Assembly (NCBI GenBank): GCA_020633625.1
Contig: JACKDJ010000008.1
Span: forward strand, 55,881-119,880
From: Myxococcales bacterium
GTDB taxonomy: Bacteria; Myxococcota_A; Bradymonadia; REDH01
Direction of reading: 5' to 3'
DNA: 64,000 nucleotides
Positions within the stretch are counted from its first letter, which is position 1. Every line of letters starts with the position of its first letter. A program made the position numbers and the translations under genes. Below, piece by piece: positions 1 to 64,000 of this stretch. The notes beneath the pieces were generated by a model. The model saw only the letters and a list, made by a program, of their open reading frames with translations. It was not told the DNA's origin and ran no database searches.

Positions 1-322
1 TGTCGCCGGGGTCGACGAAACGAAGGTGGAGCGCCGCCTCGAGACGAGCGCGGTCGATCTCCGTGGGCCAGTTCCAGTCGAAGGCTGCGATTGGCTTGAA
101 GGCCCCGATGTGCGCGCGGCGTTGCCGGCGGTCGAGGCTGCGGGCAGCGCGCTGCTGTGCCTCCTCGTCGGCGAGCCGCTGAAGGAGCTGCAGCGCGGCG
201 CGTGGTGACCGGTTGCTCTGGACGAGGTCCGGCAGGAGGCGGGCGGCGCCGTGCCATCCGAGCTCGAGCAGACGGGCGCTGAGTTCAGCCGCCTCAGCGG
301 CCGGGGGCAGTGTGGCAGGCAT
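1..322 (-). CDS. istB: IS21-family helper ATPase IstB, N-terminal part (continues beyond window start)
   Basis: Read by hand on the minus strand. ATG at 322 overlaps the istA 3' end. Translation: MPATLPPAAEAAELSARLLELGWHGAARLLPDLVQSNRSPRAALQLLQRLADEEAQQRAARSLDRRQRRAHIGAFKPIAAFDWNWPTEIDRARLEAALHLRFVDPGD... This is the usual IstB region upstream of the Walker A. It is absent from the ORF track because it is open at the window edge. Confidence 0.8.
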   Translation of the reverse strand, partial: MPATLPPAAEAAELSARLLELGWHGAARLLPDLVQSNRSPRAALQLLQRLADEEAQQRAARSLDRRQRRAHIGAFKPIAAFDWNWPTEIDRARLEAALHLRFVDPGD

Positions 323-1787
323 CGTAGTCTCCGAGGTTGTGTGTGGAAGGGGCGTGATCCAGGTCGGCCAAGTGTGCGGGGAGCGCGACGGGCACAGCGA
401 GCGCCGCTTCTCTCGCCTTGCCAGAGCCGAGCAGCAGCATGCGGACGGAGGCGAGCCGAGGCGTGCCGCGCTCGAGGGCTTCTGCGATGGCGCGCGTGAC
501 GGCGTCGGCGCCGTGCGTCTCGACGAGCGTGTTGAGCCCGCGTGTGTGGTGCGCGGTCGGTTCTCGCTCTTCGATCAGGCGCTGGAGCAGCTGTGCCGCA
601 TTGGGGCAGGCGGTGATCAGTCGGGCGCGCCCGGAGTGCTCGCGGCTGCGCGGCCGCAGCTCGCGGATCTGTTTGGCGTGCTCGTGGAGCTGGTGGTCTC
701 CGTGTTTGTCCCAGCTGCGCTTGTGCGTGCACACGACCTCGTCGTTGTCGAGGATGCAGACGCGGTCGTGTGTGGCGAGCATGGAGACGGTCTTCCCGAC
801 GTAGCGCGGCGGCACCGAGTAGCGGTTCGTGTCGAGCGTGAGCCACGCTTGCTTGCCGACGCGCATGCCCCGGAGCGGGAACGCAGCGAAGGGCTCGCGC
901 GGCAGCGGGAGCAGCAGCGAGCGCTCGTGTGCCGCGGCTTCGCCGACAGTCTCCGCGCCCGCACGGCTGTGTGCGCGCGTGTGAAGGACCTCGGACCGCC
1001 ACTTCGCGAACGCGTCGATGTATTGGCCGCGCGTGGCAAAGGACGTGCCCGCCAGCAGCGAGTCTCGCAGGTCGCGGACCCGTCGCTCGACGTTGCCCTT
1101 CTCGTTGGGGCGCCGCGGACGGCAGGCGACCGGCTCGAAGCCGTAGTAGTCCGACAGCGCCAGCAGCGTGGGGTGGAAGCGCACAGCGTCGCCGACCCGG
1201 TCGACGACGGCGGTCTTCATGTTGTCGTAGAGGATGCGGCGAGGCACCCCACCCAACCGCTCGAAGGCGTCGACATGGGCCTCGATGAGCGTCGCGAGCT
1301 TCATGTCGTGGTAGAAGCCCACGAAGCAGTCGCGGCTGTACGGCAGCACCACCAGGAGCGCGTACACATCCCGGTCCGTACGGCCGACGCGGACCTTGCC
1401 GAGAGTCGCCCAGTCGACCTGCGCCTCTTCGGCCGGCAGCGGGACGCGCGTGGCGAAGACCTCTGGCGTGCGCTCGGGACGCAGCTTGCGCTGGACGAGC
1501 GCGCGCCGCAGCTGTTTCACGCCTCCGTTGTATCCGCGGTCGCGGATCATCTGGTGCAGCCGCGTCGCGGTCAGGTCCGGGTACTGCTTCAGGACCTCGG
1601 CGACCACGGGCAGGTACGGGTCCACGCCCCAGGCACGCGGAGCGGGGGCGATCGGCTCGGCCGGCCGATGGAGCGCGCAGACCACGGTGTCGCGGTGCAC
1701 GCCGAGCTGCGTGGCGATGGTGCCGATCGTCCAGTGCTCGCGGTAGTAGAGGCGGCGGATGGTGGCTTCGCGGGTGGCGTCAGTCAT
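294..1787 (-). CDS. istA: IS21-family transposase IstA
   Basis: 497-aa ORF with an N-terminal HTH (WTIGTIATQLGVHRDTV). It carries an rve-type DDE core (QVDW..., LLVVLPYSR, ILYDNMKTAV, RPRRPNEKGNVER). Followed by an overlapping istB. Confidence 0.92.
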   Translation of the reverse strand: MTDATREATIRRLYYREHWTIGTIATQLGVHRDTVVCALHRPAEPIAPAPRAWGVDPYLPVVAEVLKQYPDLTATRLHQMIRDRGYNGGVKQLRRALVQRKLRPERTPEVFATRVPLPAEEAQVDWATLGKVRVGRTDRDVYALLVVLPYSRDCFVGFYHDMKLATLIEAHVDAFERLGGVPRRILYDNMKTAVVDRVGDAVRFHPTLLALSDYYGFEPVACRPRRPNEKGNVERRVRDLRDSLLAGTSFATRGQYIDAFAKWRSEVLHTRAHSRAGAETVGEAAAHERSLLLPLPREPFAAFPLRGMRVGKQAWLTLDTNRYSVPPRYVGKTVSMLATHDRVCILDNDEVVCTHKRSWDKHGDHQLHEHAKQIRELRPRSREHSGRARLITACPNAAQLLQRLIEEREPTAHHTRGLNTLVETHGADAVTRAIAEALERGTPRLASVRMLLLGSGKAREAALAVPVALPAHLADLDHAPSTHNLGDYDACHTAPGR

Positions 1788-2407
1788 GACGGACCTCGCG
1801 GCTGGCGCGGTCGGCGCCTCCGGCGTGCGCGACGCGCGTCGCGCGCAGCTTCACGCGCGGCGAGATGATCGGCGAGCGAGAGCCGATGGGCCGACGCGCA
1901 GCCGCAGCGCGCGCAGACGCGCACGGCTGGAGCGAGGGCGAAGGGCGCGTCGGCGACGGCGAGGGCGGTGGAGGGGCGAACCCGAGGAACGGCCTGAACA
2001 TCGGTCTGCTCCGTGAGCGAGGTCGATTCGCCTGGCGTCGGACCGTCCGCCGCCGAGCTTGGCCCATCATCGAGCGGGCGGATCTTGTGGGAACTGTGAT
2101 GACCCACGGAATCGCACACCGTGGGTCGATTCTGGGCCGAGCGGGCACGCTGCCGAGCCCTGTACCGGCGCGCCTGCTCGGCGCGTCGGGCGCGGCCCGC
2201 GTCGGAGCGCCGCCAGCGCCGGCGAGCCTTCGCGGAGGTCGAGAGTCGCGCCAGCAGGCGACACGTCGCGGTGCAGTAGTGGTGGCCGCGGAAGCAGCGG
2301 GTACAGAGATGGAAGCGCACGCCACAGCTGCGGCACGTGCGGATCAGCAGCGCGGTCGCGGGGTCGTGGGTCTCGGGTGGCGTCGGCGCATCGGGATGCG
2401 AGTGCAT
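1784..2407 (-). CDS. Cys-rich hypothetical protein coupled to istA (possible zinc-ribbon accessory ORF of the IS)
   Basis: Internal ATG at 2407 of ORF 1784..2551. Its stop overlaps the istA start as ATGA (1784-1787). Third-codon positions are strongly G/C. Motif CRSCGVRFHLCTRCFRGHHYCTATC, with a second CARCGC. No family recognised. Confidence 0.45.
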   Translation of the reverse strand: MHSHPDAPTPPETHDPATALLIRTCRSCGVRFHLCTRCFRGHHYCTATCRLLARLSTSAKARRRWRRSDAGRARRAEQARRYRARQRARSAQNRPTVCDSVGHHSSHKIRPLDDGPSSAADGPTPGESTSLTEQTDVQAVPRVRPSTALAVADAPFALAPAVRVCARCGCASAHRLSLADHLAAREAARDARRARRRRRPRQPRGPS

Positions 2408-2960
2408 GGTCGAGCGCGAGAAACTGGACCTGCCGCCGCAGAGTCGGCACAAGGCCCGAAGAACGACGGCAACGTCGGCGGAAGAAGCGCCGGGCAAGGA
2501 TGCGACCCCTTGTGGCCCGGCGCTTCGTCGTTTGCAGCCTGCCGATATCAAAGGCGAATTCCTGGAGCGACAGGCGGTGGCGGCCTGCGGCCGCTCCGCG
2601 CGCTCGCCGACGGCTCGCCCGTTCCGCGACCGCAGGCCGCCACCGCCGCCCTCGGCGCCGCAGCCCGCCGAGGCCCGCCAGAGCGGCGCCCGGACGAAGA
2701 GGGAGCCTCGCGACGCTGCGCGCCTCTCTGGCTCGCAGCTGCGCCGCGCCGCTACCGCGGCGGCGGCCTCAGCACGGCGGTGGGGGCAGGCGCCGACCCC
2801 GGACGTTGCCCCGCGATGCCGAAGGCGACACTACGATCGAGAGACGCTTTGGCGACGAGAAGTCTGGAAAAGTGCGGATTCTGACGACCGTCGACAGCCG
2901 GTGCGGCGACGCCCCCGGTCGGCACTGGCCACCACCGCCGCGCTGACGCCGCTGCCGCTC

Positions 2961-3116
2961 TAGCGGCTCCCGCTCACCCGCCCTGTAGCGGCTCCCGCTC
3001 ACCCGCCCGAAGGTAGTTTCGCACCATCCGCCGGACACGCGCTGCCCGACGCCGGCGTGCCCCGATCCACCCGCCCGGCGTGCCCGATCCACCCGCCCGA
3101 GGGTAGTCTGCCCGGG
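2961..3116 (+). repeat. Cluster of REP-like repeats (GTAG/TAG heads followed by a CCCGCCC-rich arm)
   Basis: Tandem (g)tagcggctcccgctcacccgccc x2 (2961-3008). cacccgcccgaaggtagtttc (about 3000-3020). gtgcccgatccacccgccc x2 (about 3057-3098). cacccgcccgagggtagtctgcccggg (about 3090-3116). The ccgcccga[ag]ggtagt core is the same as in the arrays at 55.0 and 56.7 kb. Confidence 0.7.
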
Positions 3117-3379
3117 CCAAGCTCGCGGCGAGCGGCCTCTGGAGCGGACGTCGACGTCAGCTCGAGTACACCGGCCTTGGCTTCCTCGACGAGCTCACCG
3201 CGTCGGCGTGGACGGAGAGCGCGGCCACGAGCGGCGCGCTCTCTGCGTCCCTCGCGAGCTCCTCGTCGACTCCCGGCGCCGGGGCGACGACGACGAGCTG
3301 GGAACGCAACGATCTCGGGACCATCCTCGGCGTCGGCGGGTGGGCCGCCACGCTAGACGGTGGCCGAGCGATCGCATCC

Positions 3380-4936
3380 GTGAACAGCGTCGCGGTCGCC
3401 TGGGACGAGCTCGGCCGCCAGGAGTCGTTCGGTGGTCGCACGGTGGTGTGGGACGACGACGACCTCCCCGAGAAGGTCACGACCGGCGGCGTCTCGGAGC
3501 ACGACATTGTCGACGCGTTTGGTCGTGTCGTCGTCCGCGCGGGCGTCGTGCGCACGTACCTCGGCTCGACGCTGCTTCGCGAAGAAGCGGGCCCGTGGCG
3601 CCGCGATTGGTTCCCGACGGACGACCTCGACCGCCCGGTCGGCTACTCGGTCTACTGCGCGGCCCCGGACCCTGTCGATTGCGGCACGCTCCCGAGCGCG
3701 CTCGGGGCATCGACGACGCTCCCGAGCGGGGGGCTCGAGGCGACGTACCTGCTCGCCCAAACATTCCGCAACGACACGCTCGGTCTCGTCGACGGCGACG
3801 GCAAGCTCGTCGAGGTCTACCGCTATGGCGCGTACGGCGACCTCGAGGTGCTCGACGGCACCACGTCAGCAGCGTTCGCGCCCGCGACGGCGCCACCGTG
3901 CAGCTCCGCCGCCGGCACGTGCGGCTCGCAGTTCGGCAACCCCATCCTGTGGTCGGGCGCGCACTGGCGACCCACGGTCGGCCTCTACGACATGAGGGCG
4001 CGCCAGTACGACCCGCGCCTCCACACGTTCCTCTCGCGAGACCCACTCGGCTACGTCGACAGCTTCGACGAGTGGCTCTACGTCGGGGGAGATCCGTTCA
4101 ATATGTGGGACCCGTTCGGGTTGAACGCGCGGAACGGGCAGGGCGTCCCTTGGGAACCGTTCCCGGTGCCCAACAGCGTTCGCGAAATCGCGAACTCCAG
4201 CTTCGGGAATCCAGACAGTCCGATGAACCGAGGGCTCGGACGGGCGTCCTCAAGTTTCGCGGTCGGCATGGGGACGCTTGCCCTACACCCGGTCGACTCG
4301 AGCCGGGGACTTGTGCTCGCTGGCGGTGCTTGCGTCGGGTCACCTTGGCAGTGTGGGACTCGACTGTCCTCTGCGGTGGTGCGCGTCGCAAGCACCGGAG
4401 AGGGACGCTGGGAGATTGCGGGTGGCTTGGGTTTGATCGCTGCCGGGGGGGCGCCTGGGGCGATTGAGCGGCTCGGTGCTGGGGCAGTGGTTGTTGAGGG
4501 TGCAGGGGGAGTGGTTGTTGAGGTTGGCGAGGCGGCCGGCGCTGGGGCGGTGGTTGTGGAGGGCGGCCAGGCGGCCGGCACTGCTGCCGGGCCCCTAGCC
4601 GGCACCGGCGGGGGGGCCACCAGTCTGTTTCGCGCCGTAACTCAGTCCGAGCTGGACAACATCGCGGCCGCCGGGGGACGGTTCAGCAATCCACCTGGAA
4701 TCGAAGTGAAGTACTTCTCTACTTCGGCGCAAGGGGCGGCGTCGTACGCTCGGCAGGCAGCGCAGGCGTTCTCAGATGGCCCTTTCACGATCGTTGAGAC
4801 GTCGATCGCGGACTCGCTCATCGCACCAACGATGCGCGCCACCGTCGACCGGGGGATCCAGACGATTGTGGTGGGAACGGAGGACCTGGGCGCGCTTGCG
4901 CCCGCGCGCGTCTGGAGCTATACGCCGCTCCCGTGA
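3380..4936 (+). CDS. Orphan, 5'-truncated Rhs/YD-repeat core C-terminus fused to a polymorphic-toxin C-terminal region
   Basis: RHS-associated core signature YRYGAYGD...NPILWSGAHWRPTVGLYDMRARQYDPRLHTFLSRDPLGY...GGDPFNMWDPFGL (DPFGL at 4109-4123). About 270 aa of unrelated C-terminal sequence follow. The frame is open from 3107 with YD-like segments (LEYTGLGFLDELT, WERNDLGTILGV) but has no long N-terminal Rhs shell. GTG at 3380 is only the first possible start. Confidence 0.8.
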   Translation: MNSVAVAWDELGRQESFGGRTVVWDDDDLPEKVTTGGVSEHDIVDAFGRVVVRAGVVRTYLGSTLLREEAGPWRRDWFPTDDLDRPVGYSVYCAAPDPVDCGTLPSALGASTTLPSGGLEATYLLAQTFRNDTLGLVDGDGKLVEVYRYGAYGDLEVLDGTTSAAFAPATAPPCSSAAGTCGSQFGNPILWSGAHWRPTVGLYDMRARQYDPRLHTFLSRDPLGYVDSFDEWLYVGGDPFNMWDPFGLNARNGQGVPWEPFPVPNSVREIANSSFGNPDSPMNRGLGRASSSFAVGMGTLALHPVDSSRGLVLAGGACVGSPWQCGTRLSSAVVRVASTGEGRWEIAGGLGLIAAGGAPGAIERLGAGAVVVEGAGGVVVEVGEAAGAGAVVVEGGQAAGTAAGPLAGTGGGATSLFRAVTQSELDNIAAAGGRFSNPPGIEVKYFSTSAQGAASYARQAAQAFSDGPFTIVETSIADSLIAPTMRATVDRGIQTIVVGTEDLGALAPARVWSYTPLP

Positions 4937-4943
4937 GGCAGTG

Positions 4944-5264
4944 ATGGATACACTTCGCCCCGATGCGTTCGTCCGCGTGACCTTGAAGACCACCCGCGAC
5001 GGTGGCCGAATGGGGCCGCTTCCGAGACCTCGATTCAACTGCCCAGTGTTCTTCGGCGACCAGCGAGAGCACGCGAATGACTGCATGTTCCTGGTCGAGG
5101 AGGCAGACGGCGAGTTGGTGCCGGGGGGGGCTCCACGTATCGTCCCTGTCAAGTTCCTGGCCATCGGGCTCGTGCGGGATGAACTCCGCCCGGGAAACAC
5201 GTTCGTCCTGTGGGAAGGACGGGAGGTGGGGTGGGCGAAGGTGGTTGACGTCACGGATCCGTGA
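4944..5264 (+). CDS. Candidate cognate immunity protein of the Rhs C-terminal toxin (hypothetical, 106 aa)
   Basis: ATG 8 nt after the Rhs stop, same strand: MDTLRPDAFVRVTLKTTRDGGRMGPLPRPRFNCPVFFGDQREHANDCMFLVEEADGELVPGG... Its position is the canonical slot for an Rhs immunity gene. No family recognised. Confidence 0.5.
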   Translation: MDTLRPDAFVRVTLKTTRDGGRMGPLPRPRFNCPVFFGDQREHANDCMFLVEEADGELVPGGAPRIVPVKFLAIGLVRDELRPGNTFVLWEGREVGWAKVVDVTDP

Positions 5265-5388
5265 GATAGCCGATGACCGCCTCGTTCGGACCGACGACAC
5301 GTTGGGCCGGGCCGTGAGGAGGCGGGCGCCGCGTCTCGGACATCGGAGCCAGCTAAGATGCGGCCAGCGCGCGGTGTCTGCTCTCCTT

Positions 5389-5406
5389 CCCGAAGGTAGT
5401 TTCCCC
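5389..5406 (+). repeat. Solitary REP-like unit (cccgaaggtagtttcccc)
   Basis: Same ccgaaggtagttt core as at 3006-3020 and in the 55 kb array. Lies in the intergenic region upstream of ppiB. Confidence 0.5.
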
Positions 5407-5552
5407 TGCTTCGTGACCCCATCTCAGCGACGAGACGATGGCAGGACGGAACATCCCGGCCCGGCGGCAGAGTTGCCCCGCGCCGCTGCGTCCCCTATGG
5501 TCGCCGCGCGGGTCGCGGAGGCCTGCGACCCCCAACTCCCCATCTAGCTGAC

Positions 5553-6068
5553 ATGGCCAACCCGACCGCTACCTTCGAGACCAACCTCGGCTCGTTCACG
5601 GCCGAGATCTTCCTCGCCGAGATGCCCATCACGGCGCAGAACTTCATCGATCTGGCCGAGAGCGGCTTCTACGACGGGCTGCACTTTCACCGGATCATCC
5701 CGAACTTCATGTGCCAGTTCGGCTGCCCGCACAGCAAGGACCCCCGCAGCGGTCGCGCCGGCACCGGCGGCCCGCCGCACGGCACCATCGCCGACGAGTT
5801 CCTGCCGACGGCGAAGTTCTCGAACGAGCCCGGCACGCTGAGCATGGCAAACACCGGGCGGCCGAACAGCGGCGGCTCGCAGTTCTTCATCAACACCGTC
5901 CACAACTCGTTCCTCGACTGGTTCGACAACTCGACGCCGTCCAAGCACCCCGTGTTTGGTCGCGTGAACGGCGGCATGGACGTCGTGAAGAAGATCGAGG
6001 CTCGCGGCTCCCGCTCGGGCGCCGTCGAGAACCCCGTTCAGGTCATCTCGATCAAGATCGCGCGCTGA
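5553..6068 (+). CDS. ppiB: Peptidyl-prolyl cis-trans isomerase, cyclophilin type
   Basis: 171 aa with cyclophilin signatures: [40 protein letters not shown]. Confidence 0.95.
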
Positions 6069-6074
6069 ACGAGC

Positions 6075-7874
6075 CTATTCGGCGGCGGCTGCGACCTCTC
6101 CGGTCGCGCCGTCCGCCGAATCGACCGCCGACGACGCCGCACCCGCGCGCAAGAACCGGCCGTGCCGTCGACGGGTGCCAAACCCGTCGGCAAACGCGCC
6201 GTCCTCGAACACACACTCGCCGCCGATCAGCGTCGCACGCACGGCGCCGTCGTTGCGTCTGACCATCCGCGAGACGCCCCCGAGCAGCTCCAGCGGAGCC
6301 TCGTGGTAGCCGTCGAGCGAGCCGTCGAGCCCGGCCGGGTCAACGACGACGAGGTCTGCGCGGTCGCCGACCCGCAGGTGGCCCGCGTCGACGTCGAACC
6401 ACTCCGCGAGCTCGCCCGTCACACGCCGCACCGCTGTCTCCAGTGGCATGATCGGCGCTCCTCGCTCCGCCGCGTCGTGGACCAGCCGAAGAAAGGCGAG
6501 GGCGAAGTTGTAGAACGCCATGTTCCGCAGGTGCGCGCCCGAGTCCGAGAAGCTGATCTGCACGGTCGGGTGCGCGACCAGCCGCTCCAGAACGTCGCGT
6601 CGGTGGTTCGCGATCGTCGTTCGCCACCGAACCGCTGTCCCATGCTCGACCACGAGATCGAGGAACGCGTCGACCGGGTGAATCCCTCGCGCGTCTGCCA
6701 CCGCGCCGAAGCTCCTTCCGATCACCGTCGCGTCGGGGCACTCCACGATCTCGGTGTCGTAGAAGTCTCGCTGCCAGACGCGCGGCGAGAACCGCTTCGC
6801 GTAGTCACGCCGAAAGCGCCGACGATAGGCCTCGTCGCGCATCAGCGCGTTCCGCGCGATCTGGTCCTTCAGGTGCAGCGCTGCCTCGCCGGCGCCAAAC
6901 TCCTCGAAGACGACGAGGTCGATCCCGTCGGCGTACACCTCGAACTCCATCGGCACGGTCTGCCAGCGCATGTCGGCGCCCGCGACCGTGTTTGCAGCAC
7001 CCACAAGCCCGGTGACGGCCAGAGCCAGACCGGGACTCGACTTCGCGTCTGCGGCCGTGATCAGCGTCGTCTTCAGTGGCTTGCGCACACCAAATCCCGC
7101 GCTCTCCAACACGAAGAGCAACGCGTTGACCTTTGTCGTGATGTTTGGTGCGCTCTGCAGCACGCGCCCGCGGCGGCGCAGCACCTTGTGGAGCCGGCGG
7201 TACTCGCCCCAGCTCCCATACGCCGACGGGAGCCACGCGCTGCGGTGCCGATCGCCGTCGAGCTTGTCCCACGGGTTCGTCATCGACGACATCCCTAGAA
7301 AGCCCGCATCGAGCGCCGCCTCGAGCCGCGACGCCATCTCCGCGTGCTCCGCCGCGGTCGGCCGCTCGCTCCCAGACACCGAGCGGTCCAGACCCAGCAC
7401 GCTCACGCGCAGGTCGGAGTGACCGACGAACGCGGCGACGTTCGGGCCGAGCGGGCGAGCCTCCAGCGCCGCGATGTAGTCCTCTGGCGTCGTCCACGTC
7501 TTCTCGCGCTCCAGCAGCGCCAGCACCGGCTCGCGAGGGAGCGCCTCTACTCGAGAGAACATGTCCGCGCAGTCCAGCGCGTCGCTGAACACCGTCCCGA
7601 GGGAGCACGACCCTACGAACACCGTCGTTACCCCGTGCCGAACGGACTCCTCGAGCCCCGGCGCGCCGATCACCTCGGCGTCGTAGTGCGTGTGCGTGTC
7701 GAGAAAGCCGGGCATCACCCAGCAGCCGGCGGCGTCGATCGTCCGCGCGCCGACAAGGGGAGCCGACTCCACCGCCGCGACGCGGCCGCCGCGCACCCCA
7801 ATGTTCGCGACCCGGCCGGGCGAACCCGTCCCATCGAAGTACAGACCGTTCGCGATGACGACGTCGTAACGCAT
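6075..7874 (-). CDS. N-acyl-D-amino-acid deacylase (D-aminoacylase) family amidohydrolase
   Basis: 599 aa. N-terminus YDVVIANGLYFDGTGSPGRVANIGVRGGRVAAV...IDAAGCWVMPGFLDTHTHYD is typical of the family. Confidence 0.85.
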   Translation of the reverse strand: MRYDVVIANGLYFDGTGSPGRVANIGVRGGRVAAVESAPLVGARTIDAAGCWVMPGFLDTHTHYDAEVIGAPGLEESVRHGVTTVFVGSCSLGTVFSDALDCADMFSRVEALPREPVLALLEREKTWTTPEDYIAALEARPLGPNVAAFVGHSDLRVSVLGLDRSVSGSERPTAAEHAEMASRLEAALDAGFLGMSSMTNPWDKLDGDRHRSAWLPSAYGSWGEYRRLHKVLRRRGRVLQSAPNITTKVNALLFVLESAGFGVRKPLKTTLITAADAKSSPGLALAVTGLVGAANTVAGADMRWQTVPMEFEVYADGIDLVVFEEFGAGEAALHLKDQIARNALMRDEAYRRRFRRDYAKRFSPRVWQRDFYDTEIVECPDATVIGRSFGAVADARGIHPVDAFLDLVVEHGTAVRWRTTIANHRRDVLERLVAHPTVQISFSDSGAHLRNMAFYNFALAFLRLVHDAAERGAPIMPLETAVRRVTGELAEWFDVDAGHLRVGDRADLVVVDPAGLDGSLDGYHEAPLELLGGVSRMVRRNDGAVRATLIGGECVFEDGAFADGFGTRRRHGRFLRAGAASSAVDSADGATGEVAAAAE

Positions 7875-8006
7875 GGCTGGCTCGGGCTCGGGACCGGCTG
7901 AGCATCACGCAATCGCCGGACGCGCGCAAGCCACCGGCGACGAACGCGCCCTTGCTCGCGCAGCCGGTCTGGGGCACAACACGCGCTCCACTCTCCGAGG
8001 AGTCGC

Positions 8007-8492
8007 ATGCGCTTCGAGATCCGCCACACGTTCCCGTGCCCCCCCGAGCGACTGTGGGAGGTCACCGACTCCGAGGAGTTCGAGCGTCGGCTGGCCGAGG
8101 CTACGGGCGCGACGCGCGTGCTGCTCGAACAGTCCGTCAAGGACGGCTCCCGCTACACGAAGCGGCGCATTTCGATGAAGCGCGATCTGCCTGCGCCCAT
8201 GCGCAAGGCCCTCGGAACCGACGAGATCTCCTACGATCAGGAGACATGGCGGCCGGTCGAGGGCGATCGGCTGCGCTGGCAGATCTCCCCAAAGGTCCTC
8301 GGGGACCGGTTCTCCGGAACCGGGACGACCACCGTTCGCGCCACCCCCGCCGGCTGCGAGCGGATCATCGCCGGCGACCTGCAGGTCAAAGTCCCGCTCA
8401 TCGGGGGCGCGATGGAGAAGCGTCTCGTCGACGACGTGACGGCGTCGTACGAGCGCGCCGCCAAGATCGCGCTCGACATGCTGGCCGAGTAG
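8007..8492 (+). CDS. Hypothetical protein, DUF2505/SRPBCC-like (tentative)
   Basis: 161-aa ORF with ordinary composition, in the gap between flanking genes. The family assignment is from memory of DUF2505-like proteins and is unverified. Confidence 0.6.
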   Translation: MRFEIRHTFPCPPERLWEVTDSEEFERRLAEATGATRVLLEQSVKDGSRYTKRRISMKRDLPAPMRKALGTDEISYDQETWRPVEGDRLRWQISPKVLGDRFSGTGTTTVRATPAGCERIIAGDLQVKVPLIGGAMEKRLVDDVTASYERAAKIALDMLAE

Positions 8493-8525
8493 CCGGCCAC
8501 ACGGCCCTACGCCGCACGGCGTCCG

Positions 8526-8545
8526 GGCGCCGGTACGCCGGCGCC
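8526..8545. terminator. GC-rich hairpin between convergent genes (possible bidirectional terminator)
   Basis: ggcgccgg-tacg-ccggcgcc: perfect 8-bp stem with a 4-nt loop, between the stops at 8492 (+) and 8577 (-). No U-tract. Confidence 0.35.
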
Positions 8546-8576
8546 GCCAGACGCTTCTGTGTCGCGGCTCCGCGAC

Positions 8577-9446
8577 CTACGGCTCCGCGAGCGGCGTCAC
8601 GTAGCACGCCGAGCTCTCGCCCGACGTGACGCATCCGAGCCCGTTGTCGCAGTCATCCGCGGTCTCGCAGCTCGCGAGGCAGACGTGCTCGCCCGCTGCG
8701 TCGGTCACGCAGACGCCGCCGGTGCCGCAGTCGCCATCGGCGCGGCACGGCGCCGAGCAGATCCCCGCGTACCCCTGCTCGTTCGCAGACACCGCGAGAC
8801 AGACCAGACCCGAGCACTCGGCGCCATCGGCGCAGGCCACCTGGAACGCGCTGCGTTCGAGCGTCCCGGTGCACACCTCGTTCGCACACCGGCTGCCATC
8901 TGCGACGCAGTCGGGCGTGTTTGTGCAGGCTCCCCCGCGCTCGACCAGGCCGAGCGTGACCGGCACGCAGACGTCGAGCCCCAGAGCCGTCGACATGTTG
9001 TCGAGCGTGTCGCACTCGACGTTTTGCAGCGCCGCGAGGCACACGGCCGCGTCTTCGGCAGAGTACGTCTGCCGCCCCTCCGAGACGCTGACCATCGTTC
9101 GAGTCTGGCACGAGACGTCGAAGTTCGGCGCGCACGTCGCCGCCGTCATCTGAAACAGCTCCTCCGCTCGCGCGAGGTCGGCCTCGCCGAAGCAGCGGTA
9201 CATCCAGTCGCACATCAGCTGCGTCGACTCGCGACACCAGGTGCGCAGCGTCACCTCCGATGGCGCGGCGTCGGCGTCGGTCTGCGCGTCACTGTCGGCG
9301 CTGCCATCCGGCGCCGCATCGGCGCCAGCGTCCGACGCGTCGGCCTGCGCCGCGTCAGACCCGTCTGGCGCGGCGTCTCCGCCACACGAGGCCGACAACA
9401 GAGCGGCGAGGAGGGCGGCGGGCTGGACGAGTTGGCGCTTGAACAT
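8577..9446 (-). CDS. Cys-rich secreted lipoprotein (hypothetical)
   Basis: Signal peptide plus lipobox (LLAALLSASC), an Asp/Ala-rich linker, then about 24 Cys in repeated C-x-C contexts. Confidence 0.8.
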   Translation of the reverse strand: MFKRQLVQPAALLAALLSASCGGDAAPDGSDAAQADASDAGADAAPDGSADSDAQTDADAAPSEVTLRTWCRESTQLMCDWMYRCFGEADLARAEELFQMTAATCAPNFDVSCQTRTMVSVSEGRQTYSAEDAAVCLAALQNVECDTLDNMSTALGLDVCVPVTLGLVERGGACTNTPDCVADGSRCANEVCTGTLERSAFQVACADGAECSGLVCLAVSANEQGYAGICSAPCRADGDCGTGGVCVTDAAGEHVCLASCETADDCDNGLGCVTSGESSACYVTPLAEP

Positions 9447-9531
9447 AGGCCGTTCGTGGATCGAGCTGGGTGGACGGATCGGCTCAGGATTGGCGCAGGA
9501 TTGGCGCGGCGACGCCGGTTCGAGCGGCCGC

Positions 9532-10359
9532 CTAGAGGCGCGCCTTCATCGCGGCGTACTCGGCCTCGTTCTCGCGCGTGGGCAGGTCGGACCGGCCACG
9601 CATCATCGCCTGGATCGCCGCCACGCGGTTCTCCGGGTTCGGGTGCGTCGACAGGAACTCGGGCGGATGTGCGCCTCCGCTGAGCTTGGTGAAGAAGTCG
9701 ACGAAGCCCTGCGGCGAGTAGCCCGCGCGCACGAGGTAGCCGAAGCCGACGCGATCGGCCTCCGACTCGGCCTCGCGGCTGTAGCGCAGCATCACGCCCT
9801 GCTGCACGACCTGCGACGCGATCTGCGCGACCAGACCCGGGTCGCGCCCCAGCGCCATCGCCGTCGCCGCCTCGAGCCCGTACGCGGCGACCAGCCGCTC
9901 CGCGACATGCCGTTGCGTCACGTGCGACACCTCGTGCGACAGCACCGCCATCAGCTCTGCCTCTGTGTCGGCCGTCTGCATCAGCCCCGAGTACACGTAG
10001 ACGAACCCACCCGGGATCGCGAACGCGTTCACGGTCTCGTCGTCGTCGACCAGCACGAAGCTGAAGGTGATCGCAGGGTCGCGGTCAGAGGCGACCGCTA
10101 CGACCTGCGCGCCGAGCCGCGCGACGTAGGCCTGCAGCTCTGCGTCCGGGTGCATCGTCAGCTCCGAGCGCAGCTCGGTGTCGAGCTCGACGCCGAGGGC
10201 GATCTCCTGGTCGACCGGCAGCAGCACGCTGGCTGCGATGTTCTCGGCCGCTCCAACCGCGGTCTGAACGCCGGAGCACGCGAAGAGCCACAGCGAGGCG
10301 GCGGCGAACGCGACGAAGACGCGGCGACGGGTCGCGGGGGGCAGGGTGGGGGAGGGCAT
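9532..10359 (-). CDS. M48-family zinc metallopeptidase (exported)
   Basis: HEVSHV (HExxH) motif, FAIPGGFVYVYSGL, ESEADRVG. N-terminal signal sequence. Confidence 0.9.
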   Translation of the reverse strand: MPSPTLPPATRRRVFVAFAAASLWLFACSGVQTAVGAAENIAASVLLPVDQEIALGVELDTELRSELTMHPDAELQAYVARLGAQVVAVASDRDPAITFSFVLVDDDETVNAFAIPGGFVYVYSGLMQTADTEAELMAVLSHEVSHVTQRHVAERLVAAYGLEAATAMALGRDPGLVAQIASQVVQQGVMLRYSREAESEADRVGFGYLVRAGYSPQGFVDFFTKLSGGAHPPEFLSTHPNPENRVAAIQAMMRGRSDLPTRENEAEYAAMKARL

Positions 10360-10425
10360 CCAGAGGCTCCAATCGATAGGTTCGCGTCAACGGACGCTCC
10401 CCTGCGTTCGCACTGCAAAGCGGTT

Positions 10426-10451
10426 GGCGCAAGTCGAACGTTCGCGCGACG
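10426..10451 (+). repeat. Left copy of the 26-nt direct repeat bounding the island
   Basis: ggcgcaagtcgaacgTtcgcgcgacg. The right copy at 18382-18407 differs at a single position (T/C). Confidence 0.85.
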
Positions 10452-11136
10452 GCAGCCGGCGGGTTCAGCGCGAGCTGCTCGACGCCGGCGCGAAGTGCAG
10501 CCGGACGCGCGACGTCTCTGCTATGCGGCGCCAGACCCTCATTCCCCGGGCCCGCAAGCGCTTCAAGGCCACCACGGACTCGCGGCACACCCTGGGGGTC
10601 GCCCCGAATCTTCTTGACCGCGCGTTCCAGGCGGCCGGGCCGAACCATGCGTAGGTAGGCGACATCACGTACATCTGGACTCGGCAAGGATGGCTCGACC
10701 TCGCCGTTCGCCTCGATCTCCACTCCCGTCGCGTCGTTGGTTGGGCCACTCCGGCCCTGAACGACCGTCACCTGGTTCTCGCCGCCCTTCGGATGGCACT
10801 CGGTACCCGGCGCCCGCCGCCAAGCCTGCTCAACCACACCGACGGCGGGAGCCAGTACGCGAGCGGCGATTATCAGAGTACGCTCACCCGTGCGGGCCTC
10901 GTGTGCAGCATGAGCCGCGAGGGGAACTGCTGGACAACGCTCCTGCCGAGAGCTTCTTCGCCTCTCTCAAGGTCGAGGAGATCGCCCATCGCGACTTCGA
11001 CACACGAGACCAAGGACGGCTCGCAATCCTCGAGTACCTCCGCTGGTACAACGCCCATCGCCGTCACTCCACACTCGGCAACCTCTCACCCGCTCGCTTC
11101 GAAGCCCTCACATCACCTGCCCACATCGCCGCGTGA
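10426..11136 (+). pseudogene. IS3-family transposase OrfB remnant (5'-truncated, in-frame stop plus frameshifts)
   Basis: Three frames concatenate to ERSRDGSRRVQRELLDAGAKCSRTR...RFKATTDSRHTLGVAPNLLDRAFQAAGPNHA*VGDITYIWT...LLNHTDGGSQYASGDYQSTLTRAGLVCSMSREGNCW/DNAPAESFFASLKVEE...YLRWYNAHRRHSTLGNLSPARFE. This is a classical rve/DDE core. There is no OrfA. Confidence 0.85.
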
Positions 11137-11198
11137 CCTCTCGTCCACTGTCCGAATTCCTTGAGCCACCCCACTGCCACTGGACGGCGGTACGCGAG

Positions 11199-11535
11199 AC
11201 CCGCAGCAACGTCGGCACCGCGCTGTCCAACGCCCTGCGCGGCATGGTTGCGGAAGAGAAGGACACCCCGCCCGAGGAGGACGAGGACCGCGGGAGGGCC
11301 GCGCTGACCGAGTTCTTCCATGAGGTCGAAGGGGACGAGACCCCCGTGGTCGTGACGCGCGTAGTCGACGCCATCGACGAGATCGTCCGCGTCGTCGTTT
11401 CCCGGCTGGCAGCCGACCTGGGCAGGCGACCGCGAGGTGAAGAAGGTAGTCCGCGGAAGGCGGTTCAGGTACAGGCTCCACTCCGACAAGGAACTCTTCG
11501 AGAAGGCGTACGGCTACATCGTGCAGTACTACTGA
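11199..11535 (+). pseudogene. hsdR: 3' remnant of a type I restriction enzyme R subunit gene (hsdR C-terminal domain), frameshifted
   Basis: ...ALRGMVAEEKD...ALTEFFHEVEGDETPVVVTRVVDAIDEIVRVV, then a 1-nt frame change near 11397, then FPGWQPTWAGDREVKKVVRGRRFRYRLHSDKELFEKAYGYIVQYY* (stop at 11533-11535). This matches my recollection of the HsdR C-terminal tail (...FxGWQ...ERxVKKxL...LHxDxxLFxKAYxYIxxYY). Not verified by search. Confidence 0.6.
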
Positions 11536-11545
11536 GAGAGGCCGG

Positions 11546-13204
11546 ATGGGCGAAGACGCACAGTACCTCTTCTACGTTGGTGATGCGCTGCCTCCGAACC
11601 AGTCCGTTCCCTGGTTCAGACTGCAGCCTGACCACTGGGATGACTTCGGACAACAGACGCTCTTTCATCTAACACTGACGCTCCCGGACGAGGACGTCAC
11701 GGTAGCCGTCGGCAAAGTGAAGATTCTCAGCCGGGAGCCGCCCGACGAGGAGGCTGGGGTCCGAAGATCAGCGACGATGCTCCCTCGGGCATTCAACGAA
11801 CTCTCGTCGCAGGAGTTCTGTTCACTCGGTCAAACCTCCACATACTACTTCGCTCTCGCTGGCTTGGCTAGGCACGAGACAGCGCCGATCACTGCGTCGC
11901 AGGTCGTAGAGGCGTTGGCAGATGTCGGATTCGTCGACCCTGACGATGGATGGTGGCTCGGCGACGACCGCTACCAGTCTTCCCTCCTCCGATTCGCTAC
12001 GGCCTACGCTGCTCGCCGCGACGCCGCTGCCCTTCTACGGGGTGAGAGTCCGACGTCCGACGACTCCGCGTCGCTGCCACTGCCGAACGTGTTGACCCAC
12101 GTGGTGAAGCCGCCGGCGTACGACTTTCGTTTCGACGCGACGACGCGGCTTCCGGGGCGGGTGAATGTCCTGGTTGGCAGGAACGGGTCAGGGAAAACGA
12201 CGCTGCTTGCGGATCTCGCGGATGACTTGGCCCGGACCCTCCACCGGGGCGCGGCGTGGCACCGGTACCTGCCCGAGTTCACGAAGGTGATCTTCGTGTC
12301 CAACACGCTGCTCGATGCAGACCGCCTCGCGTATCTCGTCCGGGACACCAGCCGGAGATACGAAATCGCTTTCATCGGTCTCGCTGCGAACTCGCGGGTC
12401 CCACTCGACGCAGCCATCCAAACTTTGTTGGACCGAGCGGAGTCAGGTGAACCGTGGGCTGAGGTCCTTGCGGAGGTCTTCCCGGATCCTGCTGCCTTGG
12501 AGGGCTTGTTGCCGGCGAAGAACGAGAGCGCGCTCGTGGCAACATTGGTGAACGCTCTTGAGGCGGTCAGCGGAGACGACGAGTGGAGGCGATTCGCTAA
12601 GGACCACTTCGATGACGAAGGACTGTGGCCGGGACTGGTGGATGAGCCACGACGTACCGTGCTGCATAGGATGAGCGCAGGCCACCGCTCGCTCGCTTTG
12701 GTCTACGCCGGGTTGTTCCGTGAGGTCGATCGTCGCTCCCTGGTGCTTCTCGACGAGCCAGAGAACTTCCTCCATCCGAGCCTCATATCTCGATTCCATC
12801 ACCAGTTGAGCGACCTCCTTGAGCGGAGGAAGGCTTTCGGGATCGTCGCGACCCACTCACCCGTCTTCGTTCAAGAGACCGCTCGCCGTTTCGTGACGGT
12901 TATCGAGCGCGCCGGAGCGACGGACGCGCGTAGCACCCAGGGCCGACGGCGAACGGGAGCTTGGCTCTCTAGGCCGCAGTTCGAAACGTTCGGCGAGAGT
13001 ATCGACAACCTGACCGAGTATCTCTTCGGGGTCGATTTCCGCGCGAGCAATTGGCGTTCGGTGCTCGTCGAACTCGCCAAAGCGGGTTGTACTGACGAGT
13101 ATCTCGCTGAGATGCTTGGCCACAAGCATCGGCTACCTCCACTTGCCCGGACCTTCCTAGAACTCGCCCGTGCTCGGCACGCCGATAAGGTCAACGACTC
13201 ATGA
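11546..13204 (+). CDS. ABC/SMC-type (AAA_15/21-like) ATPase with an unassigned N-terminal domain of about 200 aa; PtuA-like
   Basis: Walker A GRNGSGKT (aa 211-218, nt 12176-12199). Signature-like MSAGHRSL (aa 376-383). Walker B LVLLDEPENFLHP (aa 399-411). H-loop ATHSP. Starts 10 nt after the hsdR-remnant stop. Confidence 0.85.
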   Translation: MGEDAQYLFYVGDALPPNQSVPWFRLQPDHWDDFGQQTLFHLTLTLPDEDVTVAVGKVKILSREPPDEEAGVRRSATMLPRAFNELSSQEFCSLGQTSTYYFALAGLARHETAPITASQVVEALADVGFVDPDDGWWLGDDRYQSSLLRFATAYAARRDAAALLRGESPTSDDSASLPLPNVLTHVVKPPAYDFRFDATTRLPGRVNVLVGRNGSGKTTLLADLADDLARTLHRGAAWHRYLPEFTKVIFVSNTLLDADRLAYLVRDTSRRYEIAFIGLAANSRVPLDAAIQTLLDRAESGEPWAEVLAEVFPDPAALEGLLPAKNESALVATLVNALEAVSGDDEWRRFAKDHFDDEGLWPGLVDEPRRTVLHRMSAGHRSLALVYAGLFREVDRRSLVLLDEPENFLHPSLISRFHHQLSDLLERRKAFGIVATHSPVFVQETARRFVTVIERAGATDARSTQGRRRTGAWLSRPQFETFGESIDNLTEYLFGVDFRASNWRSVLVELAKAGCTDEYLAEMLGHKHRLPPLARTFLELARARHADKVNDS

Positions 13205-14052
13205 TCAGGCTTGGGGCACCGGTTGACCTTGTGGACCCGGCCCCGTCGCAGGCCGCCTGGGCGGCGATGGTGCGGCGTCGGAAAGGACAGCCGCGAACAC
13301 GGTTGCAGGCCATTGCAGGCACGGTTGGCGCTCGATTCCAGGCCTACCTGGCTGCGCAAGGGGACTTCACTCAGTTCGCGGCGAGCACGTGGCGCCACAA
13401 CGATGGCGCAGTCGGTACGGACCTATATGAGTGCTATCGCTCAGGGCAGAGCATTGACGCAGCCGTCGTAACGTCAGCGCGCAGTGTGCAGGTCGGCTAC
13501 TGCCCGTATTGCGGCATCCGCTTGGGCCGGAAGGCCTTTGACCGCAAAGACCCTTGTGACCACCACCTGCCGCGGTCGGTGTTCCCCGAGTTCAGCGTGT
13601 TCGCGCCGAACCTCGTTACGGCGTGTTCCTCCTGCAACGACACCAAGAACGACGACTATCAGTCGCCCGCGGGCACACGCCTGTTCTTGCACCCCTACTT
13701 CGACGATTGCCTACGGGAGCAGCTTGTCGCAGCCACGGTGGAACCTGTCGACGGTGGCACGCCGCTCGTACGTTTTCACGTCGTCTTTCCGACGCGGAGA
13801 GCCGAGGCGCCACTCGTCTACGCGCACATCGCTAAGCTCGATGTCCTTGCTCAGCTGGAAAATGAGGCTACCGCTCAACTACAAGCCCACCTCAAGGTCT
13901 GTGACGAAGATGCGGCAAGAGCCGCTAGGGCGCTCCGGGCAGCGGCCCAATCTGACCTTGCTGGTCGGCCCAACGACCCAGTGGCTCACGCGCAGCTGGC
14001 AGCGTCGGAGTCGCCTTACTTGGCCGAGATGATAGTGGCGTGCCGTCGGTGA
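13201..14052 (+). CDS. HNH endonuclease, PtuB-like
   Basis: ATGA overlap with the ATPase gene. HNH core CPYCG...DHHLPRSVFPEF...NLVTACSSCNDTKND (nt 13501-13650). Confidence 0.85.
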   Translation: MIRLGAPVDLVDPAPSQAAWAAMVRRRKGQPRTRLQAIAGTVGARFQAYLAAQGDFTQFAASTWRHNDGAVGTDLYECYRSGQSIDAAVVTSARSVQVGYCPYCGIRLGRKAFDRKDPCDHHLPRSVFPEFSVFAPNLVTACSSCNDTKNDDYQSPAGTRLFLHPYFDDCLREQLVAATVEPVDGGTPLVRFHVVFPTRRAEAPLVYAHIAKLDVLAQLENEATAQLQAHLKVCDEDAARAARALRAAAQSDLAGRPNDPVAHAQLAASESPYLAEMIVACRR

Positions 14053-14357
14053 GCGCGCCCTGACCTATGCAGCCGACCAGCCCACCGCCAATGCCATCTC
14101 GGCTGCGTCCTGGGGACGTGATCCTCATTTCCCGATCCAGGTGCTACGGGAGGCCGACCCTGGAGCACACGACGTCCCTCCCGACCTGGGATGCGCGTTT
14201 GGTGCCACGGGGACTGGCCGTTTCGGCAGAAGCTGTACCTGAACGCATAGCGCGCCGGAGGTGTCGCTCGAGAGTGGCGGGGACGTGTCGTCTCAGCGTG
14301 GCACCCGATTCGTCGGCTTGGTCTTGCGCTCTGATGCGCGTTGCCCGACGGCTTTCA

Positions 14358-14392
14358 TCGCGACTCGCGACTCGCGACTCGCGACTCGCGAC
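14358..14392 (+). repeat. Heptanucleotide microsatellite (TCGCGAC)x5
   Basis: Five perfect tandem copies inside the 420-nt non-coding spacer between the convergent HNH gene and the nuclease operon. Confidence 0.9.
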
Positions 14393-14473
14393 GCCGACCA
14401 CGATGACACGGTCGATGGACCAGCCCCTCCGATGGGCCGACCCGCGGTGTGTCGTGCGAGCCGGTATCGCCGG

Positions 14474-15391
14474 CTAGCCGGGCCACGGGTCGGTGAAGCG
14501 GACGGCGTCCGGCCCTGCGCGTTCGAACCGCGCAACCCGGAACTCGAGGCCGTCGTCGGCGAGGCGTTCGTTAAGCCACGTGAGAGGTGACCGTTCGAGC
14601 GCGAACACCAAGGGGTGCAGCTCCTCGGCGAGCAGCCACATGACGGTGCGCTCCGCATTCCGAGCAGCACGGGCCCCGTCCCACTCCTCGGACCACGCCG
14701 CCGTCGGGTGCTCCGCGAAGCGTCGCAGGAGCTGCGCGTAGGTGAACGCCTCGGGGAGGATGCCCACGGTCGCATTGCCCTGGACCTTGAGCTCGACGAG
14801 GTGGAGCGTGCGCGACGCCTCATCGAACGACCAAAGGTCCGCCTGCGCGCCGTTGCCGGGGAAGAGGCGCGTATCCCTGGACTTCACGCCGTCGAAGAGC
14901 CCCAGCGGGAACTGCCGCTGCAGCGGCCCCATCGGGGTGTTCGCGTGCCCGGTGAGCAACACCTCCATCTGGTGCTCGGCAGTGCCTGCGTCGCCCGACG
15001 CCGCTCGTGGCCCAAGGGGCGCGTTCATGACCGCACCGTCAGGGATGCGCCAGGGCGCGATGCCTTCGACGCGGACGCGATCCCCGAGGGCACTGGAGAG
15101 TTCGGTCAGCATGAACCGGGCGCGCCTGGCGTGGGGGCCGTCCGGCACCGGGCCGTCGATCTCGATGACCGTGTTCAGGCGCTCGCCTCCCGCGACCTCG
15201 AACCAGTAGCACAGAGCCAACGCGTACCAGGGGACCGACGGGCCCAGGGTCTGGATGTTCTTGCCAACCGCGGTTCCCGGCAGCCGGGCGTGCAGCTCAT
15301 CTCCCCGCAACGTCCACTCCGCGGCGCTGGGCAACCGGATGCTCTGCCGGCTGAGGTGGCGGCGAACAGTCTTCAAGACGACGTCGATCAT
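14474..15391 (-). CDS. Hypothetical protein with a PD-(D/E)xK nuclease-like motif (operon gene 3)
   Basis: ATG at 15391 overlaps the upstream stop as ATGA. Motif, numbered from that ATG: E143 (HQMEVLL), D185 (QADLW), E200-x-K202 (LHLVELKV), followed by Q. No family name assigned. Confidence 0.65.
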   Translation of the reverse strand: MIDVVLKTVRRHLSRQSIRLPSAAEWTLRGDELHARLPGTAVGKNIQTLGPSVPWYALALCYWFEVAGGERLNTVIEIDGPVPDGPHARRARFMLTELSSALGDRVRVEGIAPWRIPDGAVMNAPLGPRAASGDAGTAEHQMEVLLTGHANTPMGPLQRQFPLGLFDGVKSRDTRLFPGNGAQADLWSFDEASRTLHLVELKVQGNATVGILPEAFTYAQLLRRFAEHPTAAWSEEWDGARAARNAERTVMWLLAEELHPLVFALERSPLTWLNERLADDGLEFRVARFERAGPDAVRFTDPWPG

Positions 15392-16389
15392 AGTCCGTAG
15401 CGCTCCCGCATGTAGCTTGCCCACAGGGGCCACGCGTCGTCACCGGCGCGAATCATCTGGCCCGCCGGCAAGCTCACGATCCGCCCGGAGTCTGCGACGG
15501 TGGTGCGGTAGTGCTCCCAGTGGGGGAGCACGTCGGGGTTGTCATCGTGGTGAACGAGAACCAGCCACGCCTCGTCGATGCCGCCGTCCGCTTCCAGAGC
15601 GAGCGCGAGAGCGTGTTGGCGCATCGGTTGTTGGCGGTCGCCTGCGAACGGACAGGGACCATCGGAGCTGCCGGGGAAGGCCTGCGCGACCGATCCGAAG
15701 GCCCGGTCGAAGATCTCCCAGTACCGGCGGTTCCGTGCCTTCCCATAGGGCCGGGTCAGGTAGCACGCGGTCGGCTCCGCCAAGAACGTGGCGGCCGATT
15801 CGCACACATCTCGCCGTCGGTTCCCGCGACTCTCCCGCCCCCCACATGGCGTGAAGCCGCCTTCCGAGAGTTTCACCTCCAGGAGAATAGCGACCGAGCG
15901 GCTGTCGGCGCGAGTTCCCCAGACGACCGCGTCGATGGCGCTCGAGGACTCGTCCTCTCTGGGCGAATCTCCGTCGATCTCCGCCAGGTACCGTCCCGGT
16001 GGCACCCACTCGATGTCGACGCGATCGACACGTACGTCATCGAATCGGGCGCCCAACGCCGCAACGACCCACGACCCGGCGTCCGGGGGTAGGAAGAGGT
16101 TGAACGCGAAGACCATCGAGCTGTGCAACGCCGCGGCGTGCGAATGCAGCCGGATCCCCTTCTCCGCGACCAGGTTGAGGGCCCGCTCGCGGAGCTCGGG
16201 GTGCACGCCGTCGGTCCAATGATCCCACAGCGGCGAAACCCGCACGCTTGGGTCATCGTGCTCCGCCCGAGCCCGGTAGCGAAGGCAGTGTCCGAGGAGT
16301 TGGCGGGCGAAGGCCGTCGGTTCGAACCCCGCTCTACCGCGTCTCCTCGTGCCACGCGGCCGACTGCCAGCGCCGGAGTCGCGAGGCAC
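15388..16389 (-). CDS. Hypothetical protein with a PD-(D/E)xK nuclease-like motif (operon gene 2)
   Basis: HSSMVFAFNLF, DIEW, then D153 (AIDAVVW), E171-x-K173 (ILLEVKLSEGGF). Start is uncertain. GTG at 16389 overlaps the upstream stop by 1 nt, and GTG at 16245 is an alternative. The first 48 aa are Arg-rich. Confidence 0.65.
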   Translation of the reverse strand: MPRDSGAGSRPRGTRRRGRAGFEPTAFARQLLGHCLRYRARAEHDDPSVRVSPLWDHWTDGVHPELRERALNLVAEKGIRLHSHAAALHSSMVFAFNLFLPPDAGSWVVAALGARFDDVRVDRVDIEWVPPGRYLAEIDGDSPREDESSSAIDAVVWGTRADSRSVAILLEVKLSEGGFTPCGGRESRGNRRRDVCESAATFLAEPTACYLTRPYGKARNRRYWEIFDRAFGSVAQAFPGSSDGPCPFAGDRQQPMRQHALALALEADGGIDEAWLVLVHHDDNPDVLPHWEHYRTTVADSGRIVSLPAGQMIRAGDDAWPLWASYMRERYGL

Positions 16390-17114
16390 TACCGGCTCCC
16401 AGCGTCCGGCGGAGCCGAGTTCGCGTCCGCCGGACCCTCGGGGAGCGCAAGTACGGCCTGATGGGCCGCGGCCATGACGCGCTCCGCTGCTCGCCGAAAC
16501 CGCCTGGCGCCCATCGCCTCCTCGTCGAAGTCGACCGCGATCGCCGTCCTGCCCTTGACGTCGTCGATCACCTCGTGGGGGAGGGCGTCGCGGCCCAGCC
16601 GCTCCAGTTCCCGCAGAACCGCATCTTTCACGGCGCGTCGAGCGTCATCTTCCGGCGTTCCGTCTCGGCCAAGGATGACCAGGTTCAGTTTCGACACGGT
16701 GATCGCGACCACGCCCTCGGAGAGTGGTGAGACCGGAACGAACGATGCCCGACGCCTCCCCGTGCTGGCCTGGTGGAAGAGGTACCGACCGCCCTTCGCA
16801 CCAGCCTCCGGGTTGTAGCCTTGCCTGTCGTACTTGGGGCCTTGAAGCTGCGACGGATACGCGGACTGAACGGTTCGGACGGCGTCCTCGCCGGCCCGAA
16901 GGAACCGTTGCCCAGGCGCGAGGTCGGTCCGAACCAGGCGCGCGGCGAAGAAAGCGGCGAAGACCGGGACCAGGGCGCCGCTGACGTCCTTCAGTGCGTC
17001 GGCAAGTGTCTCCCCGGAGATCCCGCGATACATCAGCCCCCACGCCACAGCGAACACGACGAGGAGGGCGGCTCCCCACTTCTCGAGCGCTTCTCGAATC
17101 CTCTCTGCGTCCAT
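16389..17114 (-). CDS. Hypothetical membrane protein, 2 predicted TM helices plus a soluble C-terminal domain (operon gene 1)
   Basis: Read from ATG 17114: MDAERIREALEKWGAALLVVFAVAWGLMY...GALVPVFAAFFAARLV, then about 170 aa of non-repetitive sequence. The ORF is open to GTG 17264, and ATG 17150 is also possible. Third-codon G/C is high throughout. Confidence 0.6.
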   Translation of the reverse strand: MDAERIREALEKWGAALLVVFAVAWGLMYRGISGETLADALKDVSGALVPVFAAFFAARLVRTDLAPGQRFLRAGEDAVRTVQSAYPSQLQGPKYDRQGYNPEAGAKGGRYLFHQASTGRRRASFVPVSPLSEGVVAITVSKLNLVILGRDGTPEDDARRAVKDAVLRELERLGRDALPHEVIDDVKGRTAIAVDFDEEAMGARRFRRAAERVMAAAHQAVLALPEGPADANSAPPDAGSR

Positions 17115-17269
17115 CGCCGCTCCCGGTCCATGCCGCGCGTGCCGCAGCATCCGCGCGGCTGCCTCGCCTGTAACACACGCAACGACGCGGATCCCGTGTG
17201 CCGAGCTAAGAGGGCGGCTCAGGACGACTCGGGCACCATCGACTTCCCATCCCGGCTCGACCACTCCTT

Positions 17270-17708
17270 GATGTCAGCGTTTACTCCGAAGCAGCACTGC
17301 TTCGGGCCATGCCCGGTGATTGCTGCAACACAGCGGAAGTGGCTCCTCGGGCTTCCGGCCGCGGCCGCGATACTGGCCCTGGTTGCTCCGTCGTCGCTGC
17401 CGCTCCCGGCTCTGCTTGGGATCCCGTGGGGTGGCGAGTTCATCGGGTCCGTGGTGAGTCGCCACGGAGTTCGGCTGACGCGGGTCTGCCTCGAACCCAC
17501 GTCGCTGCGGTTCGAGGCCCACACGCCGTGCCGGTCGGAGGGTCAGAGACACCTCTCTTCCCGTCTGTGCGAACGGACGATCGTGGAGTTCCCGCACGAG
17601 AGCCTCGTGCGGGTTGCCCGTCACGCGGACGGGATTGAACTCTCGTCGGGGCACGTGTCGTCGCCTCCGACTGCCAGCTTGGCATTGGACCGGCGGACGA
17701 GTTCCTGA
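17270..17708 (+). CDS. Hypothetical small protein (possible signal/TM segment)
   Basis: ATG 17270, divergent from the nuclease operon. About 80% G/C at third positions over 17270-17620 (hand count). WLLGLPAAAAILALVAPSSLPLPALLG is a hydrophobic stretch. Its 3' end overlaps the convergent ORF below, and the two share codon phase, so the extent is uncertain. Confidence 0.35.
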
Positions 17709-17944
17709 AACCAGATGGCGGCGACCGCCATCAGGCGCTCGTGGGCCGCACTGGATTCGCCGGTGTGCGTCAACCGGGCGGCGAGGGCCGCGAGGTGGGT
17801 GCCCACGTCCCGAACGCGCCATTCCACGAGCTCGGCGCCCCGGTCGGAGAGCATGCGGTCTCGGATCCACGTGACGCCGAGCCGCGCCCCGGTGTCTTGA
17901 AGCCGCTCGCACGACCAGGAATCCCAGCGCTCGGTCGCCCCCAT
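17621..17944 (-). CDS. Hypothetical small protein
   Basis: MGATERWDSWSCERLQDTGARLGVTWIRDRMLSDRGAELVEWRVRDVGTHLAALAARLTHTGESSAAHERLMAVAAIWFQELVRR... Balanced composition, high GC3, no family recognised. Confidence 0.4.
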   Translation of the reverse strand: MGATERWDSWSCERLQDTGARLGVTWIRDRMLSDRGAELVEWRVRDVGTHLAALAARLTHTGESSAAHERLMAVAAIWFQELVRRSNAKLAVGGDDTCPDESSIPSA

Positions 17945-18381
17945 GGAAAGTCCGCCGGTGGACGGCACGTGGTGCCCCGCGCGTTCGCCTCGGTCTGCAG
18001 CAGGTGCGAGAGATCTAGACAGATTCGACCCCTGGCGCGTCGCTGGCGGACGCGAGGAACTCCCAAACGTTCACCTCGCCCGGATGCCAGTCGATCGGAG
18101 GCCACCCGGATTCTTCGCCAGTACTGCTGGTGGTACTCGTCCTCGTCGACAACACCGAGACACCTCGTGGACGCAGCGTACGCCGCGCTCGAGGGCGGCG
18201 CAGAGCGCGGCAAACCTTCGTAGTCCCACGATGAACGCGACGCTGTCCTGAATCGCGCGGCGGCGCCCGATCAGCATGGCGTGCGCGTACGGGCCGCGAT
18301 TCGTCAAGCCGTCCCGTCGTTCGACCGGCTGGTCCGGCTGGTCGCCGCTGCACTCCGCTAGCCGAATCCCGCAGCACCACA

Positions 18382-18407
18382 GGCGCAAGTCGAACGCTCG
18401 CGCGACG
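18382..18407 (+). repeat. Right copy of the 26-nt direct repeat bounding the island
   Basis: ggcgcaagtcgaacgCtcgcgcgacg, 25 of 26 identical to 10426-10451. The flanks are unrelated on both sides. Confidence 0.85.
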
Positions 18408-18490
18408 CGACCCCGCCGCGGCGTGCTTGTGTCGCGTGCCGCCGTCCGACTACCACCCGTGCCAGCGAACCCACGACACCCGAGGCCGCC

Positions 18491-19381
18491 ATGATCTCAC
18501 CGCTGTTCGACCCCGCCCGCTGGACCGAAGTCCCCGGCTTCGACTTCACCGACATCACGTACCACCGCTGCGTCGACCACGGCACCGTCCGGATCGCGTT
18601 CAGCCGCCCCGAGGTCCGCAACGCCTTTCGTCCCAACACCGTCGACGAGCTCTACCGCGCGCTCGACCACGCCCGGATGTGGTCCGACGTCGGCTGCGTC
18701 CTGATCACCGGGAACGGGCCGTCGCCGCGCGACGGCGGCTGGGCCTTCTGCTCCGGCGGCGATCAGCGCATCCGCGGTCGCGACGGCTACAAGTACGAGG
18801 GGAGCGAAGGCGTCGACGCCGCCCGACTCGGCCGCTTGCACATCCTCGAGGTGCAGCGCCTCATCCGCTTCATGCCAAAGATCGTCATCGCCGTCGTGAA
18901 CGGCTGGGCCGCCGGCGGAGGCCACAGCCTCCACGTCGTCTGCGACCTCACCCTCGCGTCGCGCCAGCACGGAATGTTCAAGCAGACCGACCCCGACGTC
19001 GCTTCGTTCGACTCCGGCTATGGCTCCGCGCTCCTCGCGCGCCAGGTCGGCCAGAAGCTCGCGCGCGAGATCTTCTTCATCGGCGCCGACATCACCGCCG
19101 AGCGGGCCGCCCAGATGGGCATGGTCAACGCCGTCGTCGACCACGAAGACCTCGAGCGCGTCGCCCTCGAGTGGGCCGCCGCCATCAACTCGAAGAGCCC
19201 CACCGCCATGCGCATGCTCAAGTTCGGCTTCAACATGATCGACGACGGCATGGTCGGACAGCAGCTCTTCGCCGGTGAGGCCACACGGCTCGCCTACGGC
19301 ACAGACGAGGCCCGCGAAGGCCGCGACTCGTTCCTGGAGAAGCGGCCGCGCGACTACAGCCGCTTTCCGTGGCACTTCTGA
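18491..19381 (+). CDS. menB: 1,4-dihydroxy-2-naphthoyl-CoA synthase
   Basis: 296 aa of the crotonase family with MenB-specific features (FCSGGDQRIRG, VNGWAAGGGHSLHVVCDLT, C-terminal RPRDYSRFPWHF-type tail). Confidence 0.95.
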   Translation: MISPLFDPARWTEVPGFDFTDITYHRCVDHGTVRIAFSRPEVRNAFRPNTVDELYRALDHARMWSDVGCVLITGNGPSPRDGGWAFCSGGDQRIRGRDGYKYEGSEGVDAARLGRLHILEVQRLIRFMPKIVIAVVNGWAAGGGHSLHVVCDLTLASRQHGMFKQTDPDVASFDSGYGSALLARQVGQKLAREIFFIGADITAERAAQMGMVNAVVDHEDLERVALEWAAAINSKSPTAMRMLKFGFNMIDDGMVGQQLFAGEATRLAYGTDEAREGRDSFLEKRPRDYSRFPWHF

Positions 19382-19406
19382 GCACGAAGATCGAATAGTG
19401 CAGAAA

Positions 19407-19436
19407 ATGGCACTTTGCTGTTGCGCGAAGTGCCAT
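19407..19436. promoter_or_regulatory. Perfect 9-bp inverted repeat ATGGCACTT-N12-AAGTGCCAT (menB terminator or operator)
   Basis: Lies 26 nt after the menB stop and 21 nt before the ATG of the downstream HTH-like gene, in a locally A/T-richer stretch. Followed by ctatttgtgt. Confidence 0.35.
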
Positions 19437-19456
19437 CGGTGGCTATTTGTGTCGTC

Positions 19457-20227
19457 ATGGAACACGACGACGACATCACATCCGGCGAGCTGACCCAGCG
19501 GGTCGTCTACGCCCTCTTGCACCCCCCCGTCCGAGTCGCGAACGCGCTCGGTCTCTCGCTTCGGCAGCTCTCCGAGCTCGTCGAGACGGCGTACTTCCAG
19601 GAAGTGCGCGCCGAGGGGGCGACACTCGATGCTGCGGCCGAGCGCCTCGGAATCAGCCGTCGCACAGCGTCTCGGCTGGCGACGCAGCTCCGCGAGCGGT
19701 TTCTGCTGCCGGAGCTGCGGCACAACCTGCCGCGCAGGCTGGAGTTCATGCTCAGCGCCGAGCCGCTGAGCGCGACGCGGCTCAAGCAACTCCTCGCAGA
19801 CGTCGACGGCGACGACATCGACGCTGCGCTCGCCGCGCTCGTCGAGGAGGGCCGCGTCGAGCTCGTGGCCGGGCGAACGCCGACGTATCGGCCAGCGGCC
19901 GCCGTCCGCAAGCTCCAGCGCGACACATGGGTCAAGCGGATCGGCGGCCTTACGAGCCTCGCCGGGAACGTCGCCGACGCGGCCTATGGCCGCTTCTTCA
20001 AGGACGACCCGCGCTCGTTTGCACGAACGCTCAGCTTTCGCGTCGCTGCCGGCGCGGAGGCTCGGCTCACCGCGTGGTACGAGTCGGCGCTGCTGCCGAT
20101 GGTCGTCGCAGCGGACCAAGAAGCAGATGAAGTGGGAGAAGCGACGTCCATGCAGCTCTCGCTGTGCTGGGCGCCATACGAGCTGATCAGGGAGCCCCAT
20201 ACGGGGGAAACGGAGGGAGCAGAATGA
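19457..20227 (+). CDS. Hypothetical HTH-type regulator-like protein
   Basis: MEHDDDITSGEL... with HTH-like segments (LSLRQLSELVETAY; LDAAAERLGISRRTASRLATQL). The stop overlaps the next gene's ATG. Confidence 0.6.
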   Translation: MEHDDDITSGELTQRVVYALLHPPVRVANALGLSLRQLSELVETAYFQEVRAEGATLDAAAERLGISRRTASRLATQLRERFLLPELRHNLPRRLEFMLSAEPLSATRLKQLLADVDGDDIDAALAALVEEGRVELVAGRTPTYRPAAAVRKLQRDTWVKRIGGLTSLAGNVADAAYGRFFKDDPRSFARTLSFRVAAGAEARLTAWYESALLPMVVAADQEADEVGEATSMQLSLCWAPYELIREPHTGETEGAE

Positions 20228-21750
20228 ACGTGCGTGTGTTGTTCGGGATGATGATGGCGGGCGCGGTTGGGTGCGGCACGGCTGCCGAGAACGCGTCGGA
20301 TCTGTGTGGCGCAGACGACGTGTTTGCGCTCGCGGGTGCGAACTACTGTGTCGTGATCGAAGAGGGATTCCTCGAGGCGGACTGCCCCGACGACTTCCCG
20401 TTCGGACGCGACTTCGACGGCGTGATCGTCTGCGGCGAGGAAGAGCCGCCAGACGAGGCGCGCGACGAGCTCGTCGAGCGCGGGCTCCTCGACCCCGTCT
20501 GCGAAGACGACCCTGCGACCGGCCGCCACTACGTGGCTGTCGGCGCGGCCTGCGACGTGGTCGACCTGTCGTGCGGCGATGAGGAGGAGCCGTTCCGCGA
20601 CGACTGCGGGTGCGGCTGCCAGACGGTCGGCGAGTGCGAAGAGGGGGCGACCCGCACCGAAGACTGCAACACCTGCTCCTGCGTCGGCGGCATGTGGGCC
20701 TGCACGGGGCTCGCATGCGAGTGCTCTGCCGGACAGACGCAGCCCTACCGCTGCGACACGGAGTGCACGTGCGCGTCCGGCACTTGGGACTGCCCGGACG
20801 TCACATGCCCTCTCGAGGAGTGCCTCGCAGAGTGCGGCGACGGCTGCCCGGCGCCCGAGTTCCAGCCGTGCGGTGCCGACGGCGAGCTCTACTGCAACGA
20901 GTGCGAGATGAGCTGCCACGGCGTCGAGCCGGCCGCCGACCGCAGCGTGTGCTCCTCGCTCGAGACGTGCCTCGAGGAGTGTGGCGTGGGCTGCCCCGCG
21001 CCCGAGTTCCAGCTCTGCGGTGTCGATGGCGAGCTCTACTGCACCGACTGCACGATGGCGTGCTACGGCGTCGAGCTCGCGAGTGATGCTACGCTGTGCG
21101 ACGACAGGCGCGACTGCGAGGCGGGCGACCTCTACGACGGGCCGTGCGGTCCCCAGTTCAGCTGCGTCGACGGCGCATGGGTCGGCCCGGAGACCTGCGA
21201 GCCCTACGACTGCGGGATGGACTGCCTCGAGGCCGGCGGGAGCGTGTGCGGCGAGAACGGCAACATCTACGTCACCGACTGCTGGCGCCGCTGCTACGGC
21301 GTCCCGGTCGCCGACTCGTCTGACGTCTGCGAGCCCGACATCGGCATCTGCGACATCTCGGACTCGCTGCCGACCGAGATCGACTGGGCGCTGGTAGAGC
21401 TCCCCGACACCTGCTCGCCACCCATGGACTCGTTCGAGGAGGTCCGCATCGTGACCGACGAGACCGCGCTGCTCGCGGCCTTCGAATGCTGGGAGGGGAC
21501 CGTCACCGGCATCGACTGGGACACACAGCGCGTGGCGGTCGTCTCGTACTTCCAGCGCACGACGATGACGGTGATGGGTGCATACGACGAGGCGGGGCGG
21601 ATCCGCATCCAGCTCGCCGCGGAAGCATACTGCGGCGGCGCCGCGCCGCCGACGGCCCTCGCCGCCGTCGCGATCCCGGCCGGCGACGCCGAGGTGTTCA
21701 CTACGCCGTGCGGCTACGGCTCCTGCCCCATCGGGCCGCCGGTCCCTTAG
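20224..21750 (+). CDS. Secreted lipoprotein with three Kazal-like Cys-rich modules
   Basis: Lipobox MMMAGAVGC. Modules CPAPEFQPCGADGELYCNECEMSCHGVE, CPAPEFQLCGVDGELYCTDCTMACYGVE and GGSVCGENGNIYVTDCWRRCYGVPV match the Kazal core pattern C-x-PVCG-x-DG-x-TY-x-N-x-C. Confidence 0.8.
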   Translation: MNVRVLFGMMMAGAVGCGTAAENASDLCGADDVFALAGANYCVVIEEGFLEADCPDDFPFGRDFDGVIVCGEEEPPDEARDELVERGLLDPVCEDDPATGRHYVAVGAACDVVDLSCGDEEEPFRDDCGCGCQTVGECEEGATRTEDCNTCSCVGGMWACTGLACECSAGQTQPYRCDTECTCASGTWDCPDVTCPLEECLAECGDGCPAPEFQPCGADGELYCNECEMSCHGVEPAADRSVCSSLETCLEECGVGCPAPEFQLCGVDGELYCTDCTMACYGVELASDATLCDDRRDCEAGDLYDGPCGPQFSCVDGAWVGPETCEPYDCGMDCLEAGGSVCGENGNIYVTDCWRRCYGVPVADSSDVCEPDIGICDISDSLPTEIDWALVELPDTCSPPMDSFEEVRIVTDETALLAAFECWEGTVTGIDWDTQRVAVVSYFQRTTMTVMGAYDEAGRIRIQLAAEAYCGGAAPPTALAAVAIPAGDAEVFTTPCGYGSCPIGPPVP

Positions 21751-21864
21751 CGCCGGACCCGGCCTTCTCGCGCGAGCGGCGCGTCACCCCGGCGGTGGCC
21801 GCCGCTCGCGGTCGTTTTGGCACCGCTGCGCCAAGGGCGGACCGCGTGGCGCCGCCACTTCCGA

Positions 21865-23016
21865 CTACCCCCCACAGAACTCGTCGTAGCGCTCGAACCC
21901 GGCAAACGTCGCGGACTCGCCGCAGACGCGGCAGCCGGGATCACGAGCCAGCTTGAGCTCGCGGAACCGTTGGTCCAGCGCGTCATAGACGATCAGGCGC
22001 CCAATCAGCGGCGTGCCAACGCCAAGCAGCAGCTTCAGCACCTCGGTCGCCTGGATCAGTCCGATCGTGCCGGGAACCACTCCCAAGACCCCCGCCTCGT
22101 GGCACGCCGGCGCCAGCTCTGGCGGTGGCGGCTCGGGGTACAGGCAGCGGTAGCACGGCCCCTCGCCCGGCTTGACGACCGTCACCTGTCCCTCGAACCG
22201 ATACACGGACCCGGTCACGCTCGGAATGCCGAGGTGCACACAGGCGTCGTTGACGAGGTAGCGCGTCGCGAAGTTGTCGCCGCCATCGACGATCACGTCG
22301 TAGCCAGAGAACAGGTCGACGACGTTGTCTGCCGTCAGTCGAACCTCGTGCGCGTTGACCAAACAGTCAGGGTTCAGCGCCTCGATCGTGCGCTTCGCCG
22401 AGACCACCTTCGCGACGCCGATGCGATCCTCCGTGTGCAGGATCTGGCGCTGCAGATTGGATCGGTCGACGACGTCACTGTCGATCACACCGAGTGTCCC
22501 CACGCCGGCGGCCGCGAGGTAGTACGCGGCCGGCGAGCCCAGGCCTCCCGCGCCGACCAGCAAGACCTTCGAGTCCAGCAGCCTCCGCTGCCCCGCCTCG
22601 CCGACCTCCGGGATCAGCAGATGTCGGCTATAACGCGACGTCTGCTCGGCAGTCAGTGTCCGCGGGACCGAGAAGCGAAGCCCCTGCTGCTTCCACGCGG
22701 CGAACCCGCCCGCCAGCGACCTCACATTCGTGTATCCGAGCGCAGCCAGCGTCGCGGCCGCGAACGCCGACCGCGTCCCGCCGCCGCAGTAGAGCACGAG
22801 CTCCCGAGACCGGTCCGGCACCGCTTCCTCGATGCGCAGCTCGAGCAGCCCACGCGGGATGAGCAGCGCGCCGTCGAGATGCCCCTCCGCCGTCTCGCTA
22901 GCCTCGCGCACATCGACGGGCGTCGCACCGCGCTCGAGCGCCGCCCGCGCGGCGTCCACGTCGATCTCCGTGATCGCGGAGCGCACATTCTCGAGCAGGG
23001 TCTGAAGCGTCGACAT
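21865..23016 (-). CDS. moeB: ThiF/MoeB-family adenylyltransferase with an N-terminal rhodanese domain
   Basis: ATG at 23016. Rhodanese domain with active-site CGGGTRS. Then LLVGAGGLGSPAAYYLAAAGVG, DRSNLQRQ, CYRC...C..C (E1-like fold). Confidence 0.85.
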   Translation of the reverse strand: MSTLQTLLENVRSAITEIDVDAARAALERGATPVDVREASETAEGHLDGALLIPRGLLELRIEEAVPDRSRELVLYCGGGTRSAFAAATLAALGYTNVRSLAGGFAAWKQQGLRFSVPRTLTAEQTSRYSRHLLIPEVGEAGQRRLLDSKVLLVGAGGLGSPAAYYLAAAGVGTLGVIDSDVVDRSNLQRQILHTEDRIGVAKVVSAKRTIEALNPDCLVNAHEVRLTADNVVDLFSGYDVIVDGGDNFATRYLVNDACVHLGIPSVTGSVYRFEGQVTVVKPGEGPCYRCLYPEPPPPELAPACHEAGVLGVVPGTIGLIQATEVLKLLLGVGTPLIGRLIVYDALDQRFRELKLARDPGCRVCGESATFAGFERYDEFCGG

Positions 23017-23234
23017 TCGGCAACCGGCTTGCACAGGACGAGGCCGCAGCCTCCGAGCCGCGACGCTAAGCGGGCGCACGCGACGTGGCAACCGGTGGCG
23101 GCGGTGGCGCGCGTCGCAGCGCGCGTCCAACGCGCACGCTTGAGCGCCACGGGGCGGCCCGCTACGCTCGAACCACGTCGCCGCGCCGGACCCTATCGCC
23201 CGCCGCGCGCCTCGCGCCCGCACCCGAGTCACCC

Positions 23235-24257
23235 ATGCGCGCCCTCGCGACCCTCGCCCTCTCGCTCCCCCTCCTGGCCGCGTGCTCCTCACTCGGCATC
23301 GAGTCGGACCTCGGCTTCCAGGACCTCAGCCTCGGCGCACCGACGCTCGGAGAGCGGGCGCTGGCGACCGGCGCAGACATGCAGATCCGCGTTGTCTGCG
23401 GGCGGTGCGACACGGCCGACGTCACAGAGGCGACCAGCGAGGCGCCGTCCGTCCTCGAGGTGGTCGGCTTCGCCGATGACGTCGTCACGGTTCGGGGGCT
23501 CGCGCCCGGCACCGCGTTCCTGCGCGTGCACATCGGTGGAACGGACGACGCCATCGCGATTCACGTCGAAGACGCAGAAGACGCGACCATTCGGATGCTC
23601 CCCTGGCCCGACTTCGCGCCGCTTCCCGCCTCACTCTGGGACGGCGGCTTCGCGATGCTCTCGGGTAGCGAGATCGAGATCCGCGCCTTCCCGAAAGACG
23701 CCGCCGGAGAGCGGCTCACGGGCTTCGGCGGCGTGAGCTGGGCCGTCGACGACACCTCTGCTGCCGACCTCTCTCGCGTCTCCGGCCTCGGCGCCGACCA
23801 GGTGCAGGTCGTCGCGACCGGAGCCGCCGGGTCCTCGTTCGTCGTCACGCCCACTGTCGGCGACCAGAAGCCGATCCGCATCGTGGGCGAGGCCGACGTC
23901 GACCACCTCGAGGTCTACGTCGGGCGCGCGACCGACTTCTTGCTCCACGAGGGCGACGAGCTGGAGCTCGAGGCCGGCGCGGCGACCATCTTCCATGTCG
24001 TCGCGCTGACCGCTGACGGACTGTACGTGTCGGGCCCCGGCGCGACGCTCGCCACATTCACCGTCGGTGGCGACCTGGCTGGCACCGTCACCGACGCTGT
24101 CGCGACGCTGACGACGGACGGCGGCGACGATCCGCGCCTCGAGTACGACCGCGGCTTCCTGCTCACCGGGAGCCAGAGCGGGACCGCCGGTCCTCTCACC
24201 TTTGACTGGGCCGGCCACAGCGTCACGATCGCGCTGCGCATCGTGCCGGCCTCCTAG
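23235..24257 (+). CDS. Lipoprotein with Ig-like (Big_2-type) repeats, hypothetical
   Basis: MRALATLALSLPLLAAC lipobox. VVGFADDVVTVRGLAPGTAFLRVHI-type beta-strand repeats. Confidence 0.75.
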   Translation: MRALATLALSLPLLAACSSLGIESDLGFQDLSLGAPTLGERALATGADMQIRVVCGRCDTADVTEATSEAPSVLEVVGFADDVVTVRGLAPGTAFLRVHIGGTDDAIAIHVEDAEDATIRMLPWPDFAPLPASLWDGGFAMLSGSEIEIRAFPKDAAGERLTGFGGVSWAVDDTSAADLSRVSGLGADQVQVVATGAAGSSFVVTPTVGDQKPIRIVGEADVDHLEVYVGRATDFLLHEGDELELEAGAATIFHVVALTADGLYVSGPGATLATFTVGGDLAGTVTDAVATLTTDGGDDPRLEYDRGFLLTGSQSGTAGPLTFDWAGHSVTIALRIVPAS

Positions 24258-24297
24258 CCGCGCGGGACGGACTGCGCGCTGACGCCCGCGTTACGCC

Positions 24298-24954
24298 CTA
24301 GACGGCGTCTGGCTGCCGCTCTGGCACCGCCGCCGCGAATGGAGCCAGCGCGCCCGCAGCCGCCTCGGCGGCGACGACGCGCGGGAAGGGCGCGAGGTCG
24401 ACGCCGAATCGGCGCGCGTTGTACACCTGCGGAACCAGACAAACATCCGCGACGGTGACCGCGTCGCCGACCGCGTGCGCGCCAGCTGTATCGGCGAGCA
24501 CGGCCTCAATGGCCTCCAGCCCCATCCCGATCCAGTGGGCCGCCCAGCGCCGTTGCCCGGCCGCGTCGGCCCCGAGCTCGCTCTCGAGATACTGCAGCAC
24601 CCGCAGGTTCTGCAGCGGCTGCGTCCCGGCGTTCACCAGCTCCGCGATCCGAAGCGCCTGCGCGCGGGCGTATGCCGCGGCGGGGTAGAGGGACGGGGTG
24701 GGGCGGGTCTGCTCCAGATAGTCGACGATCGCGAGCGACTCGCTCAGCCGCACGCCGTCGATCTCGAGCGACGGGACCAGCGCCGCCGGATTCACCGCGC
24801 GGTACTCGGCGCGGCGCTGCTCGCCACCATCGCGTACGAGGTGGACGGGCACCGTCTCGTAGGCCACGCCCTTACAGTTGAGCGCGATCCGCACACGCCA
24901 CGATGCGCTCGAGCGCCAGTACGCGTAGAGCCTGGTCGGTCCCGGTGCCGTCAT
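24298..24954 (-). CDS. maiA: Maleylacetoacetate isomerase (GST zeta class)
   Basis: LYAYWRSSASWRVRIALNCKG...NPAALVPSL...SLAIVDYLE is typical of GST-zeta. Coupled (ATGA) to the upstream FAH gene. Confidence 0.88.
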   Translation of the reverse strand: MTAPGPTRLYAYWRSSASWRVRIALNCKGVAYETVPVHLVRDGGEQRRAEYRAVNPAALVPSLEIDGVRLSESLAIVDYLEQTRPTPSLYPAAAYARAQALRIAELVNAGTQPLQNLRVLQYLESELGADAAGQRRWAAHWIGMGLEAIEAVLADTAGAHAVGDAVTVADVCLVPQVYNARRFGVDLAPFPRVVAAEAAAGALAPFAAAVPERQPDAV

Positions 24955-25937
24955 CGGGGAGCCTGCGCGACGCGCTGCGAGATCTTTCCGAAGATCGAGG
25001 CCCCGTCTGGGCCGAACATCTCGATCTCGACCCGGTCACCGAACTTCATGAACGGCGTCTTGATCGCGCCCTCGTCGATCTGCTCGATCATCCGCCGCTC
25101 GGCGAGGCAGCTCGAGCCCCGCGCGCGGTCCTCGTTCGAGACCGTCCCGCTGCCGATGATCGTGCCGGCGGTGAGCGGGCGCGTCTTGCAAACATGCTCG
25201 ATCAGCTCGCAGAAGCCGAAGTGCATGTCGGGCCCTGCCTCGGGGTCGCCGAACACCTCGCCGTTGTACCGCGTGACGAGCGGAAGGTGAACGCGGCCGC
25301 CGCGCCACGCGTCGCCGAGCTCGTCGGGAGTGACGGCAAACGGCGAGAACGCGGTCGACGGCTTCGACACGAAGAAGCCGAACCCCTTGGCGAGCTCCTC
25401 GGGGATCAGGTTCCGCAGCGTCACGTCGTTGACGAGCACGACCAGGCGCACGTAGTCGGCGGCTTCGGCGGCCGTCGTTCCGCGCGGAACGTCGCCGACG
25501 ATGACGGCGACCTCGCTCTCGAAGTCGATGCCCCAGGCCTCGGTCGGGAACGTGATGTCTTCGGTCGGCTTCAAGAAGGTACCGCTGCCGCCCTGGTACA
25601 CGAGCGGGTCCGTCTTCAGCGTCGCCGGTGGTTCCGCGCCGCGCGCCTTTCGCACGAGCACGATGTGGTTGATGTATGCGCTGCCGTCGATCCACTCATA
25701 CGCTCGCGGGAGAGGCGAGTGGAGCGCCGTCGGGTCGACCGGGCGGATGTCTTGCTGCGCGCCCGAGTTGAGCATGTCGTACCGAGCGCGGAGCCGCGGC
25801 TGCACGCGGTCCCACTGGTCGAGCGCCGCCTGCAGCGTCGGCGCGATGTCTGCGGCCGAGACGCAGCTCGTTCCGTCGCGCGAGACGATCACGAGCGAGC
25901 CGTCGCGGCTGCCGTCGGCTAGAGTTGCGAGCTTCAC
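24951..25937 (-). CDS. Fumarylacetoacetate hydrolase family protein
   Basis: 328 aa, MKLATLADGSRDGSLVIVSRD..., FAH-fold C-terminal domain. Genomic context with maiA. Confidence 0.85.
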   Translation of the reverse strand: MKLATLADGSRDGSLVIVSRDGTSCVSAADIAPTLQAALDQWDRVQPRLRARYDMLNSGAQQDIRPVDPTALHSPLPRAYEWIDGSAYINHIVLVRKARGAEPPATLKTDPLVYQGGSGTFLKPTEDITFPTEAWGIDFESEVAVIVGDVPRGTTAAEAADYVRLVVLVNDVTLRNLIPEELAKGFGFFVSKPSTAFSPFAVTPDELGDAWRGGRVHLPLVTRYNGEVFGDPEAGPDMHFGFCELIEHVCKTRPLTAGTIIGSGTVSNEDRARGSSCLAERRMIEQIDEGAIKTPFMKFGDRVEIEMFGPDGASIFGKISQRVAQAPR

Positions 25938-25949
25938 GGTGTGGCCTCC

Positions 25950-26639
25950 CTAGGCGGGGCGCGACAGCTCCGCGCGCATCTCGCGGATCGCCGTCGCGTA
26001 GTCTGGCGTGTTGAAGATTGCGTTGCCGGCGACGAACACATTGGCGCCCGCATCGGCGACGCGGCGGATATTGTCGCCCCGCACGCCGCCGTCGACCTCG
26101 ATCGTGAGCGGCAGCCCTCGTCGGGTGGCCGTCTCGCGAAGCCGCTCGATCTTGCGCAGGCTGCTCTCGATGAAGCGCTGCCCCCCAAACCCGGGGTTCA
26201 CGCTCATCACGAGCACCATGTCGACGTCCTCGAGCACGTAGTCGATCGCCGACTCGTGTGTGGCCGGGTTCAGCGACACGCCGCAGCGCGCCCCGGCGCC
26301 GCGGATCTGCTGCAGCGTCCGGTGCAGGTGCGTCGTCGCCTCGGCGTGCACTGTCACGATGTCGGCCCCAGCCGCGACGAACGCCTCCACGTAACGCTCC
26401 GGCTCCACGATCATCAGGTGCACGTCGAGCGGTGCCTCGGTCGCCCGGTTCAGCGCCTCGGCCACCAGCGGCCCGATCGTGATGTTCGGCACGAAGCGCC
26501 CGTCCATCACGTCGACGTGGATCCAGTCGGCGCCCGCCGCGACGACCGCGGCGACCTCGTCGCCGAGCCGGGAGAAGTCGGCGCTCAAGACCGAGGGGGC
26601 GATCAGGTGCTGGCTCGGAGACGGCAGAGAGAGCGGCAT
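25950..26639 (-). CDS. rpe: Ribulose-phosphate 3-epimerase
   Basis: [17 protein letters not shown]...[17 protein letters not shown]...[11 protein letters not shown]. Confidence 0.95.
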
Positions 26640-26643
26640 CGAG

Positions 26644-28002
26644 TCACTCCGTGCGGCGAAGTCGGGCGATGAAGAACCCGTCGGTCGCGGCTAGGTGCGG
26701 CCATAGCGTCAGCGCGCCGCGTCCGTCAACGTGCGCGTCCCACCCGACCCCCGGTTCGGCCGTCCCGGCGTCTGGCGACGCGACGGACCAGCCTTCCGTC
26801 CCGACGGCGTCCAGCACCCCCCAAGTCTCCTCCGGCGTCCACGTGCAGACCGTGTACACGAGCCAGCCACCCGGCCGAACCAGCGGCATGATGGACCGCA
26901 CGATTCGAGCCTGCACCGCTGCGAGCTCGCGCACGTCGTCCGCAGAGCGCCGCCAGCGCACCTCCGGGTGGCGCCCGAGCGTCCCCAGCGCGGTGCACGG
27001 CGCGTCGACGATCGCCGCGTCGAACGGAGCCGTGTCGCGAAGCTCGGCTGGCGCCGGCTCGTCGCCGACCCGCCAGACGCAAGGAACCGCGCGGGGCGTG
27101 TCCGCGAGCCCCGCCAGCTTCGCCTCGGCGACGTCGACGGCGACGAGCGTCGCGGAGGGGTAGCGATCCGCCAGAGCGCGGGTCTTGCCGCCGATGCCGG
27201 CGCAGACGTCCAGGAGCCGAGGCTCCGCTCCCAGCGACCGCGGCAACGCCAGCGCCACCGCCTGCGCCCCGGCGTCCTGGATCGCGACGAGCCCGTCGCG
27301 GTGCGCTCGCGACGCCGCAACGTCGCCGCGGCAGACGAGCGCGCCCGGCACCCACGCGTGCGGGGTGACCTCGACGCCGTCGGACGCGAGCGCCGAGCTC
27401 GCGTCGGTGGCGCTGCCGCCGCGGACCCGGACGACCACCGGCGTCGGCGCGTTCAGGGCGGCCATCGCCTGCGCCGCCCCGTCGTCGCCGAGCTGTGCGA
27501 GGAGACGCTCCGCGATCCAGTCCGGCAGGCCGTGCGCGACCCCAAACGCGGCGGCGGCTGTCGCGCGTGTCGGCGGGGCAAAGATCACGCCGGCGTCGCG
27601 CTCAACCCGCCGCAGAACGCCGTTGAGGGCGCCAGACTGGCGGCCGAGCCCGTCGCGTCGCGCCGCGTCGACGACGGCGTTCACGATGGGTCCAGCCGGC
27701 CCGGTCGCGCTCCGCGTCGCGGCCCAAACACCAAGCCGAAGATACGCGCGGAGCGCGGGGTCCGTCGAGACCAGCCCTCGGTCCAGAGCCCGGTCGAGCG
27801 CGAGGTCGACGGCGCGCAGGTCGGCGAGTGTTCCATACACGCTTCGTGTGACCGCAGCCCGATCGCGTCCGTCGAGCTCTGCGCGGCCGAGCTCTGCCTG
27901 CAACACACGCTGACTGTAGCCGCCGTCGTCGGTGATTCGCGCGAGACACCGCGCCGCGACCTGCCAGGCCGTGGGCGCGCCTTCGCCGCGTCCCCGGGTC
28001 AT
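26644..28002 (-). CDS. rsmB: 16S rRNA (cytosine967-C5)-methyltransferase
   Basis: NusB-like N-terminal domain plus SAM MTase ([31 protein letters not shown]). Position downstream of fmt. Confidence 0.9.
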
Positions 28003-28604
28003 CGCGTCTCCGCGTGGGGCGCGATCGCCGAGATTGTCATGGCGGCAGGCAGCGCGTGTGCCGCAAACGATGCCACGATCGCGGCGCCGACCTCGTCGGC
28101 GTGGGGGCCCAGGCTCAACGCCGCGACCGTCGGGCCGCCGTTCGCCAAACCAAACAAAAGCGCGCCCGCGCCCCTCGCCGCCGTCGCGGCCGGAAAGAAC
28201 CCGGGCAGGCGCGGGCCGATCGCGGGACCGACCACCGCGTCGCCGTCACACCCGTGCAGCGCGCCCGCGTCGTGCGCCTGGAACGCGAGCGGAAGCGCCG
28301 ACGAGAGCATCGCCTGGCGCACGTGCTTCATCACCGGGATCGTCCGGGGCAGCGCGTGCTTCGCGGCGTGGGCGTCCCACGCTAGCTCCGGGGTAACGAC
28401 CACCACGCGAAGCTCGGGCCAGTCTCGCAGGGGCACTACCACCGGCGGATGATGCGAGGTCGCCCACCAAGCGCCGCCGCGGACCGCCGCGACGTAGTGA
28501 GGCCCGGCGTGCGCGGGTACGGTAGCGTGGGGCACCGGTTCGACGAGGCCAATCGCGAGCGCGCCGTAGCCGACGCCGATGTCGCCGACGACGCTGAGCG
28601 TCAC
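27999..28604 (-). CDS. Hypothetical protein inserted between fmt and rsmB
   Basis: GTG at 28604 overlaps the fmt stop (GTGA). Its stop overlaps the rsmB start (ATGA). Ala/Gly/Val-rich, no motif recognised. Confidence 0.5.
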   Translation of the reverse strand: MTLSVVGDIGVGYGALAIGLVEPVPHATVPAHAGPHYVAAVRGGAWWATSHHPPVVVPLRDWPELRVVVVTPELAWDAHAAKHALPRTIPVMKHVRQAMLSSALPLAFQAHDAGALHGCDGDAVVGPAIGPRLPGFFPAATAARGAGALLFGLANGGPTVAALSLGPHADEVGAAIVASFAAHALPAAMTISAIAPHAETR

Positions 28605-29566
28605 GGGCCGCTCGTGACCGGCGCCCCGGCGGGGAGCGAGACCCCGCGCAGGCACTCCGTCGCCGCCATCTTCCGCTTGCCAGGGCGCTTGAGCTCGATC
28701 ACCTCGATCACGCCGTCACCGCACGCGATGTGCAGTCCCGCGCCGGCGTCGGCGGCGACGATGGTCCCCGCGGCGGCCCCGTCGCCTGGTAGCGCGCTGA
28801 CGCGGGCACGGAGCAGCGTCATCGGCTCGTCCCCACAGCAGATCATCACGCCGGGCCAAGGGCTCATCCCGTTGATGACGGACGCAACCGCGGCCGCTGG
28901 CGCCTCGAAGTCCACGCGACGGTCGCCGGCGCCGAGCATCTTCGCGTAGGTGGTCCGCGTCTTCGGCTGCGGAGCTGGGACCACCGTGGTGTCGGCCACG
29001 GAGTCGAGGGTCTCGACCAGCAGCTTCGCACCGACGATGGCGAGGCGATCGTGGAGCTCGCCGGCGGTCTCCTCATCGCCGATCATCAGGGCGCCCATCG
29101 CATACACCGGACCGGTGTCGAGTCCGCGCTCCATGCGCATGATCGAGACGCCGGTCGTCGCGTCGCCCGCCGCGATCGCCCGATGAATCGGCGCTGCGCC
29201 GCGCCAACGCGGCAGCAGTGACGCGTGGACGTTCACGCACCCCATTCGGGGCAGGTCGAGCACCGCTTGCCGAAGGATCTGCCCGTACGCGGCGACGACG
29301 AACAGGTCGAAGCCGGCGCGCAGCGGCTCCCACGTCGCCTCGTCGCGCAGTGACTCCGGCTGGTACACGGGCAGCCCGAGCTCCGTGGCGGCGACCTTGA
29401 CCGGGGGCGCCGTCAGCGCGTGCCCACGACCCGACGGGCGGTCCGGTTGCGTGACGACCAGCGCGACGTCACAGCGGCCGTCGGCCGCGAGCGCCTGAAG
29501 CGACGGCACCGCGAAGTCCGGCGTGCCCATGAAGACGAGCCGGAGGCGGCGTCCCTCAGTCATCAA
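28601..29566 (-). CDS. fmt: Methionyl-tRNA formyltransferase
   Basis: LRLVFMGTPDFAVPSL, NVHASLLPRWRGAAPI. Follows def. Confidence 0.95.
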   Translation of the reverse strand: MMTEGRRLRLVFMGTPDFAVPSLQALAADGRCDVALVVTQPDRPSGRGHALTAPPVKVAATELGLPVYQPESLRDEATWEPLRAGFDLFVVAAYGQILRQAVLDLPRMGCVNVHASLLPRWRGAAPIHRAIAAGDATTGVSIMRMERGLDTGPVYAMGALMIGDEETAGELHDRLAIVGAKLLVETLDSVADTTVVPAPQPKTRTTYAKMLGAGDRRVDFEAPAAAVASVINGMSPWPGVMICCGDEPMTLLRARVSALPGDGAAAGTIVAADAGAGLHIACGDGVIEVIELKRPGKRKMAATECLRGVSLPAGAPVTSGP

Positions 29567-30083
29567 TGCCGTCGGCGCGGCGCCGCGCCATGATCTTCGT
29601 GAACCGGTCCAGCGCCCGGCGACGAGCGAGCGGGCCGATCCGATCGATGAACAGCACGCCGTCGAGGTGGTCGATCTCGTGCTGAAGCGCGACCGCCAGC
29701 AGGCCGTCGGCCTCGATCTCGTGCGCGGCGCCAGTGCGGTCCTGGTACGCGACCCGCACGTGCCCCGGGCGCGTCACGCGCTCGTACAGCTCGGGGAACG
29801 ACAGGCACCCCTCCTCCCAGACAATCTTCCCGTCGCCGTGGACTACCTGCGGGTTCACGAGCTCGAGCAGCGCAGCCGGCTCGTCCTGGCCGGCGCAGTC
29901 GATGACGCAGACGCGCTTCAGCTCCGCGACCTGATTCGCCGCCAAGCCCACCCCTTCTGCCGCGTACATCGTCTCGGCCAGGTCATCGATGAACGTAGCG
30001 AGCGCCGCGTCGAACGCCACGACCGGCGCGGCAGGCGTCGTCAGGGCGGCGTGTGGGTACTTGACGATGTGGAGCAGGCTCAT
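29556..30083 (-). CDS. def: Peptide deformylase
   Basis: ATG at 30083 preceded by GGAGGAACCC. Motifs GVGLAANQ, EGCLSFP, HEIDHL. Confidence 0.95.
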   Translation of the reverse strand: MSLLHIVKYPHAALTTPAAPVVAFDAALATFIDDLAETMYAAEGVGLAANQVAELKRVCVIDCAGQDEPAALLELVNPQVVHGDGKIVWEEGCLSFPELYERVTRPGHVRVAYQDRTGAAHEIEADGLLAVALQHEIDHLDGVLFIDRIGPLARRRALDRFTKIMARRRADGIDD

Positions 30084-30128
30084 GGGTTCCTCCAGACGCA
30101 CGCCCTATAGGCGATGCCCCCGCCGGTG

Positions 30129-30785
30129 TCACCCGGTGTGCCCCGATCCGAGCCGCCCCTCGGAGCGCGCGGCGAGGACGTCGCGCGCGTCGACGATCGC
30201 CGCGCGCAGCTCGACGAGCTCCGCGTGGACGAGATCGGCGACGGCGCCTGGCACCCGCCCGGGCGCGAGCCGATCGAGCAGCGCGTCGGCGGCCGCATGG
30301 ATCGATCCTGTCGACCCACCCTCGCGTACTCCGAGCAGCGCCGCGTACGGCTCGAAGCGGGCGATCCGCAGGCGCTGGACGACCTCGGCGTGTGTGACTG
30401 GCCCTTCGAGATTGGCCAGCGCACCGCCATTGCCTGGCCCAATCACGGGCGGGCGGCGGGCGCCCGGCAACGCCGCATCGACAATCGCTACGTACGCGTG
30501 CGGGTCCGCGACCACAGTGACCGAGGTCTCCAGCTCTCGGACCAGCGGGCCGGCCACGACGACGGCCAGCGACGGCGCGCGCCGCCGAGCCGAGGCCGCT
30601 CCCAGAGCCACCTCGTCTTCGCCACACCGCACGTCGAGCACGAGCCCGTGGGCGGGGCTCGTTCGGAGCCAGCCGAGCGCGTCGACCACGTCGTCAACGT
30701 GTCGGGCGTCGGCGCCTCGCTCCCGCAGCAGCGCGAGGAGCGGGGCCGCCCAGGCCGTGTCGGGGGTCGCGACGAAGACGATCAT
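30129..30785 (-). CDS. Hypothetical protein with a receiver-like N-terminal domain
   Basis: MIVFVATPD...LVLDV... resembles a CheY-like fold. The C-terminal part (FEPYAALLGV...) is loosely J-domain-like. Weak assignment. Confidence 0.5.
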   Translation of the reverse strand: MIVFVATPDTAWAAPLLALLRERGADARHVDDVVDALGWLRTSPAHGLVLDVRCGEDEVALGAASARRRAPSLAVVVAGPLVRELETSVTVVADPHAYVAIVDAALPGARRPPVIGPGNGGALANLEGPVTHAEVVQRLRIARFEPYAALLGVREGGSTGSIHAAADALLDRLAPGRVPGAVADLVHAELVELRAAIVDARDVLAARSEGRLGSGHTG

Positions 30786-30994
30786 GCGGCGATCAACACC
30801 GGATGGCGCGACGGCGCAAGGCCGGCACGAGTTCGAGCGCGACGCGCAGCACACAACGGCGCGCTCGTGCGCGACGACTCGGTTCCCTCGCAACCTTGCG
30901 CAGGCGCCACCAGTCGGCGAAGACCGATCGGCGGGGTCGCTCGTTCTTCCACGAGCACGTCGCCTGTGCGCACGCCCTCACGCCGGTCGGAGCC

Positions 30995-33900
30995 ATGAAC
31001 GCCCTAGCCCACCTCGGTCGCCCGCTCGCCTGCGTGATCCCGCGCGTCCTCGTCGCCGCGATGCTCGTGGCCGCGTTCGCCGCTCCGACGGCGGGGGCCG
31101 CGGCGCAGCCAGATGTCACCCTCGTGACTCCGTCTGGAGACGCGGCCGTCCCCGATGCCTTGCGCCCCTGGATCCCATGGGCGCTGCGCGACGTCGCCGA
31201 CGCGCGCTGCCCGCATGTAGACGGCGAGACCGCGTGCCTGTGGCCCGGTGAGGTCTCCATCGCCGTCGACGGTCAGGTGGGCTCGTTCGCGATCGAGCTC
31301 GAAGCCGCCGCGGACCTATACCTCCCGCTCCCGGGCGACGCGCGCTCGTGGCCGGTCGACGTCGAGGTCGACGGCGTCGCCGCGCTGATGTCGCCGGCCG
31401 CGGGCACGCCGCGGGTCCGCGTCGCGCGCGGCGCGCACCGCGTCACCGGTCGCTTCGCGTGGCAGCGCGTGCCGGAGGCGCTCCCGCTCCCCGGCGCCTA
31501 CGCGCTGGTCGCGCTGCGGCTCGACGGGACGCGGATCGAGCACGTGCGGCGCGAGCCGAGCGGCGCGATCTGGCTCAACGCGGCGCCGACCGACGAAGAT
31601 GAGAACGACAGCCTCGCGGTCGACGTCTGGAGGCGCTTTCTCGATGGGGTCCCGATGGGCGTCGTCACCCGCGTTCGCCTGCGCGTTGGCGGGAACCCAC
31701 GCGAGGTCGATCTCGGCGTTCCGCTCCCGGCGCCGTTCGAGGTCTGGCGCCTCGACTCGCCGCTCCCGGCGCGGCTCGACGAGGAAGGGCACCTGCGCGT
31801 GCAGCTCCGCGCGGGGGAGTGGGTGGTCGAGGTCTCTGGCGCGGCGCTCGAGAACGTCGCAGCGATCACCGCGACGCTTCCCCCCGAGCCCTGGCCGCGC
31901 GGCGAGACCTGGTCTTTCGTCGCCAACGACGGGCTCCGCTCCGTCCGCCTCACCGGCGCCTCGCCCGTGGACCCCGCACGCACCTCCCTCCCCGGGGAGT
32001 GGCGCGACGCGCCCGCGTTCGCGCTGAGCGACGGCGACGCGCTCGCGGTCACGGAGCTCCGGCGTGGCGAACCCTCGCCGCCTCCGCCGGCGCTGTCGCT
32101 CTCGCGAATGATGTGGCTCGACCGCGATGGGCGCTCGCTCATCGTCCAGGACAACCTGAGCGGATCGGCCTACGAGGGCGGCCGCATCAACGTTGCGGCC
32201 CCCGCCGACGTCGGCCGCATCGCCCTGGGGGGATCGGGCCAGGTCGTGACCACGTTCGACGAGGCGACGGGTGTCGAGCTTCGCAGCGGCCTCGTGTCGC
32301 TGTCGGCCGACCTGCGCTACGACGACGCCAGCGGGCAGGTACCGGCGGTCGGTTGGGACCAGGACGTCCAGTCGCTGAGCGTCACCCTCCAGCTTCCGCC
32401 CGGATGGCGTCTCCTCGCCGCGACCGGGCCAGACGAGGCGGCCGGCGCGTGGATCGACCGGTGGTCCCTCTACGACCTGTTCGTCCTCCTCGTCACCGTG
32501 GTCGTCGCCGCCCGCATGTTTGGTCCGCTCGCGGCCGTGGCCCTGCTTCTCGTCGTCGGGACCGCCTGGCATGAGCCCAGCGCCGTCCGAGGGCTGTGGC
32601 TGGGGGCGCTCGTCGCCACCGCGATCGCCCGCGCCGCGCCCGCCGGCCGGCTGCAGCGGTTCGCACGGCTCGCCCGCGTCCTCACCGCCGTCGCGCTCGC
32701 GCTCGCCGCCGCGACGTTTGCGTGGGTCGAGCTGCGCACAGGCCTCTTCCCGAGCCTCGAGGCCGGCGACCCCCGCTGGGGCGTCTCCGACGACTTGTCG
32801 AACCTCGCTACCAACGCAGCGCGCGACTCGGCAGACTACTACATGTACGAGCAGGCAGCGATGGCGCCGCCACCCGAGGCCACCCGGGCGTTCGAGGAGC
32901 TCGACGGGATCGCTGACCGCGGCGGATATGGCGGCGAAGTCGACCGTCGGAGCCTCACGAACGCAATCGCCGGGAGCTGGGACACGCGGAACGTCCCCAC
33001 CCCCGGCCGCACGCAGACCGCGCAGATCGACCCGAACGCCGTCGTTCAGACCGGGCAGGGCATCCCAAGCTGGAGCTGGAGGATCTACACGCTGAGCTGG
33101 GCCGGGCCGGTGACGAGCGGCGAGACGTTCCACCTGTGGCTCCTCCCGCCCGCGCTCGACCTACCGCTCTCGCTGTTTCGCTCGCTGGGCGCGCTCGCGC
33201 TCGCGCTGCTCTTCCTCGGCGGCTCGGGCGCCGTGAAGGACGCGCTGCGGCGCGTCCGCTCGGTGGGGACAGCCGCGGGTGCGGGGCTGCTGTTCGCCGC
33301 TGTGCTCGGCGCCGCGCCGCCTGACGTGTCCGCCTCCGAGCTGCCCACACCCGAGCAGCTCAACGAGCTTCGCGCCATGCTCCTGCGCCCTCCGCAGTGC
33401 GCGCCCGCGTGTGCCGAGACGCCGGCGATGGCGATCGCGGCGTCTCCACAGGGGCTGCGAGTCGACGCCGAGGTGCACGTCGAGGCGTCGACGGGGTGGC
33501 GGCTCCCGGGCCCCGACTCCGCGTGGATGCCGACCGAGGTCACCGTCGACGGGGCTCCGACGACCGCGCTGTTCCGCGACGCGTCCGGCTACCTCCTCGT
33601 TCGGCTCGAGCCCGGGCGGCACCGCGTCGCCGCGACGGGCCCGGCTGCGGCCTCGGTCGCCCTTCAGTTTGCGCCGCCCCCACGGACTCTGACCTGGTCG
33701 CTCGACGGCTGGACGCTCGACGGTTATCAGGCCAGCGAGCCGCCCCCGCCGTCCGTGATCCTCCGGAGAGTTCGTGCGGCCGCCGCGACCGACGACGCCC
33801 CGGAGATCGGCGGGCCGTCCGGCGTCGCCCCGATGTTTGCCGTGACCCGCACGCTCGATCTCGGGGTCCCGTGGATGACGCACACGAGCATCGCGCGCAT

Positions 33901-35428
33901 CGGCAAGCTCGACGAGACCGCCGTCGTGCGCGTCCCACTCCTGGCCGGTGAGCGCGTCACCACACCAAACACCAGCGTAGACGCGGGCTCCGTCGTGGCG
34001 AGCTTCGCGCCGGGCGTCGGGGTGATCGAGTGGGACGCCACGCTCGCCGAGTCGGAGTCCGTCTCGCTGACCGCGACGCAAGACGCCCCGTTCACCGAGA
34101 CCTGGTCGCTGCTCTGCTCGCCCGTCTGGCACTGCAGCGCAGCCGGGCTCGTTCCAACGGTGAACATCGTCGCCGGATCGTGGGCGCCCGTGTGGAACCC
34201 CTGGCCCGGCGAGACCGTCGACATCGCGCTCGCTCGGCCGACCCCGATCGACGGTGCGAGCCTCGCCATCGACAGCGCCGAGCTCACCGTCACACCCGGG
34301 CGTCGAGTTCGCACCGCCACGCTCGACCTCAGCATCCGCGCCAGCCGCGGCGGCGAGCAGCAGATCCGCCTCGACTCAGCCGCAGAGGTGCGGTCGTTCT
34401 CGATCGACGGCGCGGCGCGGCCGTTCGAGCTCGTCGACGGTGTGCTGGCCTACTCGCTCGAGCCAGGCACGCGCGCGGTGCAGGTGAGCTGGCAAGAAGA
34501 CGTAGAGGCCTCCGCGGCGCCGACGCTCCCCCGCGTCGAGGTCGGCGCCCCCGTCGCCAACGTACGGATCTCCGTGCAGGTGCCCCCAGAGCGGTGGGTC
34601 GTCTGGACGGCAGGGGGGACCTGGGGACCCGTGGTGCAGTTCTGGGAGTTCGCGTTGCTGCTCCTCGTCTTCGCCGTAGTCCTCTCGCGCACCGTGCCCG
34701 CGCCGCTCGGGGTCGTGAGCTGGTTCCTGCTCGGGCTGGGTCTGACGCAGGTAGGGGAGGGCGCGGCGCTGGCGCTGCTCGCTTGGTTCGCGCTGCTCGC
34801 CTCTCGGCCAGCGTGGAGGGTGCGCCTCAGACCGCTTGCACACAACGCAGTGCAGGTGTTCGCCGTCGTGCTCACGCTGATCGCCGCGGTGTTCCTGCTG
34901 AAGGCCGTGGCCTCGGGCCTGGCGCTGCGCCCGCCCACGATGCACGTCGGCGGCGGGGGTTCGTCGGACTCGCTGCTCATCTGGACGGACTACTCAACTG
35001 GTGAGACCCTCCCGCAGCCGACGCTCGTGTGGCTGCCGATGTGGGCGTGGCGCGTGACCATGCTCGCGTGGTCCGCGTGGCTCGCGTTTGGCGTGGTGCG
35101 GTGGGCCCGTTGGGGCTGGGCGCGGTTCAACGACGGCGGCCTCTGGGCCCGCTGGAGCGCGCTGGAGTCCGTGCACTCCTCCGTCGACGCCGCCCGTTCG
35201 GCGCTCGCCTCCGTCAAGGAGCGAGCCGTTGCCAGGGCCGCAGCGACCCCCGCGAGCGACGCAGCCGACGGGTCCGGCGAAGCGGCGCCTGCGGCCGAAG
35301 TCGGCCCGCTCGAAGCGGCGCAGGGTCCCGCCGACGCAGGTGAGAGCCGCGGCGAACAGGACCACGCTCCAGGCGCCGAACCGGGGGCACCGGCCGTCGC
35401 GGCGCCGCGCTCGTCAGAGGAGCCGTAG
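30995..35428 (+). CDS. Very large (1477 aa) exported/membrane protein, hypothetical
   Basis: ATG at 30995 with a signal sequence (VLVAAMLVAAFAAPTAGAAAQ). Hydrophobic clusters mid-protein and near the C-terminus. Acidic/Ala-rich tail. No catalytic motif recognised. Confidence 0.75.
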   Translation: MNALAHLGRPLACVIPRVLVAAMLVAAFAAPTAGAAAQPDVTLVTPSGDAAVPDALRPWIPWALRDVADARCPHVDGETACLWPGEVSIAVDGQVGSFAIELEAAADLYLPLPGDARSWPVDVEVDGVAALMSPAAGTPRVRVARGAHRVTGRFAWQRVPEALPLPGAYALVALRLDGTRIEHVRREPSGAIWLNAAPTDEDENDSLAVDVWRRFLDGVPMGVVTRVRLRVGGNPREVDLGVPLPAPFEVWRLDSPLPARLDEEGHLRVQLRAGEWVVEVSGAALENVAAITATLPPEPWPRGETWSFVANDGLRSVRLTGASPVDPARTSLPGEWRDAPAFALSDGDALAVTELRRGEPSPPPPALSLSRMMWLDRDGRSLIVQDNLSGSAYEGGRINVAAPADVGRIALGGSGQVVTTFDEATGVELRSGLVSLSADLRYDDASGQVPAVGWDQDVQSLSVTLQLPPGWRLLAATGPDEAAGAWIDRWSLYDLFVLLVTVVVAARMFGPLAAVALLLVVGTAWHEPSAVRGLWLGALVATAIARAAPAGRLQRFARLARVLTAVALALAAATFAWVELRTGLFPSLEAGDPRWGVSDDLSNLATNAARDSADYYMYEQAAMAPPPEATRAFEELDGIADRGGYGGEVDRRSLTNAIAGSWDTRNVPTPGRTQTAQIDPNAVVQTGQGIPSWSWRIYTLSWAGPVTSGETFHLWLLPPALDLPLSLFRSLGALALALLFLGGSGAVKDALRRVRSVGTAAGAGLLFAAVLGAAPPDVSASELPTPEQLNELRAMLLRPPQCAPACAETPAMAIAASPQGLRVDAEVHVEASTGWRLPGPDSAWMPTEVTVDGAPTTALFRDASGYLLVRLEPGRHRVAATGPAAASVALQFAPPPRTLTWSLDGWTLDGYQASEPPPPSVILRRVRAAAATDDAPEIGGPSGVAPMFAVTRTLDLGVPWMTHTSIARIGKLDETAVVRVPLLAGERVTTPNTSVDAGSVVASFAPGVGVIEWDATLAESESVSLTATQDAPFTETWSLLCSPVWHCSAAGLVPTVNIVAGSWAPVWNPWPGETVDIALARPTPIDGASLAIDSAELTVTPGRRVRTATLDLSIRASRGGEQQIRLDSAAEVRSFSIDGAARPFELVDGVLAYSLEPGTRAVQVSWQEDVEASAAPTLPRVEVGAPVANVRISVQVPPERWVVWTAGGTWGPVVQFWEFALLLLVFAVVLSRTVPAPLGVVSWFLLGLGLTQVGEGAALALLAWFALLASRPAWRVRLRPLAHNAVQVFAVVLTLIAAVFLLKAVASGLALRPPTMHVGGGGSSDSLLIWTDYSTGETLPQPTLVWLPMWAWRVTMLAWSAWLAFGVVRWARWGWARFNDGGLWARWSALESVHSSVDAARSALASVKERAVARAAATPASDAADGSGEAAPAAEVGPLEAAQGPADAGESRGEQDHAPGAEPGAPAVAAPRSSEEP

Positions 35429-37828
35429 CGCGTCGACGTCGACGCTCCAGCGCACGTCGCGTTTGGTCGCGCTCGTGGCAGCCAACCCCGCGGCGCGTGC
35501 GGCCCGGGCGGCCGCGTGCACCGGACCACGCTCGGCCCCGCGCACCAGCGCCTGGACCCGGTAGCGGTCCCGGACGCGCGCGATAGGCGAGTCGGCCGGG
35601 CCCAGGGTGATCAGGCTCGGGCCTCCGGCGCGGCGCGCGGCGTCGAGCAGTCGCTCCGCCGTGGACCACGCCGTGCCGTAGTCCGGCGAGTCCGTCCGGA
35701 TCACGAACAGGTGACCAAAGGGCGGGTAGACGAGACGCCGCCGAAACTCGAGCTCACGCGCCGCAAACGCGTCGAAGTCGTGCCGAGCGACGGCCTCGAG
35801 CACGAAGTGGCCGGGCCGATACGTCTGAACGACCACGCGGCCGCGAAGCTCCGCGCGCCCGGCTCGCCCCGCGACCTGCGACAGGAGCTGGAACGTGCGC
35901 TCTCCGCTGCGAAAGTCCGGGAACCGCAGCGCCTGGTCGGCATCGACGACGCCAACGACCGTCACCCGCGGAAAGTCGTGCCCCTTCGTCACCATCTGCG
36001 TGCCCACGAGCACGTCGGTGTCTCCGCGGCGGAACGCGTCGAGGATGCGCGTGAGGCCGCGTCCGCGCGACGTGTCGCGGTCGAGTCGGCCGACCCGCAG
36101 ATCGCCGAACGCCTCCTCGACGAGGGCTTCGATCTTCTCTGTCCCAGCGCCCTCGCGCGCGAGCTCGGGCGAGCGGCATGTCGGGCACTCTTTCGGCGCG
36201 CGCGCCGCAAAGCCGCAGTAGTGGCAGGCGACCTCGTCGCGGCGCTTGTGGTACGTCAGCGAGATGTCGCAGCGGGTGCAGCGCAGCGACTCGCCGCAGT
36301 GTGTGCACACGACCGTCGGAGCAAACCCGCGTCGGTTGATGAACAGGATCGCCTGCTCACCGCGCTTCACCGCCTCTCGGACCTCTATCGCCAGCGGGGC
36401 GGAGACGAACTCCGACGTGGAACCCGGCTCGGGCGCCTGGCCGGCCATGTCGACCAACTCGACGTCCGGCATCGGGCGGCCCGCCACGCGAACCGGCAAC
36501 TTTGCCAGTCGATAGCGGCCGCGCTGAGCGTTCGCGAGCGACTCGAGGGAAGGGGTCGCGCTGCCAAGCACACACGGGACGCCGAGGCGGTGCGCCAGCA
36601 CGACGGCCGAGTCCCGCGCGTGGTACATCACGCCGTCCTGTTGTTTGAAGCTCGGGTCGTGCTCCTCGTCGACGATGATCAGGCCGAGGTCGGCGATCGG
36701 GGCAAACAACGCGGAGCGTGCGCCGATGATCACCGAGACGTCGCCGCGCCGAATCCGTCTCCACTGGTCGAAACGCTCGCCCGCCGAGAGGGCGCTGTGT
36801 TGAACTGCGATGTCGGCCCCGAGCGCGGCGCGGAACGAACCGACGAACTGAGGCGTCAGCGCGATCTCGGGGAGCAACACAAGCACCCGCTGCCCGGCTG
36901 CGACGACCGCACGGGCGGCGCGGACGTAGACCTCCGTCTTTCCGGAGCCGGTCACCCCATGTACGAGCACGACCCGAGGCTCTGCGGTTCGGGCGGCATC
37001 GATCATCTCGACGGCCGCTGCCTGGTCTGCCGTGAGCGCGGGCTCGTGAGTTCGCGGCTGGACGGGCGCGGCGAAGGGGTCCCGCAGCACCTCCTCGGTC
37101 TCGCGCGCCAGCACGCCGCGCTCGACCAGCGTGTCGAGCACCGCGCGGGCGACCCCGAGCTCGGCGCGAAGCTCTTCGGCCGTCGCGGTCTCGTCGCGCA
37201 CCAGGAGCTCCACGACGCGCCGCTGCATGGCGCCCAGTCGCTCGGGGATGACCTCGAGCCGATATCGCTCCGTTGTCCGGGCCTGCGTCTGCGGCGACGC
37301 CGCGTAGGTCGAGACGACGCAGCCGGAGGCCTCGAGGGCGTCGAGGTCGGCGTGCAGTACCCCGCGGAGGAGCCGCACGGCGTCGGAGGGCGCGAGTGGC
37401 CGCGCCTCGGACCGCATCGCGGCGTGGAGCGCGGCCGCCGCGTCGCCGAGCGCCGGATCCGGTGTCCGGTCGACCGCCTCGACCCAGCGGCTCGCCGCGA
37501 GCGCGCCGTCGGGGGGGAGCGCGAGCCGCGCGACCTCGCCGATGGGCGCCAGGTAGTAGCCCGCGATCCACTCGAGCAGCGCGAGCTGCGCTTCGCCCAC
37601 GGACGGCTGCGCGTCGAGCACGTCGACCAGCGGACGTACGCGCGCGGGGTCGACGCCCGCCGGTGCGGCCGCGCTGGTCGCGACCACGAGCCCCGTCTTG
37701 GCGCCGCTCCGAAACGGGACAACCACGCGGGTGCCCCGACGCACCTTGCCCGCGAACGCATCGGGCACCGAGTACGTAAGCGCCGTGTCGAGCGGGACGT
37801 CGACCGCGACCTGCGCGAACGCAGTCAC
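35414..37828 (-). CDS. priA: Primosomal protein N' (replication restart helicase)
   Basis: GTG at 37828 (GTGA overlap with the upstream gene). VTAFAQVAVDVPL..., Walker A GVTGSGKT, DEEH, Cys-rich zinc region CTHCGESLRCTRC...CHYCG...CPTC. Confidence 0.92.
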   Translation of the reverse strand: MTAFAQVAVDVPLDTALTYSVPDAFAGKVRRGTRVVVPFRSGAKTGLVVATSAAAPAGVDPARVRPLVDVLDAQPSVGEAQLALLEWIAGYYLAPIGEVARLALPPDGALAASRWVEAVDRTPDPALGDAAAALHAAMRSEARPLAPSDAVRLLRGVLHADLDALEASGCVVSTYAASPQTQARTTERYRLEVIPERLGAMQRRVVELLVRDETATAEELRAELGVARAVLDTLVERGVLARETEEVLRDPFAAPVQPRTHEPALTADQAAAVEMIDAARTAEPRVVLVHGVTGSGKTEVYVRAARAVVAAGQRVLVLLPEIALTPQFVGSFRAALGADIAVQHSALSAGERFDQWRRIRRGDVSVIIGARSALFAPIADLGLIIVDEEHDPSFKQQDGVMYHARDSAVVLAHRLGVPCVLGSATPSLESLANAQRGRYRLAKLPVRVAGRPMPDVELVDMAGQAPEPGSTSEFVSAPLAIEVREAVKRGEQAILFINRRGFAPTVVCTHCGESLRCTRCDISLTYHKRRDEVACHYCGFAARAPKECPTCRSPELAREGAGTEKIEALVEEAFGDLRVGRLDRDTSRGRGLTRILDAFRRGDTDVLVGTQMVTKGHDFPRVTVVGVVDADQALRFPDFRSGERTFQLLSQVAGRAGRAELRGRVVVQTYRPGHFVLEAVARHDFDAFAARELEFRRRLVYPPFGHLFVIRTDSPDYGTAWSTAERLLDAARRAGGPSLITLGPADSPIARVRDRYRVQALVRGAERGPVHAAARAARAAGLAATSATKRDVRWSVDVDALRLL

Positions 37829-38511
37829 AGCAGTACGTGCGGGAGTCGTCCGAGATCTGGCGATACGGAGGGCGGGGCTGCGCCGACGCCGCTCGTCAGC
37901 GGGGCGAGCTCGTCCGCGGACCGCGCGACGTCGGTGACGGTCACGCGCGCGACGCGGGTGGAGTCGCGCCAGACCTCGACTTCGGTCGGCATCCAGCCGC
38001 GTCCCGTGTCGCCGTACTCGAGCACGCGGGCGTAGTACGTCGCCCGCCCGTGGCGCAACCGGATCTCGCGGAGCCGTCCGACGTCGGGCTCGACCAGGAC
38101 GGCCGCCTCGGCGGACCCGAACGCGGCAACGAACTGTCCGCTGTTCTGTTCGGGCCCCCAGAGCACCTCGAGCCCCAAACTCGCGTCGTCGAGCGTCGCC
38201 CCGAGGGCGGCGAGGGTGTCGTCGAGTGGACCCGCGGTCAGGAGCGCTGCCACGAGGCGGAGCTCGAACGCGAGCGAGAGGTCCGAGACACTCCACGACG
38301 GCGCCCCGTCGAGACCGCTCAGCTCGAGCGACGCGGCGATCGCGTGCCAGGCGACCCCGTCGGCGTCCCTCAGGGCGACGGCGGGACCTCCAAGCGCGGC
38401 CCTCACCGTGTCGGCGTCGCGGAGCGCGCCCGGCGCCTGTTGTGCGTCTGCCGCCGCGGCGCCGCCGATCACGAGGCACACGCACGCGGTGACGACCGCG
38501 CGCCGCCTCAC
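37825..38511 (-). CDS. Exported hypothetical protein
   Basis: Signal peptide MRRRAVVTACVCLVIGGAAAADA. Coupled to galU (upstream) and priA (downstream). Confidence 0.7.
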   Translation of the reverse strand: MRRRAVVTACVCLVIGGAAAADAQQAPGALRDADTVRAALGGPAVALRDADGVAWHAIAASLELSGLDGAPSWSVSDLSLAFELRLVAALLTAGPLDDTLAALGATLDDASLGLEVLWGPEQNSGQFVAAFGSAEAAVLVEPDVGRLREIRLRHGRATYYARVLEYGDTGRGWMPTEVEVWRDSTRVARVTVTDVARSADELAPLTSGVGAAPPSVSPDLGRLPHVLL

Positions 38512-39374
38512 TTGTCGATCGTCTCCAGGTACGCGCGCAGCGCCGGTCCCAGGTCCGAACGCTTCAGGGCGTACTCGATGTTTGCCTTCAAGAAGCCAAA
38601 CTTGTCGCCGATGTCGTGGCGCGTCCCCTCGAACTCGTATCCGACGAGGCCGCGCTCCGTCGCGAGCGCCTGCAGCGCGTCCGTGAGCTGGATCTCGCCG
38701 CCGTGTCCCGGACGCGTCGCCTCGAGGTAGCCGAAGATCTCGGGCGGCAAGACGTAGCGGCCGATGACGGCGAGGTTCGACGGTGCGTTCTCGGGCCTCG
38801 GCTTCTCTACGAGCGTAAAGACGCGATGCGTGCGCTCGTCCATGCGATCACCCGCGATGATTCCATACATCGAGGTGTCTTCGCTCGGCACCTTCATCAG
38901 CGACACGACGCCGGCGCCATACCGCTCGTACTGCTCGACGAGCTGAGCGGTCGCCGGACGCTTCGCGTCGATGATGTCGTCGGGGAGAAGCACGACGAAG
39001 GGCTCGTCGCCGATGGTGTCCTTCGCGCAGAGGACGGCGTGCCCGAGCCCGAGCGGCGCCTTCTGGCGGATCGCCACCGCGCGGACCATCTCCGAGATCC
39101 GGTCGATCGCCTCGATGAGCTCGGTCTGCCCCCGGCGGCGCAGCGTGTCCTCGAGCTCATAGCTGTGGTCGAAGTGGTCCATGATCGCGCCCTTCGAGCG
39201 CCCGGTGATCAAGATCACCTGCTCGATCCCGGCCGCCACGACCTCCTCGATCACGACCTGAATGGCCGGCACGTCGACGATCGGGAGCAGCTCCTTCGGC
39301 ACCGCCTTCGTCGCGGGAAGAAACCGCGTCCCCAAGCCCGCCACCGGGATGACTGCCTTGCGAACCTTGCTCAT
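38508..39374 (-). CDS. galU: UTP--glucose-1-phosphate uridylyltransferase
   Basis: KAVIPVAGLGTRFLPATKAVPKELLPIVD, VEKP motif. Confidence 0.95.
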   Translation of the reverse strand: MSKVRKAVIPVAGLGTRFLPATKAVPKELLPIVDVPAIQVVIEEVVAAGIEQVILITGRSKGAIMDHFDHSYELEDTLRRRGQTELIEAIDRISEMVRAVAIRQKAPLGLGHAVLCAKDTIGDEPFVVLLPDDIIDAKRPATAQLVEQYERYGAGVVSLMKVPSEDTSMYGIIAGDRMDERTHRVFTLVEKPRPENAPSNLAVIGRYVLPPEIFGYLEATRPGHGGEIQLTDALQALATERGLVGYEFEGTRHDIGDKFGFLKANIEYALKRSDLGPALRAYLETIDK

Positions 39375-39466
39375 CTGGGACTCCTGTGTCAGTCGGGCGC
39401 ACCAGTTAGGCGAAATCTCCGCGCTTGTGAAGCACGCCGCGGGCCCCTCCGACGCACCTCGCCCGC

Positions 39467-42223
39467 ATGCTCTACGTCCTCGACGGCAGCTACTACGTCT
39501 TCCGAGCCTTCTATGCGCTGCGCGAGATGACCAACTCGCGCGGCTTCCCGACCAACGGGCTCTACGCGTTCACCAACATGCTCCTGAACGTCGTTCGCGA
39601 CCGCGCACCGAGTCACCTCGCCGTCGCGTTCGACCCGCCGGGGCCCGTGTTTCGCAACGAACTCTTCCCCGACTACAAGGCAAACCGCGACGAGACCCCA
39701 GAGGCGCTCGTCCCCCAGTTCCCATACTTCCGCCGCATCGTCGACGCCCTCGGGCTCAACGTCCTCGAGGTGCCCGGCTTCGAAGCCGACGACATCATCG
39801 CAACCCTCGTCGAGCGCGCCGAGCGCGCCAACCTCACCACCGTCGTACTGACCGGCGACAAGGACCTCTACCAGCTCGTCTCGGAGCGCACCACGCTCGA
39901 AGACTCCATGCGAGACAAGCGCGTCGGGCTCGCCGACGTCCTCGAGCGCTTCGCCGTCGCCCCCAACCGCGTCGCTGACGTCCTGGGCCTGTCGGGCGAC
40001 ACCTCCGACAACATCCCGGGCGTCCCCGGGATCGGCGAGAAGACCGCCGGCAAGCTCGTCGCCGAGTTCGGGAGCCTCGAAGAGGTCCTTGCCCGCGTCG
40101 ACGAAGTCTCGGGCGTCAAGCGGCGCGAGATGCTGCGGGAGCACGCCGAGATCGCGCGCCTGTCGAAGGTGCTCGCGACCGTCCGCCGCGACGTCCCCAT
40201 CGACGTCGAGCTCGACTCGCTTCGGCTCCGGACTCCCGAGATGGGCGCGTTCGACGCGCTCTGCGAAGAGCTCGAGTTTCGCCGCTTCCCACGCGCGGCT
40301 CGCGAGGTCTTCGCCGTCGCCGCGCCGCCACCGCCAAGGCAGTCCGGCCTCGGTCCGCTCTTCGACTCGCAGCCAGACTCGCCGTCGAAGCCGACGCAGA
40401 CGCCGACGACTCCTGTCGCGGACCTCGGCCCGACGACAGCGAACGAGACCGCCACGTTGGCCGATCTCGTCGCCCTCCTCGCCGGCACGGCCACCGATGC
40501 GTCGCTCGCCCTCGAGATCGTGACCGACGGGGGAGACCCCGACCAGGCGGCCTGGGTAGGGGTCGCGGTCGCTGTGCCAGACGGCGCCCGCGGCGTCCGC
40601 GCCGCGTACGTCCCGATCGGACACAGCGACCTGTTCGCCGCGCAGACGAGCGCCCACGAAGTCGTCGGCGCCCTCCGAGACGCTGTCCAGGACGAGGCCA
40701 GGCCCAAGGTGATCGCCGACGCCAAGCGGGCGGAACGACTGCTCGCGTCGGCCGGTCTCCAGCTCCGCGGCGTGAGGTTCGACCCCTCGCTCGCCGGCTA
40801 CCTCGTCGACCCGAACGCCCGCGCCTTCGACGTCGCGACGCTCGCGCAGGAACACCTCGGCGTCGCCTCGGGCGACGAGCGCGGCGAGCGCGGCCGCCCG
40901 TCGACGCGCGCTGCATCGGACGCCGGCACCTCAGCCTGCGCCCGCGTCGACGCTGCGCTCCGACTCGAGCCCGCGCTCGGCGCCGAGCTCGCGGGCGCGC
41001 CGCGGCAAGTCCACGACCAGATCGAGCTCCCGCTCACCCACGTCCTCGCCCGTATGGAGTCCACGGGCGTCTGCATCGACCTTGAGCGGCTGGCCGCGAT
41101 GAGCGCCGAGTTCCACACACGGATCGACGCGCTCACGGCCGAGGTTCACGAACTGGCGGGTCGGTCGTTCGCGATCAACTCGCCCACACAGCTCGCGACC
41201 GTCCTCTTCGACGAGCTCGGCCTTCCGGTCCAGCGCCGCGGAAAGTCCGGGCCGAGCACCGACGCGGCCGTCCTCGAGGTCCTCGCCGAGCACCACCCGA
41301 TCGCAGAGCGCGTGCTCGACTACCGAGAGGTCACCAAGCTGGCGTCGACATACATCGACGCGCTGCCACGACTCGTGCGCCGCGAGACCGGGCGGGTACA
41401 CACGACGTTCAACCAGTGTGTCGCCGCGACCGGACGCCTCTCCAGCAGTGACCCGAACCTGCAGAACATCCCGATCCGAACGTCCGAAGGGCGTCGAATC
41501 CGAGAGGCGTTCGTCGCCGCCCCCGGCTGGATCTTGTTTGGCGGCGACTACTCGCAGATCGAGCTCCGCGTGCTCGCGCACATGTCAGAGGACCCGGTCC
41601 TCATCGACGCGTTCCGCCGCGGCGAGGACATCCACCGGCGAACCGCCGCCGAAGTCCTCGAGATCGCACCCGACGACGTCACCCCCGAACAGCGGTCGCA
41701 GGCGAAGGCCATCAACTTCGGGCTCATCTACGGCATGGGGGCGCGTCGGCTCGGAAAGACGACCGGATCGTCTCACGCCGACGCGCAGGCATACATGGAC
41801 CGGTACTTCCACCGCATCGCGCGCGTGCAGCCGTTCATGTCACAGCTCGTGCAGGACGCGCGGGCCAGCGGGTACGCCGAGACCCTCGCCGGACGCCGTC
41901 GACCGATCCCCGAGCTCGCGCGAGGCACCAGCCGACGAGAGTTCGCGCTCGGGGAGCGGCTCGCGATGAACACTCCGATCCAGGGGACCGCGGCCGACAT
42001 CATGAAGCTCGCGATGATCGCCGTGCAGAGGGAGCTCGACGCCGCCGGGCTCCAAACACGGATGTTGCTGACCGTCCACGACGAGCTGCTGTTCGAGGCG
42101 CCACCCGCCGAGCTCGACCGCGCGATGACGCTCGTCCGCTCGGCGATGGAGGGGGCAATGCAGCTCCGCGTCCCGCTTGCCGTCGACCTCCACTCCGGCG
42201 GGAGCTGGGCCGAGCTCAAGTAG
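39467..42223 (+). CDS. polA: DNA polymerase I
   Basis: 918 aa. 5'-nuclease domain (LLVLDGSYYVFRAFYA-type), family A polymerase motifs (DYSQIELRVLAH, RRSAKAINFGLIYG-type, QVHDELL-type). Confidence 0.97.
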   Translation: MLYVLDGSYYVFRAFYALREMTNSRGFPTNGLYAFTNMLLNVVRDRAPSHLAVAFDPPGPVFRNELFPDYKANRDETPEALVPQFPYFRRIVDALGLNVLEVPGFEADDIIATLVERAERANLTTVVLTGDKDLYQLVSERTTLEDSMRDKRVGLADVLERFAVAPNRVADVLGLSGDTSDNIPGVPGIGEKTAGKLVAEFGSLEEVLARVDEVSGVKRREMLREHAEIARLSKVLATVRRDVPIDVELDSLRLRTPEMGAFDALCEELEFRRFPRAAREVFAVAAPPPPRQSGLGPLFDSQPDSPSKPTQTPTTPVADLGPTTANETATLADLVALLAGTATDASLALEIVTDGGDPDQAAWVGVAVAVPDGARGVRAAYVPIGHSDLFAAQTSAHEVVGALRDAVQDEARPKVIADAKRAERLLASAGLQLRGVRFDPSLAGYLVDPNARAFDVATLAQEHLGVASGDERGERGRPSTRAASDAGTSACARVDAALRLEPALGAELAGAPRQVHDQIELPLTHVLARMESTGVCIDLERLAAMSAEFHTRIDALTAEVHELAGRSFAINSPTQLATVLFDELGLPVQRRGKSGPSTDAAVLEVLAEHHPIAERVLDYREVTKLASTYIDALPRLVRRETGRVHTTFNQCVAATGRLSSSDPNLQNIPIRTSEGRRIREAFVAAPGWILFGGDYSQIELRVLAHMSEDPVLIDAFRRGEDIHRRTAAEVLEIAPDDVTPEQRSQAKAINFGLIYGMGARRLGKTTGSSHADAQAYMDRYFHRIARVQPFMSQLVQDARASGYAETLAGRRRPIPELARGTSRREFALGERLAMNTPIQGTAADIMKLAMIAVQRELDAAGLQTRMLLTVHDELLFEAPPAELDRAMTLVRSAMEGAMQLRVPLAVDLHSGGSWAELK

Positions 42224-44093
42224 CCGACGCCGCGTCGGCTGGGGCGCTGCCGGCCGGGACGCGCACGGTGAACGTCGTGCCAAACGACGTCGACGAGAAG
42301 GCGATCGTGCCGCCGTGCTCCTCGACGAGCTTCTTTACGACGGCAAGACCGAGCCCGCTGCCACCGACCTTCCCCGACGTGACGAACGCGTCGAAGACGT
42401 GCGCCTGGATCTCTGGAGGGATGCCGCCGCCCGTGTCGGCGACGCGCACGACGAGCACGTCGCCGTCTCTCGAGAACTCGACGGTGAGCCGACCCCCGCC
42501 CGGCATCGCGTCCCGCGCGTTACGCGCGAGATTGAACACGACCCGCTTCAGCTTGCCGTCGTCGACGCGGACGTCGCCGCGGTCGGCGGAGCGGACCTCG
42601 ACCCGCACCTCCGTCTCGGCGCACTCCATCTCGAGCAGCTCCCGGATCTCGTCGACCAGCGTGTGCAGGTGGACGTTCCGCAGATACAGCGTCGTCTCGC
42701 CGCGCGCATACGCGAGCAGCTCCCGCGTCATCTCGTTCATCTGCGCGAACTGCTGCGCAACCTTCGCCGCGAGGTCGCGCCGACGCGCCGGGTCGTCGGA
42801 GCGCGCCATGAGCTGTACGTAGCCGCTCGCGATCGCGAGGGGGGTGCGTGAGTCGTGGATGACGCCGCTCAGCATCTGGCCGATCGCCGATAGGCGACCG
42901 TTCATCTCGCGACGCTTGCGTTCGAGCGAGCGAGCGACCGCGCGGCTGATCTCGCCGGCGACCAGGTCCATGAGCTTGAGGTCGTCGTCGTCGTACTCCG
43001 GAAAGTCTCGCTCGTCGTCTGTGTCGCGGGCCCGGTTCACGAGCTCGACACAGCCGAACCGCTCGCCCTCGACCGTGAGCGGCACGGCGGCGACCGACGT
43101 CACGGGCAGCGAGCCTAGCGACGGGAGTCGGCCCGTCACCGCAGCCGCGTCGGGACGGGTGGGCGACATCGCACGACGTACCGGCTCGCCGTTGTCCATC
43201 ACGAGGGCGCGGATCGACGGGTCCCAGGTCCGGCGCGACGGCGCGAACTCCTCCCCTCGACTCCTGCGCGCCCAAGCATACTCGACGAGCCGTGAGCCCT
43301 CGACGAGGGTCACGGCGCATCCATACGAGACGACGGTGTCGGCGAGCGTCCGGGCCACGACCGCGATGGCGTCGTCCAGGTCGTCCGCTTCGGCGACGCG
43401 CTTGTGGATCGCGTGGAGCGTGTCGAGCCGTCGTACCTGCTGCTCGAGCTGTCGGCGCGTCCCCTCCAGGCGCATGTTCTGGTCGCGCGACGCGAGGTAC
43501 AGCTCCTGATTGTGGATCACGATCGCCGCGGTGTTCGTGATCGCGCTCAGCAGCGCCTCGTCCTCGACCGTGAACCAGCCGACGCGCTTGTTGAGCACCT
43601 GCGCGACACCGATGATGTTGCCGTCGGGGTCGCGCATCGGCTGGCAGAGCAGGCTCCGGGTGCGAAACCCGGTCTGGTAGTCGTGCTCCGGCGCAAACCG
43701 GGGGTCCTGGTAGGCGTCTCGCAGGTTGAGCGACTTGCCGTGGTGGGCGACCCAGCCTGCGACACCCGTGCCCGGCGCGACGCGGACCTCTGTCATGCCG
43801 TCGTGCGCCACGACGCGGCTGTAGAGGTAGCCGGTGTCGGCCTCCCGCATGAACAGCGTGGCGCGCTCTGCGTTCATGATCAGCGCGATCCTGTCCATGA
43901 TGTACGACAGGAGATCGTCTTGGCGAGTGTGGGACCCGAGCGCGGCGCAGATCTCCTGGATCCACGCCGACCTGTCCTCGGCGCGTGAGAGCTGAGCCTG
44001 CAGCCGCGCGATCGCGTCGCTGGGCGCGTCGTCACCCACCGGCGGCTCGTAGACCGACGCCGACGGGGGAGGGGTGTCTTTGGGCTCGCGCAT
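42216..44093 (-). CDS. GAF-domain sensor histidine kinase
   Basis: Two GAF-like regions, H-box IHDSRTPL, HATPase_c (DTGGGIP, GSGLGLAVVK). Confidence 0.9.
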   Translation of the reverse strand: MREPKDTPPPSASVYEPPVGDDAPSDAIARLQAQLSRAEDRSAWIQEICAALGSHTRQDDLLSYIMDRIALIMNAERATLFMREADTGYLYSRVVAHDGMTEVRVAPGTGVAGWVAHHGKSLNLRDAYQDPRFAPEHDYQTGFRTRSLLCQPMRDPDGNIIGVAQVLNKRVGWFTVEDEALLSAITNTAAIVIHNQELYLASRDQNMRLEGTRRQLEQQVRRLDTLHAIHKRVAEADDLDDAIAVVARTLADTVVSYGCAVTLVEGSRLVEYAWARRSRGEEFAPSRRTWDPSIRALVMDNGEPVRRAMSPTRPDAAAVTGRLPSLGSLPVTSVAAVPLTVEGERFGCVELVNRARDTDDERDFPEYDDDDLKLMDLVAGEISRAVARSLERKRREMNGRLSAIGQMLSGVIHDSRTPLAIASGYVQLMARSDDPARRRDLAAKVAQQFAQMNEMTRELLAYARGETTLYLRNVHLHTLVDEIRELLEMECAETEVRVEVRSADRGDVRVDDGKLKRVVFNLARNARDAMPGGGRLTVEFSRDGDVLVVRVADTGGGIPPEIQAHVFDAFVTSGKVGGSGLGLAVVKKLVEEHGGTIAFSSTSFGTTFTVRVPAGSAPADAASAT

Positions 44094-44157
44094 GGGGGAG
44101 ACTGCCAGAGGGGCCCACCCCGAACTGTATCACGGGCGCCGCGTCGAGGGCACCGAT

Positions 44158-45021
44158 TCAGCGCGCGCGGATCGCCGATGCCACGCCCGCGGCCTCGCTC
44201 GCCCCCGCGCGGCTCGAAGCCGCGAGCGCGTCGAGCTGCGGCAGCGCGTCGGCGGTGCCGCAGTGGCGGAGCGTCTCCAGCGCCGCCAGGACGACGGCCG
44301 CGCTCTCGTCGTCCAGCGCTCGTACGGCAGCCTGCGAGACGTAAGGGTGCGGAAAGCCGATGCGGAGGTTCTGCAGCAGCCGCAGCTTCTCGTCGTCGCT
44401 CGCGTCGCCGTCGAGCTCTCGCCCCATCCTCAGGGCCGCGCGCTCGAGGTCGACGAGCGTCGTGTCGGCGTCGCCCTCGCGGCCGAGCTCGAGCTGCAGC
44501 GCAGCCAGCGTGGGATAGGCGCGCAAGTAGCTCGGGTCGACACGGATCGCGCGCTGGAGCGCCGACTCGGCCTCGGGCCGGCGACCGGCGTCGAGCAGCG
44601 TGTTGCCGAGCACGAACTCGAGCTCGCCGCTCCCCGGCGTCGACGCGCGCAGCCACTCCAGCACCTCGAGCGAGGCGTCCAGATTCCCACGGGAGTGGTA
44701 GAGCTGAGCGAGTATCAGCATCCCGATCGCCTTCGGTTCACTCGCCGACGCGGTCTCGCGGAGCGCAAGCAGCGCCGTGATCGCCGTGTCGGCGTCTCCT
44801 CGCCCCAGGGCCTCGCGAGCGCTGGCGAGGAGTCGGGGTTGGTCGTCGGTCGTCGCTGCGAACCGCGTTGGCGGCGGAAGGGGTACCTCGGCCGCCGCCG
44901 ACCGCTCATCGACGGCCGGAGGAGCCGACGCGGCGGGGGGAGCGTCACGGTGGCAGCCGACGAAGAGCACAGACGCGGCTGCTACGCGCGAGAGCACCGC
45001 CGAGCCGCGCGCGCGGGTCAA
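44158..45021 (-). CDS. TPR/HEAT-repeat lipoprotein (hypothetical)
   Basis: TTG at 45021 overlaps the upstream stop (TTGA). GTG at 44997 is an alternative start. Lipobox SVLFVGC. TPR-like (LAQLYHSRGNLDASLEVLEW...) and HEAT-like C-terminus. Confidence 0.7.
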   Translation of the reverse strand: MTRARGSAVLSRVAAASVLFVGCHRDAPPAASAPPAVDERSAAAEVPLPPPTRFAATTDDQPRLLASAREALGRGDADTAITALLALRETASASEPKAIGMLILAQLYHSRGNLDASLEVLEWLRASTPGSGELEFVLGNTLLDAGRRPEAESALQRAIRVDPSYLRAYPTLAALQLELGREGDADTTLVDLERAALRMGRELDGDASDDEKLRLLQNLRIGFPHPYVSQAAVRALDDESAAVVLAALETLRHCGTADALPQLDALAASSRAGASEAAGVASAIRAR

Positions 45022-47897
45022 TAGACCAGCGCGCCTACGGCGGCGAACGAGTTGCCGTCGAACACCGCGCCATAGCTGCGCGCGTCGTCGATGATCACGA
45101 TACGCCCGCCGAGCGAGGTCTGAACAACGCCGATCGCCGACGTCGATGGCCCGAGCAGCAGCTGGTTGTTGTCGGAGCTTCGCGCCCGGAAGTTCGAGTT
45201 CACCACGACGTCGATCGAGAAGCCCCGCGAGGCGAGCGTACGTCCGCCAAACGTCGGGTCGCACCCCTCGGGCTCACACGTCAGCGCGTGCGGCGACGCC
45301 GGCGGGTCGACCGAGAACGAGACGCCATAGGGCGACGAGTAAGCGTGACCGAGCGCCACGCGAGCGACCCACCGGTCGGCGTCGGAGCGAAGCACACACT
45401 GCCCGCCCTCGGTGCGGTACGGCGACGTCGACACGGCGCCGTCGCGCGCGACCAGCCATCCGCCAGCCCGTACCGTGACCTCGAGCGGCTCGCCGCCGCA
45501 GCCTACGGGAAGCTCGTCGATGGCGCCGGGGTCGGGGAGCGCCACGGGAGCGCCGTCGCAGCCGGCCGCGAACGTCGCTACACGCAGGCCGTGCGCGTCG
45601 AGTCCGCAGACTAGCAGCTCACGCGCTCGACGGTCGCTCGAGTCGCGCGCGAGCGGGGCGCACGCAGAGGACGCACCGGAGCCCGCGAAGTTGCCGCGCT
45701 CGATCAGCACCGTGTCGCCGGGAAGCACGCCGAGAGAGCAAACATCCAGCGCCGTCGAGCACGCGCTCGGGCACAGCGCGCAGACGTCGAGCCCCGCGCT
45801 GCACACGTCTGCGTCGCGCGTGCACGCTGCCGCCAGATCCGGGCACCGGTCGGCGTCGACGATGCCCGAGGAGCAGACCTGGGTCGGCGCGGACTCGCAC
45901 GGGTCGTCGGCGGCGAAGCGGATCCAGCCGGTGCCCGCAGTCTCGGACGCGGATAGGATCGCGTCGGAGCGATTGGAACCCGCGATCTCACCCTCGAACT
46001 CGACGCGCCAGGTGCCACCGGCGATCGCGTAGTCGTCGGGGATCTCGACCTCCGCGAGCGGCGTGTCGTCGCCGAGGCCGACACCGATTCTCGACGCCAG
46101 ATCGACAAACTCGCTGGGGTCTCCGGTGGAGTAGTGCGAAGCGTCGGCGCTCACGTCGTCGCCGCGCCGGCGCACGAGCGACGGCGTGGCCGGGTCGTCG
46201 CAGCCCACCGGGTTCGGCGCCGAGACGCTGCCGACGAACGGAATCGAGCACCCCAAGCGCTCGACGGTCGCAGAGGTCGACAGCAGGTCGATCGGCCGGA
46301 GCGGCGCGTCATACCAGCGCGTGTCGTCGCCAGCGATCGTGTACGTGTCGTCGAGGATCAACGTGTCCGCAAATGAGTTGTCGCCGGCCACGTGGACCAT
46401 CCGGAGCGTGCGCTCATAGGCGTCCCCGGCAGAGGTCACTCCCGAGACCCGAGCTGTCTGCGCGGCCGCCGCGAACGGGAAGGGCGACGAGAGCAGGATG
46501 CCCGGGCCGGGTCGACGGTCGTTGCCGACGCCCGCAGCCACCGGCGTGAGCGTGGCGGTGTCGAACACACGAGCGTCGCCGCTGGCGCGATCCACGACGA
46601 CCAACAGGTCCTCGGTGTCGGTCAGGACGAGCGCGACCGGCTGCGCGGGGCGCGGGGGGGACTCGCGGTCGGAGCCGGGCGCGAGGCAGTCCGGATCGTC
46701 GGGCCAGTCGACCGCGCCGTCACCGTCGTCGTCGACGCCGTTCGAACAGCGGGGCTGCGCGGTCTGATCGGTTGCCTGGGAGGCGACCTCGATCCCCGAA
46801 GCCGTGAACTCGGTCACGTCGTCGAACGCCGCTCCCTCACTTCGATCGTCTGCGGCCACGCAGTCAGGGTCATCGCCGTCGACGGCTCCGTCGCCGTCGT
46901 CGTCGATCCCGTTGGTGCAGGCGCTGAGGGCAGTGGGGCGAACGCAGGGCTCGCTGTCGCACGTCGCCGAGAGGTCCGTGACCGCGAGACCGGCCTCGTC
47001 GTCCCCGTCGTCGATGCACTGCGGGTCGTCGCCGTCGATGAGCCCGTCGCCGTCATTGTCGACGCCGTCGGTGCACGGGTCGCCGAGCGGCAGGAGGGCG
47101 GCCCAGCACGGCGTGCCGCCGCAGAGGTCGTCGACGGCGGGTGGGAGGAGCGCGCCAACGTGTACGGGGCCGCCGGCGGTCAGAGCCGCCCAGATGCGTC
47201 CGGACCCATCGAGCTGCACATTGGTGACCGGGCCCAGGCCGTCGAGCGTGGCGCCCCACGACAGCGTCGCCGACGTGGTGCACGACGCCGCGCGCGTCCG
47301 TGGCGCCGTCGAGCCGCAGCTGACATCGAGTGTGCCGACCCGCAGGGAGCCCGCGAGAGCGTCGTCGACGACGAAGACGACCCCGGTGTCCGTGGAGCGC
47401 GCGGCAAACAGGCTGGCCGGCGTGTCGAGCTCGACCGCGAGCGCGCCGCCGCCATCGCCGCCGACCGCGGTGACGTGCCCACCGAACGTGTCTGCCACAG
47501 ACAGCGACGGGGGCGACTCGGACAGGGTCAAGAATACGCCGGGGATCGACGTCGCCTCGACGGAAACAGGACCCTCGGGGACTACGACGCCGGTCACGCC
47601 AGGGATCGCGTCATCCTGGTCGACCAGCGACGTGCTGAGCGCGCGCACCGGGACCGACAATTCGTGAAGAAAGCGGTCGCCCCGGTTCGCCACCGCCGCG
47701 ATCACCCGCTCGGCGCCGCTGCACGTCTCGCCATCCACCAGCAGCGTGGACTCGCCGAGGGTCGTCGTCGATAGGCACAAGCGCTGGAGCGCGACCCCGG
47801 ACGGAGAGTCCAGCGTCGCCGGTGCGGTCGGGCGCGGGTTCTGGCATGCGGCGGTCAGCAGCAGCGCCGCCGCGGGCGCGAGTTGACGAGGCGTCAA
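45018..47897 (-). CDS. Large lipoprotein with three acidic Cys-bounded DxDGDG (calcium-binding-like) motifs
   Basis: TTG start with lipobox LLLTAAC. CTDGVDNDGDGLIDGDDPQC, CTNGIDDDGDGAVDGDDPDC, CSNGVDDDGDGAVDWPDDPDC. Confidence 0.8.
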   Translation of the reverse strand: MTPRQLAPAAALLLTAACQNPRPTAPATLDSPSGVALQRLCLSTTTLGESTLLVDGETCSGAERVIAAVANRGDRFLHELSVPVRALSTSLVDQDDAIPGVTGVVVPEGPVSVEATSIPGVFLTLSESPPSLSVADTFGGHVTAVGGDGGGALAVELDTPASLFAARSTDTGVVFVVDDALAGSLRVGTLDVSCGSTAPRTRAASCTTSATLSWGATLDGLGPVTNVQLDGSGRIWAALTAGGPVHVGALLPPAVDDLCGGTPCWAALLPLGDPCTDGVDNDGDGLIDGDDPQCIDDGDDEAGLAVTDLSATCDSEPCVRPTALSACTNGIDDDGDGAVDGDDPDCVAADDRSEGAAFDDVTEFTASGIEVASQATDQTAQPRCSNGVDDDGDGAVDWPDDPDCLAPGSDRESPPRPAQPVALVLTDTEDLLVVVDRASGDARVFDTATLTPVAAGVGNDRRPGPGILLSSPFPFAAAAQTARVSGVTSAGDAYERTLRMVHVAGDNSFADTLILDDTYTIAGDDTRWYDAPLRPIDLLSTSATVERLGCSIPFVGSVSAPNPVGCDDPATPSLVRRRGDDVSADASHYSTGDPSEFVDLASRIGVGLGDDTPLAEVEIPDDYAIAGGTWRVEFEGEIAGSNRSDAILSASETAGTGWIRFAADDPCESAPTQVCSSGIVDADRCPDLAAACTRDADVCSAGLDVCALCPSACSTALDVCSLGVLPGDTVLIERGNFAGSGASSACAPLARDSSDRRARELLVCGLDAHGLRVATFAAGCDGAPVALPDPGAIDELPVGCGGEPLEVTVRAGGWLVARDGAVSTSPYRTEGGQCVLRSDADRWVARVALGHAYSSPYGVSFSVDPPASPHALTCEPEGCDPTFGGRTLASRGFSIDVVVNSNFRARSSDNNQLLLGPSTSAIGVVQTSLGGRIVIIDDARSYGAVFDGNSFAAVGALVY

Positions 47898-49183
47898 GGT
47901 GAGCTCCGCGTCACCGTTCGGAACGTGGGCGACGTCGGGTCCAGATCGACGCGGGACACCGCGTGGGCCGCGAACATGCCGACGAAGAGGGCGTGCCGCT
48001 CTGAGTCGAGCGCGAGTCCGTAAGGGTCACCGTCGAGCGCGATCGTTGCCAGCTTGACTCCCGAGGTAGCGTCGAAAACGCCGAGCGCCTCGTCGCTCGA
48101 GAGCGACACATACAGCACATCCCGATCGCCCTCGCGCGCCACCACCAGCTCACCGGCGCCGCCGTCGACGTCGATCCGCCGGAGTACGTCCGCGCGCGGG
48201 AGACCGTCGTCATCGAGCGTCATGTCGACGACGAAGATGGCGCCCGGTGTGCGGGTCGACACGTAGGCGGTCCCGAGGTCGCCCGAGAACGCGATGTCAC
48301 GCGACTCCGCGAGGCTCACGCCGCTCCGGTTGACGGCGTGCACCGGGAGCAGCGCGAGCGACGTGACCGCAGCTTCTACGACCACGCCCGACTCGGGAGC
48401 CGCCGGATCGAACACCGGCGTCACACCGCGCACGCCCTGGCTGAACCGGCCGGTCACCCAGGTCTCGCCGCTCGTCGGCAGGTAGCGCACCGCGCTGGCG
48501 CCCCCGGACGTGAGCTCGGACCGGACGCTCGACTCGCCGAGGGCGCTCGGGCCCGCCGACCAGTCGAGCGTGACGTAGCTCAGGGCGCCGCCGAGCCCCG
48601 CCACTGCGACTAGCTCCGTGGTCTCGGGCGAGTCAGCGGAGAGGGGTATCGAAGCCACCGAGAACGGGTCGCCGGGGAGGTCCAGGATGCGGCACGGGAG
48701 CCCGTCCTCGCGCCCCTCGCAGCGCACGGTCCGCCCGTCGTCTGCGAGCGACAGCGCCACGAGCGACTGGTCACCGCGCACGGCGACGTAGAGATGTGAC
48801 GGGTCCGCCGCCGCCGACAGCGCGACGCCGCCGGCGAAGCTGCCGATCCGGACGCCGCTCGACGACACCGGCGTCAGAGTCTCGGCGTCGAGCACCACGA
48901 CCGACCCGCCGTCGCGCTCGCGGAACGAGACGTCGAAGTTCGAGTTCGTCACGTAGAGGTAGCGGCCGTTCGGGTGCACCGCGAGGCCGACCGGGTAGCG
49001 AATCTCGTCCAGAGAGGGTGTCGGCCCCTCGTACTCCGAGCACCCCGAGAGCGCGCCGAGGCTCAGCGCCGCAGTCACGAGGAACGCCGCTCGTCGCGTC
49101 GTGGTGGGGCCCGATCGATGGGGGCCGAGCCGAGCCGCTAGGGGCCGAGCCGTGTGGGGCCGAGTTGTGTCCGAGCCGTGCAT
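47894..49183 (-). CDS. Beta-propeller (YVTN-repeat-like) lipoprotein
   Basis: ATG at 49183. Lipobox LGALSGC. VGLAVHPNGRYLYVTNSN and repeated similar blades. Confidence 0.8.
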   Translation of the reverse strand: MHGSDTTRPHTARPLAARLGPHRSGPTTTRRAAFLVTAALSLGALSGCSEYEGPTPSLDEIRYPVGLAVHPNGRYLYVTNSNFDVSFRERDGGSVVVLDAETLTPVSSSGVRIGSFAGGVALSAAADPSHLYVAVRGDQSLVALSLADDGRTVRCEGREDGLPCRILDLPGDPFSVASIPLSADSPETTELVAVAGLGGALSYVTLDWSAGPSALGESSVRSELTSGGASAVRYLPTSGETWVTGRFSQGVRGVTPVFDPAAPESGVVVEAAVTSLALLPVHAVNRSGVSLAESRDIAFSGDLGTAYVSTRTPGAIFVVDMTLDDDGLPRADVLRRIDVDGGAGELVVAREGDRDVLYVSLSSDEALGVFDATSGVKLATIALDGDPYGLALDSERHALFVGMFAAHAVSRVDLDPTSPTFRTVTRSSP

Positions 49184-49239
49184 CGCCGCTCCGATACCAG
49201 CAGAGCCAATGTGAGTCGAGCACCGCCCGCGCACGTCAG

Positions 49240-51858
49240 TCACCGCTGCGCCGCCGCGACGCGCGCGATCGGGACCCGGTACGGCGAGCACGAGACGTAG
49301 TCGACGAGCCCGCGCTGCAACCACCGCACGCTGCGCGGCTCGCCGGCGTGCTCGCCGCAGATGCCGATCGTGATCTCCGGCTTCTGCTTTCGGGCAAGGC
49401 GACACGCGAGCTCGATCAATCCGCCGACCCCGTCGACGTCGAGCACCACGAACGGGTCGTCCTTCACGAGGCCGCGTTCGATGTACGCTGGTAAGAATGT
49501 CGCGACGTCATCGCGCGAGAATCCAAAGACCGTCTGAGTGAGATCGTTGGTCCCGAAGCTCAGAAAGTCCGCGTGGGCCGCGATCGCGTCCGCCGTGGCG
49601 CAGGCGCGGGGGAGCTCGATCATGGCACCCACCGGGATCGCCCGAAGACGCTCGCCGCGCTCTCCGTACTCCCCCGCCACCGCCTCGATCCGAGCCCGGA
49701 TCGCGACCAGCTCTTCGGCCATCGACACCAACGGCACGAGGATCTGCGGGCGCGGGTCGAGCCCCTCGGCCCAAAGTGACAGCGCCGCGTCGAAGATCGC
49801 CCGCGTCTGCATCTCGTAGATCTCCGGGTGCGAGATCGCGAGCCGGCAGCCGCGGTGGCCGAGCATCGGGTTCTTCTCGTGCAGGCGCGCGACGAGCCCG
49901 CGGATCGCCGCCGGCGGGCGCCCCATGGACCGGCCGAGCGCCTCGATGTCTTCGCGGCGCTCCGGCAGGAACTCGTGCAGCGGAGGGTCGAGCAGCCGAA
50001 TCGTGACCGGCAGCCCGTCCATCACCCGAAAGATGCCTTCGAAGTCGCGGCGCTGGAACGGGCGGAGGCGCTCGAGCGCGGCCGCGCGCGCGGCCGGGGA
50101 GTCCGCCACGATCATCTCGCGCATCACGTGGATGCGGTCGCCGTCGAAGAACATGTGCTCGGTCCGCGCCAGCCCGATGCCCTCCGCGCCGAACCGGCGA
50201 CCCCGCTCCGCGTCCTCGACGGTGTCCGCGTTCGCGCAGACACCGACAGTGCGCCGCTCGTCCGCCCACCTCAGCAGCGTGTCGAGCGCCGGCGACATCG
50301 AAGCTTCGACCGTCGCGATCTGCCCCAGGAGCACCGACCCGGTCGAGCCGTCGAGCGTGATCGCGTCGCCGGCCGCGAGGCGAACGCCGCCGATGGTCAC
50401 GGTCTGGCCGCGCAGGTCGATCTCGAGGTCGCCGCAGCCGGCGACGCACGTCTTCCCCATCTGGCGCGCGACGACGGCCGCGTGGCTCGTGATCCCGCCG
50501 CGCGCGGTGAGCACGCCCCGCGCCGCGATCATGCCGCGGATGTCGTCCGGCGTGGTCTCGTGGCGAACGAGGATGACGCTGCGGCCGGCCTCGTGCGCCG
50601 CTTCGGCGTCGGCGGCCGTCAGCACGATCGCCCCCGTCACGGCGCCAGGACTCGCCGCCAGACCCTTCGCGAGGAGGGTCCGCGGCGCGCTCGGGTCCAG
50701 CGACGGGTGGAGCAGCGCGTCGAGGCTGCGCGGGCGAATGCGCGCCAGCGCCTGCTCCGCCGTGAGAACACCGGCGTCGACGAGCTCGACCGTCGCTCGA
50801 ACCGTGCCTGCGGGTGACAACGTCGCTTCGCGACAGCCGAGCAGCCAGAGAGCGCCGCGCTCGACGCCGAACTGCACCTCCTGCGCGGCGCCGAAGTGCC
50901 CCTCGAGGACGCCGCCCAGCGCTCCTAGCTGCTGCCACACGCCGGGCATCAGCTCCTGCAGGCTCGTCTCTGCCAGCCCAATCCCGGAGATCGGCTGCGG
51001 CGTCGTCGGCGGCTCGCCGCCGCGACGCCCGCGGACGAACTCACCGCACCGCTGCGGGGCACCGGTCACGGGGTCGCGCGTACTCATCGTGCCGCTCACA
51101 GAGTCGGCACCAAACTCTGATTGGATCCACACGTGGACGACAGCGGCCGGAGCCCCGATATGCTCCGTTCCGCTGGCCGCGCGCAACGCGAGACCTTCTG
51201 GTCCGCGCCACGCTCGGGCCGTGGCCCGGAGCGCTGCCTCGATCTGGGCGACGGGAGTCGCAGGGATCGGGTGACCCGTGTGCTCCAAGTACAGCCGCTC
51301 GTAGCGCGCCGCAAGCGAGTCGAGTTGCTCTGCGTTGAGCTGGTGGTCGTGGCGAACGCCGGCGGCGCTCTTCTCGGCGTACAGCTCCTCTTCGAAGTAG
51401 TACGGGTCGATGCCTCCGACCGCGGAACCAAACATCTGCGTGAACCGACACCGTAGCTCGGCGGCCGCGCGGCGGTCACCGAGTCGAGCGCCGAGCGCGG
51501 TTGCCGCGGCCTCGTCGAGCCCGATCCCGAGGATCGGCTCGAGCAAGCCGCGTGCGGCCACCGGCGGGCTCGGGCGAAACACGAGCAGGGGCGGCGCGCC
51601 GTCGGTCGATGCGTCGCGTAGCAGCGCAGAGACCGCTTCGTCGAGAGCGGCGCCGTCGACTCCGCCGGAGCCACTCCCGTGCGCCGCGGTCACGACGAAG
51701 CCGCGCGGGACGGGCAGCCCGAGACCGGATAACGCGCTGAGCTCCGCCCCCGGATGCCCGGCCAAGTCTACGCCGAGCGACTCGCCCTGCGCATCACCCC
51801 CTCGCAGCTCGACGACGCGAGCTGCTGTGGGGGCTTGCGTGGGCGAGTGGGCGCTCAT
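49240..51858 (-). CDS. ppdK: Pyruvate, phosphate dikinase
   Basis: 872 aa. Phosphohistidine site GGITSHAAVVARQMGKTCV, PEP-utilising C-terminal TIM barrel (FLSFGTNDLTQ). Confidence 0.95.
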   Translation of the reverse strand: MSAHSPTQAPTAARVVELRGGDAQGESLGVDLAGHPGAELSALSGLGLPVPRGFVVTAAHGSGSGGVDGAALDEAVSALLRDASTDGAPPLLVFRPSPPVAARGLLEPILGIGLDEAAATALGARLGDRRAAAELRCRFTQMFGSAVGGIDPYYFEEELYAEKSAAGVRHDHQLNAEQLDSLAARYERLYLEHTGHPIPATPVAQIEAALRATARAWRGPEGLALRAASGTEHIGAPAAVVHVWIQSEFGADSVSGTMSTRDPVTGAPQRCGEFVRGRRGGEPPTTPQPISGIGLAETSLQELMPGVWQQLGALGGVLEGHFGAAQEVQFGVERGALWLLGCREATLSPAGTVRATVELVDAGVLTAEQALARIRPRSLDALLHPSLDPSAPRTLLAKGLAASPGAVTGAIVLTAADAEAAHEAGRSVILVRHETTPDDIRGMIAARGVLTARGGITSHAAVVARQMGKTCVAGCGDLEIDLRGQTVTIGGVRLAAGDAITLDGSTGSVLLGQIATVEASMSPALDTLLRWADERRTVGVCANADTVEDAERGRRFGAEGIGLARTEHMFFDGDRIHVMREMIVADSPAARAAALERLRPFQRRDFEGIFRVMDGLPVTIRLLDPPLHEFLPERREDIEALGRSMGRPPAAIRGLVARLHEKNPMLGHRGCRLAISHPEIYEMQTRAIFDAALSLWAEGLDPRPQILVPLVSMAEELVAIRARIEAVAGEYGERGERLRAIPVGAMIELPRACATADAIAAHADFLSFGTNDLTQTVFGFSRDDVATFLPAYIERGLVKDDPFVVLDVDGVGGLIELACRLARKQKPEITIGICGEHAGEPRSVRWLQRGLVDYVSCSPYRVPIARVAAAQR

Positions 51859-53963
51859 CCCTCGCGAGCCGCGCGGCTCTCTGTTTGCACGCGCGAGAGG
51901 TCGGCGAACTGGAAGAAGAGCGCGCGCACGCCAGACAGGAGCCGCAGCCGGTTGTCGCGGACGGTCGGGTCTTCAGCGTTGACCAAGACGCCGTCGAAGA
52001 ACCGGTCGATGCTCGGCTTCATCGCGATGAGCGTAGCGGCCACCGCCTCGAACCGGCGGGCGGCCACCGCGGCGGACACCTCGGGAGCCGCCGCAGCCAC
52101 GGCCGCCGCGAGCTCACGCTCGGCGTCGTGCTCGAACATGGCGGCGCTGGGCCCGACCGCGAGCGTCTCTGCCGAGACGCCCTCGTCGGAGGCCTTGCGC
52201 AGGATGTTTACCGTGCGCTTGAACGCGGCGGCCAGCGGCTCGAAGTCTGCGTTCTGCCGCATGCGGTCGAGCGTCTGCGCGCGGGCGGCCGCCGACGCGA
52301 GGTCGGCGCCGACCGACTGTGCGACCGCGTCGGCGATGTCCGTCGCCGACTCGGCCGCGAGCAATGCGCGGAGCCGCGCGACGACGAACTCCACACACTG
52401 GGCCGTGATCGCCGCAGCGTCGATGCCTGCCACCGGCTGCAGCGCGACGGCGGCCGCGAAGGCGCTCGGCAGGTCGAGCTGAACGTCTCGAACCATACAC
52501 GTTCGCAGCAGCCCGATCGCCGCGCGCCGCAGCGCATACGGGTCTGCGCTGCCGCTGGGGACCAGGCCGAGCGCGAAGCAGCCGGCGATGGCGTCGAGCT
52601 TGTCGGCGAGTGACAGGATGACGCCCGCCGGGCTCGTGGGCGGAGCGTCGCTCGCGCCGCGCGGGCTGTAGTGCTCCTCGATCGCCGCGGCGACGCCCTC
52701 CGGTTCCCCGGCGAGGAGCGCGTAGTAGCGACCCATCGTCCCCTGCAGCGTGGGGAACTCGTAGACCATGCCCGTCGTCAGATCGGCCTTGCAGAGCGTC
52801 GCCGCGCGCTTGGCCGTCGCCGCGTCCGCGCTCGAGAGCCGTCCGGCCGCGAGCGTCGTGACCTGCGCCTCGATCCGTGCGGCGCGGTCGCGCAGCGAGC
52901 CGAGCCCGTCGATGTAGCGGATCGACTCGAGGCGAGGCAGCCGCTCCTCGAGTGTGTGCTTGCGGTCCTCGCGATAGAAGAACTTCGCGTCTTCGAGACG
53001 CGCGAGGAGCACGCGCAGGTTTCCGCGCACGACCACGTCGGGGTCGGGCACGACCATATTGCTGACGAACACGAAGAGGTTCGTCAGACGCCCGGCCGCG
53101 TCCTCGCTCGCAAAGTAGCGCTGGTGGCTCCGCATCGAGGTGATCAGGACCTCGCGCGGGACCTCGAGCAGCTCTTCGGGGAAGCGCCCAACCAGCGCAA
53201 CCGGCCACTCGACGAGATGCTTCACCTCGTCGGCGAGCTCGGAGTCCTCGATCAAGTTCGCGCCGGCCGAAGCGGCCGCGGCGGCGACCTCGCGCAAGAC
53301 GGTCGCCTTGCGCTCCTCGACGTCGACGACGACCTTCGCCGCGCGCAGCGCGGCCTCGTAGTCGTCGGGCGACGCCAGCGTGACGGCGCCGGGCGCGAGG
53401 AACCGATGGCCGCGCGACTCGCGTCCGGCCGTGACGCCCGCAAACGACATCGGCAGCACCTGCTCCCCCAGCAGCGCCACGATCCAGTGGACCGGGCGAG
53501 CAAACGACACGGTCTCCCAACCCCAGCGCATCGACCGCTTCCACGGGATCGAATCGAACGCCGCGTTGAGCGCCGCGCCGAGCACGTCTGCCGCGCTCGC
53601 ACCCTCGTGGCGCACGGTCGCCGCTACGTAGTCGCCCTTCGGCGTCGAGACGCGAAAGAGCGCCGACGGGTCGAGGCCCTTGCCGCGCGCGAAGCCGATC
53701 GCGGCCTTCGTAGGGTTCCCCGCGTCGTCGAACGCGACCTTTGCGGCCGGCCCGGTGACGGTCTCCTCGATGGTCTCGGCGATCGCGGCGACGTCGCTGA
53801 CGCGGAGCGCGAGCCGTCGCGGCGTCGCGAAGCCCTGGACCGGGCCGATCGGGAGGCGCGCCGCGGCGGCGGCCCGTTCGACGTGGGCGACCAGTGCGGC
53901 GAGCGCGCCGTCGATCTCGCCCGGGGGAAGCTCTTCGGTGCCAATCTCGAACAGCAGCTTCAC
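51855..53963 (-). CDS. glyS: Glycine--tRNA ligase beta subunit
   Basis: [14 protein letters not shown]..., 702 aa, coupled to glyQ. Confidence 0.95.
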
Positions 53964-54886
53964 GCGGCACCTCCGTCGTTGTCTGCGGGGGCGGCGACGA
54001 AGCGGGCGCGGAGGGCCTCGTCACGCAGCATCGGGTAGCCGAGCGCCGCCCGCTTCGCGACGTAGGCTTCGGCGGCAGACTTGGCCATTCGGCGAACGCG
54101 AAGGATGAACTTCTGCCGCTCCGTCACCGAGATTGCGCCGCGCGCGTCGAGGACGTTGAACGCGTGCGAGCACTTCATGCAGAAGTCGTAGCCCGGCAGG
54201 ATCAGCCCCTCGCCGAGCAGGCGGAGCCCCTCGGCCTCGTACTCGTCGAAGTGGCGGAAGAGCAGGGCGGTGTCGGCCTGGTCGAAGTTGTAGTGGCTGA
54301 ACTCGACCTCGCCCTGCAGGTGCACGTCGGCGTACGAGACGCCCTTCGTCCACTGCAGGTCGACGAAGGTCTCGACGTCTTGCAGGTACATGCAGATGCG
54401 CTCGAGACCGTAGGTGATCTCGGCTGGGATCGGAGCGAGCGCGACGCCGCCGACCTGCTGAAAGTAGGTGAACTGGGTGATCTCCATCCCGTCCATCCAG
54501 ACCTCCCAGCCGAGGCCCCAGGCACCCTGAGAGGGGGCCTCCCAGTTGTCCTCGACAAACCGGATGTCGTGGCGCATCGGGTCGATGCCGACGGCGGCGA
54601 GCGAGCCGAGGTACAGGTCGAGGACGTCCTTCGGACTCGGCTTCAGCAGCACCTGGAACTGGTAGTAAGCCCCCCAGCGGTTCGGGTTCTCCCCATAGCG
54701 TCCGTCGGCCGGCCGTCGGCACGGCTCGACGTACGCGACGCTGAACGGCTCAGGGCCGAGCGCGCGGAGAAAGGTCGCAGGGTTGAAGGTCCCAGCGCCC
54801 TTCTCGATGTCGTAGGGCTGCTGAAGGACGCAGCCGTTGCGAGCCCAGTAGCCCTGCAGAGTGAGGATGAGGTCCTGGAAGTACAT
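53960..54886 (-). CDS. glyQ: Glycine--tRNA ligase alpha subunit
   Basis: [47 protein letters not shown]. Confidence 0.97.
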
Positions 54887-54954
54887 CGCCAGCGGGGGGG
54901 GAGAGCGGGGCCGTCGCCGCTACCACCGGGCCGCGCGCAGGTCAACGCGCCGCG

Positions 54955-55210
54955 TCGGACGGCCGCCGGGGCCCCGCCCCAGCCCCCGCCGGGGCCCCGC
55001 CCGAGGGAAGTTCGGGGCGGCCCGCCCGAGGGTAGTTTCCCCGCCCGCGCCGGGGCCCCGCCCGAGGGTAGTTCGGGGCGGCCCGCCTTCGGGGCGGCCC
55101 GCCCGAGGGTAGTTTCCGGGCGGCCCGCCCGAGGGAAGTTCCGGGCGGCCCGCCCGAGGGTAGTTTCCGAGGGTAGTTCCGGGCGGCCCGCCCGAGGGTA
55201 GTTTCCAGAC
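54955..55210 (+). repeat. REP array, plus orientation (8 G[T/A]AG-headed units with the gggcgg-c-ccgccc palindrome)
   Basis: Heads at about 55007 (GAAG), 55032, 55068, 55109, 55135 (GAAG), 55160, 55173 and 55198. Consensus unit GTAGTTTCCGGGCGGCCCGCCCGAGG. Immediately upstream of the RAYT gene. Confidence 0.85.
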
Positions 55211-55494
55211 GACCCGGGGGCCTCGACGTGAATCGCGTCGGCCCGCACGTACACGCAGGGTACCTGCCCGAGGGCAATGCCGTGACACCCGCCCGGGGTA
55301 CACCCACCCGCGGGCGATGCCGTGCCACCCGATGCCGTGACAGCTGCCCGAGGGCAACGTCGCCGACGCCCCCCTCGGGGTACTCGATGCGCGGGCCCCC
55401 CGTTCCTACTCACCCGGCGCCAGTTTCGTCGCTCGCCCACGCACCGCTCGCGCCTCCATGTCGAAGACGCGCCACCCGATGCTGGAGGCGCTCG

Positions 55495-56394
55495 ATGACA
55501 CCCCCGCGACAGATCCTCCCGAACACGAACTTCGAAGTCTGCACGCGCACGTTCGCGCGAACATTCCGGCTGCTGCCGACTCCCACGATCAAGAACGCGA
55601 TCCTGTACATCGTCGGAGTCGCCGCCCAGCGGTACAACATTGCGCTCTACGCGATGGTTGCGATGACCACGCACTACCACCTCGCGGGGCGCGATCGCGA
55701 CGGTCGACTCCCGGAGTTCATCCAGTACGTGAACTCACTGCTGGCGCGCGCGCTGAACGCTGAGCAAGGTCTGGACGACAAGTTCTGGTCGGGCGACGGG
55801 TATCACCTGCTGCGCCCGGAGTCGGCGGACGACCTGCTGCGGCGCCTCATCTACATCACCGCCAATCCGGTCGCCGCCGACCTGGTGAATCGAGCGACCG
55901 ACTACCCAGGCCTGCTCACTCGGCCCCGCGACATCGGCACCAACATCATCGCGAAGCGGCCGGACTTCTTCTTTCGCGACGGCGGGACCATGCAGGAGTC
56001 CGTCGAGCTCTGCTTCGAGGTCCCGCCCGAGTTTGCGCACCTCGGTCGCGACGAGTATGTCGCGCTCCTGGAGGCGAACCTGCGCGCAAAGGAACAGGAA
56101 CTCCGCGCCGAGCGAAAGGCGGAGGACCGTACTGTGATGGGCGCCGACCGTTGCCGGCAGGCGGCGCTCGGTCGCCACATCACGAAGTTTGAACAGTGGT
56201 TCCGACTGCGTCCCACGATCGCGGCGCGCGTAAAGCGCGAGCGCATCGCCGCGATCCGTGCGCTGCAGGCGTTTCGAGAGAGCTACTACGTCGCGCTCAA
56301 GGCTTGGCGCGATGGGCTGGACGCCCTGTTTCCGGTGGGCACATGGTGGCTTCCTCGGTTTGCCGGCGCGGCCGTCGGCGCAGCCGTCGGCTGA
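55495..56394 (+). CDS. REP-associated tyrosine transposase (RAYT; IS200/IS605-type Y1 HUH transposase family)
   Basis: ATG at 55495. HUH motif in MVAMTTHYHLAG. Catalytic-Tyr helix LLRRLIYITANPVAADLV. Flanked by inverted REP arrays. Confidence 0.8.
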   Translation: MTPPRQILPNTNFEVCTRTFARTFRLLPTPTIKNAILYIVGVAAQRYNIALYAMVAMTTHYHLAGRDRDGRLPEFIQYVNSLLARALNAEQGLDDKFWSGDGYHLLRPESADDLLRRLIYITANPVAADLVNRATDYPGLLTRPRDIGTNIIAKRPDFFFRDGGTMQESVELCFEVPPEFAHLGRDEYVALLEANLRAKEQELRAERKAEDRTVMGADRCRQAALGRHITKFEQWFRLRPTIAARVKRERIAAIRALQAFRESYYVALKAWRDGLDALFPVGTWWLPRFAGAAVGAAVG

Positions 56395-56604
56395 CCGCCG
56401 CTGCCTCGAGTCCGAATCTCCGGAGGGCTCCGCGGCGCCGTAGGGCGCGGCGGATTCGTGCGCGTGCGGCCGCGCTTCAGGCTGTGACGGACAGCGCCTC
56501 ACGCGCTGCGGCAGCTCGTCCTCGCGTCCCAGTGCCCCGCCCGCGCCCCGAACGCGCAATTCGGAGGGGAAGCGCAGGCCACACCGCTCGCAGGGTTGGT
56601 CACT

Positions 56605-56790
56605 CCGCCGCACTACCCTCGGGCGGGCTGTGGGGCCCGGGCGGGCTGTGGGGCCCGTCGGTCGGGCGCACTACCCTCGGGCGGGCGGGCGCTCCCCTCG
56701 GGCGGGCGACGGGGCGGGCGACGGGACTTGGGCGCTACCCCCGGGCGGGCGGGCGGTCGGGCGGGCGGTCGGGCGGGCGACGCGAAACCT
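56605..56790 (-). repeat. REP array, inverted orientation, with short tandem duplications
   Basis: cactaccctcgggcggg at about 56611 and 56669, and gctacccccgggcggg at about 56733 (reverse complements of ccgcccgagggtagtg). Also cgggcgggctgtggggcc x2, gggcgggcgacg x2, gggcgggcggtc x2. Confidence 0.8.
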
Positions 56791-56876
56791 ATCACCCCAC
56801 CGCAGTTGCCCTCCCGCGCGCAGGTGGTAGATGGTGCGCTACCGCGGACCCTGCCGCGGCGCACCGAGTGAGCTGG

Positions 56877-59738
56877 ATGAGCGACGTCACCGACTGGAAA
56901 GAGACGATCCTGCTGCCCGAGACCGCGTTCCCGATGCGCGCGAACCTGGCGGCGCGCGAGGCTGAGACGGCCTCGCGTTGGAAGGAGCAGCGGCTCTACC
57001 ACCGCATGCTGGAGGCGCGCGCAGACGCGCCGGCCTTCACGCTGCACGATGGGCCGCCCTACGCCAACGGCGGCATCCACCACGGTCACGCGCTCAACAA
57101 GATCCTCAAGGACGTCGTCGTGAAGTACCGGCACCTCGCCGGCTTCCGCGCCACGAACATCCCGGGCTGGGACTGCCACGGGCTCCCGATCGAGCAGAAG
57201 GTCGACGAAGAGGTCGGCGCCGCGAAGGCCGGGATGTCGGTCGTCGAGTTCCGTGCCCGCTGCCGGGCCTATGCTCAGCGCCACGTCGATCTGCAGCGGT
57301 CGCAGTTCGAGCGGCTGCTGTTGCTGGCGGAGTGGGAGCGCCCGTATCTGACGATGTCGTACGACTACGAGGCGACGACCCTTCGCGAGATCGGTCGGTT
57401 CATCGACGGCGGCTACGTCTACTCGGGCCTCAAGCCGGTCCATTGGTCGTGGGCCGCCGCGACCGCCCTGGCAGACGCCGAGGTCGAGTACGCCGCGTAC
57501 ACCGCGCCGAGCGTCTACGTCCGCTTCGCGCTCGAGTCGCCCCCTGCCTGGCTGGCGGACGCTGCGGGCGGTCGCGCGGTCGACGCCGTGATCTGGACGA
57601 CGACGCCGTGGACGCTGCCGTCCAACGTCGCGATCGTGCTGCACCCGGACATGGAGTACCAGCTCCTCGCGCTCGACGCCGGCGCCGCGATCATCGTCGC
57701 GACCGAGCTGTCGGAGTCGGTCCGTGCAGCTTGCGCGCTCGGCGACCTCGAGGTGCTAAGCACGTTCGCGGGGGCTCAGCTCGTCGGGACCGGCGAGGCG
57801 GATGCTCCTCGCCTCGTCGCACGGCACCCGTTCATCGACCGGACCTCGGTGCTGCTGCCCGCCACATACGTGACGGCGGAGCAGGGAACGGGGCTCGTGC
57901 ACACGGCGCCCGGCCACGGCGCGGAGGACTTCGAGACCGGCCTCAAGTTCGGGTTGCCGGTTCTCGCACCGGTGGGCGCCGAGGGGCGGTACACGGCAGA
58001 GCTGGCCGCGATGGGACCGTTTGCTTCGGGGCTGGTGGGCAAGCACGTGTTTGCTGCGAACCCGATCATCTCCGAGCAGCTCGCGACATCGGGACGACTG
58101 CTCAACCGCCCCGGCGAGACCGTCAACATCGCGCGGTACCCCCACTGTTGGCGTACGAAGAAGCCGCTGATCTTCCGCGCGACGGCGCAGTGGTTCATCA
58201 ACGTCGACCACGACCGTCTGCGCGAGCGCTGCCTCGAGGCGATCGGCGAGACGCGCTGGATCCCGCACTGGGGCGAGAACCGCATCCGCGCGATGATCGA
58301 GGCGCGCCCGGATTGGTGCATCTCGCGCCAGCGGGTCTGGGGCGTCCCGATCCCCGCGTTCGTATGCGGCGGCTGCGGCGGCCATGTCCTGTCTGGGGAC
58401 GTGGCGCGCCATGTCGCGGAGCTCTGCGAGACACGGGGCGCCGATGTGTGGTTCGAAGAGGGTCCCGAGGCGCTGACCCCGCCCGGGCTCGTCTGCCCGT
58501 CGTGCGGCGCGGGACCATCGCAGTTCGAGAAGGTGACCGACATCTTGGATGTTTGGTTTGACTCCGGCGTGAGCTGGGCCGCCGTGCTGCGCGACCGCGA
58601 GGGGCTCGGCGAGATCGCCGATCTCTACCTCGAGGGCTCCGACCAGCACCGCGGCTGGTTCCACACGTCGCTGCTCGTCGCTGAGGGGACCGCAGGACAC
58701 GCGCCGTACCGATCGGTCCTCACCCACGGCTTCATCGTCGACGCAAACGGACACAAGTACTCGAAGTCGAGCCCGAACTTCGAACCGCTCGACAAGATGC
58801 TCGCCGAGCACGGCGCCGAGGTCCTGCGCGCCTGGGTCGCCATGGTCGACTACCGGCACGACATGGCGCTCGCGCCCGAGCTGCTCAAGCAGACGTCCGG
58901 GGCATACCGGAAGATCCGAAACACCGTTCGCTTCTTGCTCGGCAGCGTCGGGGACTTCGACCCCGCAAGGTACCCGCTCGAGCAGCAGGCGCTCGACCCG
59001 CTCGACCGTTGGGCGCTGTCGAAGGCGGCGGACTTCGTGGAGCGCGCTGCGGCGGGGTACGACGCCTGCGAGCTCCACGCGGTGTTCCACACACTGTTCG
59101 AGTACTGCAACGAGTCGCTGAGCGCGGTCACGCTCGATGTGCTCAAGGACCGGCTCTACTGCGAGTCTGCCGACGACCCGCGCCGTCGGGCGTCGCAGGC
59201 GGTGCTCTACGCCTCCCTCCGCGCCGTCGTGATCGCGATGGCGCCGATCCTCAGCTTCACGGCCGACGAGGCGTGGGGCTTCATGCGGCTTCTTCCGACG
59301 GACGCCGACAACGTGTTCCTCTCGCGCTTTCCTACGCCGGACGGCTGGCGAGACGCCGAGATCGAGGCCCAGGTCGCCGCGGCGTTGGCGATCCGTGCGC
59401 GCGTCCAGGAGCAGATCGAGGCGCGGCGTCCGAAGACGAAGGGTGAGCAGGTCGAGGGCCAGATCGGCTCATCGCAGGAGGCGCACGTGTCTCTGATGGT
59501 GACGCCGGCGGCGCACGCAGCGCTCGGCCCGGTCGTCGAGCACCTACGGGAGCTCTTCATCGTCGCAGCCGTCGACGTCACCGTTGGGGAGGCCGCGGAC
59601 GCGTCGGGTGTCGATGTGGCGGTCGCTCCGTCGCACGACCCGCGCTGTCAGCGCTGCTGGAACCACCGACCCGACGTTGGCGGGGAACACGCCGACCTGT
59701 GCGGCCGTTGTGCCACGGTCATCGAGGCAAACGCATGA
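56877..59738 (+). CDS. ileS: Isoleucine--tRNA ligase
   Basis: ATG at 56877. HIGH motif (PYANGGIHHGHALN), KMSKS-like (KYSKS), C-terminal zinc CQRCW...CGRC. Confidence 0.96.
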   Translation: MSDVTDWKETILLPETAFPMRANLAAREAETASRWKEQRLYHRMLEARADAPAFTLHDGPPYANGGIHHGHALNKILKDVVVKYRHLAGFRATNIPGWDCHGLPIEQKVDEEVGAAKAGMSVVEFRARCRAYAQRHVDLQRSQFERLLLLAEWERPYLTMSYDYEATTLREIGRFIDGGYVYSGLKPVHWSWAAATALADAEVEYAAYTAPSVYVRFALESPPAWLADAAGGRAVDAVIWTTTPWTLPSNVAIVLHPDMEYQLLALDAGAAIIVATELSESVRAACALGDLEVLSTFAGAQLVGTGEADAPRLVARHPFIDRTSVLLPATYVTAEQGTGLVHTAPGHGAEDFETGLKFGLPVLAPVGAEGRYTAELAAMGPFASGLVGKHVFAANPIISEQLATSGRLLNRPGETVNIARYPHCWRTKKPLIFRATAQWFINVDHDRLRERCLEAIGETRWIPHWGENRIRAMIEARPDWCISRQRVWGVPIPAFVCGGCGGHVLSGDVARHVAELCETRGADVWFEEGPEALTPPGLVCPSCGAGPSQFEKVTDILDVWFDSGVSWAAVLRDREGLGEIADLYLEGSDQHRGWFHTSLLVAEGTAGHAPYRSVLTHGFIVDANGHKYSKSSPNFEPLDKMLAEHGAEVLRAWVAMVDYRHDMALAPELLKQTSGAYRKIRNTVRFLLGSVGDFDPARYPLEQQALDPLDRWALSKAADFVERAAAGYDACELHAVFHTLFEYCNESLSAVTLDVLKDRLYCESADDPRRRASQAVLYASLRAVVIAMAPILSFTADEAWGFMRLLPTDADNVFLSRFPTPDGWRDAEIEAQVAAALAIRARVQEQIEARRPKTKGEQVEGQIGSSQEAHVSLMVTPAAHAALGPVVEHLRELFIVAAVDVTVGEAADASGVDVAVAPSHDPRCQRCWNHRPDVGGEHADLCGRCATVIEANA

Positions 59739-60499
59739 GCCGATACATCTTCTTCTTCGTTGTCGCGGGTCTGGCCGTCTTCGCCGATCTAGGCACGAAG
59801 CACCTCGCCGAAGAGCAGCTCGCGTCGGTGACGCGCCGCTGGGACCACCCGATGGAGCGCGTCGTGGCGGGGGAGCGCGGAGCGTCGCTCTCGGTCGCCG
59901 AGTGGGTCGACGCCGAGTTTGGAGCGGGCACGTCCGAGGCTGACCCCGCGGTCGTTGCCGGCATCTTTCGGCTCGACGACGCGGGCGGCCGCCTCGGGCC
60001 GCTTCCGATGGTCGCCACAGTGGCGGCCGGCGATCGGCTCGAGGTGCAGCACCGCGAGGTGGTGATCGTGCCGGGGTTCTGGAACCACGTCTATGTGCAG
60101 AACTTCGGGGCGGCGTGGGGGTTCCTCGCCAACCACGACGAGCGCTTCGTTCGCCCGTTCTTTCTGGGCGTCGCGCTGATCGCAGTGGCGTTCGTGATGT
60201 CGCTGTTCCGGAAGACGCGCTCGGACCAGAAGCTGATGCTGCTCGCGCTCCCGCTCATCGTCGGCGGTGCGGTCGGGAACTTCGTCGATCGTGCGCGGTA
60301 CGGGTACGTCGTCGATTTTATCGACTGGTACGTGACGACGGGCGGCCGCGAGCATCACTGGCCTACGTTCAACGTCGCGGACGTGTGGATCGCGATCGGG
60401 GTCGGGCTGATGCTGCTCGAGATCGCGCTCTCGAAGGAGCCCGCGCCGTCGACGGCCGCCCAGACTTCTTCGGCGACGCCGTCGGACGAGGCGGCCTGA
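59735..60499 (+). CDS. lspA: Lipoprotein signal peptidase (signal peptidase II) with an extended periplasmic insert
   Basis: ATGA overlap with ileS. Motifs NFGAAWGF, GGAVGNFVDR, VVDFIDW, FNVADVWI. 254 aa, against a usual length of about 160-170 aa. Confidence 0.9.
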   Translation: MSRYIFFFVVAGLAVFADLGTKHLAEEQLASVTRRWDHPMERVVAGERGASLSVAEWVDAEFGAGTSEADPAVVAGIFRLDDAGGRLGPLPMVATVAAGDRLEVQHREVVIVPGFWNHVYVQNFGAAWGFLANHDERFVRPFFLGVALIAVAFVMSLFRKTRSDQKLMLLALPLIVGGAVGNFVDRARYGYVVDFIDWYVTTGGREHHWPTFNVADVWIAIGVGLMLLEIALSKEPAPSTAAQTSSATPSDEAA

Positions 60500-60529
60500 C
60501 GCTCGCGGACCCCGAGCAACGCCGCTCGG

Positions 60530-61687
60530 CTAGATGCCGGCGAGCGCCTGCTCGAGGTCTTCGACGAGGTCCTCGATGTCTTCGACTCCCACGCTGAGCC
60601 GCACTAGCCCGTCAGAGATGCCGAGCTCGGCGCGGACGTCGGCGGGGACACTGGCGTGCGTCATGATGGCGGGGTGCTCGATCAGCGACTCGACGCCGCC
60701 GAGCGACTCTGCGAGGGCGAACAGGCGCGTGCGCTCCAGAAAGGTGCGCGAGGCGTCGAGGCCTCCGGCGAGCACGCAGGTGATCATGCCGCCCGGTCCA
60801 GACATCTGTCGTTTGGCGAGTTCGTGCTGCGGATGGGAGGGGAGACCCGGGTAGATGACGCGCTCGATGGCCGGGTGAGCCTCGAGGAGCGTCGCGATCC
60901 GGAGCGCGCCGGCCGCGTGGGCGCGCATGCGCAGGCCCAGCGTCTTGAGCCCGCGGAGGACGAGGAACGAGTCCATCGGCCCGAGCACTGCGCCGGCGGA
61001 GTTTTGGATGAACTTGATCTGCCGGTCGAGCTCGTCGTCGTTGGTGACCGCGATGCCGGCGACGACGTCGGAGTGGCCGTTCAGGTACTTCGTCATCGAG
61101 TGGACGACGATGTCGGCGCCGAGCTCGAGCGGGCGCTGGAAGACGGGGGTCATGAAGGTGTTGTCGACGACGACGCGAGCGCCGTGCGCGTGTGCGCGCT
61201 GGGCGACGGCGGCGATGTCGACGAGCTTGAGCATCGGGTTGGTCGGCGACTCGATCCACACGAGCTTCGTGTTTGGTCGGACGTGCGCGTCGAAGTTCTC
61301 TGGCGCGGTCAGGTCGACGAACGAGAACTCGATGCCGAGGCGGGCGAGGACCTTTGTGAAGAGGCGGTAGGTGCCGCCGTAGAGGTCGTCGCTGGCGACG
61401 ACGTGGTCGCCGGCGGAGAGCGTCTGGAGGACGGTCGCGGTGGCGGCGCACCCGCTGGCGAACGCGGCGCCGTGGCTTGCACCTTCGAGCGCGGCGACGC
61501 AGTCTTCGAGCGCCTTGCGGGTCGGGTTGTGCGTGCGCGAGTACTCCCAGCCAAGGTGAACGCCGGGGCTCTGTTGAACATACGTGGATGTTTGGAAGAT
61601 CGGCGTCATGATCGCGCCGGTCGAGGGGTCGGGCTCCTGTCCGGCGTGAATGGCGAGCGTGTCGAGGCGGTGTTTGCGATGTGTCAT
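60530..61687 (-). CDS. Cys/Met-metabolism PLP enzyme (cystathionine gamma-synthase/gamma-lyase family)
   Basis: [20 protein letters not shown]... PLP-lysine context HSMTKYLNGHSD. ATGA overlap with the upstream gene. The rest of ORF 60530..63601 is a spurious extension. Confidence 0.9.
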   Translation of the reverse strand: MTHRKHRLDTLAIHAGQEPDPSTGAIMTPIFQTSTYVQQSPGVHLGWEYSRTHNPTRKALEDCVAALEGASHGAAFASGCAATATVLQTLSAGDHVVASDDLYGGTYRLFTKVLARLGIEFSFVDLTAPENFDAHVRPNTKLVWIESPTNPMLKLVDIAAVAQRAHAHGARVVVDNTFMTPVFQRPLELGADIVVHSMTKYLNGHSDVVAGIAVTNDDELDRQIKFIQNSAGAVLGPMDSFLVLRGLKTLGLRMRAHAAGALRIATLLEAHPAIERVIYPGLPSHPQHELAKRQMSGPGGMITCVLAGGLDASRTFLERTRLFALAESLGGVESLIEHPAIMTHASVPADVRAELGISDGLVRLSVGVEDIEDLVEDLEQALAGI

Positions 61688-63201
61688 GGGTCGAGCTCGT
61701 GTGGGAGGTGAAGTCTGGGGGCGCGGTGGTACTGCACCGGGGAGTACGCGAGGAAGTTGGTGACGCGCGAGGTGTAGAGGCAGGCGTAGCGCTCGGTCTG
61801 TTGACCGAAGATGGAGTGCTCGTTGCCTGCCTTCATGAGGGCGCCCCAGCGGGGGTGAAAGTGTGCGTCGACGCGGTCGGCGTGCGCACGGATGTCGGCG
61901 ACGAGGTCGCGGGCGCGGCGCGCGAGCCGGTCGGAGTTTCGGACCGTCTCGGCGGCGGCGTGGCGCCACTCTTCGCGCTCCTGATCGGTCCACGCGTCGA
62001 AGCCGACCTCGTCGGGGTGCTGCATGACGAAGCGGACCTCGGTCTCGAGGAGCATGGCTTCGCGGACGGTGGCGAGCTCGGCTTCGGCCCGCTCCCACGC
62101 GTCGAGGTCGGCCTTGACGGCCGCGATCGTGGCGACCTCTTGCTCGAGCTCGGGGATGATCATGGCGGTTCGCCACTTCGAGTCGCGCTTGCTTCGGAGG
62201 ATATCGCCGTAGAGGTGGTCGCCGACGTAGAGGATCTCGTCGCCTTCGGCGCCGATCATCCGGGTGAACTCGCGGAGGTTTCCGTGCTGGTAGACGACGT
62301 TTCGGCGGAGCTGCGTGTGTTCCTCGCCGGCGACGCGGCCGTCCTTGTCGAGGATGGCGAAGGGGGTGTCGAGCTTGAAGAAGTCGGGCTTCTTGGCGCC
62401 GGTGACGACGACGTCGAAGTAGCCCATCCAGTCTTTGTAGTCGGCGGGCCCGTTCTCGAGCAGGTACGCCATGACGGCGTCGGTGTAGTCGATGTATGAG
62501 TTGGTCATCAGGAAGAGCTTCTTCCCGGCCGAGCGGAAGCGGTGCAGCGTGGCGCCGAGTCGGCGGTCCCGCTTGATGTACGTCGGGAGGTCCGCGAGGA
62601 CGATCGACTTCAGTGAGCCGTCGGCGTGGATCGAGTCGACGGCGTAGCGGACGTGCACGGCGAGCTTCTCGAAGTCGACGTGCGTGCCGATCCCCTCCAG
62701 GTAGTCGACCATCGCCGAGTAGACGTAGGCCTCGGGCACGTGGAACAGCGTGTCGAGGACGTCGTAGCGATGCTGGGACAGGACTGGCGGCGACTTTCGG
62801 TACGCCTCGACGTCGTCGTGCGGGAGCTCGGCGAAGCCGTGCACGCCGCGGTCGACGTGCCCGTGGGCGTCCATCTTGAGCACGTGCCCCAGGGCGCGGT
62901 CGATGACGAGCCCGCGGATCGCGAACGACGGGTCGTACGCGATGTCTGCGACCTCGGCGGGGTAGCCAAAGCGCTCGACTAGGCGAGTCATCGACAGCCG
63001 GTGACAGAGCGTGTCGAACGCCTCGACCTTGTAGACGGCGAGGGTGTAGTCCATGTCGAAGCCGATCCACTCGATCGCGGCCTGGTTCAGGTCGCGGTTG
63101 CAGTAGACGTGGCGGTATCGGCCCTCTTCGGCGCGGGCACCGAGTCGGAGCAGGAGGGCGATGTACTGGTGTCGGTCGGCGTCGGGAGTCGCCACGGTCA
63201 C
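61684..63201 (-). CDS. HAD-superfamily 5'-nucleotidase (cytosolic purine 5'-nucleotidase family)
   Basis: Putative GTG at 63201. YCNRDLN...IGFDMDYTL (DxDxT), [17 protein letters not shown]. Confidence 0.8.
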
Positions 63202-63317
63202 CTCGTCTGGCGGTGCGGCGCGCGTGGGGCCACGCGCGCGGGCATCGTGCGGGGTTTTGCCGCCGCGAGCAACTGGAGTACGGTGACGCGTTCTCGGTCC
63301 CGGATCGTGAGGACGCG

Positions 63318-64000
63318 GTGGCGAAGTCGTGCAGATCGGTTCTTCGGACGACGGTCGTCGTCGCGCTCGCCGCCTGCGGGGTGGTCGTCTGGTGCCCCTT
63401 CGCCAACGCGCAGGAGGAGCTCTGGGTCGACGCCGAGGGTGCGCGGTTCGGGCCGGACGATCCGCTGACATTCGGCGCGTTCCGAGAGCTCGCGGCCGAC
63501 GCGTCGCCCGCAGTAGTCAGCCTGCAGGTGGTCGTGTCGCTGCGGGATCGCGGCGAGGGGGTCGGGACCGCGAGGAGTGACGGGAGCGGGTTCATCATCA
63601 ACGCGGACGGTCTGTTGCTGACGAACGCCCATGTGGTCGAGGGCGCGCGCTCGATACGCGTCGTCCTTCACGACGGGCGCGAGCTTCAAGGCGAGCTCGT
63701 GGGCTCGGATGAACGGACGGATCTGGCGTTGGTCCGCGTAGCGTCCGATGACCCGCTGCCGTTCGTGGCCCTGGGGGACTCGAGCGAGCTTGCGGTGGGC
63801 GACTGGGTGGTCGCGATCGGCAACCCGTTCGGCTTTGACCACACCGTGACCGCCGGGATCGTCTCGGCTTTGGGCAGGCGCGATGTGCATCCCGATGGGC
63901 GCGACCTGTACGAGGACTTCATCCAGACGGACGCGTCGATCAACCCGGGCAACTCCGGCGGGCCCTTGCTCGACGTGAACGGTCACGTCGTCGGCGTCAA
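63318..64000 (+). CDS. HtrA/DegP-family serine protease, N-terminal part (runs off window end)
   Basis: Read by hand. GTG at 63318 gives a signal-like [24 protein letters not shown]. Then [27 protein letters not shown] (His), DLALV (Asp), [14 protein letters not shown] (Ser). Not in the ORF track because it is open-ended. Confidence 0.85.

Follow-up and report, generated by a model that had tools for sequence, protein, structure and literature searches.

Does a run of three co-oriented genes in a bacterial genome encode an undescribed immune system? The genes lie in a 64,000-nucleotide window of a Myxococcales contig (JACKDJ010000008.1), the whole stretch of DNA analyzed here. An initial annotation of this sequence had proposed a candidate defence operon in which a membrane protein (g1) is accompanied by two distinct proteins with PD-(D/E)xK motifs (g2 and g3).

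Gene structure, mobility and neighbourhood

The three same-strand genes reported between 14474 and 17114 are confirmed as open reading frames on the minus strand (Table 1), and together they form a tightly coupled cassette of 2.7 kb. Both proposed junctions are present in the sequence: g2 and g3 share an ATGA overlap, and the last G of the g1 TAG stop codon is also the G of the g2 GTG start at 16389, giving a 1-nt overlap. An independent assembly, annotated with an independent gene caller (L079), yields identical gene calls of 241, 333 and 305 aa. For g1, the ATG at 17114 is favoured over a longer reading from the GTG at 17264, because its homologues all begin at the same Met. GC content differs among the codon positions in the manner of coding sequence, with GC3 values of 0.79, 0.80 and 0.88 for g1, g2 and g3, respectively. 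Relative to the only other copy of the triad, at locus L007, the three genes contain no indels and have dN/dS ratios of 0.22 (g1), 0.17 (g2) and 0.27 (g3); all three are under purifying selection.

The 91% nucleotide identity between the two copies is confined to the cassette limits, which lie ~24 nt ahead of the g1 start codon and ~28 nt beyond the stop codon of g3, and the flanks are unrelated, with an IS630 transposase at L007 and the Septu-like pair here. Because homology stops ~25 bp beyond the operon ends, g1-g2-g3 moved as a cassette. Its ends show neither direct nor inverted terminal repeats that would be convincing, and no attC-like features; no sigma-70-like promoter was found. There is a single terminator-like site, a count not above chance expectation, and the interval 10000-19000 contains no Rfam families. 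An origin from a phage or plasmid was considered and rejected: neither IMG/VR nor the GenBank phages contain a match to g2, the GenBank phages contain none to g3, and plasmids gave remote matches only.

Table 1. Positions of the cassette, its genes and the adjoining island features in the window.
Feature	Position	Strand	Start and length	Description	Match or evidence
g1	16389..17114	-	ATG, 241 aa	two predicted N-terminal TM helices; accessory	
g2	15388..16389	-	GTG, 333 aa	REase-ARP/PDDEXK_13 nuclease	Pfam
g3	14474..15391	-	ATG, 305 aa	two-domain; C-terminal domain PD-(D/E)xK-like	
g1-g2-g3 cassette	14446..17138	-		limits of 91% nucleotide identity to L007	blastn, flank alignments
Septu-like pair	11546..14052	+		convergent with g3	PADLOC, Pfam, NCBIfam
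PtuA-like ABC ATPase	11546..13204	+			PtuA/PDC-M01A, 1.5e-69
PtuB-like HNH protein	13201..14052	+			PDC-M01B, 4.8e-30
hsdR remnant	11289..11534 (approx.)	+		C-terminal part of a type I R subunit; island context only	
rve transposase fragment	10690..11136	+		integrase core; island context only	rve_2/rve_3 (Pfam)

The Septu-like pair and the hsdR remnant had already been named as neighbours, and both identifications hold, the former through PADLOC matches and the latter through a tblastn search of plasmids, in which an annotated type I R subunit is 54% identical to it. The pair, a PtuA ATPase with a PtuB HNH protein of the Septu/PDC-M01 type, adjoins the cassette on the opposite strand and differs from it in GC content (0.63, lower than the cassette). 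No PtuA or PtuB match was found at the 78 related loci, and the Septu-like pair is a separate system that is not co-conserved with the cassette.

At the other loci the neighbourhoods are heterogeneous. HipA, PIN, WYL, type II methyltransferases, IetA, a Res-like gene and several PDC candidates occur among the neighbours, many of which are metabolic genes. A distant REase-ARP gene on a plasmid lies between Res-like and Mod-like ORFs, and in Binatia the g2/partner pair is located after priA-def-fmt. Just a few methyltransferases are found among the 150 nearest neighbours of the scanned loci, and there is none in the cassette described here or in its flanks. The description of the operon as free of methyltransferase, helicase and ATPase is borne out by Pfam and NCBIfam searches of g1-g3.

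The two nuclease-like proteins and their pairing

g2 is a clear member of the Pfam families PF22558 REase-ARP (70.2 bits, E 2.8e-19, cut-off 27) and PF20796 PDDEXK_13 (57.9 bits, E 1.3e-15, cut-off 27). The earlier failure to match the operon to a named system holds for PADLOC, none of whose models was matched; g2 itself is assigned by Pfam. The full name of PF22558, 'Restriction Endonuclease associating with ARP' (Pfam), reveals that earlier computational work had spotted an association; in the literature searched we found neither the meaning of 'ARP' nor any experimental characterisation of REase-ARP or PDDEXK_13. The catalytic D...ExK signature predicted for g2 (D153, E171-x-K173) is kept in 39 of 39 homologues of 44-62% identity, in which E127 is also invariant, and the protein has four invariant cysteines (C182, C196, C209 and C246).

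Homologues of g2 fall into at least 292 clusters, and relatives with 44-62% identity occur across Myxococcota, Chloroflexota, Binatia and Proteobacteria. A pattern-based scan of 185,579 species genomes recovered 63 g2 loci, which is a lower bound; the distribution is very patchy. Most genomes yielded one locus, and OZ244723.1 carries two of the 63 (L039 and L055).

g3 has no match among Pfam, NCBIfam, PADLOC or PHROGs models (NCBIfam and PHROGs also returned nothing for g1 or g2), and neither its sequence nor its profile could be matched significantly to any known PD-(D/E)xK family. It has 12 close homologues and belongs to a superfamily of ~745 representative clusters at 50% identity. In an AF2 model of high confidence (pLDDT 91.5), the N-terminal domain (~1-120) has no fold recognised by Foldseek, and the C-terminal domain has an alpha-beta-beta-beta-alpha-beta core that bears the motif, with E139/E143 on a helix (138-147), D185 on a strand (183-190), and E200 and K202 on a further strand (195-202) followed by a helix (211-227). 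These are the secondary-structure elements on which such residues are expected in a PD-(D/E)xK fold. Structural matches to the model are weak to moderate: the best PDB hit is SfsA (4dav, E 0.01, probability 0.69), HincII is weak, and the best BFVD hit has an E of 1.9e-4, with viral BFVD entries labelled PD-(D/E)XK, exonuclease VIII or VRR-NUC reaching only 2.6e-3 to 0.4. The motif read from the sequence (E143, D185, E200-x-K202) is conserved across 18 homologues, in which E139, E143, D185, E200 and K202 are all invariant; among 74 diverse members of the superfamily E200 remains invariant and the other four residues are each at least 90% conserved.

The two proteins had been described as not obviously paralogous, and a profile comparison agrees, with an hhalign probability of 5.6% that is limited to the motif region; paralogy is rejected at the available sensitivity. 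PDB sequence searches with profiles of g2, g3, the g3 superfamily and A4, the commonest partner family, returned nothing, and no sequence similarity to solved restriction endonucleases was found.

A co-occurrence check across genomes, suggested when the operon was proposed, shows that association of g2 with a partner such as g3 is widespread. At 54 of the 63 g2-seeded loci an adjoining same-strand protein of ~300 aa carries an E...D...ExK signature, and its gene mostly begins no more than ~20 nt from the stop codon of g2 or overlaps that codon. When metagenomes were scanned with g3 as the seed, 8 of 10 informative loci had g2 immediately upstream. The partners belong to at least four sequence families, one of which is that of g3; the majority of g2 relatives are paired with a non-g3 family, and the partner family has been exchanged several times relative to the g2 tree. 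No partner family has a Pfam model and none has significant profile similarity to another, the motif alone linking them. The catalytic residues are also conserved in A4. A BLAST graph had merged g3 and A4 into a single large partner family, which was rejected by HMM and hhalign comparison (only D..ELK is shared); we attribute the false link to ORFs extended into an alternative frame of the conserved g2 gene.

REase-ARP and g3-like domains are also fused in both domain orders (P0155, P0165, P0232 and P0235), in high-GC as well as low-GC lineages. Separate or, in some cases, fused into one protein, the pair recurs in many phyla; among uncultured bacteria it is common in Chloroflexota, Binatia, Myxococcota and Proteobacteria. 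Pairing is not obligate for g3, since g3 relatives are also found alone (L001, L002, L087 and L091), and elsewhere a g3-like domain is joined to an MBL domain with matches to the LmuA and Avs1a effector models. A 740-aa REase-ARP protein was considered as a further fusion, with a g3- or A4-like domain in its C-terminal 410 aa, but this assignment was unsupported. No conserved third gene was found around the g2/partner pairs. The proposal of a conserved three-gene unit does not survive this comparison, as g1, g2 and g3 occur together only here and in the L007 copy; the conserved unit is g2 with g3.

The membrane protein g1

The two transmembrane helices predicted for g1 are borne out by hydropathy, with two 19-residue windows that exceed KD 1.6, the first beginning at residue 14-15 and the second at residue 43, and segments spanning ~14-33 and ~43-61; the same scan gave no hydrophobic windows in g2 or g3. 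The protein would be oriented with both termini inside, and the remainder would then form a cytoplasmic alpha/beta domain of ~180 aa. Its homologues are rare (n=13) and share the invariant residues E133-G134 and D195-x-D197-E198. The C-terminal region gives a sub-threshold match to Pfam Toprim_3 (E 3e-4, 21.5 bits, cut-off 27.2), and the invariant E133 and D195-x-D197 lie in a protein whose AF2 model is of low confidence (pLDDT 68); a Foldseek search with this model gave no fold match in the PDB and no significant Toprim match.

In every readable context a gene with a PD-(D/E)xK motif directly follows the g1 homologue, in four architectures: g2, a divergent 740-aa REase-ARP gene that the g1 homologue overlaps by 8 nt, a 247-aa protein with D..EAK, and a truncated D..EGK ORF located after a Mod-like methyltransferase. 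No g1 relative is present at any other of the 63 and 12 loci seeded with g2 or g3, and g1 is a lineage-specific accessory outside the widespread module. A 217-aa gene upstream of g2 in L004 was rejected as a g1 homologue, being unrelated to g1, as is the gene upstream of g2 in L082.

Candidate immune function and competing explanations

PADLOC-DB 2.0 contains no family that matches g1, g2 or g3 at E ≤ 1, in line with the earlier failure to place the operon among Shedu, Kiwa, Gabija, Zorya, Druantia or Azaca; the models compared also include PD-T4/T7/lambda and the PDC/HEC candidates. Likewise, the four fusions, representatives of the A4 and F3 partner families and the 740-aa REase-ARP protein have no PADLOC match at E ≤ 0.1, and two marginal matches are insignificant (an F4 representative to PDC-S18, E 0.052; the 247-aa protein of L012 to PDC-M38B, E 0.029). 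The families to which g2 clearly belongs are computational ones. With no cognate methyltransferase, the cassette is not a classical restriction-modification system of types I-III. In heterodimeric type II restriction endonucleases such as BbvCI, Bpu10I and BslI the two catalytic subunits differ from each other, and g2 and g3 resemble them as two distinct PD-(D/E)xK-type polypeptides, both with an active site of their own, from adjacent, coupled genes; unlike them, the cassette lacks a cognate methyltransferase, which is rarely found nearby even in relatives, and the partner of g2 is exchangeable among unrelated families. The type IV enzymes Mrr and McrBC are modification-dependent and methylase-free. 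The cassette is similarly nuclease-based, free of methyltransferase and located in an island, but Pfam and NCBIfam detect no modified-base reader domain and no GTPase or other NTPase in it, and no other device for telling self from non-self was identified. A PD-(D/E)xK-type effector is shared with Shedu (SduA) and Kiwa, and as in Kiwa, where the transmembrane protein KwaA accompanies KwaB, a small transmembrane gene lies directly upstream of a cytoplasmic effector. In contrast to both, there are two nucleases here rather than one and no PADLOC match to SduA, KwaA or KwaB, and unlike in Kiwa there are two TM helices in the membrane protein, whose conservation does not follow that of the g2/g3 pair.

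Because the enzyme pair recurs across many phyla and is uncharacterised, we regard its candidacy as a new immune module of restriction-like type as credible, though unproven. Our preferred reading, to which we give a probability just short of even (roughly 0.45), is a defence module built from a heteromeric nuclease that needs no methylase, together with a membrane adaptor specific to this lineage, its defence role inferred through guilt by association. In its favour are the recurrent pairing, the fusions, the conserved catalytic residues, the predicted g3 fold, the mobility of the cassette and the selection on its genes, the conflict-system genes around it and some of its relatives, and the PD-(D/E)xK-motif genes that follow g1. 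Against it stand the lack of PADLOC, NCBIfam and PHROGs matches, the mixed neighbourhoods, with several loci in housekeeping surroundings such as priA-def-fmt, the solitary g3 relatives, the partner families linked by no more than the motif, the low-confidence g1 model and the absence of g1 from nearly all g2/g3 loci. g2 and g3 would each supply one half of an obligate module of two nucleases, most likely assembled into a heteromer whose active sites both work and jointly cut DNA. With neither methyltransferase nor NTPase, it is therefore probably directed against foreign DNA as a restriction-like or an abortive effector that acts independently of a methylase. g2 would supply the conserved catalytic core, the exchangeable ~300-aa partner may set target or trigger specificity, and g1 would most likely hold the nuclease at the membrane or gate it there; the 2.7-kb cassette, in which all three genes travel together, has come to lie in a defence island.

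If this is an immune module, it is a compact system of ~2 kb without methylase or ATPase, of unusual architecture in that it combines a conserved with a modular nuclease, both of them active, and it raises the question of how self DNA is spared. Its host lineages (Chloroflexota, Binatia, Myxococcota and Proteobacteria) are poorly represented in existing defence catalogues, and the g3 superfamily has so far been without a family model or annotation. A broader possibility, which we hold only tentatively, is that REase-ARP and a swappable PD-(D/E)xK partner from at least four families constitute an undescribed, widespread, methylase-free two-nuclease immune family with g1-type membrane proteins as optional adaptors. 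The conserved nuclease would then be the effector, the partner, sometimes fused to it, would decide what is sensed or cut, and small membrane proteins like g1 would couple PD-(D/E)xK nucleases to the cell envelope.

The pair could instead be a housekeeping or accessory nuclease of DNA repair or recombination, for example a structure-specific heterodimeric endonuclease or a resolvase, with its island location incidental. Such a role would fit the unusual conservation of g2 (44-62% identity over the four lineages just named), the single locus that most genomes yielded, the adjoining priA-def-fmt in Binatia, the lack of a methyltransferase, and the pair's absence from phages and near-absence from plasmids; moreover, some repair nucleases contain cysteine metal clusters, which the four invariant cysteines of g2 resemble. 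We nevertheless regard it as unlikely, given the very patchy distribution (at least 63 loci in 185,579 species genomes), the repeated swapping of the partner family against the g2 tree, the movement of the cassette between unrelated contexts beside transposases, the recurrence of toxin-antitoxin, restriction-modification and defence-candidate genes among the neighbours, and the joining of a g3-like domain to a defence-type MBL effector. Even if repair were its role, the fused and split forms would define a new heteromeric nuclease worth biochemical study. That complete catalytic motifs are retained in both proteins across hundreds of clusters makes it quite improbable that the pair is a selfish, toxin-antitoxin-like addiction module, in which one nuclease would be the toxin, the other its neutraliser or regulator, and g1 an extra regulator. 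The tightly overlapping two-gene unit of a conserved component and a variable partner, its mobile-cassette behaviour and the HipA and PIN neighbours would suit such a module, but covalent fusion in both orders is atypical of a toxin and its antidote, and both proteins, at ~300 aa, far exceed the typical size of an antitoxin.

Within the preferred reading of a nuclease defence module, the place of g1 is a separate matter. It may be a hitch-hiking neighbour with no function in the system, the real unit being g2 and g3 alone, as its absence from the other g2- and g3-seeded loci, the unrelated upstream genes in L004 and L082, and the occurrence of some homologues beside non-REase-ARP genes would suggest. 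We find this rather doubtful, since the stop codon of g1 shares 1 nt with the start codon of g2, g1 lies within the shared cassette limits and is under purifying selection, and its homologues directly precede PD-(D/E)xK-motif genes in four architectures; the g1 family may represent a reusable membrane adaptor for nucleases.

Coding evidence and two nuclease-like proteins

The three minus-strand genes of the cassette, g1, g2 and g3, are real genes, because their GC3 values (0.79, 0.80 and 0.88, respectively, in a window of ~70% GC) and codon-position GC are coding-like, an independent public assembly of this DNA (L079) gives the same gene calls (241, 333, and 305 aa), and comparison with a 91%-identical copy yields low dN/dS (0.22, 0.17, and 0.27) and zero indels. 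The initial annotation had described three tightly coupled ORFs, and both its coordinates and its two overlaps were verified: the g2/g3 junction is an ATGA overlap, and one base is common to the TAG of g1 and the GTG of g2.

Coordinates of the cassette genes and neighboring features in the window
Feature	Position	Strand	Details
g1	16389-17114	minus	ATG start, 241 aa
g2	15388-16389	minus	GTG start, 333 aa
g3	14474-15391	minus	ATG start, 305 aa
TCGCGAC tandem repeat	14358-14392		five perfect 7-bp copies
Septu-like PtuA/PtuB pair	11546-14052	plus, opposite to cassette	PADLOC PDC-M01A/B, PtuA
hsdR C-terminal remnant (type I restriction R subunit)	~11289-11534		
rve_2/rve_3 transposase fragment	10690-11136		Pfam

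The g2 protein can be assigned: its profile matches place it as a bona fide member of the Pfam families REase-ARP (PF22558; 70 bits, cut-off 27) and PDDEXK_13 (PF20796; 58 bits, cut-off 27). It has at least 292 homologue clusters, with both domains in every listed cluster, and this half of the module was previously catalogued, by computation, in Pfam; a literature search found nothing on either family or on the meaning of "ARP." The D153, E171, and K173 residues first flagged from the sequence alone are invariant in 39 homologues of 44-62% identity, as are E127 and H82. Past the ExK motif, four cysteines (C182, C196, C209, and C246; window ~15653-15846) are likewise invariant in the 39 homologues and may form a Zn or Fe-S metal site.

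The g3 protein has no match in Pfam, NCBIfam, PADLOC, or PHROGs. A word-indexed search returned 12 relatives, and a full HMMER profile scan returned a family of 745 representative clusters at E <= 1e-3 (363 at E <= 1e-10). Among 74 sampled members none carries a meaningful Pfam domain, the sole match being a marginal Dsl1_C (E 0.0075) in one member, and the motif proposed earlier (E143/D185/E200/K202) is kept: E200 is invariant, and E139, E143, D185, and K202 are each at least 90% conserved. A confident AlphaFold model (pLDDT 91.5, pTM 0.90) places E139 and E143 on a helix and D185 and E200-x-K202 on consecutive strands, with a helix next; as modeled, this is the canonical PD-(D/E)xK core arrangement, preceded by an N-terminal domain of ~120 residues. 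The best Foldseek match in the PDB is SfsA (E 0.01), with HincII weak, and the BFVD matches (best E 1.9e-4) are annotated as PD-(D/E)XK, exonuclease VIII, and VRR-NUC; because this support is weak to moderate, we consider the PD-(D/E)xK fold probable. Relatives of g3 also stand alone (L001, L002/L003, and L091). A 770-aa protein of the representative library (P0221) joins a g3-like domain (residues 37-311) to a metallo-beta-lactamase-fold region with matches to the PADLOC effector models LmuA, Avs1a, and RTasMBL.

Pairing, partner families, and fusions

A pattern-based scan seeded with g2, using one genome per species and giving counts that are lower bounds, identified 63 loci, almost all in MAGs, spanning Myxococcota, Binatia, Chloroflexota/Dehalococcoidia, Alpha- and Gammaproteobacteria, and Acidobacteriota. 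As called by a crude longest-ORF caller, a same-strand ORF of ~300-330 aa abuts g2 in 54 of the 63, usually overlapping the g2 stop or starting no more than ~20 nt from it, and lying upstream instead in four loci. These partners belong to at least four sequence families (A4 type in 38 loci, g3 type in eight, F3 type in six, and F4 type in two; none detected in nine), among which no significant relationship was found by HMM or profile-profile comparison. The E...D...ExK signature aligns across all four, and D182, E196, and K198 are invariant in the A4 family. On a neighbor-joining tree of g2, partner type is clade-correlated yet polyphyletic, suggesting that partners were exchanged. A g3-seeded metagenome scan gave 12 loci, partly redundant with the genome loci, with g2 directly upstream in eight of 10 informative cases and missing from two; more g2+g3 pairs occur in L004 to L007.

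The strongest link between g2 and g3 is covalent fusion. REase-ARP precedes the g3-like domain in P0155 (680 aa) and P0165 (705 aa) and follows it in P0232 (650 aa) and P0235 (641 aa), with linkers of ~15-70 aa, and the source organisms of the two arrangements are compositionally very different. Because the genes are coupled and occur fused in either order, and because each protein keeps its active site, the best-supported reading is that g2 and g3 would constitute an obligate two-nuclease module. The two proteins most likely act as a heteromeric DNA endonuclease, with the conserved g2 as its presumed core and an interchangeable partner that would set specificity via its divergent N-terminal domain. 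A toxin-antitoxin module is a weaker explanation of the pair, given that the motifs are intact in both proteins and that the two are found fused.

Mobility, genomic context, and possible role

The window and L007, which holds a copy of the cassette, share 91% identity by blastn, confined to window 17138-14446, which reaches 24 nt upstream of g1's ATG start and 28 nt beyond the g3 stop. The flanks of the two do not align; L007 has an IS630-type transposase and a VWA gene downstream of the cassette, and the window has the Septu-like pair there. Identity bounded at the cassette ends, between unalike flanks, indicates that g1, g2, and g3 moved together as one 2.7-kb unit. No terminal repeats were found at the cassette ends. 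Just beyond the cassette boundary, the TCGCGAC repeat lies in the intergenic stretch where the PtuB-like gene and g3 converge, and is missing from L007.

Both the Septu-like pair and the hsdR remnant, reported earlier as neighbors, were verified. The pair scores best in PADLOC as the candidate PDC-M01 (A 1.5e-69, B 4.8e-30), above canonical PtuA/PtuB, and its low GC (~0.63 vs. ~0.69-0.70 in the surroundings) suggests separate acquisition. Within 10690-11545, the rve transposase fragment is followed directly by the R-subunit fragment, and these look like decayed remnants that mark an old insertion hot spot.

Across the loci scanned, the 150 nearest neighbors of g2/partner pairs include no recurrent third gene. 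Conflict and mobilome genes are represented (HipA, PIN, WYL, type II methyltransferases, IetA, PDC-S candidates, PD-T4-6, mad6, and DDE transposases), as are ordinary metabolic genes, and in a Binatia MAG (L024) a g2/F3 pair directly follows priA, def, and fmt, a housekeeping context that argues against a universal defense-island location. In two other Binatia MAGs (L029 and L075) the ORFs upstream of g2 are of matching size (~790, 181, and 325 aa). No g2 relatives were found in IMG/VR or GenBank phages and no g3 relatives in GenBank phages, and plasmid matches are remote only. Plasmid pA of Phenylobacterium sp. LH3H17 (L093, 62-5674) encodes a distant REase-ARP-like protein, annotated as hypothetical (1732-2742), between a Res-like ORF with a terminal ETK nuclease motif and a Mod-like methyltransferase ORF (DPPY motif) that carries a frameshift; here a relative of REase-ARP lies within a type III-like R-M locus.

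Since the module encodes neither a methyltransferase nor an NTPase, is patchily distributed and mobile, and is repeatedly found close to conflict genes, its most likely role is in defense, as a restriction-like or abortive effector that works independently of a methylase. The chief alternative, a pair of nucleases acting in repair or recombination, would be consistent with the strong conservation of g2, its cysteine cluster, and the housekeeping contexts, but sits poorly with the patchy distribution, partner swapping, and mobility. The genes themselves, their pairing and fusion, the conserved motifs, and the transfer of the cassette are shown; formation of a complex, DNA as its substrate, the role in defense, and that of g1 are inferred. 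For the defense effector, the first reading of the sequence had matched no named system, and a PADLOC 2.0 search agrees, giving no significant match for g1-g3, nor for the fusions or the other partner families, whose best matches were marginal (E 0.03-0.05). We take the closest functional analogies to be heterodimeric type II enzymes, methylase-free type IV enzymes, and Kiwa-like pairs. Like the type II enzymes, the cassette would provide two catalytic subunits, but no cognate methylase was found in it; like the type IV enzymes it is methylase-free, but a modified-base reader or NTPase was likewise not found; and like Kiwa-like pairs it combines a TM protein with an effector, but did not fall within their HMMs. 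Because these defining features are lacking, we class the cassette as a nuclease-based candidate defense module, partly catalogued before by computation.

The membrane protein g1

A three-gene unit had been proposed in the initial annotation. That proposal is partly supported: its g2/g3 pair is real and widespread, but g1 is not part of the pair elsewhere, as no other g2- or g3-seeded locus contains a g1 relative, and outside the g1 cases no conserved gene lies upstream of g2. As an add-on specific to one lineage, the 2-TM gene would there provide a membrane tether or gate for the nuclease. Two hydrophobic segments (residues ~14-33 and ~43-61) exceed the usual hydropathy threshold, in agreement with the two TM helices predicted previously, while g2 and g3 have none; the charge distribution predicts that both termini are cytoplasmic. 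All g1 homologues (n = 13) open with the same Met-Asp, so the g1 start is placed at 17114. Confidence in the predicted structure is moderate (pLDDT 68), and no structural match was found for it; a sub-threshold match to Toprim_3 covering an invariant VDFDE segment is a lead only.

Members of the g1 family lie immediately upstream of g2 in the window and L007, and, in L008-L011 and L094, of a divergent protein of 740 aa that begins with an REase-ARP domain (8-nt overlap in L008, L011, and L094; 38-nt gap in L009 and L010). By motif inspection only, they also lie immediately upstream of a 247-aa protein bearing the motif WDALAV...ILVEAKAH (L012-L015) and of a truncated ORF with SDIFVLAK...LVVEGK (L095/L096), where the g1 homologue is itself just downstream of a Mod-like methyltransferase.

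This most divergent g1 homologue (45% identity; L095 1-1636, L096) is directly 3' of the methyltransferase C-terminus, which resembles the Mod-like ORF of L093, and the truncated ORF downstream of it carries a D...EGK motif. The REase-ARP protein of at least 740 aa (L008 890-3112; L094 753-2774), preceded by a g1 homologue in every case, has all the g2 motifs in its N-terminal domain and an unassigned C-terminal extension of ~410 aa with no relationship to the g3 or A4 families. At L082, the non-cassette locus whose g2+g3 genes are closest (54-59% identity), a small 2-TM protein that has a SHOCT-like tail (2361-2684) and is unrelated to g1 is encoded 376 nt upstream of g2; its position there may be coincidental.
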